Positions 1-35,982 of a DNA stretch of 35,982 bases are shown one piece after another. The notes under the pieces were generated by a model that had not been told where the DNA came from, made no database searches, and worked only from the letters and a program-made list of their open reading frames with translations. Each line of letters begins with the position of its first letter. The first letter of the stretch is position 1. Origin of the DNA: Promethearchaeota archaeon (GTDB lineage: Archaea; Asgardarchaeota; Lokiarchaeia; Sigyniarchaeales; SOKP01); contig JBHLLT010000007.1 of assembly GCA_048938855.1 (NCBI GenBank), forward strand, positions 98,163-134,144, written 5' to 3'. The translations under genes were made by a program, and so were the position numbers.

Positions 1-922
1 AAGTTAAACCTGAATTATCTGAAGCATTAACAATGAGTTGTCCAGGATCCCCATCAGTGTAATTGCCTGTATATGTGTATGAGATTTCCGGAGTGAATAC
101 ATCATCATCAGCCAGATTAAAAGATTCTAATTTTTCAACATAATCATCCCATAGAAAATTAAGAAAATATTCTACACTAGCTATTAAAGATATATTTTCT
201 TCAATAGTATTAGTATTAAGTATTATAGGACCGAGGATATGATTTTCAGATTTCCCATCTGTATGGATTAAATCAGAGAATTCTAAATTAGAAATATCAT
301 ATACCTTGACATAATGATCACCTGATGCATTGTACCATTTTCCATTTGAATTATTAGACTTTAGATAGATCTTTAAATGATCAGCTACATACCACATAGA
401 GGGGGATGATTCTACCTCAATATTGATGTATAACTTTAGTTGATCATCATCATTTTTCAAATATAGGATATCTCCAATATGAACCGTATTATGAATTATT
501 TGACTTTTTAAGTTCGTAATCTCTTCGTCAGTTAAAGAATTATTATACTTTCCCATAACATAAATAGTGAAGATATCAATATTATTTTCAAAAAGAGGAT
601 CATTAGTAATTGTATTATTTAAATTATTCTCAGAATCACCATATATCTGTAATATTATATAATTCCGCCAATCTAAATAACTCCAATTAACTGCATCTTG
701 GGCATAAACGTCTGTCCAAAAATCTTGGAATTTTTGGCAAACCGAAAGATTTTCAGATTCTTGAAGCCCATCATTTAAATCAAGATTTAATAAATTATTG
801 GCGGGGTCTTTATTGATTCTAGAATTAGAGCAATTTTCTTGAATTGTGAATACTGCTGTAAAAATAATGAAAAGAGATACAGCGGTTAACGATATTATTA
901 TTTTGGTATTAAGTTTATTCAT
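1..922 (-). CDS. Secreted or membrane-anchored surface protein, 3' end runs off the window (missing from ORF track)
   Basis: ATG at 922 and frame open to position 1. N-terminus MNKLNTKIIISLTAVSLFIIFTAVFTIQ is signal/anchor-like. Body is N/D/S/T-rich with NxS/T sequons, and the visible part ends in an Ig-like segment (DDDVFTPEISYTY...IVNASDNSGL). Confidence 0.8.
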   Translation of the reverse strand, partial: MNKLNTKIIISLTAVSLFIIFTAVFTIQENCSNSRINKDPANNLLNLDLNDGLQESENLSVCQKFQDFWTDVYAQDAVNWSYLDWRNYIILQIYGDSENNLNNTITNDPLFENNIDIFTIYVMGKYNNSLTDEEITNLKSQIIHNTVHIGDILYLKNDDDQLKLYINIEVESSPSMWYVADHLKIYLKSNNSNGKWYNASGDHYVKVYDISNLEFSDLIHTDGKSENHILGPIILNTNTIEENISLIASVEYFLNFLWDDYVEKLESFNLADDDVFTPEISYTYTGNYTDGDPGQLIVNASDNSGLT

Positions 923-1262
923 AGAATATATGTATACCCTAATTTTGATATTCTTGTCACTTACTATTTTGCAAATAAAAAAAATAATTATTACATATTT
1001 AAATATTAAGTAAATTGTCCAATTTCCAGTTTTTCACATGATAGAAAAGAAAATTGAAAACTTTGGAATAATCTTTGAAATTTTTTAAAATATGGGAGAT
1101 TTTTTAGTTAAATGTTAACCAGTTAATATTTTTTCTAATATTTCGCTATAGTAATTATACTTTTTTGTCGGTTGAGTATAGAGAAAAATTCAATTTATTC
1201 ACTTGAAAAAAAAGAAAATATCTTTTTGTACAATTATTCCATTATAGGTAGATCAAAAAGAT

Positions 1263-1922
1263 TTAAATTTGACTAAATTTACTGTAATTTTCATTATTTA
1301 GAAAATATAAAGTCTTATTTGCAAGAGGCTTTTTAGATAGGATCCCATTTTCATGAAGTTTGTCAGTATATTTAGTCACTGTAGTGGAATGCATATTTAA
1401 TTGCTCTGAAATTTGAGTTTTTGTTATACCTTCCTGATGTTCTTTTAGTAAGTTTATTATTTCTTTACACTTATCTCTTGATATTAAATAAATTATTATT
1501 CTGTCCTCCACCTTTACATTAATATCAAAATATGTTTCTTTATTCTCAATTTTTTCTTTGCAAATATACATAAACTTGATTAAAATATTCAGATGCCACT
1601 CTACTACGGGAATATTGAGATCTAAATTAGAAACAATATTATAAAAATAAACTCCAGGATTTTTCTGAATATATTTGTATATTCTTTTTCTATTATAATT
1701 TAATAAAATTTCATCTTTTGTGAGTTTGGACCCCTCTACTACAAAATTTTTTTCTATAAGAGATTTTAAAATAGTCTTAATTCCATTTATATTAATATTT
1801 ACGCCAGATTTCGCAAATCTAGAACTTATAAAAGGGATAATATCGTTTACACAGAAGAATCTATTCTTATCTAAATATTCATTAATTACTTCTAAGACAC
1901 TTTGTTCATAGGTAGTAATTAT
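1263..1922 (-). CDS. Multi-winged-helix DNA-binding protein (~219 aa), longer than the 102-aa ORF-track call, probable ATA/ATT start
   Basis: Frame is open upstream of ATG 1571 through IITTYEQSVLEVINEYLDKN...NRKRIYKYIQKNPGVYFYNIVSNLDLNIPVVEWHLNILIKF (wHTH-like). C-terminal wHTH GITKTQISEQLNMHSTTVTKYTDKLHENGIL. GGGGAG lies just upstream of ATA 1922 / ATT 1919. Confidence 0.75.
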   Translation of the reverse strand: MITTYEQSVLEVINEYLDKNRFFCVNDIIPFISSRFAKSGVNININGIKTILKSLIEKNFVVEGSKLTKDEILLNYNRKRIYKYIQKNPGVYFYNIVSNLDLNIPVVEWHLNILIKFMYICKEKIENKETYFDINVKVEDRIIIYLISRDKCKEIINLLKEHQEGITKTQISEQLNMHSTTVTKYTDKLHENGILSKKPLANKTLYFLNNENYSKFSQI

Positions 1923-1965
1923 TTCTCCCCTTTTATAATAACTTTCTTATTTTGCTTTATTAATT

Positions 1966-4845
1966 TTAGATTTCGGTTTTATCTAGTTTATCCAAGATAT
2001 TGTTTATAATTTCATTCCTTTCTTTTGGAGTTAATGCTAGCATTTCTTTTATAAACATAATTTTCGTATTTCCCTTCAAACCTATTGCATCAACCTTATT
2101 TAAAAATTTTTCTGAAACAATTGTTAATTCTATATTTTCTAAGTGAGTTCTCTTCTTTATGGTTATATTCTCATCAAAAATCTGTAGTAAAAAATCCCTA
2201 TTAGTTAAATTACTTACAATTTCTTTTGAAAATGGTTCTGAGCCTATAAATCGTCTTGACATAATATTTTTAAGTATTTCGTCTCTTTCTTTTGGACTCA
2301 AAGCAAGCATTTCCTTTACGAATTCTTGTTTCTCATTTTCATCAAATCCCAATTCATCAATTGTTTTCAGAAATTCATTATTTATTGTTGTGAGTAATAT
2401 TCTTTCTTCCTTGGATGTATCATCAACAAGAATATCTTTGTCAAGAATATTAAATAATGATTTCTTGTTAGAAACAGTATTCAAAATTTCTTTTGCAGAA
2501 GGACCAAGCCAGGATTGATAAATTTTATCTTCTGTTTCAATAATGGGCGGAATTTCTCTAGTTTTAGTTTTATATATTTTCTGATAATAATAATATGAAG
2601 TTCCTGATACAGCAACCACGGATGCAAATGATAAAATGAAGATAAAAAATATTATAATACCATTATCAGGTTCATATTTTTTATTTATCATAACATCTTT
2701 ATAACTGAGATATCCCGTAGTGTCATTCGCATAGAATCTAATAGTTAGATGACCTGGATGCAAAGTATTCCATAATATTTGATTAATTTTTCCACTCATA
2801 TTTGTTATTGTTACATTATTCAAACCACCATCTAGAGTATACCATATTTTGTCTAAATTAGGTTCAATAATAGAAATATTATAGAAAGGAGCAATTCTTC
2901 CAAAAATCTGATTATCTTGAGGAGATAGAATATTGATAATTGGATCAGAATCATCAATTTGATAAGTAAAGTCATTGAATCTTACTGTAAAATATTCTTT
3001 TCCATTATAATATTCTGAATAAGTATCTAATAAACCAATTGACGTATATTCATACTCGAATTCGAGGATATCGTCGAATAGAATTAAACTCATGATAAAA
3101 CCATTTGAAGTGGAAACGATATCTGAGCGAATAAAATCAAGGAGTGACCAATTAACATCCATTGGTAATATAATCCTATTTAAATGAGTAAATCTAGTTA
3201 AATTTTGAGGTAAATAGTATATTTCAGGGTGATTTTCTGCAGTAAATGGATTTATTGCCGATACAGCCTGAGAATTATTAATAATAATTAATGAACGATT
3301 TATATATGTATCAAAACCACCAATAAAATCAATTTTTATATTAAAGATGTTGGGCATTTTTGTATAGTTTCTTAAGGGTATTTGAGGTGCATTTCTTTCA
3401 CTATAGAAAACCCCATAACTATAAATATCTGATTCATTAACACCTATAAATGATGGTTTAGATGCATCATAAAAATTATAAATTGTGAAAACTGATTTTT
3501 CTTCAGCACTTTCCCATGATTGATTTAAATAGTAAAAATCCATCCAATCTAATATACCATATTTATTGTAATGAGCTTTTCTACCAAATTCTATATTGTG
3601 TCCATTTATTATAGTCGAAGACATAATACTGTCTCCCAATTCTACATAAGCTCCATCACTTCCATAACTAATTATGCTTGAAAAAGATTCTTGTAAATTT
3701 GATTTATTTAAATAATGAAAAATAGGAGTCGGTATAAAAAATGGAAAAATGTGTGTTAAATTGTGAGGAAATGTATAATTTAATGGCTCCTTTCGAAATG
3801 ACAATAGATCAATTCCATCTGGTGTAGGATTAAAATCGTTTTCTTTATTAGTCCAATTCCAAATAGAATAAGTTATATCCCAATGAGTTGAATTCTCTAC
3901 AATTCCTGTTATGTTCAATTTAAATTTAGAAAGTTTCGTAGGGTCAGAAAAAATTCCATAAATACTTTCCCAATTTGATCCAAAAATCTTATCCATAAGA
4001 GAATTATCTATTTCTGTTACAATCCAAGTATATTCATCGTCAATTGCAACATCAAGTTGATAGGTAATCTCAGAAATATCATTAAATGTGAATTCTATTG
4101 CTTTATTTATGTATGGTAAATTATTTTTATTAATGCCGGAAAAAGAATTGTAATTTATTAGATCTCCATGATCCAATCCTACAATCGCATCATATTGACT
4201 TAAATAGTTAATATTTTGATATTGGAATTTAATCATTCCAGATTGATTAAAAATAACTTCAAAACTTCCTATATAATTATTATCATCACTATATATATTG
4301 TGATATTCTATTACTAGATAATTGAAAGGTGATACTCCTCGAAATTCATAATATATTTCTCCTCCGTTAAAAGGATTTAAATCGCTACAAAGTAAAGCAA
4401 CACAGTCTATATTCTTATTATTTAAATCTGGTATTGGTGCACAAGTAGAATGGGTGTCTCCTAAATTAGTAAAACTCATCCAGCCATTTGTGCTAACAAA
4501 AATGATGTTATTTTGTTTTCCATAATAAGTGAAATTCCAACCCTCACTAATAAAAGAAATTGCTTCATAGCTATCATCTTCATTTGAAATATTCATAAGT
4601 GTACCAGATGATGAGATTTCTATCCATGAATAAGCTGCGCTATAATTCATGATATATCCTCCACCATTAGAAGATGCTGTCCTTAAACCACGATTTTCTC
4701 TATTTATATTATATTCTTGAGACGAATTCAAAATAGTTGAATAAAATGGAGTAAAGGAGGCCATTAATATCAATATAACTAATAAAAGTCTCAAAAACCA
4801 ATCAATTCTTATGGAATTACATAACTTATGATTCCTTCTGCTCAA
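1966..4845 (-). CDS. Large receptor-like surface glycoprotein: signal anchor, nidogen(NIDO)-like domain, Ig-like domain, TM helix, duplicated cytoplasmic domain
   Basis: N-terminal hydrophobic stretch. NIDO-like pattern DDSYEAISF..WNFTYYG..IFVSTNGWMSF. Ig-like DDSDPIINILSP..IWYTLDG..IRFYANDT. TM GIIIFFIFILSFASVVAVSG. Two copies of a KEMLAL(S/T)PKER domain. TTG start preceded by AAGGAG. Confidence 0.8.
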   Translation of the reverse strand: MSRRNHKLCNSIRIDWFLRLLLVILILMASFTPFYSTILNSSQEYNINRENRGLRTASSNGGGYIMNYSAAYSWIEISSSGTLMNISNEDDSYEAISFISEGWNFTYYGKQNNIIFVSTNGWMSFTNLGDTHSTCAPIPDLNNKNIDCVALLCSDLNPFNGGEIYYEFRGVSPFNYLVIEYHNIYSDDNNYIGSFEVIFNQSGMIKFQYQNINYLSQYDAIVGLDHGDLINYNSFSGINKNNLPYINKAIEFTFNDISEITYQLDVAIDDEYTWIVTEIDNSLMDKIFGSNWESIYGIFSDPTKLSKFKLNITGIVENSTHWDITYSIWNWTNKENDFNPTPDGIDLLSFRKEPLNYTFPHNLTHIFPFFIPTPIFHYLNKSNLQESFSSIISYGSDGAYVELGDSIMSSTIINGHNIEFGRKAHYNKYGILDWMDFYYLNQSWESAEEKSVFTIYNFYDASKPSFIGVNESDIYSYGVFYSERNAPQIPLRNYTKMPNIFNIKIDFIGGFDTYINRSLIIINNSQAVSAINPFTAENHPEIYYLPQNLTRFTHLNRIILPMDVNWSLLDFIRSDIVSTSNGFIMSLILFDDILEFEYEYTSIGLLDTYSEYYNGKEYFTVRFNDFTYQIDDSDPIINILSPQDNQIFGRIAPFYNISIIEPNLDKIWYTLDGGLNNVTITNMSGKINQILWNTLHPGHLTIRFYANDTTGYLSYKDVMINKKYEPDNGIIIFFIFILSFASVVAVSGTSYYYYQKIYKTKTREIPPIIETEDKIYQSWLGPSAKEILNTVSNKKSLFNILDKDILVDDTSKEERILLTTINNEFLKTIDELGFDENEKQEFVKEMLALSPKERDEILKNIMSRRFIGSEPFSKEIVSNLTNRDFLLQIFDENITIKKRTHLENIELTIVSEKFLNKVDAIGLKGNTKIMFIKEMLALTPKERNEIINNILDKLDKTEI

Positions 4846-4876
4846 AACCCCTTACTCCTTTAATATATAAAATATC

Positions 4877-5035
4877 TTATACTTCTATTTTGGAAGGTTC
4901 TTCTATGATCGTTGTACTTTTGATATTTTTTTCATTTTCTCTAAAAAATTTTTCGAAAGGAATAATTACTTTTTTTAATTGCATTTTAAATTCATGAAGC
5001 TCCCTACAATCTGACATATTTTCCATACAAATCAT
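4877..5035 (-). CDS. Small hypothetical protein (52 aa), below ORF-track cutoff
   Basis: MICMENMSDCRELHEFKMQLKKVIIPFEKFFRENEKNIKSTTIIEEPSKIEV*. Co-oriented between the GTPase-like gene and the surface-protein gene, ending ~30 nt before the latter. Confidence 0.45.
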   Translation of the reverse strand: MICMENMSDCRELHEFKMQLKKVIIPFEKFFRENEKNIKSTTIIEEPSKIEV

Positions 5036-5156
5036 TCTCTCTAATTTTTATTTATATCTTCAAATTTCACCAAAATTTTTGACGATTAATATTGTTCATA
5101 GAACTTTATTACTACCTTACGTATGATAAAAAAATTGTTAATAGACTATTATATAA

Positions 5157-5720
5157 TTATACCTGTGCTCTAGAACTCAAGATTCTTTTTGCTAACTGAT
5201 TAAACATTCTATCAATATCAGAATCAATTTCAGCGGAGACCTCTAGATAAATACAACCTTTATTTTCCGCAAACCGTTTAGCCTCATTCGAATATATAAA
5301 AATACCATCTCTCTTCAGAAAACAAGGTTTATTTCCTATTAATATAAATGGATATTTTTCCAAGTTGAATTCTTGTAACATCGAAAGATATTTGTTCATT
5401 TGATCATAGGTTATTAACTTTGTTAGATCAAAAACAATTAATGTCATATCCTCCTCTTTTAGGTATAAATCTTTAACTATTTCGATTATATTCTCTCCAC
5501 TTATATTCCATATTGACAAATTTCCACTCAAATCGGGTTCAAACATTATATCTTTTGTCAAAATGTCAATACCGACCGATAATTTATAATTATTGCCAAA
5601 TTTACTTTTGATATGTTTTTGAAGGGTCTCATTTTTCCCTAAATCTGCCAGAATAATTTTAATGTTAATATCGTGTAATTGTTCTGTAAACCCTATGCTA
5701 TTTAGATTAAATACTGAAAT
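5157..5720 (-). CDS. Degenerate Rab/Ras-like small GTPase (pseudo-GTPase); N-terminus extends beyond the ORF-track start
   Basis: Upstream frame reads INIKIILADLGKNETLQKHIKSKFGNNYKLSVGIDILTKDI (beta1, degenerate P-loop, switch I). G3 is WNISGE, then VFDLT, G4 ILIGNKP and G5 YLEVSAE. No ATG/GTG/TTG upstream of 5561; candidate starts are ATT 5720 (after AGGTG) or ATA 5696. Confidence 0.7.
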   Translation of the reverse strand: MSVFNLNSIGFTEQLHDINIKIILADLGKNETLQKHIKSKFGNNYKLSVGIDILTKDIMFEPDLSGNLSIWNISGENIIEIVKDLYLKEEDMTLIVFDLTKLITYDQMNKYLSMLQEFNLEKYPFILIGNKPCFLKRDGIFIYSNEAKRFAENKGCIYLEVSAEIDSDIDRMFNQLAKRILSSRAQV

Positions 5721-6084
5721 AAATGTACACCTTATTTATGTTATTGAAAATAAAACTTTTTGCAGCTTATTTAAAACCATCTATAAAAAATTTGATATAA
5801 TAATTCTAAAAAATTAATTTCTCGTTGAAATTTATAATGCTAACAATGAATACTTGAATAATTCTTAAACCTTTTTATTAATAGTTAAATATTTTTTATG
5901 AAAACTATTTCTATTCAAAATTTTTTGAATTATATAGGAAATTTGTGAATAATTTTAAAAGATCTAACCTATTAGGATGCTATAAATACAGATGTCTTGA
6001 TTTCACCCAAATTTATCTCATCTCTATTAATTTTGATTTTTTATTAACTAAATCAATTAGTTGTAATCTAATACTTTATAATTC

Positions 6085-6156
6085 GGGGTTGTAGATCAGT
6101 AGAAGATTGCTCGCTTGTTATGTGAAAGGTCACGAATTCAAATACAATTGGCTCCA
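6085..6156 (+). pseudogene. Degenerate tRNA-like sequence (tRNA-Ala-derived relic, anticodon now GUU)
   Basis: 72 nt with canonical cloverleaf spacing: GGGGTTG-TA-GATC-AGTAGAA-GATT-G-CTCGC-TTGTTAT-GTGAA-AGGTC-ACGAA-TTCAAAT-ACAAT-TGGCTCC-A. G3:U70 and A73 are present and the T-loop TTCAAAT is intact, but the T-stem is mostly unpaired. Confidence 0.75.
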
Positions 6157-6199
6157 TACATAATGAATACAGCTCTTTTTTTAGGATTAGTAATTTACA

Positions 6200-6937
6200 C
6201 TATTGAATTATTGCTTTTATCTTCGCAATATATGTCCCTAATTTCCTACCATCTGATTCAGGAACTGCAATAGCTAAAACCCTGTTTTCATCTAGATCGT
6301 GCAATATTACTGAACCATTTTCGCCCCCTATAATTGAGTATTCCATGTGGCTTTCTAACAGCACACCAGATAAATTATATAATGCGGCGACCATTGCAGA
6401 TAAAATTGGTTCAGGCATAGTGGATTGGACTTTAATTGGTAAACCATCTTTGGTGATAATTGCCAAAACCAAAGTATTTGGTATGGATCTTTTAAGACCT
6501 TTAAATATTTCTTCCTTCAGGATATCCGATGTTTCGATAATAGCAGATATTTGTAAATTTAATTTCTGTAGTCTTTCTATATATGAATCTAAGCCCTCAA
6601 GCTCAGCTATCTCTCTATTTAGATATATGATCATAGTTATATTTTCTGCCAGGATCGAAAGAACAATCTTTTCTTTTCCAAAGATAAGATTGTAACTAAC
6701 TTCCTGATTTAAAGAATCCTTTAACATTTTGGATGAAAGAAAGACTAAACTACTATTTGCTGCCGTTACTTCCCCAATGGTCATTTTAATCTCTTTTTTA
6801 AAACGACTAGCAATTTTAGTACCCTCTGGAGTACCTACATTAATGCCTAATATCGCGGAAGATGCCTCAAGCTCTTTTTCAATTCTTTCAGACACATCTG
6901 CCTTTAGTTCATCTAAAATTTTATCTTGTTCATCCAT
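6200..6937 (-). CDS. Tandem roadblock/LC7 (MglB/LAMTOR-like) domain protein
   Basis: Two ~120-aa alpha/beta modules with roadblock patterns: ILGINVGTPEGTKIAS..VTAANSSLVFLSSKM and VLAIITKDGLPIKVQ..LSAMVAALYNLS..SIIGGENGSVIL. Confidence 0.8.
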   Translation of the reverse strand: MDEQDKILDELKADVSERIEKELEASSAILGINVGTPEGTKIASRFKKEIKMTIGEVTAANSSLVFLSSKMLKDSLNQEVSYNLIFGKEKIVLSILAENITMIIYLNREIAELEGLDSYIERLQKLNLQISAIIETSDILKEEIFKGLKRSIPNTLVLAIITKDGLPIKVQSTMPEPILSAMVAALYNLSGVLLESHMEYSIIGGENGSVILHDLDENRVLAIAVPESDGRKLGTYIAKIKAIIQ

Positions 6938-7203
6938 AGTGAATATTGTATATTTGAAAATAAAAAGATATTCTAATAAGTTAATAATAATTTTAAGATT
7001 ATCGGTAAAATTATTATTTAAGCTTGTTAATTAATAGACAGATTTAGTAATAAAAAAGGGAAAAAAAAGCAGATATATTAAACTTATAAATTTTAATCAT
7101 TATATTAAAAATGATAAATAAAAAACATTGTGATCTTCTTAAAAGGTTACATTTAAACTTAAATTATCAATCCAATCTTAAGTAAAATACAAAGTGATCT
7201 TTA

Positions 7204-7237
7204 ATGAATGAAATAAATTTCATGAATGAAATAAATT
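7204..7237 (+). repeat. Tandem direct repeat at the start codon (ATGAATGAAATAAATT x2, 18-nt period)
   Basis: atgaatgaaataaatt-tc-atgaatgaaataaatt encodes MNEINF MNEINS. Confidence 0.85.
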
Positions 7238-8028
7238 CCTTAAAAAAACAATTAGAAGCTAAGGATAACCTCATCAAATTAAAAGATGACATGTGTAAGT
7301 CTCTTGAAAACGCTCTGTCATTAAAAGACTCCACTATTGAAACTCTCGAAAAAACATTATTAACAAAGGACGAGGGAACTAAAACATTAGAAAAAAGCCT
7401 TGCTTTGAAAGATGAACAAATCAAGAAATTAACTTCAACTGCAGTTGATAAGACTACATTAAATGAGAAACAGGAGGAAATTGATCAACTTCGCAAGGAG
7501 ATCGATATATTAAATGAAGAATTATCTAAAGCTGATGAGGATTTAGAAAGCCTAGAGTTAGAAAATGAGAAACTTATAGAAGCACAAAGGAGTTTTTCTG
7601 ATGTTAAAATCATTGATTATACAAACGTTCAAATCCCAAAATCAGTTATCCTTGAAAAGATGAGAGAAATTCTCGAAAATGCTATAGCAAATATTACAAT
7701 TGTAGTTCCATCTATTGAAGATTTACAAGAACTTTATCTATATGAACTTAGATCATCTGTCACCATGAAAATTGCTTGTACAATCAATTCTGAAATTCAA
7801 GAGCATAGAGAACTTCTTGAGGAATTTGAAAGCCTTGAAAATATTGCTCTAAGAAATTATGCACGTAAAGATAGATATGTGTTGACTAGAGATGGAGAAG
7901 AACTATTTTTAGCTATAATTGGGAGTTCTAATGATAATAACTTAGTAATTCATACAAAAGATCCGAAACATATTAAATTACTTAGTTCTATTTCTACAGA
8001 AGGGTGGATCCAAAGCAGGAAAATATAA
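7204..8028 (+). CDS. Coiled-coil protein with C-terminal TrmB-effector/PLD-like alpha/beta domain
   Basis: N-terminal ~130 aa of heptads with a 14-residue repeat (SLENALSLKDSTIE/TLEKTLLTKDEGTK/TLEKSLALKDEQIK). C-terminal ILEKMREILENAIANITIVVP..VLTRDGEELFLAI pattern. Confidence 0.6.
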   Translation: MNEINFMNEINSLKKQLEAKDNLIKLKDDMCKSLENALSLKDSTIETLEKTLLTKDEGTKTLEKSLALKDEQIKKLTSTAVDKTTLNEKQEEIDQLRKEIDILNEELSKADEDLESLELENEKLIEAQRSFSDVKIIDYTNVQIPKSVILEKMREILENAIANITIVVPSIEDLQELYLYELRSSVTMKIACTINSEIQEHRELLEEFESLENIALRNYARKDRYVLTRDGEELFLAIIGSSNDNNLVIHTKDPKHIKLLSSISTEGWIQSRKI

Positions 8029-8036
8029 GGTCTATA

Positions 8037-8753
8037 TTAAAATATCGGACATTTATCACGTTCACATTTCTTATTGATATGTGGAAATATACATTTCTTA
8101 CACTTATACTCCAAATTAATATTAAATTTCTCTTTTAAAAAGTTTAGAGTCTCTATGACTGATAACCTTACAGACCTTTTACAGCAATGTTCTAAATCAT
8201 CAGCAATTTTATCTAAGGATCTTGATGTTATTTGATTTGCTAATGTTCTTGGTTTATCTGTGGATGGCGTAGCTCCTGTAAATATGCTTATTGCCACTCC
8301 GGAGCCCATTCCTGCTCCACAAGAACCATAAAATCCACACCATCCCCCTGGGATCTTAGAAGCCCTTCTTATTGCTTCTTTTATATCAAAAAATGTTATC
8401 TTCTCCCCATTAGGTTTCATAATATTGTTATTTTTTAATGATGTTAAAATAACAGCGGGAGTTAATACATGATGCTCAGGTCCATATACTTTGAATTTAG
8501 GATGTCTCATTATTAAATCTGCTAATTCAAATGGATCCTTAATTTTTGTTTCTTCACAAATTCTTTCTATAATCTCAATTGGACCTTTAGAATGGCATTC
8601 ATCACAAATATAATGCCCATCTTCACAAAAAATATTAGAATGAAACTTTTTACCACAAAATTCACATAATAAATCCTTATAATCTTCCTGTTTAATGGCA
8701 TAAATTAACTGTTTACCACAAATCTCGCATTTATCACTTTTATTTTCATTCAT
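8037..8753 (-). CDS. Cys-rich protein with N-terminal zinc-finger-like region and DUF5714-like domain
   Basis: CEICG, CEFCG, CEDGHYICDECH, then GPEHH, PGGWCGFYGSCGAG and CCKR. ATG 8753 preferred over GTG 8768. Confidence 0.8.
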   Translation of the reverse strand: MNENKSDKCEICGKQLIYAIKQEDYKDLLCEFCGKKFHSNIFCEDGHYICDECHSKGPIEIIERICEETKIKDPFELADLIMRHPKFKVYGPEHHVLTPAVILTSLKNNNIMKPNGEKITFFDIKEAIRRASKIPGGWCGFYGSCGAGMGSGVAISIFTGATPSTDKPRTLANQITSRSLDKIADDLEHCCKRSVRLSVIETLNFLKEKFNINLEYKCKKCIFPHINKKCERDKCPIF

Positions 8754-8774
8754 TATAATCACAATCACAAATTA

Positions 8775-9635
8775 CTAAATTTCCTTGAAAGTCTTTTTTC
8801 TTTTATTGTAATGAGCCAAAGAATTATACCCTATTTCTTTTACTTGTTTTATCATGCTATTAAATTTATATGCTAAATCATTTGGGGAATGAGCATCTGA
8901 TCCTAGGAGAATTGGGATATCTAATTCATACATTTTTTCAACAATTTCAAAACTAGGATATTGCTCCTTTACTTCTTTCCTTAACCCTCCTGTATTAATC
9001 TCCATTGTTAAATTTTTTTTTTTAACAAGCTCTAGTGTATTTAACGCTTCATTCATAACTAAATCCGTATCGATTGCTCTTTTATTATATTTTTTAGGTA
9101 AATCAAAATGCCCTAAGATATCAAAATCAAAATCTTCTGAAGAAATCATACTCTGTAAATTCTGGTAATATTCTAAGTAAATATCATCGATACTCTCATA
9201 TTCCTTATACATGTTTATGAATCTCTCATCATCAAACGCAAACAATCTTGATTTTCCATGCAGCATATGAACTGATCCTAAAATATAGTCTAATTCCTTA
9301 GCCCTACTTTTAAAATACTTATTTAATACCTCCTCTTGACTTCTGAAATAATCGATTTCAAAAGCTATTCTTATTTGAATTTTATTACTATATTTTCTTT
9401 TTAGTTTTTCGACAATGGAAAAGTACGATTCAATCTCACTTAATTTCATAGAATATTCTTGATATGGTACCTGCTCTATCGAAATATTACCACTCTTAAG
9501 ATATTCATATGGGAAATGATCACTTATTCCAATAAGATCCAATTTCATTTCGATAGCTTTTTTAACATAATCTTCAATATTACCAACCGCATGGCGACAT
9601 AATTGATTATGTGTATGCCAATCCTCTAGAACCAT
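8775..9635 (-). CDS. hisK: PHP-family histidinol-phosphatase (HisJ/HisK type)
   Basis: DWHTH, CRHA, GISDHFP, LDYILGSVH, ILGHFDL, EINTGG and LGSDAH motifs. Confidence 0.88.
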   Translation of the reverse strand: MVLEDWHTHNQLCRHAVGNIEDYVKKAIEMKLDLIGISDHFPYEYLKSGNISIEQVPYQEYSMKLSEIESYFSIVEKLKRKYSNKIQIRIAFEIDYFRSQEEVLNKYFKSRAKELDYILGSVHMLHGKSRLFAFDDERFINMYKEYESIDDIYLEYYQNLQSMISSEDFDFDILGHFDLPKKYNKRAIDTDLVMNEALNTLELVKKKNLTMEINTGGLRKEVKEQYPSFEIVEKMYELDIPILLGSDAHSPNDLAYKFNSMIKQVKEIGYNSLAHYNKRKKTFKEI

Positions 9636-9797
9636 CTTATAATCTATAAATAGTAGAAGTTTGATAAAATTAATGATAATGTTCTAAAAGGAGAGTAATA
9701 TTTAACTTTAATAAGAAGATTTTTTGCTGGTGAAAATTTAAATTAAGGAATATTTAATTTTAGTAATTTCTATATTTTTTTTCTGAGGGTATTAATT

Positions 9798-10286
9798 TTG
9801 GCAAAATATCATGTAAAAAGGAAGGAAAAGGAAATAACAAATAAAGAAGAAATGATTGAGCTGTTGAAAAAAGGCAAGTTTGCCATTATATCAATGAGCA
9901 AAAAAAATGAACCTTATATCGTCTCATTAAGTTATGGATATGATGAATCTAAAAATGCTTTATATTTTCACTGCGCAAAAGAAGGACAAAAAATAGACTT
10001 TATAAATGCTAACCCCTATGTTTGTGGAACTGTCATAGAGGATAATGGATATGAGGAGAGATGTGGTCAGAAATACCGTTCCGTAGTGTTTCGGGGAAAA
10101 ATGAATATTATCGAAACACTTGAAGAAAAAAAAATTGGTTTTACAGTATTATTGAATCAGTTAGAAAATGATCCTATTGCTACTAAAAATAAATTCCTTA
10201 AAAAAGATGAGACATATGAAAACTCAGGAATGCTCAGATTAGATATAACCGAAATTACGGGTAAGGAAGAAAAAGCAGAATCCTGA
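9798..10286 (+). CDS. Pyridoxamine 5'-phosphate oxidase-like / NimA-family flavin-binding protein
   Basis: EPYIVSLSYGY, LYFHCAKEGQKIDFINANPYVC, YRSVVFRG and ITGK motifs. Confidence 0.85.
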   Translation: MAKYHVKRKEKEITNKEEMIELLKKGKFAIISMSKKNEPYIVSLSYGYDESKNALYFHCAKEGQKIDFINANPYVCGTVIEDNGYEERCGQKYRSVVFRGKMNIIETLEEKKIGFTVLLNQLENDPIATKNKFLKKDETYENSGMLRLDITEITGKEEKAES

Positions 10287-10298
10287 ATTTTTCATAAT

Positions 10299-10949
10299 TC
10301 AATCGATATACTGTTTTATATATTGCTTAACTTCATCTGCGGGTTGAAATATCCCAAAATGCCCCTCACATAAAATATCTGCATTCAAATTTAACAATTT
10401 ATGTAAGGATTTTTGATATTCCTTAAAATTACTAACTCCAGGAATAATAGGACCATGCACATCTTGACCAAATAATATTTTTAGATTATCTTCTGTCTCG
10501 ATGAGAATTGAGATAGACCCAGGAGTATGGCCTGGAGTATGAATGCATTGAAAATCATATATTCCAAATTTTAGGATCTCAAGATCACCTTTCAATTTTT
10601 TTGCAAGTTTTACTGGTTTATAATTTACTCCATACCATTTAGCTGCAGTTTCCTTGTCATGTCCTTCTTCTTCTATTGCGTTTGCATCTAATTCATGAGC
10701 GTAAAAGTTAACTTTTTTATTAAGTTGTTTAAGGTCATAACAAGCAGCAATATGATCAATGTGAAAATGAGTAATAATACAATGTTTAATATCCAATGGA
10801 TTCAAATCGATTCGACTAATCTTTTTTATGAGATTAAGACTCATTCCACAATCTATCAAAACAAGACCATCTTCACTATGGGTTTGTATCAAATAAACTG
10901 AGCAACCAGAATCTCCTAAATAATAAAAATCTCTAATAATTTTTCTCAA
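10299..10949 (-). CDS. Metallo-beta-lactamase-fold hydrolase (glyoxalase II-like)
   Basis: LIDCG, THFHIDH, HTPGHTPGS, FGQDVHG and LCEGHFG motifs. Confidence 0.88.
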   Translation of the reverse strand: MRKIIRDFYYLGDSGCSVYLIQTHSEDGLVLIDCGMSLNLIKKISRIDLNPLDIKHCIITHFHIDHIAACYDLKQLNKKVNFYAHELDANAIEEEGHDKETAAKWYGVNYKPVKLAKKLKGDLEILKFGIYDFQCIHTPGHTPGSISILIETEDNLKILFGQDVHGPIIPGVSNFKEYQKSLHKLLNLNADILCEGHFGIFQPADEVKQYIKQYID

Positions 10950-10997
10950 ATTTATTCTCCTTTATGATAATAGTTAATTAAAATGAATTTTACAATA

Positions 10998-11822
10998 TTA
11001 TTCAGTTTTTTTGATATAATATTTCCGATAGAGTAGAATAGTAATAACACTAGCCACCATGGCTGAAAATAAAACATCTGAAGCAAAATGACTACCAGTT
11101 ATTACTCTTGATAAACCAACAAATATCGCCCAGCTCAATACTAAAAATGTAATCAAGATTCGAATAGGATCTTTCAATTTACGGTCTTTAACAAGTATTA
11201 TTAAGGGTAAAAACATAAAGGATAAACTTGTATGTCCGGAGGGGAATGAATTTCCTCCTGAAAGTGGTCCTGGGGGTAAAAACCATGGTGTATAACCTGT
11301 ATAAGTAGGTGCTACCAAAGCACTAAATCTTATCCGTCCAACTAAAATCTTTGTAATTTGCACAAATAATAACGGATTTAAAATAGCTAAAATAACTATA
11401 ATTGCTGAAATTTTTCTATAATTCTTCCAATTTTTATTAAATGTTATAATAAGAAATATAAATACGAAAATAGAAACGGCAGCACCATCAATAACTAAAA
11501 CTTGTTCATTAAAGACAAATCCTAAAACAATTAAAATCGCTCCAATAGCTATTATAACATATGCGGAAATCTTTTGTTTCTTTAAATTGTCATTATAGCT
11601 TCCAATTAAAGCAGATAACGCAATAGCAATTAATCCATAACCAGGAGCTTCTCCATATTCTCTACCAAAAATACCCCACGCTGAATTCTCATCAACAACT
11701 AATATCGATATCTGTAAGTCAGTAAAACCAAAAATTATGGCAAGAATAACCCATAATATTATCACACCTAACAATAATTTCATAGTAAAGGATTTCTTTA
11801 AATTTTCTAACATGATTATCAT
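10998..11822 (-). CDS. PAP2-family membrane phosphatase
   Basis: C1-like KILVGRIRF, C2 SFPSGH and C3 SRVITGSHFASDV motifs, with multiple TM helices. Confidence 0.88.
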   Translation of the reverse strand: MIIMLENLKKSFTMKLLLGVIILWVILAIIFGFTDLQISILVVDENSAWGIFGREYGEAPGYGLIAIALSALIGSYNDNLKKQKISAYVIIAIGAILIVLGFVFNEQVLVIDGAAVSIFVFIFLIITFNKNWKNYRKISAIIVILAILNPLLFVQITKILVGRIRFSALVAPTYTGYTPWFLPPGPLSGGNSFPSGHTSLSFMFLPLIILVKDRKLKDPIRILITFLVLSWAIFVGLSRVITGSHFASDVLFSAMVASVITILLYRKYYIKKTE

Positions 11823-12004
11823 TTTTCTTTAATATCCTAATTATATAGCAGAATTTTCTTGTATTATTCCTAAATATTTATTTTTTTATTTAAAATGTTC
11901 CATTATTAGACTAAGAGAGATATTTAGATAATACATAAATATTGAAAAATATAGTTTTTATAGAAATCTAAATTACTTATGTTACTTAATTTTTAATCTA
12001 TAAT

Positions 12005-12874
12005 TTGATTAGAATGGAAACAAATGATTCAGAAAAGCAAGGTAAAGAAAAACAATCGTTTTCAACAAAATTGAAAAAGTATTTTAAAAATCTCTTTGAT
12101 TTCTCTCAACTTGATACAAAAACAAAAATTTATATTGGCATTTTTATTGCCTTAATCGTAGGTTCAATAGCTTTGGTTATTTATGTATATCTCTTTAATC
12201 CAACTCTATTATACCGTATCGTCGTCGAGTGGTTTGTCAATCCAATTTTTGCTTTAGGAATTGCCGGTATATTCCTTTTTATAGGAATAATGGCAATTCA
12301 AGGTCTTATTATTCCTCTTCCATCTGAGCTTGTTTTATTGTCAACAGGAATAATATGGGGACTTGTATTAGGCGGCTTTATGGGAGTTATAGGGTCAATG
12401 AGCGCCGCGTTACTATGCTTTTTCATCAGCAAACGAGGTGGAAGGCCTTTAGCTGAAAAATTTGTAGGAGAAAAAGCAATTAATCTAGCTGATGACTTCA
12501 TTCATAAATATGGAATAGTTGCGATATTAATTGCTCGATTTTTACCATTTATAGCTTTTGATCCAATAAGCTATGCATCGGGTTTAGTCGATATGGATAT
12601 AAAGAAATATACATTAGGAACTTTAGTAGGATCATTTCCACGAGCGTTCTTTTATTCTTGGCTAGGGGCTTCCCTAGGAATTCCTCCTCCTCCAATTGAT
12701 TTAGCTAGCTTGCCAATAGATGTAATAAATGCTCAATCTGCATTCTTCAATAATATCTTATTGATAATTTTTGCAGTATTAGCAGTTATGTTTTTAACAT
12801 ATTATATTTTTGCGAGATATTATGAAAAGAAAAGAACTGGTACTAATCCCAATCAACCACCCCCTAATTCTTAA
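12005..12874 (+). CDS. DedA/VTT (TVP38/TMEM64, SNARE-associated) membrane protein
   Basis: IQGLIIPLPSELV, ILIARFLPFIAFDPISYASGL and YTLGTLVG motifs. Confidence 0.88.
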   Translation: MIRMETNDSEKQGKEKQSFSTKLKKYFKNLFDFSQLDTKTKIYIGIFIALIVGSIALVIYVYLFNPTLLYRIVVEWFVNPIFALGIAGIFLFIGIMAIQGLIIPLPSELVLLSTGIIWGLVLGGFMGVIGSMSAALLCFFISKRGGRPLAEKFVGEKAINLADDFIHKYGIVAILIARFLPFIAFDPISYASGLVDMDIKKYTLGTLVGSFPRAFFYSWLGASLGIPPPPIDLASLPIDVINAQSAFFNNILLIIFAVLAVMFLTYYIFARYYEKKRTGTNPNQPPPNS

Positions 12875-13046
12875 CTCAAATGTTAGAAAAGTAATAAGGA
12901 TTTTGAAAGATAAAATTCAATTTCTAGATTATTGTTTTTAACCTTAAGAACCGATAAATATTCTATTTCACTTATGTATTATAAATCTTGTAATTCATAT
13001 ATGATTAATATTCTCAAGATTTTAAGAAATTTCAAATGGTAAAAAA

Positions 13047-13502
13047 ATGAAATTCAATGTTAAACGGTTTACTTATGAATGGTCTGCTCCATTTGATTTT
13101 GAGTTAAATGGATCTGGTACCGTTGATGATCCGTATTTAATTGAAATTGTAGAAACGCATCATTATGACATAAAAGAACATAACATTACCTTGTCAAATT
13201 CTCTTGATTATATAAAATTCAATAGAATTAACATACGAGTTCTTCATTTGATAAATTCTGCAAATATTTCAATATCAAATGCGAAATTAAGAAATTTAAT
13301 ATTAGAGAATTGCTCTAAAATATCTATTAATAATTCTATTATGACAAAAAGGTTACGACTTTCGGATGCTACACAAATTAATATCTCAAACTGCCAAATA
13401 GAAAATCTATCTGCTCTCTCAGGCGATCAAATCCTAATTCTTGACTCAAATGTTAAAAATATTTCAAAGAACTCAAAAGCCAATATTCAATTCCAAGAAT
13501 AA
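13047..13502 (+). CDS. Short beta-helix/LRR-like solenoid protein
   Basis: GSGTVDDPYLIE cap motif followed by ~21-aa repeats (LHLINSANISISN, LILENCSKISINN, LRLSDATQINISN). No signal peptide. Confidence 0.65.
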   Translation: MKFNVKRFTYEWSAPFDFELNGSGTVDDPYLIEIVETHHYDIKEHNITLSNSLDYIKFNRINIRVLHLINSANISISNAKLRNLILENCSKISINNSIMTKRLRLSDATQINISNCQIENLSALSGDQILILDSNVKNISKNSKANIQFQE

Positions 13503-13585
13503 GAGGCTTTATAAAATTCTTTTTTGTTGCACATATTATTGTGATACTATTCTTTTTTTTTACTGATTCAATAATTAATTCTTTT

Positions 13586-13753
13586 ATGAAAGAAAAAGAA
13601 AAACTCTTAAGGGATTCAAAGGAATTTTATGAATTAGACTTACCAAAATTCTATGATACTCTTAATAAAGCAATAAGATCCAACAATATACAGTCAGTTT
13701 ATGAACTTTCGAAAATCTTTAATAGGTATTGCTTTAAAGATTTAGAAAATTAA
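13586..13753 (+). CDS. Small hypothetical protein (55 aa)
   Basis: MKEKEKLLRDSKEFYELDLPKFYDTLNKAIRSNNIQSVYELSKIFNRYCFKDLEN is amphipathic and helical. ATG 13586 is more plausible than GTG 13541. Confidence 0.45.
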   Translation: MKEKEKLLRDSKEFYELDLPKFYDTLNKAIRSNNIQSVYELSKIFNRYCFKDLEN

Positions 13754-14006
13754 AAATTCTTCAATCCATTGCATAATAGTTCTAGATTATTTTCTATTAA
13801 GAGCCTTGGATTAAAATCAATATTAAGATTTGTCACTTTTCCTATTTTATTATTTCAAATTGATTTTTTTGCACACAAATCTATTTTGTACGTCCTATTG
13901 TTATAAAAATTTTTCGCTTCAACTAATTTTAAATAATCGCTTTTTTATGATCAATTTGAGAATATTAAATTTGAGGTATTCGGTATAAAAATATAGGAGG
14001 ATTATC

Positions 14007-14255
14007 ATGACTGTTAGTGGAGAATATGAAAAAGTTATGGAAGAAAGTCTAAAAGACGATTTAGTATGGCTTGAGAAGGAATTTGAATTATTATTTCGCC
14101 ATAAAAAGGTAAAAACTAAAGCTGATATAGCAACAGGAAACCAGATTATTGACCAATTTGTAGCCAATATTAATAATAATAACAGTGAGGAGGTCCTCAA
14201 TTTATTAGCTATAACCTTAAATAAGATAGAACAAAATTATCCCGAATTTTTTTAA
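14007..14255 (+). CDS. Small helical hypothetical protein (82 aa)
   Basis: GGGAGG Shine-Dalgarno-like motif before ATG; acidic amphipathic helices. Confidence 0.7.
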   Translation: MTVSGEYEKVMEESLKDDLVWLEKEFELLFRHKKVKTKADIATGNQIIDQFVANINNNNSEEVLNLLAITLNKIEQNYPEFF

Positions 14256-14474
14256 AAAAAATAACTTGCTTTTAATAAATTCATTTTTGAATTTTAAATT
14301 TCTCCAACGTTAAGATTTCCTTATTCATTTTAACTTTATTTTAATAAACTTTAGAATTCTTAACAATTTAGCACAATTTATTATAAATCTCCAAAAAGAT
14401 AAATTAAATAAGCTAGAAAACCATTAATAAAAAAGAAAAACAAAATTTAAGACAATTAATTTCCGTTAATAATT

Positions 14475-15560
14475 ATGGAAAGAATAATTCTAATTCATTG
14501 GTCAACATCGACCGGTCCAGAGCCAATCATACAATATCCTCCTCAAAAAGATTTCCCTGCAAAGGACTTATTTTTAAAAATATGGGCAAAACATGAGTTA
14601 GACAAGAAAAATACTGTAATTGAATTTATTCCTGAAGATGAAGATAACAAGTATGTTTCCATTATCCATAAATTTGAAGGAGAAAATTATTTTCTTATTT
14701 TAGTCTATAAACAAAAAGAAAATCTTGAAGATATTATAAGGGAATCCCCTGAAATTTTAGGACTCATAAGTAAAAATTTAATAGAATTAATTAATACAAA
14801 TAAAATCACTCGTACAATCTCTGAAGCTTTTAATACCATTAGAAATTATTCTAAATTAGATGAAGAAGAAAATTTAATTAACTTCTTTCAAGATCGGATA
14901 AAATCCACGATTTTAGAAATCCTTAGGAATGGTGTTATATCCAAATCTGAATTGATAAATATTCTAAGGCATGAATATGGTTTCTCAACAGTAAATATTG
15001 ATTTATTATTAATTTCATTTCTTCATGAAAACCTTATTAAAAAAAAAAATGTTCCTGGAAGTAAAGAATGCTACTTCTTAGTAAAGGATCTCTCTTGTAC
15101 TCGCATTCCTCCAAAAACTCTACCTTCTGAACAATTAGAATTAAAAGATCTTAATAAATTTAAAGAATCATTAAAAGAATATTATTTTGATTACTATAAT
15201 CTGTCCGATTTCGAAAACAAAACTACAATTCAAACCGTTCTATTTAATAAAGATGTATTTTCTCTTATAAAGACTCTAAGAGAGAAAAAGTTAACAGTAA
15301 ACGAATGCCTCAGCATTTTAAATAACAAAGAAGAACTCTTTGACGAGCTTTTAGACAAAAAATTCATATATGAAACTAAAGGTTTTGTTTTTCTTTTTTC
15401 AGATGTCCGATTCATTAAATTTAGTCCCTTCTACCTCATGGAGAAGCTGAGCGATAGATATCAAAACAAAGAAATATCTTTAAATGAATATATAACACAT
15501 CTAAAACTTTTAACGAAACAGATGAATGAACAATTGTCTATTGATTACGAGATTGTATAA
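14475..15560 (+). CDS. Longin/uDENN-like N-terminal domain protein with C-terminal winged-helix-like modules
   Basis: N-terminal IILIHWSTSTGPEPIIQYP resembles the first beta-hairpin of NPRL2/uDENN longin domains. ILEILRNGVISKSELINILR..VNIDLLLISFLHENLIKK is wHTH-like. Confidence 0.55.
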   Translation: MERIILIHWSTSTGPEPIIQYPPQKDFPAKDLFLKIWAKHELDKKNTVIEFIPEDEDNKYVSIIHKFEGENYFLILVYKQKENLEDIIRESPEILGLISKNLIELINTNKITRTISEAFNTIRNYSKLDEEENLINFFQDRIKSTILEILRNGVISKSELINILRHEYGFSTVNIDLLLISFLHENLIKKKNVPGSKECYFLVKDLSCTRIPPKTLPSEQLELKDLNKFKESLKEYYFDYYNLSDFENKTTIQTVLFNKDVFSLIKTLREKKLTVNECLSILNNKEELFDELLDKKFIYETKGFVFLFSDVRFIKFSPFYLMEKLSDRYQNKEISLNEYITHLKLLTKQMNEQLSIDYEIV

Positions 15561-15643
15561 TTTTGTTCCTAAACCTGTGAATCTAGTTCTACACAATTCA
15601 AATTTCTAAATAAATAAAAAAAAATTTATGATAAAATTCTTTA

Positions 15644-16348
15644 TTATCGAAGTCCGAAATAAAAAAACCAAGCTGAAAGGACCATAGCTGATCGTATGAA
15701 AATTAAAATTAAACCAGGAGAAAACAATCCATCTAACACAGCACCGATTATATAAATAAATGCTCCAACCGAAATAAGGAGAAATTTTGTCCTCAAAGTC
15801 CCTGAAGATTTAATTCCCTTATTTAGGAAACCAATTCCAAGAAATATTAGAAGAGAAACTAAAAATATTAAAGCGGCGATACCTGCAATTGATTCAAAAA
15901 CTAGATTGTCATTTATTAAGTCGTTTCCAGGGATTGCAGGGTTAACAAAAGTGACTGATCCAGATAAATCTAAAAACAAAAACAATTCGAATATAATCCC
16001 TATAATTATATAAACTGATAAAATGTACCATTTTTTATTTGGAGTTAAGAGAATAGCACCGATGTACATAGCAGGAACAACAGCTCCAGGAAACCACATC
16101 CAATTTATAAGTCCGATGATACCAAATGAATTATCTATATTAGTGCCCGTTATTAGAATTGTAAAAAAGTCTAGGACATCTCCAGTATAAACTAGAGCAG
16201 CAAAAACGTAAACCAATCCTAGATATGTCAAGAGTCTTGATTTTTTTTTAAATGATTTAATAACAAAGAATAAACCAAATACCAAAGAAAAAACGAACAC
16301 TCCTAACGATGTTATTCCGCTCAACCATCCAACATAAGAAAGAGCTAT
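15644..16348 (-). CDS. Stand-alone seven-transmembrane protein (HisKA-7TM-like), probable ATA start
   Basis: Seven hydrophobic segments. Frame extends upstream of TTG 16324 as ATA GCT CTT TCT TAT GTT GGA TGG ((M)ALSYVGW), 7 nt after AGGTG. Confidence 0.7.
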   Translation of the reverse strand: MALSYVGWLSGITSLGVFVFSLVFGLFFVIKSFKKKSRLLTYLGLVYVFAALVYTGDVLDFFTILITGTNIDNSFGIIGLINWMWFPGAVVPAMYIGAILLTPNKKWYILSVYIIIGIIFELFLFLDLSGSVTFVNPAIPGNDLINDNLVFESIAGIAALIFLVSLLIFLGIGFLNKGIKSSGTLRTKFLLISVGAFIYIIGAVLDGLFSPGLILIFIRSAMVLSAWFFYFGLR

Positions 16349-16470
16349 AATTAAACACCTTATGATAATTATTATTTTTTTTTAAAATCTAATTTTAACA
16401 ATTAGTTATAATTTCATTTATGAATTAATAAATATTATTTTTATATTGGATTCATTCAAAATATTTAAAG

Positions 16471-17163
16471 TTAACGTGTTAAGATCGATGTATCTGTAAA
16501 TCTTTTATCGCTAGGAGCGCTTCCATCTCCATAAATATGGTATAATCCTGTTCTTCTTGCTATCTCATGAAAACTTCGATAGATATCTTTCTCCTTCTCA
16601 TATATTGCACAAGTTTTATAAATCAAAGGACTCCAGATGTAAAGTTCATGATCAGGTTCATACCACAACTTTTCTCTTTTTAATATGTGAATAAAATCAT
16701 CCTCATCAATCACTTCTTTAAGATCTTGCTTATTAAGCATGACTATAAAAGGGATTTCTTTAATAAGTCTATTATTAGTAATATTTTTTAATTCTGTCAG
16801 AAATTCTATGTTATCTTCAAAGTATTTTATTTGGGAGTCAACAACGAATATTACAGCATCTGTTTCAGCGTCAAGTTGATCTATGACTTTACGTCTTAAA
16901 GCAGTAAATGAACGTTGACCTGCTACTGTATAAACCCTATAGTATATTTTCTTCTTTTTTGCTGATTGAAAAATCCCCCTGTCAAAATAAAGCGTTGCTC
17001 CACTTGTTCTATCAATTTTTTGTATATCACTAACAGGAATAATTTCTTGTTTTCCATCTTTTGTTAGTTTGTAAAGGGTTTCCAGTATAGTAGTTTTCCC
17101 ACAACCTGCCATTCCATAATATACTATTTTTAGATATATGTTGCCATCTTTGTACTGAACCAT
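16471..17163 (-). CDS. MglA-like (Arf-related) small GTPase
   Basis: KIVYYGMAGCGKTT (G1), ATLYFD (G2), YTVAGQ (MglA-type G3), VIFVVDSQ, LNKQDL (G4) and TCA (G5). AAGGAG SD upstream. Confidence 0.88.
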   Translation of the reverse strand: MVQYKDGNIYLKIVYYGMAGCGKTTILETLYKLTKDGKQEIIPVSDIQKIDRTSGATLYFDRGIFQSAKKKKIYYRVYTVAGQRSFTALRRKVIDQLDAETDAVIFVVDSQIKYFEDNIEFLTELKNITNNRLIKEIPFIVMLNKQDLKEVIDEDDFIHILKREKLWYEPDHELYIWSPLIYKTCAIYEKEKDIYRSFHEIARRTGLYHIYGDGSAPSDKRFTDTSILTR

Positions 17164-17373
17164 AGAAATTTCTCCTTGCTTTTTACAGACTTTGCCTTTA
17201 ATTATAGCACTTAGATAAATTCAACTTAGAATATATATTATAGAAATTTTGCTAATTAAATACTTTGTATTTTTTTAGTTATAATGATAAATACAATATT
17301 TTTATTACGATGTAGAATAAATTTCAACTAGATTTGGAGTTATATTAATAACTTATTAAAAAGAAACGAAATA

Positions 17374-17901
17374 ATGGATTCTTATAGTGACTCAGACTGG
17401 AATTGGGACTTTTATGAAAAACTTGTAGAAGATGTCGAAGAAAATCGTAATATAATTCAATGTATTTCTTGTGGGAAGTGTGTTGGTGATTGTCCTGCAA
17501 CAAAAGTATCTAATTTCAATATTAGAAAAATAATAAGAAAGGTTCTAAGAGGAGATAAAAGTGTCCTAAAAGATTCAGATATATGGTACTGTTACCTCTG
17601 TGAACGTTGTAAAAGAGTATGCCCAAAAGACAATATCAATATCCCTTTACTTATTATTAATTTGAGAAATGAAAGCTTCAAAAAAGGATATGGTCCAAGA
17701 TACAATGATTTGCGAAAATATGTAGAAATGTCAGAAAAATTCTTAACTAATGGTACTGTGTTGGATGAACCTTTAGATGGTGGATTACCTCCAGAACGTA
17801 TTGAAGAATTAAATGAAATATGTAATTTTGCTCGAATAAAATATGTATTCAAGGCAAGCAAAAATATAATTAAAGATAAAAAGCAAAAGAAAGTAAAATA
17901 A
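17374..17901 (+). CDS. hdrC: Heterodisulfide reductase subunit C-like 2x[4Fe-4S] protein
   Basis: CISCGKCVGDCP and IWYCYLCERCKRVCP; lies 6 nt upstream of hdrB. Confidence 0.85.
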   Translation: MDSYSDSDWNWDFYEKLVEDVEENRNIIQCISCGKCVGDCPATKVSNFNIRKIIRKVLRGDKSVLKDSDIWYCYLCERCKRVCPKDNINIPLLIINLRNESFKKGYGPRYNDLRKYVEMSEKFLTNGTVLDEPLDGGLPPERIEELNEICNFARIKYVFKASKNIIKDKKQKKVK

Positions 17902-17907
17902 AATTAG

Positions 17908-18927
17908 ATGCCAATGGAAGCAGTTAATTTAGCTCTAAATTTAGAGGAACTTGAAAGAAATTATCCAGAAAATCCTTTAGATTATTTTAAAGATAAAAAA
18001 TTATGTCTTTTTAAAGCATGCCTTGAATCATATTTCCCTGGAGTTAGATTTGGAATGCAAGATCTCTTAGAAGAACTTCAATTAAATGTAACTCTGTGTA
18101 GAAATCAGTCATGTTGCTCTGGTACCTTTTTTCAGAGAAATCTAATAACTCGCGCTCAATTCGCTGCTATCAATGAACGGAATTTAAGTGAGATGAACCA
18201 ATTGGCCGATATTGTGCTTTTCAGTTGTAATGGTTGTTATAATAGTCTTTTAAGAGGTCGAGAATTTTTAAAAATCCCTGAAGTAAAGAAAAAAACAACT
18301 GAAATCCTAAATAAATTAAAGGAGAAAGAAATTGGTAAGAATTATCCCAATAAATATGAAATTATAGAACATTTGAATCTTAAATTAATACATGATTTAG
18401 ATTTTTTGTATTTGATAAAAAATGAGGTTATAAATTCCCTAAAATTTGATTTAAAGGGTCTTAAAGTCGCTATCCATTATGGCTGTCATTACTTAAATCT
18501 TTCAAGGGATAAAAGTACAATTGAAGAATATTTAAAAGATAAAACCAAATTAGATGAATTGATTTCTCTTTTTGGTGGTACTCCGATCGATTATCAGGAA
18601 AAAGAAAGCTGTTGTGGATGGGGTGCTTCACAGTTATTAATCAATCCTAAAGAAGCCCTTAAGATTACCTTTAATAAGTTAAAGAGTGCCGAAAATGTAG
18701 AAGCTGATTTTTTAGTAACCCCCTGTCCAACTTGTTTATACACTCTGAGTAAACCTGAATACAGAGATAAAATGAATAAATGGTTTGGAGAGAAGTTAGA
18801 TATCCCTACTATCCATTTGAATGAATTGATCGCCATCCTTCGAGGATGTGAAGAGGAACGTTGTATCACCCTTAGGCGAAAGACTCCACGCTTGGATGAA
18901 ATCTTTGAAATTATAACAAAAGAGTAA
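17908..18927 (+). CDS. hdrB: Heterodisulfide reductase subunit B-like CCG-domain protein
   Basis: Two CCG domains: KAC..SCCSG..SCNGCY and HYGCHY..SCCGWG..PCPTC. Confidence 0.85.
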   Translation: MPMEAVNLALNLEELERNYPENPLDYFKDKKLCLFKACLESYFPGVRFGMQDLLEELQLNVTLCRNQSCCSGTFFQRNLITRAQFAAINERNLSEMNQLADIVLFSCNGCYNSLLRGREFLKIPEVKKKTTEILNKLKEKEIGKNYPNKYEIIEHLNLKLIHDLDFLYLIKNEVINSLKFDLKGLKVAIHYGCHYLNLSRDKSTIEEYLKDKTKLDELISLFGGTPIDYQEKESCCGWGASQLLINPKEALKITFNKLKSAENVEADFLVTPCPTCLYTLSKPEYRDKMNKWFGEKLDIPTIHLNELIAILRGCEEERCITLRRKTPRLDEIFEIITKE

Positions 18928-19104
18928 TCTATTGGAAAAAAAAGATCCAAATAAATTGTAAATCAAAGTCTTTTCTTAGTTTATGCGATATATAATAATT
19001 GATATTTAAACTTTTTCTGATCTATTCATTTAAAAACAAAAGTCTTTTTTACTTAAATAATTAGGAAAAACTGTGTTACCCTTATTTAAATAATCTAAAA
19101 TTTT

Positions 19105-20262
19105 ATGAAAGAAGCACTTGATACCTATTTTGCTCCGGCAAAAAGGAAGAGTCTTGAAGAAGTTAGAGAAGAAGCAAAAGTAATCTTTCAAACTCATTTT
19201 GAAGAAATTCTTAATTTAATTCCAAATATTGCAATGATAGTCAATGAGGAGCGTCAAGCGGTTTTTTTAAATCAAGCATTTATTCAATCTTTTGGTATTA
19301 AAAATATTGAGGATGCAATGGGTTCCAGACCCGGAGAAATATTAAGGTGCATTCATTCTCAAGATTTCATTCACGGATGTGGTACCGGTCAAGCTTGTCG
19401 TTATTGTGGAGCAGTATATGCAGTACTTCGAAGTTTGAAAACCAACAAAAAAACATCAAATGAAGCCAGAATTACATCCAATATTGATGGAAATCTAATT
19501 TCATTTGATTTGAATGTTACAGCACAACCAATTAATTTAAGCGGAAAAAAATTTGTTATGCTATTTTTTTCTGATATTAGCAATCAAAAACGCCAAGAGC
19601 TATTGGAGAGTACCTTTTTACATGATTTATTAAACATGTTAACGGTTGTTATTGGTTATCTTGAAATTTTTCCACGTAAAGGTTTAAATGCTCAACAAAA
19701 CCAATACTTCACTCAAATTAATAATTATGTACAAATATTAATTCAAGAGTTCTTAGCTCAAAGGGATCTTATAGCTGCTGAAAAAAATGAACTTATCATT
19801 GATCTCAAAAACCAAAATTCCTTGGAAATATTAAAGGAAACTATAAATCTCATAAAAGATCAGAATGTAGCAAGTAAAAAAGAAATTGAACTTGATAAAA
19901 ATTCTGCATCAGTAATGATCCAGACAGATGTAAGATTACTAACTCGGATATTACTAAACCTTCTAAAGAATGCATTAGAAGCAAGTAATTCTGGCGAATT
20001 CGTGAAAATTGGATGCAAATTTTCTGATGAAAATATAATTTTTTGGGTAAAGAATTCAGCTGCTATGACAGAAGACGTTAAGAGTCAGATCTTTCAAAGA
20101 TCCTTTTCAACAAAAGGGACTGGAAGAGGAGTTGGTACATACAGTGTAAAATTGTTAACAGAAAGATATCTTGGTGGAAAAGTGGATTTTCAATCCTCAA
20201 AAGAAGAGGGTACTGTTTTTTATGTACATCTTCCAATAGGAAAAAAAGTTATTAAAGAGTAA
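19105..20262 (+). CDS. Soluble PAS-domain sensor histidine kinase (Cys-rich PAS)
   Basis: PAS with RPGEILRCIH..GCGTGQACRYCG. H-box FLHDLLN, N-box NLLKNALEA, F-box IFQRSFSTKG, G2 GRGVGTYS. Confidence 0.88.
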   Translation: MKEALDTYFAPAKRKSLEEVREEAKVIFQTHFEEILNLIPNIAMIVNEERQAVFLNQAFIQSFGIKNIEDAMGSRPGEILRCIHSQDFIHGCGTGQACRYCGAVYAVLRSLKTNKKTSNEARITSNIDGNLISFDLNVTAQPINLSGKKFVMLFFSDISNQKRQELLESTFLHDLLNMLTVVIGYLEIFPRKGLNAQQNQYFTQINNYVQILIQEFLAQRDLIAAEKNELIIDLKNQNSLEILKETINLIKDQNVASKKEIELDKNSASVMIQTDVRLLTRILLNLLKNALEASNSGEFVKIGCKFSDENIIFWVKNSAAMTEDVKSQIFQRSFSTKGTGRGVGTYSVKLLTERYLGGKVDFQSSKEEGTVFYVHLPIGKKVIKE

Positions 20263-20516
20263 TTAACAACTTCTTGAAAGTTCTCTATTTTTGCTTCATC
20301 GGTTTCAATTCTAATTCAATTGGCAATGTTTCAGCATGAGGATTTAGAAGTAATATACCTTTTTGTATCCATAATTTATCAAAGACATCCATTAGATGCA
20401 TAAAATATGCACTATAGTAATAAAATAGTTGTATATAGAGATAATCTACCAGTTTAGAATTATTTATATTTTTACTATGTTTTCTACATTTACTAGACTT
20501 AAACGATGAATTAGGA

Positions 20517-21449
20517 ATGGCAGAAAAAAAGCAAAAAGGCAATTCAACCAATAGGAGTCTTATTGCCATCTTCCTTTTAATTCTCACTACAGTTCTCTGG
20601 GGGACATCATTTATTATAACTAAAAATATTATAGAAGGTGTCCCAATCTTCTTGTATCTTGGTTTTAGATTTTTGATTGCTTTCTTTGGATTTATTCCTT
20701 TCTTTCCACGCCTAAAAAATTTGAATAAGAAAATATTGCTAATGGGATGTATAACAGGATTAATATACTTTTTTGGTATTCTAACTCAAACTTTTGGACT
20801 TCGACTCAATGATTCGGCAGGAAAAACTGGTTTTATAACGGGTTTGAGTACAATAATCGTACCATTTATTACATGGCTTGGTTATAAAAAGCGACTTCAC
20901 ATTAGAATTTGGTTAGCTGTAATAATATCTGTATTCGGTATGGCATTATTATTATTAGAGGAAGTATCAGGATTAATTATTGGAGATCTTTTAGTACTCA
21001 TATGTGCTTTCTTTTTTGCCATCTACATCGTTTTAAATGATAAATATGTCCACTTAGTCGATATATATTTATATTCCATAGTCCAAGTTTTTGTAATTTC
21101 TCTATCCAGTTTTATAAGTTCTTTAATCTTAAGAGAACCAGTCACTATAAGTTCGCTCTCCCCCCCATTTTGGATAATTCTATTGTATATGGGTATTGCT
21201 GTAATGACATTAACTGTACTATTTCAAAATTGGAGTCAGCAATATCAGGGACCAACGACCACAGCGATTATATTTACTCTCGAACCTGTGTTTGCAGCAT
21301 TGTTTGGATTTTTAATTGGTGGTGAAATCTTATCATTATTCGCTTGGATAGGATGTGGTTTAATCTTTTGCGCCATTTTAATAATAGTATTAAAAAGTAA
21401 TAATATCGAAGAAAAAAGTAAGAGCTCTACTTCGAAGGAAAATAATTAG
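20517..21449 (+). CDS. DMT/EamA-family transporter
   Basis: LWGTSF, GFRFLIA, GDLLVLICA and IFTLEPVFAALFG motifs; ~10 TM helices. Confidence 0.9.
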   Translation: MAEKKQKGNSTNRSLIAIFLLILTTVLWGTSFIITKNIIEGVPIFLYLGFRFLIAFFGFIPFFPRLKNLNKKILLMGCITGLIYFFGILTQTFGLRLNDSAGKTGFITGLSTIIVPFITWLGYKKRLHIRIWLAVIISVFGMALLLLEEVSGLIIGDLLVLICAFFFAIYIVLNDKYVHLVDIYLYSIVQVFVISLSSFISSLILREPVTISSLSPPFWIILLYMGIAVMTLTVLFQNWSQQYQGPTTTAIIFTLEPVFAALFGFLIGGEILSLFAWIGCGLIFCAILIIVLKSNNIEEKSKSSTSKENN

Positions 21450-21508
21450 TTTTAAAAATCAAGTATTATAATTATTTACTAAATTTCCAAATTAAACAAG
21501 GTGCTAAC

Positions 21509-22063
21509 ATGAGTATAGATAAAAATGCTGAAGTAAAATTTTTTGGTTTTCGAATAGGAAAAACAGGTACAATAATTTTGAGTTTTATAGCTCTTACCCT
21601 TTTTATTCAATATATTCCTCATGTGTATTATATGGGCCAAATGCTTCTATTATATATATTTAATACTCCAATTACAGAAATATTAGCAAATATAGGTAGT
21701 TTCATCCAGGGTTTAATTTCATTCATTATCCCATTAACTTTATTAAGCTTTCTTCTCGTTCTATTTATCCTATGTGCTACAATGCAGAAGTCCTTTAGAA
21801 GTGAAGATATTTACGTTAAATGGTTCTCGTATAGACTAACAAAAAGTTCCATTACTGTTCTTTTTATATTATCATTAATATTCATCATAATTGATTCAAT
21901 GAATTTCTTTGATTGGGTAATCTCCTTTACATATATGATATTACATATGCCCATCTCATTTGTAATATATTATATTATTATTATTGTAACAGTATTACTC
22001 TCCATGATAATTCAAGTTTACACGCTAATAATTTGCGTTAAAAGTAGAGAAATTCTATTTTAA
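21509..22063 (+). CDS. Four-TM membrane protein with internal duplication
   Basis: AGGTG SD. Halves begin VKFFGFRIGKTGTIILSFIAL and VKWFSYRLTKSSITVLFILSL. Confidence 0.7.
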   Translation: MSIDKNAEVKFFGFRIGKTGTIILSFIALTLFIQYIPHVYYMGQMLLLYIFNTPITEILANIGSFIQGLISFIIPLTLLSFLLVLFILCATMQKSFRSEDIYVKWFSYRLTKSSITVLFILSLIFIIIDSMNFFDWVISFTYMILHMPISFVIYYIIIIVTVLLSMIIQVYTLIICVKSREILF

Positions 22064-22278
22064 TATCATTTCAATTCAATATTCTTTTTATTTTTTGACT
22101 TTTTAAAAACATATTTTGTGGTAAAATCCGAAAAACTTTTACTTTAAAACATATTTAAATAATTAGATAGTTATTAATATCTAAATAAGGGTTGCTTTGT
22201 CGGTTAATAATTATATTATTAAGCGTATTAGTAAAACAAACTTATTATTAACATAATCGATTATCTGTGAACTAAGAC

Positions 22279-22437
22279 ATGTCCGCTCATAAATTAAAAC
22301 CAAAAGATCTAACTATTTGTAACAAATGCGGAAACGTCATGGTAAACAGAAAAATTCGAGTCAATCATTCTGATGAAGTAAAATTCCAAAAAGTTTTACA
22401 ATGTATTGTTTGTCGTTATTGGATAGCTCAGGATTAA
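22279..22437 (+). CDS. Small zinc-ribbon protein (52 aa), missing from ORF track
   Basis: MSAHKLKPKDLTICNKCGNVMVNRKIRVNHSDEVKFQKVLQCIVCRYWIAQD* with two CxxC motifs (CNKC, CIVC). Confidence 0.75.
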   Translation: MSAHKLKPKDLTICNKCGNVMVNRKIRVNHSDEVKFQKVLQCIVCRYWIAQD

Positions 22438-22526
22438 TTTTTCCTTTGATTTTATGAAAATGGATGAATAATACATATATTCAACTTATTCTTCCTCTAT
22501 ACGCTTAATATTCATTTATTTAATAT

Positions 22527-22684
22527 TAAAGAAAAGGAAGGGATTGGAAATCCAGCCAAAAAATTTAAAATCAGGGAGAGAATTAAACTCGAACGAGTTT
22601 AATAGAGGGCGAATTTTGGCAAATGTCCGAATCGGGCCTAAATTTGCATCCAATGTAATGGCTAGATCAATAGGATCCCTTCTT
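22527..22684 (-). ncRNA. Candidate structured ncRNA (~150 nt), family not recognised
   Basis: Locally GC-enriched intergenic island. Nested stems GAAGGGAU/AUCCCUUC, AUCUAGCCA/UGGCUGGAU, GCAAAU/AUUUGC, AAAAUU/GAUUUU and AUUAAACUC/GAGUUUAAU. TATA box upstream and U-rich 3' end. Confidence 0.65.
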
Positions 22685-22701
22685 AACTAGAAGTAGTATC
22701 T

Positions 22702-22714
22702 CTATATATAAAAA
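22702..22714 (-). promoter_or_regulatory. TATA box for the candidate ncRNA
   Basis: TTTTTATATATAG on the minus strand, centred ~25 nt upstream of the 5' GAAGGG at 22682, the canonical archaeal spacing. Confidence 0.55.
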
Positions 22715-22847
22715 CCATAGTATTATATTTTATTTATGTTACGATGTCCAGTACAATACAATTTGGGTAAAAAATTAAAATTTTTGTACAAAATCTTGCT
22801 TAATAATTTTAATAACTATGTAATATTACTTTAGAAGCAAAAAAATC

Positions 22848-23654
22848 TTATTTCAATAATTCCTCAATATTTATTTTTAGCCCGTCTTCTGCTGCGACAA
22901 TATTTTTAATATCTGTACTTTCTTGGAGTTTTTTTACTTGACTAGGAACATAATTTTTTATCGACCTAGGACCGTCCATAGATGACCCGAAGTGAGTGAT
23001 GATAAGACCATTAAGAGTAGGGTTAATCTTGTTAAGATAGGGGATAACTTCATCAGTACATAGATGTCTTTTACAAACGATTGAGTTTGGTCTTAAAAGG
23101 TTAAGAATCAAAATATTACATCCTGAAAATTCTTCAGAAAATCCAGGATAAACCATAGTATCACTGGTAAATGCTATAGAATAGTCTTTAAGGCAAAACT
23201 TTACTCCGAAACCTTCATTGTTGGGTGAATGGACTGTCTTTGTACCAATAATCTCTACACCTTTATAATTGAATGTATCTCCTGTCTTAAATTGTATGAC
23301 TTCTTTAAGCATGTTTAAATGGTAATCAGAAATATATTTAAGGACTTCTTCGGTAGTAATTAGAATACCTTTTTTAAAGTAATTATAATTTTTATCATGT
23401 AAAATTTCTCTCGAACTTTCAATAACAGCACTTAAGTCGCTATAATGGTCAACATGGCCATGGGTAACAATGAAAAGCTCTGTTTTTACAGGATCTTCTT
23501 TATATTGATTAATTCTTACGATAGCTCCAGGTCCAGGATCTACATGAGCTTGAATATTATTAAATTTGTACAGAATTCCTCCTGTAGCTCTATATTGTGT
23601 TCTAATATGATGGCGTCCGCCTCCAGAACCAAGGATAATGATTTCATCAGCCAT
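22848..23654 (-). CDS. MBL-fold hydrolase, RNase Z/PhnP-like archaeal family
   Basis: ILGSGGGR, HVDPGPGA, THGHVDH, TVHS, FTSDT, HL and THFG motifs. Start ATG 23654 or 23663. Confidence 0.85.
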   Translation of the reverse strand: MADEIIILGSGGGRHHIRTQYRATGGILYKFNNIQAHVDPGPGAIVRINQYKEDPVKTELFIVTHGHVDHYSDLSAVIESSREILHDKNYNYFKKGILITTEEVLKYISDYHLNMLKEVIQFKTGDTFNYKGVEIIGTKTVHSPNNEGFGVKFCLKDYSIAFTSDTMVYPGFSEEFSGCNILILNLLRPNSIVCKRHLCTDEVIPYLNKINPTLNGLIITHFGSSMDGPRSIKNYVPSQVKKLQESTDIKNIVAAEDGLKINIEELLK

Positions 23655-23681
23655 GTTAACCATTTATATCATAAAATGCGG

Positions 23682-24200
23682 TTAATATTTACTTATTTGC
23701 ACTAAATTTTTAATTAAAGTTTCAAATACTTTTTCGATGTTATTACCAGTTTTAGCTGACGTTTTAATGTAATCTATCATATTAAAAGTATATTTTAGAT
23801 GAAGGGCACTATCATCATCTACTGCAATTAAATCTTCTAGATCTAATTTAGTTCCTACGAGCATAATAGGCAAATTTATATCATGTAATCGAGCGATGTT
23901 TACCCATTCTAATATATCATTAATGTGTGGCATTCGAGTTAAATCGATTAAAAGAAGTGCTGCCCTTGCCCCCATTACAAAATTTTCAAGGAGGTATCTG
24001 AATCGTCTTTGACCTCCTAAATCCCATAATTGGAGGAGACAACGTGTATTATCGAAGAAAAGCTCTTTGGTAAAAAAATCTGCTCCAACTGTCATCACAG
24101 TTGAATCATCGAACATCCCATCTACATATCTTCTTAGAAGAGAAGTCTTACCTACAGCAGCATTACCAGTAATCAAAATTTTAAAGATATAATTTTTCAT
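23682..24200 (-). CDS. Rab-like small GTPase
   Basis: FKILITGNAAVGKTS, TVGADF, LQLWDLGGQ, GTKLD and TSAK motifs; no C-terminal prenylation motif. ATG 24200 preferred over GTG 24245. Confidence 0.9.
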   Translation of the reverse strand: MKNYIFKILITGNAAVGKTSLLRRYVDGMFDDSTVMTVGADFFTKELFFDNTRCLLQLWDLGGQRRFRYLLENFVMGARAALLLIDLTRMPHINDILEWVNIARLHDINLPIMLVGTKLDLEDLIAVDDDSALHLKYTFNMIDYIKTSAKTGNNIEKVFETLIKNLVQISKY

Positions 24201-24285
24201 GCTTGAATGGGTAGATATTATAATAAGTGACAAATGCAAAACCACTTATTTATTTTAATACTTTAAAATATACGACATTTTAGAT

Positions 24286-26547
24286 TTACTTTTGATCAAA
24301 TTCTTTCATTAGAATTTCATCAATTTGAGAAAAAACAGATTCTAACTTTTCAGATATTAAATTCTGAATCATTAATTTTGAAAAACGATTCTTATTATCT
24401 TTAATAAAATTATCATACTCCCTTATTACTATTTCTTGTCCTTTTCTCCCCAAATTTGCTAGAGTTTGATGAGTAGGATTATTGATGTTATACTTTTTAA
24501 TAGGAATATCAAGTGGGAGCTTAAAAATATGTCTTGAACTCTTCAATATTTGAACTTGCTTAGTAATTAAGATAGAATTTAAGATAGCAGACAAATAAAA
24601 AGCCTCATCCAAATTTTTTGTTGCATAAAAAGATAAATCCCCGGTAACCAAGTAATCTCCTTGGATTACTGCCGATTGCAATACAGAACCCGAATTGTTA
24701 AATACAACTTTGATTTTTGCTAATTGTCTATTATTTATCAACTTTGACCATCTATTTAAATTATCTATTAAATCTGCGTGTTTAGTTGTTTCCTTTTTAT
24801 ATTTTTTATAGAAATTATTGACTTTATCATAAAATAATTTAGCATATTTATCCAAATTGGCATAATCAAAATTTAAATCATCTTTAGAAAGTGGCAGGAA
24901 AGCTTCGTAATAATCATAGACATAAAATTTCACTAATTCTGTGCTTTTAATTACTTTGAAGATATATTTCTTTTCTATTATCTCATTTTTAAATTCTTTT
25001 TTATTCCATGGCTCTTTAGCTCTTTTAAGAATCCTCTCATCTGGGTCAATTTTTATTAGGGAATCTTTGGATTCTTTACTTTTTACAAATATTAAATTCC
25101 TTGGATTTAAATCTGCTCCTTTATGAAAAAGTGGTTTATAATAACTTTCTTTTATTGGTAAAAGATCTTTTAAACTTCTTTTTGAAATTAATTTTTTAGT
25201 ATAGACATTTCCTGCTTTTTTTTCGACATTATATGCTACAAGTGTTTCTACTTTTTCTAAATCAAGATCCACATCATTGAAATATTCAATTTGGTCTGTA
25301 TCATTTGTTAATTTGAAGCAATATGATTTAATTTCTTGATTGGAATTTAATGTACTACTACTTGATTTTTTGCCAAATAAACATATAAAATCAGTATTGA
25401 AAATTTTTTCCACCTTTCGATTAAAAACCCAGATTTTTATATTAGAAAATCCTTCAAAATTACGAAATTGTGAAGTATGAGACCCCGTGATAACGCCTTT
25501 TGTCAATACAAAAAAAATTTTTGCTCCCTCTTTCATGTAAGCGTTCTTTGCTTTATAAAAAAATAAGGTTGAGATTTCTAAATTTAAAAGATTTTTAGGT
25601 CGTGGTTTTATTTTTAATTGTTCAGCAAGAATTTTTGCTTTTTCTTGATAATCTAAAGATTCAATATCACGATAAGTATACCAAGGAGGGTTACTTATTA
25701 CTAAATCAAATTTTTCCGAAAAATTACTTTCTTTTTGATATAAAGAATCAAAAGTATATACGTTAAGTATAATCTTCGCATCTAATTCTCTTACCAGATA
25801 CAATAAAATTATTTTTGTTATGTAAATCGATATAGGATTTATATCAAGACCATATAAACTATTTATTGCAGTAATTTTATCCTCCCTCGATTTCTTCTGA
25901 GATAAAATCATATGTAAAATCTCTATTAGAAAATTTCCTGTACCGCAACAAGGATCAAGAACATTTTCACCGTAAAAATAGGAATCTCGAACCATTATTT
26001 TTACTAAAAATGGAGGGGTGTAATATTCCCCTGATTTATGTCTTACTGTTGGAGAAATTAATTTTTGGATGAGAAAATCAAAATAATATTCAGGTGGAAT
26101 TTTCAATTCAAAAATAAATTTCGATAAACTCGTTAATAGAGAACAAATTGAATTTATGTTTTCCTTTTCAGAGAGAGATATAATTGGTTTAAAATATTTT
26201 ATCCCAAAAAGATCTATATTAGTGTAAGTTGATGTTATTTCAGATTTAACAACTCTTAGTACTTCCTTAAAGGGTTTATTTTGATTAAATAATGATTTTT
26301 TGTTTCTAAGAATAAATTTGGAGATAAAAATAAAACCAATAAAATATAGAAGAGCATTAATACAATATAATTGTAATGTAATTTGTTTCTTCCCATACAC
26401 TTTATTAAAATCATCACACCATTCTTTGAACTCCCAATTTTGCAATATATTATGTTTAATTAAGAGAATTTCTAGATCCTTTAATTGATCCTTGATAAAA
26501 TTAAGATCTAACTTGTTTTCATCATTTGGATTTATTAGTATAACCAA
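24286..26547 (-). CDS. N6-adenine DNA methyltransferase (gamma-type) with C-terminal target-recognition region
   Basis: GEYYTP (motif X), VLDPCCGTGNFL (I), LYGLDINP (II) and SNPPW (IV). Confidence 0.88.
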   Translation of the reverse strand: MVILINPNDENKLDLNFIKDQLKDLEILLIKHNILQNWEFKEWCDDFNKVYGKKQITLQLYCINALLYFIGFIFISKFILRNKKSLFNQNKPFKEVLRVVKSEITSTYTNIDLFGIKYFKPIISLSEKENINSICSLLTSLSKFIFELKIPPEYYFDFLIQKLISPTVRHKSGEYYTPPFLVKIMVRDSYFYGENVLDPCCGTGNFLIEILHMILSQKKSREDKITAINSLYGLDINPISIYITKIILLYLVRELDAKIILNVYTFDSLYQKESNFSEKFDLVISNPPWYTYRDIESLDYQEKAKILAEQLKIKPRPKNLLNLEISTLFFYKAKNAYMKEGAKIFFVLTKGVITGSHTSQFRNFEGFSNIKIWVFNRKVEKIFNTDFICLFGKKSSSSTLNSNQEIKSYCFKLTNDTDQIEYFNDVDLDLEKVETLVAYNVEKKAGNVYTKKLISKRSLKDLLPIKESYYKPLFHKGADLNPRNLIFVKSKESKDSLIKIDPDERILKRAKEPWNKKEFKNEIIEKKYIFKVIKSTELVKFYVYDYYEAFLPLSKDDLNFDYANLDKYAKLFYDKVNNFYKKYKKETTKHADLIDNLNRWSKLINNRQLAKIKVVFNNSGSVLQSAVIQGDYLVTGDLSFYATKNLDEAFYLSAILNSILITKQVQILKSSRHIFKLPLDIPIKKYNINNPTHQTLANLGRKGQEIVIREYDNFIKDNKNRFSKLMIQNLISEKLESVFSQIDEILMKEFDQK

Positions 26548-26668
26548 AAATTAAAACTCCATTTCCTTAAATCCGTTTTATAATCAATGAATTAATATTT
26601 AAATATTAATTAAATATTTTTATATTAATTATTAAACAAAAGAGATATTGAAATAAAAATAACTCATA

Positions 26669-27262
26669 TTGACTTCTTTAAAAATTGCTATTACCAGAGA
26701 TCTCGCAAATGGAATTGAATTTTCTTGTCAAATGTGTGGAAAATGCTGCACAGGTTTTAATGAAGGCGAAGTTTATTTATACAAAGAGGACATTCTAAGG
26801 TTGGCAAACCATTTGAATCTAGAGGGAACAAAAGGACTAAGAGAATTTGCTGAAAAATATTTAAAAATTGTTAATGACTCATTTTTTTCGAAAGAACCTG
26901 GAGCTCAAAGAGGTAGAACATATAGATATAAAACTCTCGGATTTAGATTCACTGGGGAGGATGAACACTGTCACTTTTTAAAAGATAATAAGTGTAGTGT
27001 TCATGAAGCACGTCCTTTTCAGTGTAGATCATTCCCATTTTGGCAGATGATGGTTTCCAGTAAAAATAATTTTGACAATTATACTAAAAAATGTAAAGGA
27101 CTACAACTTTTGAAAGGTAAATTTTATTCACGGGAAGAAATAATAAAATGGGCTAAAGATGAATACGAAATAGAGAAGGACTACTTTTTAGAAATGAAAA
27201 AACACAAATTTAACATTCTAGAAGTATACCCTTTTTTGTCAAAGAAAATGCTGGAGGAATAG
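26669..27262 (+). CDS. YkgJ/UPF0153 cysteine-cluster (CxxCxxCC) protein
   Basis: FSCQMCGKCC, CHFLKDNKCSVHEARPFQCRSFPFW and CKG motifs. Confidence 0.9.
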   Translation: MTSLKIAITRDLANGIEFSCQMCGKCCTGFNEGEVYLYKEDILRLANHLNLEGTKGLREFAEKYLKIVNDSFFSKEPGAQRGRTYRYKTLGFRFTGEDEHCHFLKDNKCSVHEARPFQCRSFPFWQMMVSSKNNFDNYTKKCKGLQLLKGKFYSREEIIKWAKDEYEIEKDYFLEMKKHKFNILEVYPFLSKKMLEE

Positions 27263-27391
27263 ATTGGATCATACTGGGAATTATTTATTATAAGGTATGA
27301 TAATCTTAGCGGAATTGAGATTAAAGCATTTTTTTAATTAAAAAATAAAAAAAAAAAGTTATAAATTATACTTTTATTTTTATATTTCATT

Positions 27392-28045
27392 CTATCCTTC
27401 TTTGAAGTAAATATGACAAACAAAGGCAATCATTAAGAGCATTCCACTAAATCCGGTTACAGGGTATCCTCCAGCATATCCAGCTACAAAAGTATACATA
27501 ACAAATGCGATAATTAAAAGAACCCACCATTTATAGGGAATTTTAATATCTACGAAGTCAAATATTAAAATTAACAAAATAACCATCAAGATTAGACCAA
27601 AAACCGCATTCACTATCTCTATAGGTACTGCTGAAGTCAAGAAAATTGAAACACAATCCCAGAAACCAAAGAGTACTCCAAAGAATACCATAAACTTGCA
27701 TCCTGCAAGTTTCATTTTTTCTCCAACTAATTCCATCAATACTGCTAAGATTACTATGGTACCGTTTAAATAACTACCTCCGTTTAAATAATCGAATATG
27801 ATCAATAGCACACCGATAATTAACATTAACCACCACCAATAAGGTAGTTTAACTGGTCCTAAGCCTATCAGATCTAAGGATATAAAGATTAAAGCAACAA
27901 ATACAAGACATAGGATTCCATAGAGAATAAGTAATGGTACTAGAATAGATAAGACAAAATATCCTATTGCTTGTGCAAAGATTAACAACATAGCAATAAA
28001 GAGAACTAGTTTAGTAGGAGTCATTGATCCTCGTTCTTCTCCCAT
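27392..28045 (-). CDS. Multi-pass membrane protein with internal duplication
   Basis: About 8 TM helices; repeated motif VKLPYWWWLMLII / IKIPYKWWVLLII. Confidence 0.75.
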   Translation of the reverse strand: MGEERGSMTPTKLVLFIAMLLIFAQAIGYFVLSILVPLLILYGILCLVFVALIFISLDLIGLGPVKLPYWWWLMLIIGVLLIIFDYLNGGSYLNGTIVILAVLMELVGEKMKLAGCKFMVFFGVLFGFWDCVSIFLTSAVPIEIVNAVFGLILMVILLILIFDFVDIKIPYKWWVLLIIAFVMYTFVAGYAGGYPVTGFSGMLLMIAFVCHIYFKEG

Positions 28046-28417
28046 CTAAGATCACTTTTTTATTTTTTTATTTTTGTTTTAAATTTTTTTTTCCATATAG
28101 GAATTACAGTTAAATTGTTTTACCGGCTTTAAAAGGTTTTACATATTTCTTATTATATACTTAATAGGATTATATACTAATGAATGAAATTTAGAATCGT
28201 AATTGATGTTGTGCAAAAAAAATTAATCTCACTTCTCTTTTCTAAACGGGAGTTTTCTCAGAATGGCAAATTAGATTTCTATTTAAATAGATACCTATTT
28301 ATTCTTATAAATTTGTGAAATTATTATCCTAATTTAATTAATCTCAACAGTTATTAAAAAATCGATTTTATAATAATTAAAGAACTTCAAAAAAGTCTAA
28401 TATCGGGTAGAATAAAA

Positions 28418-30808
28418 TTGAAAATTGGATTATTTGTCTGTGATTGTGGGAAAAATATTAGTGGTGTGATAGATAATGAGTTCTTGATTAAACACTTTGA
28501 GAAAAACCCAGACTTATATGTATTTAGGGATCAATATTTATGTTCTGAATTAGGTTTAAATAAAATCACTGAAGAAATAAAAGAAAAAAAAATTGATCGC
28601 ATGGTCATTGCTGCTTGTTCCTTCAAATTACATGGATTATTATTTCGAAAAACTATTGAAAAAGCAGGAATTAATCGATTTTTAATCTCTTTTGCTAATA
28701 TCAGAGAGCAAAACTCATGGGTACATTATGATGAGCCAGAAAAGGCTACAAAAAAGGCAATAGATCAAATAAATATGGCGATAGAACAGGTTAAACTTCT
28801 AGAACCATTAGAAATTCAATACTCAGATATTTCACCTTCAGTTCTAATAATTGGAGGAGGTATCGCAGGGATTAAAGCGGCACTTGTTATTGCCGACACA
28901 GGAAATAAGGTATACTTAGTAGAAAAAGAGCCTACCATTGGAGGACACATGGCATTATTTGATAAAACCTTTCCCACTCTCGATTGCAGTATATGTATTC
29001 TTGGTCCAATGATGACTGAAGTTAAGGAACATCCTAATATAGAATTGCTTACATATTCAACAGTAGAAAATGTTCAAGGATATGTGGGCAATTTTGATGT
29101 GCAGATAAAAAAGAAACCTCGATTTATAGTGGAGAAAGATTGTGTTGGATGTATTGATATTTGTAGGGAAGTTTGTCCGATTGATATTGAGGATACTTTT
29201 TTCCCAAGAAAAGCGATAGATGTTCCATATCCCCAAGCAATTCCTTTATTTCCAAATATTTTAGAAGAATATTGTATTGGATGCAAAGCTTGTGCTCAAG
29301 CCTGTGATAGAGATGCAATTGATTTTGAACAACAACCCGAATTAGTTAATGTTAAAGTAGGTTCAATTATTGTTGCAACAGGATTTAAACCATTTGATCC
29401 AACCATTTTAGGGGAATATGGATACAATAAATACTCTGATGTCATTACTACAATGCAAATGGAAAGGTTGTTTAATAGTGATGGACCAACTCATGGTAAG
29501 GTTGTAAGACCTTCTACTGGGAAACCTCCTAAAAAAGTTTCTTTTATTTTATGTGTTGGTTCTCGGAATAAAAAAATCCATCATGAGTATTGTAGTCAAG
29601 TTTGTTGTAACGTAGCAATTAAACAAGCAGTTTTATTAAAAAATGAGTATCCTGATGTAAGAATTAACATATATTATACCGATATAAGAGCTGTTGGCAA
29701 AAATTGCGAGGAATTTTATAATAGGGCTATGGAAGCTTTTGGAATACGATTTATAAAGAGTAGTATTTCAGCGATATTGAAAAGTGATACATCTGAGGAG
29801 TTAATTATTCGGGGAGAAGATATACTTGAAGATGCTCTTTTTGAAAATAAGACAGATTTGGTAATTTTGGCTGTAGGCATCGAACCTCCAGAAGGTACAG
29901 ATGAATTAAGTCAATTATTGAATATATCCCAGGATTTAAATGGATTTTTACTTGAAAAACATTTAAAAGTTAGACCATCAGAAACTTCGGTAAACGGTAT
30001 ATTTCTAGGAGGGGTAATTCAAGGACCTAAAGATATACCAAGTAGCATTGCTCAAGCAGAAAGTGCAGCTGCAAAAGCAATTTCATTAATTTCAAAAGGA
30101 AAAGTGGAATTAGATCCGCACATAGTATATTTTGATAAGGAAAAATGCACACTATGCCGATTATGTGAAAATATTTGCATGTTTAATGCTTTAAAAATTG
30201 AAGGGAAGGAGTTATTTATTACACCAGCAAATTGCACAGGCTGTGGTGCTTGTGCAGCGATGTGTCCTGAAGATGCATTATATATACCAAGTTTTACAAA
30301 AAATCAAATTTCCTCCCAAATCAAATCCATTTTAACCAAAAAAAGCGAATTTCCTCTTATCATCGCATTTTTATGTAATTGGTGCTCCTATGTGGGTGCT
30401 GATTTAGCTGGAGTTAGCAAATTAATATATCCTACCAATGTAAGAACTATCCATGTAATGTGTACCGCCATGATTAACCCATCTTTAATCTTTGAAAGTC
30501 TATTTAATGGTGCTGATGGAGTTTTAATCGCTGGTTGTCATGAACAAGATTGCCACTATCAGGAGGGATTTATTAAAGCTAAAACCAGATATGAAAGTAT
30601 TAGAGAAATGTTAATTGAAGCAGGAATCAATGAAAATAGAGTAAAAATTGTATCTATTTCAGCTGGAGAGGGAGAAAAATATGCAAAGATAATAAAAGAA
30701 TTTAAAGAACAGATAGAGAATTTTGGTCCAATTCAACCTCACGAGTATATAAAACCACCTTCAATAAAAAAACCAGTGAAAGATAAAGCAAAATTAGATG
30801 AATTATAA
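28418..30808 (+). CDS. hdrA: HdrA-MvhD fusion (flavin-based electron-bifurcating module)
   Basis: VCDCG, GGGIAG, DKTFPTLDCSICIL, an inserted ferredoxin, CVGSR..YCSQVCC and a C-terminal 2x[4Fe-4S] domain. MvhD motifs follow: FLCNWCSYVGAD, VMCTA, GCHEQDCHY. Confidence 0.93.
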   Translation: MKIGLFVCDCGKNISGVIDNEFLIKHFEKNPDLYVFRDQYLCSELGLNKITEEIKEKKIDRMVIAACSFKLHGLLFRKTIEKAGINRFLISFANIREQNSWVHYDEPEKATKKAIDQINMAIEQVKLLEPLEIQYSDISPSVLIIGGGIAGIKAALVIADTGNKVYLVEKEPTIGGHMALFDKTFPTLDCSICILGPMMTEVKEHPNIELLTYSTVENVQGYVGNFDVQIKKKPRFIVEKDCVGCIDICREVCPIDIEDTFFPRKAIDVPYPQAIPLFPNILEEYCIGCKACAQACDRDAIDFEQQPELVNVKVGSIIVATGFKPFDPTILGEYGYNKYSDVITTMQMERLFNSDGPTHGKVVRPSTGKPPKKVSFILCVGSRNKKIHHEYCSQVCCNVAIKQAVLLKNEYPDVRINIYYTDIRAVGKNCEEFYNRAMEAFGIRFIKSSISAILKSDTSEELIIRGEDILEDALFENKTDLVILAVGIEPPEGTDELSQLLNISQDLNGFLLEKHLKVRPSETSVNGIFLGGVIQGPKDIPSSIAQAESAAAKAISLISKGKVELDPHIVYFDKEKCTLCRLCENICMFNALKIEGKELFITPANCTGCGACAAMCPEDALYIPSFTKNQISSQIKSILTKKSEFPLIIAFLCNWCSYVGADLAGVSKLIYPTNVRTIHVMCTAMINPSLIFESLFNGADGVLIAGCHEQDCHYQEGFIKAKTRYESIREMLIEAGINENRVKIVSISAGEGEKYAKIIKEFKEQIENFGPIQPHEYIKPPSIKKPVKDKAKLDEL

Positions 30809-30959
30809 GATCCAATTATTTATGCAAGTTCAATCTTCTTTTTAAAGAAAAAATTCATTTTTATACAGAATTTCCCTTATAAACCTTATTAAGAGATATT
30901 ATCTATTATATTATAGTATGTGAAATTTAATAATAATTTTATAAAATAACAGGTCTAAC

Positions 30960-32246
30960 ATGCGAATCCGTGCTATTACTATAGGCCAGATGATTCCATT
31001 CTTATTAAAAAATGAAACAATTTTATCATTTCTACAAGATAAACTAAGAAAATTTTCTGCTTTCTATAATGAGTTTAGTGACATGTTAGAAAAATTTAAT
31101 ATTATAATAGATACAAAAAGAATAGCCTCACAACCTCTATTTTCATATGATAATAAGTTATTTTATGAAAAAAATCTAAAAGAAACTCTTGTAGATATAG
31201 ATAATCAATTAGAATTTCTCCATGATGTATTTAAAGATTACGGAATCAATTATTTTGCCAGTGCTATGATGAGAGCTGACCAAATTCAGGAATTAGGAAT
31301 CTTTGAGAAATTGTTACTTGATGAAGTTCCACAATTTATACTGAATAAACGTAATTTTTTCACTTCTTTGCCTGTGGCTTCTTCTGATAAGGGAATTAAC
31401 TTAACTGCTTTAAGATCGGGTGCAAAAATAATTAAAAATCTCTCAGAGCCAGATCCTTTTAATAATTTACAATTTTGTGTATCTGCCAACGTAGGACCGA
31501 ATTTTTCCTTTTTTCCAGCAGCTTATCACTTGTCTGAAAAGCCAGCTTTCTCACTAGCGCTTGAAATGGCAGACGAGGTTATAAATGTTATTGAAAACTC
31601 CAAGTCGCTAAAAGAGGCTCAATTAAATTTATTATCAAAATTTAATGAAATTTATGATAATTTAACAAAAATTGCTGAAAAATTAGCACGAAATTACGAC
31701 ATTGAGTTTAAAGGAATCGATTTTACTCCTGCGCCTTACCCAAAAATTGAAAGAAGTATTGGAACTGCAATAGAAAAGTTAGGAATTGATTATTTTGGAG
31801 CTAATGGGACACTAACAGCAATAGCACTAATTAAGAATTCTATTCCAGTTGAAAAGGAGAAAGTAATTGGATTTTCAGGATTTATGCAACCTGTTTTGGA
31901 AGATTTTACATTATCAAAAAGATTATCTGAAAATAAATTCAATCTAGATTCCCTTGTACTATATTCTACTATGTGTGGAGCAGGATTGGATGTGGTTCCA
32001 CTTCCAGGAGATATAACTGAACGTGAATTGTTTTATATTTTACTAGACATCTGCACAATATCTGTATTGCTAAATAAACCCTTAACTTGTAGACTCATGC
32101 CTATCCCTGGAAAGAAGTCAGGCGATGATGTTGCGTTTGATTTCGAATATTTTGCTCCTACAAAGATTATTAACTTTAGAAGATTAATGGGAGAAAATAA
32201 GAATGATTTGTTTGATGGAAATGAAAAAACTTTAAAATTTCTGTAA
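30960..32246 (+). CDS. DUF711 / UPF0210 family protein
   Basis: MRIRAITIG, FFPAAYH, GIDFTPAP, GFSGFMQPVLED, CGAGLDVVPLPGD and KPLTCRLMPIPG motifs. Confidence 0.85.
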   Translation: MRIRAITIGQMIPFLLKNETILSFLQDKLRKFSAFYNEFSDMLEKFNIIIDTKRIASQPLFSYDNKLFYEKNLKETLVDIDNQLEFLHDVFKDYGINYFASAMMRADQIQELGIFEKLLLDEVPQFILNKRNFFTSLPVASSDKGINLTALRSGAKIIKNLSEPDPFNNLQFCVSANVGPNFSFFPAAYHLSEKPAFSLALEMADEVINVIENSKSLKEAQLNLLSKFNEIYDNLTKIAEKLARNYDIEFKGIDFTPAPYPKIERSIGTAIEKLGIDYFGANGTLTAIALIKNSIPVEKEKVIGFSGFMQPVLEDFTLSKRLSENKFNLDSLVLYSTMCGAGLDVVPLPGDITERELFYILLDICTISVLLNKPLTCRLMPIPGKKSGDDVAFDFEYFAPTKIINFRRLMGENKNDLFDGNEKTLKFL

Positions 32247-32315
32247 TAAAATTTTTTAGAAAGGGTATCTAAATATTCATTTAAATAGCCCTAAAAATTA
32301 TATATTATTTCTTAC

Positions 32316-32771
32316 ATGAGTGAAAAAGAGAATAATACACGTTTGAAATTCTTTAATGAAGCAGTCGAATATATTGATAAATTCGATAATCACGAATTGA
32401 AGAATAAAGTAATTATAAGTCCCTTCGCTTCAGTAAACAACAACACAACTTTTTTAAGAGATGAAATGATAAATGAGTTAAACAATCTCAGAGAGATAAT
32501 AAGAAACAATCCAGATTTAAAAATTAAGGCGTTAACGGATAAAGAAAGAGAAATTTTTTATAAATTCATTAAATTTTATAGGGTTTGTCCTATTTGTGGA
32601 AATCAAAATCACTTTTTTAACTTAAAAAAAATATTTTTTGATGAAGATAAAAAAAAAGTCATTGAAGAATTGATAAGATTAATGGCAATAGATAAAAAAA
32701 GCTTAAAGAAAATAAACTTTCAACTAGGGGTTCCCTGTTGTAATTGCTATAAAGAATTCCTATTAGAATAA
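32316..32771 (+). CDS. Hypothetical protein with putative zinc site
   Basis: CPICG ... GVPCCNCY. Confidence 0.65.
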   Translation: MSEKENNTRLKFFNEAVEYIDKFDNHELKNKVIISPFASVNNNTTFLRDEMINELNNLREIIRNNPDLKIKALTDKEREIFYKFIKFYRVCPICGNQNHFFNLKKIFFDEDKKKVIEELIRLMAIDKKSLKKINFQLGVPCCNCYKEFLLE

Positions 32772-32786
32772 AATTATAAATAGTTT

Positions 32787-33125
32787 TTACTCTAGATATT
32801 CAATTATTTTTCCACTTTGAGTAATTTCATAAAAAATTTCTTTTGTTTCTTCGTTTTTTATAGAGCCAATACAAAAAGCTTTGATTAAAAAATCCATATG
32901 ATAATTAAACATATACTCATCATCAAGAATTCCTCTATTAATAAGTATTTTAAGCAATTTGGTTTTTGAAATTCGCTTAGTATTATTTACTATTGTTAAA
33001 ATTTCACGTCTAATTGGTGAGTTGACAGCTCGTAAATATAAATCGTGTAAATACCGTGATCCTTCAACTGTTTTGCTATATTCTTCCATAGATTTATAGT
33101 TCTTAAAGTCAAACTCGTCTGGCAT
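32787..33125 (-). CDS. ArsR-like winged-helix protein
   Basis: RAVNSPIRREIL..FNYHMDFL..YEITQSG wHTH pattern. Confidence 0.75.
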   Translation of the reverse strand: MPDEFDFKNYKSMEEYSKTVEGSRYLHDLYLRAVNSPIRREILTIVNNTKRISKTKLLKILINRGILDDEYMFNYHMDFLIKAFCIGSIKNEETKEIFYEITQSGKIIEYLE

Positions 33126-33139
33126 ATTTAAGTAAAATA

Positions 33140-33300
33140 AAGAAAGAAAAAAAAACCTTGGGATTTCAATTTATCGCCATTGATTTATTAATAAAATATA
33201 AAAGGAATTTAAAAAATTGTGAATGAGGGACAATATTGAATCTCTTTAAAATTGGAGGGTGAGGGTCTAAAGCAACAACCAGCGGCAATATACTGATTTC
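33140..33300 (-). ncRNA. Possible structured RNA or leader element
   Basis: Long-range stems AUUGCCG-C-UGGUU / AAUCA-A-UGGCGAU and UCAGU/AUUGA, with G-U pairs that favour the minus strand. Three CCCUC motifs inside; ends in a U9 tract. Confidence 0.4.
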
Positions 33301-33479
33301 AGAATTATTAAAAGATTTTTTTGATGGATCTAATAGTATTAAATAGAGTTAATTGATTCTATCTATTATTTATACACTTTCAATGATTTCTTTCAATAAT
33401 CTATAAAAGAAAAATATTTTATATTAACCGTCTTATTTCATCATTAATTTTAACTTAAATGCAAATTTAATGAGAAAAA

Positions 33480-34541
33480 ATGAATTTTGAAGAAATAAAA
33501 AGTTTATTGGGATCAGATGCTGATAATCTATTAAATCATATATGTACTGGTATCCCCAAATCAATGATCCATCCTCCTGGACCAGATTATATAGAACGTG
33601 TAGTTGAACATGCAGATAGAAATAATATAGTCTTAAATAATATGGAACGATTGTTTAATCAGACTGGAAGATTAGCTCGGACAGGATACCTCTCAGTGTT
33701 GCCTGTAGACCAAGGAATTGAACATTCTGCATCTGCTAGTTTTGCGGTAAATCCTTCATATTTTGATCCTGAAAATATAATAAAGTTAGCAATCGATGGA
33801 GGATGTAATGCTGTAGCATCCACTCTAGGGATTTTAGGATCCATTTCAAGACGTTATGCACGTAAAATCCCATTTATTGTAAAAATTAACCATAATGAGC
33901 TCCTAACAAAACCACCTTTTTCTGATCAAACTCTTTTTGCATCTGTAGATCAAGCTTGGGATATGGGAGCAGCAGCCATAGGCGCTACAATTTATTTTGG
34001 TTCAAGTAATTCACGAAGACAAATTCAAGAAATAAGTGAGGCTTTTAAATATGCTCATGAACTTGGTTTAGTTTGTGTTTTATGGTGTTATTTAAGAAAC
34101 CCAGAGGAATTCATAAAAAATGGTAAAGATTATCATACAGCAAATGATTTAGAAAGCCAAGCTAATTATTTAGGAGTTACTATTGAAGCAGATATTATAA
34201 AACAAAAATTATCTACTCTTAACAAAGGTTTTCTTGATTTAAATTTTGGAAAAACAGATAAACTTGTTTATGATAAACTAGCAACAGATCATCCAATTGA
34301 GTGGAATCGTTACCAAGTAGCAAATTGTTTTATGGGGCGAGCAGGATTAATAAATTCAGGAGGAGAAACAGGTAAGAATGATCTACAAGACGCTGTAACA
34401 GCAGCAGTCATTAATAAACGTTCAGGGGGAATGGGTCTAATACTTGGCCGTAAGGCATTCAAAAAGCCAACACCTGAAGGAATTAGCATCTTAAATGCGG
34501 TACAAGATGTCTATTTATGTAAAGATATAACTATTGCATAA
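33480..34541 (+). CDS. fbaB: Class I fructose-bisphosphate aldolase (bacterial FbaB/DhnA type)
   Basis: Closely follows E. coli FbaB as recalled: [35 protein letters not shown] (Schiff-base Lys), [14 protein letters not shown] and C-terminal ITIA. Confidence 0.93.
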
Positions 34542-34633
34542 TATTATTACTCTTTTTCTTTTTTTTGACAATATTTATTTTATTGAATTAAAATTAAAAT
34601 AAAACTTACATTATTCATCCTATAGAATTAAAT

Positions 34634-35188
34634 TTGTCCAAGATTATTATGGGAAAGGAAAAAAATTTTAGACCAGATCCAAGTACTAATCCTTATAGGG
34701 TTAAACAAGCACCTAGTTCTCCTAAAAGAGATGTCATTGATTTCAATACTCGTAGAATATGTCCAGCTTGTGGACGGGATATTAAAATAACACACAATTT
34801 TTGTAAATATTGTGGAGTAGATCTAAATGAAATTGAGCCAGTAGGAACTGATGAAATATCGAAACAATTAGCCATGACGGCTGTATCTGATCCAGATCCA
34901 GAAGTTCGAAAAGAAGCTGTAGATACATTAGGTGATTTTGAAGATAAGAGAGTCTTAGGGGTTCTCACATATATTTTATTGAATGATCCAGATGAGAGTG
35001 TTAGAAAAGAAGCAGCGGATGAATTAGGAGATATTCATCATCCATACAGTTTAGATGCATTGTCAAAAGCACTTAAAGATGAGAGTGCACTTGTTAGAAA
35101 AGAGGCTATAGAGGGGTTAAAAAAGATTAAGAAAAGCACGAAGTCAAAAGAATTGAGCAAAGACGAAAAAAAAGATATTGATTTATAA
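34634..35188 (+). CDS. Zinc-ribbon plus PBS-lyase HEAT-repeat protein
   Basis: CPACG..FCKYCG, then three repeats: DPDPEVRKEAVDTLG / DPDESVRKEAADELG / DESALVRKEAIEGL. Confidence 0.85.
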   Translation: MSKIIMGKEKNFRPDPSTNPYRVKQAPSSPKRDVIDFNTRRICPACGRDIKITHNFCKYCGVDLNEIEPVGTDEISKQLAMTAVSDPDPEVRKEAVDTLGDFEDKRVLGVLTYILLNDPDESVRKEAADELGDIHHPYSLDALSKALKDESALVRKEAIEGLKKIKKSTKSKELSKDEKKDIDL

Positions 35189-35214
35189 GAAAATGATTAC
35201 GAGCCAGACTATGA

Positions 35215-35982
35215 CTAATCAGATTTTGGGATCTCAGGCAGATTTCTTCTTTGTTTTTTTGCTGTAAATTTTTCCAAAATTTCAATTATTTCTGCTTTTC
35301 TTGAGTTAGACTGTAACTCTATGTTTTCTTCTTCAGCATAAGCTTTAAGATCTTTTACAGTCATTGACTTAAAATCAATAGTTTTATTAGTAACGCTTGG
35401 TTGACTTACAGAAACAGATGATGTTTTTTTCTCTAATTCACTTTTATTTGATGACTCAAGGTTTGCTAATACTTCTACAGCTTCCACGATTCCTTTTTTA
35501 TCATCAAAATAAATTCTTAGTAGGTGGTTATCTAACTCAATCATAGCTTTTGGAACTTTTTTTAATGGTTCCCATTCAGTTTCTTCAACATCTTTTCCAA
35601 ATACATTAGCCGTTTTAGAAACAGCAGCGTAAAGGGTATGACCTAGAATGAGATTTACTCGTTTATAATTATCAGAAATTTCTGTTTTTAAAATTTTATC
35701 TTTTATAGCCTGAGTCTGTTCTTCTGATAATCCACTCGCGTACACTACAGATGGTTTTGTATTTGATTTGGGAGTTGTTGATGAAGGCATGGTTCTCAAA
35801 TATGATGAAGTTACTACCTTGTTACTAGTATCTTGTAATGCTGGTGAATAATATTCTTCTTCTGTTTGCGGACTAGAAGCTTTCGGAACGGCATCAGTGA
35901 TAGTTGCTTGAGCACCTCTTTCTCGTTCAATGTTTCTAACATAACGCATATCTTCCAATCTTTCAGTAACTTCCATTGATTC
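35215..35982 (-). CDS. Protein with C-terminal Rho-N/SAP/HeH-like helical domain; 5' end probably outside the window
   Basis: DFKSMTVKDLKAYAEEENIELQSNSRKAEIIEIL matches the Rho-N/HeH pattern. S/T/P-rich linkers. Frame is still open upstream of ATG 35976 at the window edge. Confidence 0.7.
   Translation of the reverse strand, partial: ESMEVTERLEDMRYVRNIERERGAQATITDAVPKASSPQTEEEYYSPALQDTSNKVVTSSYLRTMPSSTTPKSNTKPSVVYASGLSEEQTQAIKDKILKTEISDNYKRVNLILGHTLYAAVSKTANVFGKDVEETEWEPLKKVPKAMIELDNHLLRIYFDDKKGIVEAVEVLANLESSNKSELEKKTSSVSVSQPSVTNKTIDFKSMTVKDLKAYAEEENIELQSNSRKAEIIEILEKFTAKKQRRNLPEIPKSD

Follow-up and report, generated by a model that had tools for sequence, protein, structure and literature searches.

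Small RNAs that act in trans through a C-rich seed resembling the anti-Shine-Dalgarno sequence are the described systems with which the locus presented here is best compared, and as examples we take RsaE/RoxS of the Firmicutes, Yfr1/Yfr2 of the cyanobacteria and sRNA41 of Methanosarcina. In bacteria, small RNAs with C-rich seeds mask ribosome-binding sites or compete for them. Asgard archaea are the closest prokaryotic relatives of eukaryotes, and to our knowledge very few of their non-coding RNAs are known beyond the universal ones.

We analysed a stretch of 35,982 nucleotides from a Lokiarchaeial genome (the window), in which the minus strand at 22528-22684 almost certainly carries a genuine and previously undescribed small RNA gene. 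It represents a well-supported new RNA family, which almost all genomes of a single uncultured Lokiarchaeial family possess. The covariance model, the predicted ends and a defined candidate module offer a handle on RNA-based regulation in Lokiarchaeia, and the tempting view of this RNA as a forerunner of Sm or Y RNPs is corrected.

Position, fold and promoter of the RNA gene

The candidate RNA is about 157 nt long, runs from 22684 to 22528 on the minus strand and occurs once in its own genome. The helices, loop, GUUC cap, TATA box and tail claimed in a preliminary description of this DNA were all found in place on the minus strand. The overall shape is that of a rod, in which P1 and P2 are followed by the ACAUUGGAU junction with the optional P3, then by P4, an 8 x 9 internal loop and P5. 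The features are the following:

22721 to 22752, minus strand: putative distal promoter element, core ...GAYAT...AACATAA..., about -75 to -40 before the RNA start
22703 to 22714, minus strand: TATA box TTTTTATATATA, about 27 nt upstream of the predicted 5' end (first A of the RNA)
22528 to 22684, minus strand: predicted mature RNA of about 157 nt, with model matches to 22527-22686 of 151 bits (R1) and 120 bits (R2)
22682-22675 with 22544-22537, minus strand: closing stem P1, 8 bp; 7 of 8 pairs changed on both sides, 95% of cells paired
22667-22659 with 22558-22550, minus strand: P2, 9 bp; compensatory changes in all 10 model pairs
22648 to 22656, minus strand: junction motif ACAUUGGAU, at least 90% conserved in the MAFFT alignment
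22619 to 22647, minus strand: P3, an optional inserted hairpin of variable length and sequence with compensatory changes; missing from the 125-135-nt paralogues
22617-22612 with 22572-22567, minus strand: P4, 6 bp, AAAAUU with GAUUUU; 5 of 6 pairs changed on both sides, many from A-U to G-U
22604 to 22611, minus strand: CGCCCUCU, 5' strand of the internal loop; conserved more strongly than any other element and invariant in alignment A1
22582 to 22603, minus strand: P5 hairpin, 9 bp with a GUUC cap; 99% of cells paired, rare compensatory variants
22573 to 22581, minus strand: 3' strand of the internal loop, UCUCUCCCU; pyrimidine-rich in nearly every member
22559 to 22566, minus strand: A/U-rich single-stranded linker; the Sm-like motif AAUUUUUUGG extends from it into P2
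about 22537-22528, minus strand: oligo-U/C tail CCUUUUCUUU, a C/U tract right behind P1 and a likely archaeal terminator

In the folding-energy control proposed with the preliminary description, the minus strand reached -41.4 kcal/mol against -27.7 +/- 3.3 kcal/mol for 200 dinucleotide shuffles, none of which was as good (z = -4.14); for the plus strand the advantage is smaller (z = -3.06). The minimum-free-energy fold retains P1, P2 and P5, and the full structure as first drawn lies, at -35.1 kcal/mol, about 6 kcal/mol above this minimum. Since P3 and P4 are not the thermodynamic optimum in the single sequence, they rest on comparative evidence and not on energy, and covariation in the relatives backs both. 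The internal loop of the window copy consists of pyrimidines except for one G; in the thermodynamic ensemble its 3' strand has a mean unpaired probability of 0.86 and its 5' strand is only about 50% unpaired.

Nearly all of the approximately 70 family members, and every paralogue type, have a T/A-rich box at -32 to -24 from the first base of P1, and the spacing of the TATA box fits an archaeal start site near 22684. A C/U tract follows immediately 3' of P1 in essentially all members. Both termini of the RNA are predicted from these signals: the spacing of the TATA box gives the 5' end (about 22684), and the U-tract gives the 3' end. In the paired columns of the model-fitted alignment described below, G-U pairs number 219 and A-C mismatches 54, and this bias, together with the TATA box and the U-tract, settles the minus strand as the RNA strand.

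About 80 nt of upstream sequence, including the distal element at 22752-22721, is conserved and accompanies the RNA gene where the orientation of the latter flips; the distal element itself is conserved 5' of the copies adjacent to an MBL-fold gene in several genera. Because the upstream block moves with the RNA and not with the neighbouring gene, the RNA gene is, to judge from sequence, a stand-alone transcription unit with its own putative promoter and U-tail. The AACATAA... block has no second copy in the genome, and none was found 5' of the RNase P or SRP RNA genes. Short-paralogue copies in two relatives (G012 and G018) have a common promoter block, unlike that of the window copy.

Two short ORFs overlap the RNA gene in the window, and we judged them not credible since relatives carry insertions of varied length and the substitutions track the base pairs. 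ARAGORN found no tRNA in the window.

Conservation, distribution and genomic setting

In an unfitted MAFFT alignment of 30 orthologues, in which the invariant core is visible, both sides have changed in 9 of 10 P2 pairs, and the covariation score was not equalled by any of 500 column shuffles. A model-fitted alignment of 72 distinct sequences is biased to its own fitted structure, and the unfitted alignment agrees with it; here 90% of the cells are paired, 33 of 41 pairs have changed on both sides, and sliding the partners by one column lowers the pairing to about 55%. The sequence of P1 is conserved.

The 5' loop strand is GCCCUCU in 131 of 132 parsed RNAs. The facing 3' strand almost always begins with (U)CUCUC and continues with further pyrimidines, its tail differing between paralogue classes, and the length of the apical loop is free (3-9 nt in the 132 RNAs). 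Across genera about 40 consecutive nucleotides are invariant, flanked by helices that covary freely. In most genera P5 is nearly invariant with few compensatory variants; in genus g28 it is wholly replaced by an unrelated helix and both loop strands are retained, a second species of that genus retaining the 5' loop strand only. The exchange of P5 with the loop kept indicates that the loop letters, above all GCCCUCU, are what selection protects. At the level of the alignments, selection is shown to maintain the helices as helices and the loop as letters (GCCCUCU opposite UCUCUC...).

The proposal of an undescribed stand-alone Asgard small RNA made in the preliminary description, which had called for a search for homologues, is borne out by relatives with compensatory changes in more than 100 genomes, together with the predicted promoter and U-tail. 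Within the genus, 35 of 36 genomes have the locus according to BLASTN. Within the same order, model R1 matched 116 of the 131 genomes of one family (f1) and none of the 19 genomes of three sister families; in a sample of the phylum, it matched 22 of 25 f1 genomes and none of 126 genomes from 26 other Asgard families. The broader model R2 matched 119 of the 131 f1 genomes of the order, spread over 13 genera with one to seven copies per genome, and none of the 19 sister-family genomes. Closed genomes of a sister family gave no match, and a divergent copy of the RNA was not found in a closed genome of sister family f2 beside an MBL homologue of 40% identity.

The core motif is present in more than 118 Asgard-labelled genome contigs and in more than 120 metagenome contigs (of at least 1 kb). 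The public records are Promethearchaeota/Lokiarchaeia MAGs (Loki_b31, Loki_b32, CP070805, CP070831 and others), a few being labelled as other Asgard phyla; viral contigs gave no match to the core pattern. One contig with the motif (L127, CAITKP010000037.1) is labelled as an uncultured Campylobacterales MAG and is probably a mis-binned Lokiarchaeial contig.

Rfam 15, against which a check had been advised, gave no match at gathering scores over the whole window, and at permissive thresholds the best E-values around the RNA were about 5-7, for unrelated families and well below threshold. The reported lack of SRP, RNase P, tRNA, C/D and H/ACA signatures was confirmed by Rfam, ARAGORN and motif inspection. 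Identity with RNase P RNA or SRP RNA was discarded, the genome having its own copies elsewhere (contigs C20 and C70). A C/D box sRNA was also discarded, as CUGA stands at the edge of P4 but there is no C box, and a K-turn or C/D reading of UGGAU with CUGA was rejected because the long form lacks a facing GA. A likeness to U5 loop I and to the 16S 3' end (GGAU...CCUC) was noticed by eye and judged not significant. A full-text literature search found no paper on the RNA family. From these searches, the family is uncatalogued and appears restricted to one family (f1) of Lokiarchaeia.

The window copy is the long, syntenic form that carries the P3 insert. In the short forms, of 125-135 nt, P3 is missing and ACAUUGGAU leads straight into P4 and the loop. 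These paralogues carry the GAUUUCGCCCUC core, and R1 and R2 unite them with the window copy at 60-166 bits by the GAUUUCGCCCUC-core rod, the 9-bp hairpin and the pyrimidine facing strand. The paralogues occupy unrelated gene contexts, each with its own TATA-type promoter.

Near-identical short paralogues of 130-133 nt were seen in G012 (contigs C16, C42, C64 and C76) and G018 (C4, C27, C34, C54 and C71), and assemblies often break within them. Genus g20 has a second paralogue of 155-158 nt, which measures about 130 nt in the g22 locus L108. At L100:1981-2199, L102:3021-3236, L112:4603-4824 and L108:3861-4088 a conserved convergent neighbour of 71-75 aa accompanies this second paralogue, with another ORF intervening in L112 and L108; in L112 a 489-aa protein with a HxHxDH-like MBL-type motif, recognised by eye, lies between the RNA and the 71-75-aa neighbour.

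In the genus of the window copy the RNA is part of a fixed block formed by a small GTPase, an MBL-fold protein, the RNA, a convergent 52-aa zinc-ribbon gene and an EamA transporter. The GTPase is Ras/Rab-like (23682-24245, minus strand; Pfam Ras, E = 5e-37), which fits the Asgard origin of the window. The MBL-fold protein (22848-23663, minus strand; 271 aa, Lactamase_B_2) has 61-87% identity across the family, no sequence match in the PDB and a remote likeness to RNase Z (E = 1e-10, far below the family cut-off). In the window the RNA gene follows the MBL gene after 160 nt in the same orientation, and one copy adjoins an MBL-fold gene in at least seven genera, with the orientation reversed in three. 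The CxxC...CxxC zinc-ribbon ORF (22279-22437, plus strand) converges on the RNA from about 90 nt beyond its 3' end, is 60-94% identical across the genus and detectable across the family, and has as its sole Pfam match a weak, sub-threshold one to DUF7479. In genus g19 both the MBL-fold and the zinc-ribbon genes are present, the RNA was not found and another ORF directly follows the MBL gene. Since both conserved neighbours occur in this genus, neither depends on the RNA.

A second structured element of the window, at 33130-33310 on the minus strand, folds no better than shuffles (z = +0.5), has patchy matches in 8 of 40 genus genomes and gave no covariance-model match. We do not think that it is a comparable RNA.

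Candidate functions of the pyrimidine loop

The reading that we prefer, tentatively and with clearly less than even confidence, is that the RNA acts in trans and docks by its anti-Shine-Dalgarno-like pyrimidine loop on purine-rich RNA. Action in trans is suggested by the paralogues, which lie in unrelated contexts and have a TATA-type promoter each. The loop would be the working part of the RNA and would dock on purine-rich, Shine-Dalgarno-like stretches of mRNA, where the docked RNA could mask ribosome-binding sites or compete for them; the A/U-rich linker and the U-tail would suit a chaperone of the Lsm/SmAP type.

Such docking is proposed because the loop strands resemble the anti-Shine-Dalgarno core and can pair with GGAGG/AGAGGG. 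The 16S 3' end of the organism is AUCACCUCCU, and the loop strands hold CCUCU and UCUCC, each of them one C-to-U change from the 16S core CCUCC and each still able to pair with GGAGG or AGAGGG. In the genome of the window the words GGAGG, GAGGG and AGAGG are enriched 4-6-fold before start codons, and this enrichment together with the likeness of the loop keeps the antisense idea alive.

A search for a long antisense target found no genomic complement above 10-11 nt outside low-complexity A/U runs. The complements of the loop are not specially enriched in the genome, which has no telomere-like AGAGGG repeats. There are 91 exact AGAGGGC sites, and of three candidate ribosome-binding sites examined two lie within longer ORFs and the third is plausible, its gene being absent from all 60 other family genomes searched. 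Against antisense docking, a seed enclosed on both sides by helices is badly placed to form long duplexes, and a block of about 40 nt in which no letter changes across genera looks more like the site of a bound protein than like a short antisense seed. The 5' loop strand of the window copy, about half unpaired in the ensemble, also counts against it.

Binding of a protein is nearly as likely as docking in trans. It is possible that the RNA is a scaffold or sponge whose loop, P5 base and ACAUUGGAU junction dock a dedicated protein (KH, S1, Lsm or zinc-ribbon, for example), and we regard with the same reserve the variant in which it would be the core of a lineage-specific RNP or would titrate the protein. 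The long invariant block between freely covarying helices argues for this, as does the lack of any nucleic-acid target in our searches; furthermore, beside P5 the loop strands face each other as U/U, C/C, U/U and C/C, possibly giving a regular non-canonical helix of a kind read by proteins. However, no protein gene co-occurs with the RNA: genus g19 has both the MBL-fold and the zinc-ribbon gene but yielded no copy of the RNA, and the neighbours of the other paralogues are unrelated. The full replacement of P5 in g28 also restricts the letters that a protein could recognise to the single strands.

A more daring and rather improbable reading is that an archaeal RNP of a new kind has the invariant two-sided loop as its docking pocket, programmable in appearance, which would hold purine-rich nucleic acid such as the Shine-Dalgarno-like AGAGGG from both faces, perhaps in a triple helix. 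If this were true, the RNA would represent a global RNA-based brake on translation initiation in a Loki-type Asgard lineage, or a new RNA-guided enzyme.

It is unlikely that the RNA is a guide whose loop forms a two-sided pocket for a substrate RNA, as in H/ACA RNAs, or for DNA, as in IS110 bridge RNAs, so as to position an enzyme. The geometry fits, since a lower and an upper stem enclose a two-sided loop with strands of 8 and 9 nt, and 15 nt separate the top of this loop from the end of the lower stem, the spacing of H/ACA RNAs. Moreover CGCCCUCUAU pairs over 10 bp, including one G-U, with a stretch of 23S rRNA; this complement, AUAGAGGGUG, lies in domain I (contig C18 of G000, reverse strand, index about 1458), but by a rough estimate chance alone would give such a match in about one of ten trials. 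The lower stem is not followed by an ACA box, the position holding AAA, AUU or UUU and ACA occurring in about 1 of the 72 listed linkers, and P5 is a perfect helix of nine uninterrupted Watson-Crick pairs with a variable loop of 3-9 nt and no K-turn or K-loop. The strict pattern of a two-part H/ACA-type target had no match in the genome, including its partial rRNA operon on contig C18, on which the rRNA tests are based, and all the loose matches were non-rRNA; the LSU model gave no match on the closed relative G006. The 5' loop strand is the same among paralogues, unlike in guides with different targets, and no transposase or recombinase is encoded nearby.

An Sm-class or Y-RNA-like RNP of eukaryotic type, in which the U-rich linker would carry an Sm/Lsm ring or the closing stem a Ro60-type protein, is very unlikely. 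Archaea encode SmAP proteins, and the preliminary description had drawn attention to an Sm site and to Y RNAs. The perfect RAU6GR match stands for the window copy, and all members have an A/U-rich linker and a U-rich tail beside the paired ends and the pyrimidine-rich loop. Conservation of the site across the family does not stand, as RAU4-6GR occurs in only 3 of 72 distinct members (13 of 72 if U3 is allowed). The Y-RNA analogy is not supported on the protein side, since no TROVE/Ro60 gene (PF05731) was found in the 97%-complete genome by a search that was positive for the Deinococcus and Bacteroides controls; no La gene was found in the genome either, in a search whose control likewise gave no match. 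The RNA was detected in one Lokiarchaeia family and in none of the 26 other Asgard families sampled, and this confinement to a single archaeal family argues against an ancestral RNP of eukaryotic type.

We give a still slimmer chance to a 6S-like RNA, whose rod with a central bubble would mimic open promoter DNA and bind RNA polymerase. In its favour are the rod shape, 125-185 nt in length, the closing stem and the bubble, the one or two copies per genome in most members and the syntenically stable position. Against it, the bubble measures only 8 x 9 nt and keeps its sequence, whereas in 6S RNAs it is the shape that is conserved and not the letters; in archaea, moreover, TBP and TFB recruit the polymerase on DNA.

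That the locus is not a free RNA gene at all, and instead a MITE, another DNA-level element or a cis part of the MBL or zinc-ribbon transcripts, is largely refuted and the least probable reading: some relatives do have up to seven copies, several of them at contig ends, and the gene does follow the MBL gene at 160 nt on the same strand, but the genome of the window has a single copy, at odds with the MITE named in the preliminary description, no terminal inverted repeats or target duplications were seen, the copies have their own TATA-type promoters and the G-U strand bias, viral contigs are without matches, and the promoter moves along with the RNA in the three genera where its orientation to the MBL gene is reversed.

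Comparison with described RNA classes

The RNA has in common with Y RNAs the paired ends, the pyrimidine-rich internal loop, the U-rich 3' end and a similar size. It differs from them in the lack of a Ro60/TROVE gene and of an Rfam Y_RNA match, and in that the conserved part is the loop and not the closing stem that Ro60 reads. The archaeal H/ACA guide RNAs share with it the succession of lower stem, two-sided pocket and upper stem as well as the 15 nt from pocket top to lower-stem end, whereas the ACA box, the K-turn or K-loop and the two-part rRNA target are missing here and the pocket strands are constant among paralogues.

With the triple-helix clamps of the ENE/MALAT1 type, the RNA shares an internal loop of two pyrimidine strands and a mirror symmetry, CCCUCU opposite UCUCCC. 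In principle this loop could hold a purine strand, AGAGGG, by Watson-Crick and Hoogsteen pairs, an idea that is purely geometric. Unlike these clamps the RNA has no purine-rich tail of its own, and the mirror symmetry is only partly kept in the paralogues.

Compared with RsaE/RoxS, Yfr1/Yfr2 and sRNA41, the motif of the RNA is displayed on both sides of the internal loop of a long rod and not in hairpin loops or linkers, the invariant block is far longer than a seed, and there is no sequence relation. Nevertheless it shares with these RNAs its own putative promoter and U-tail, the presence of one to several paralogues, and an invariant unpaired C/U-rich motif which is able to pair with ribosome-binding sites of the GGAG type while the scaffold around it varies.
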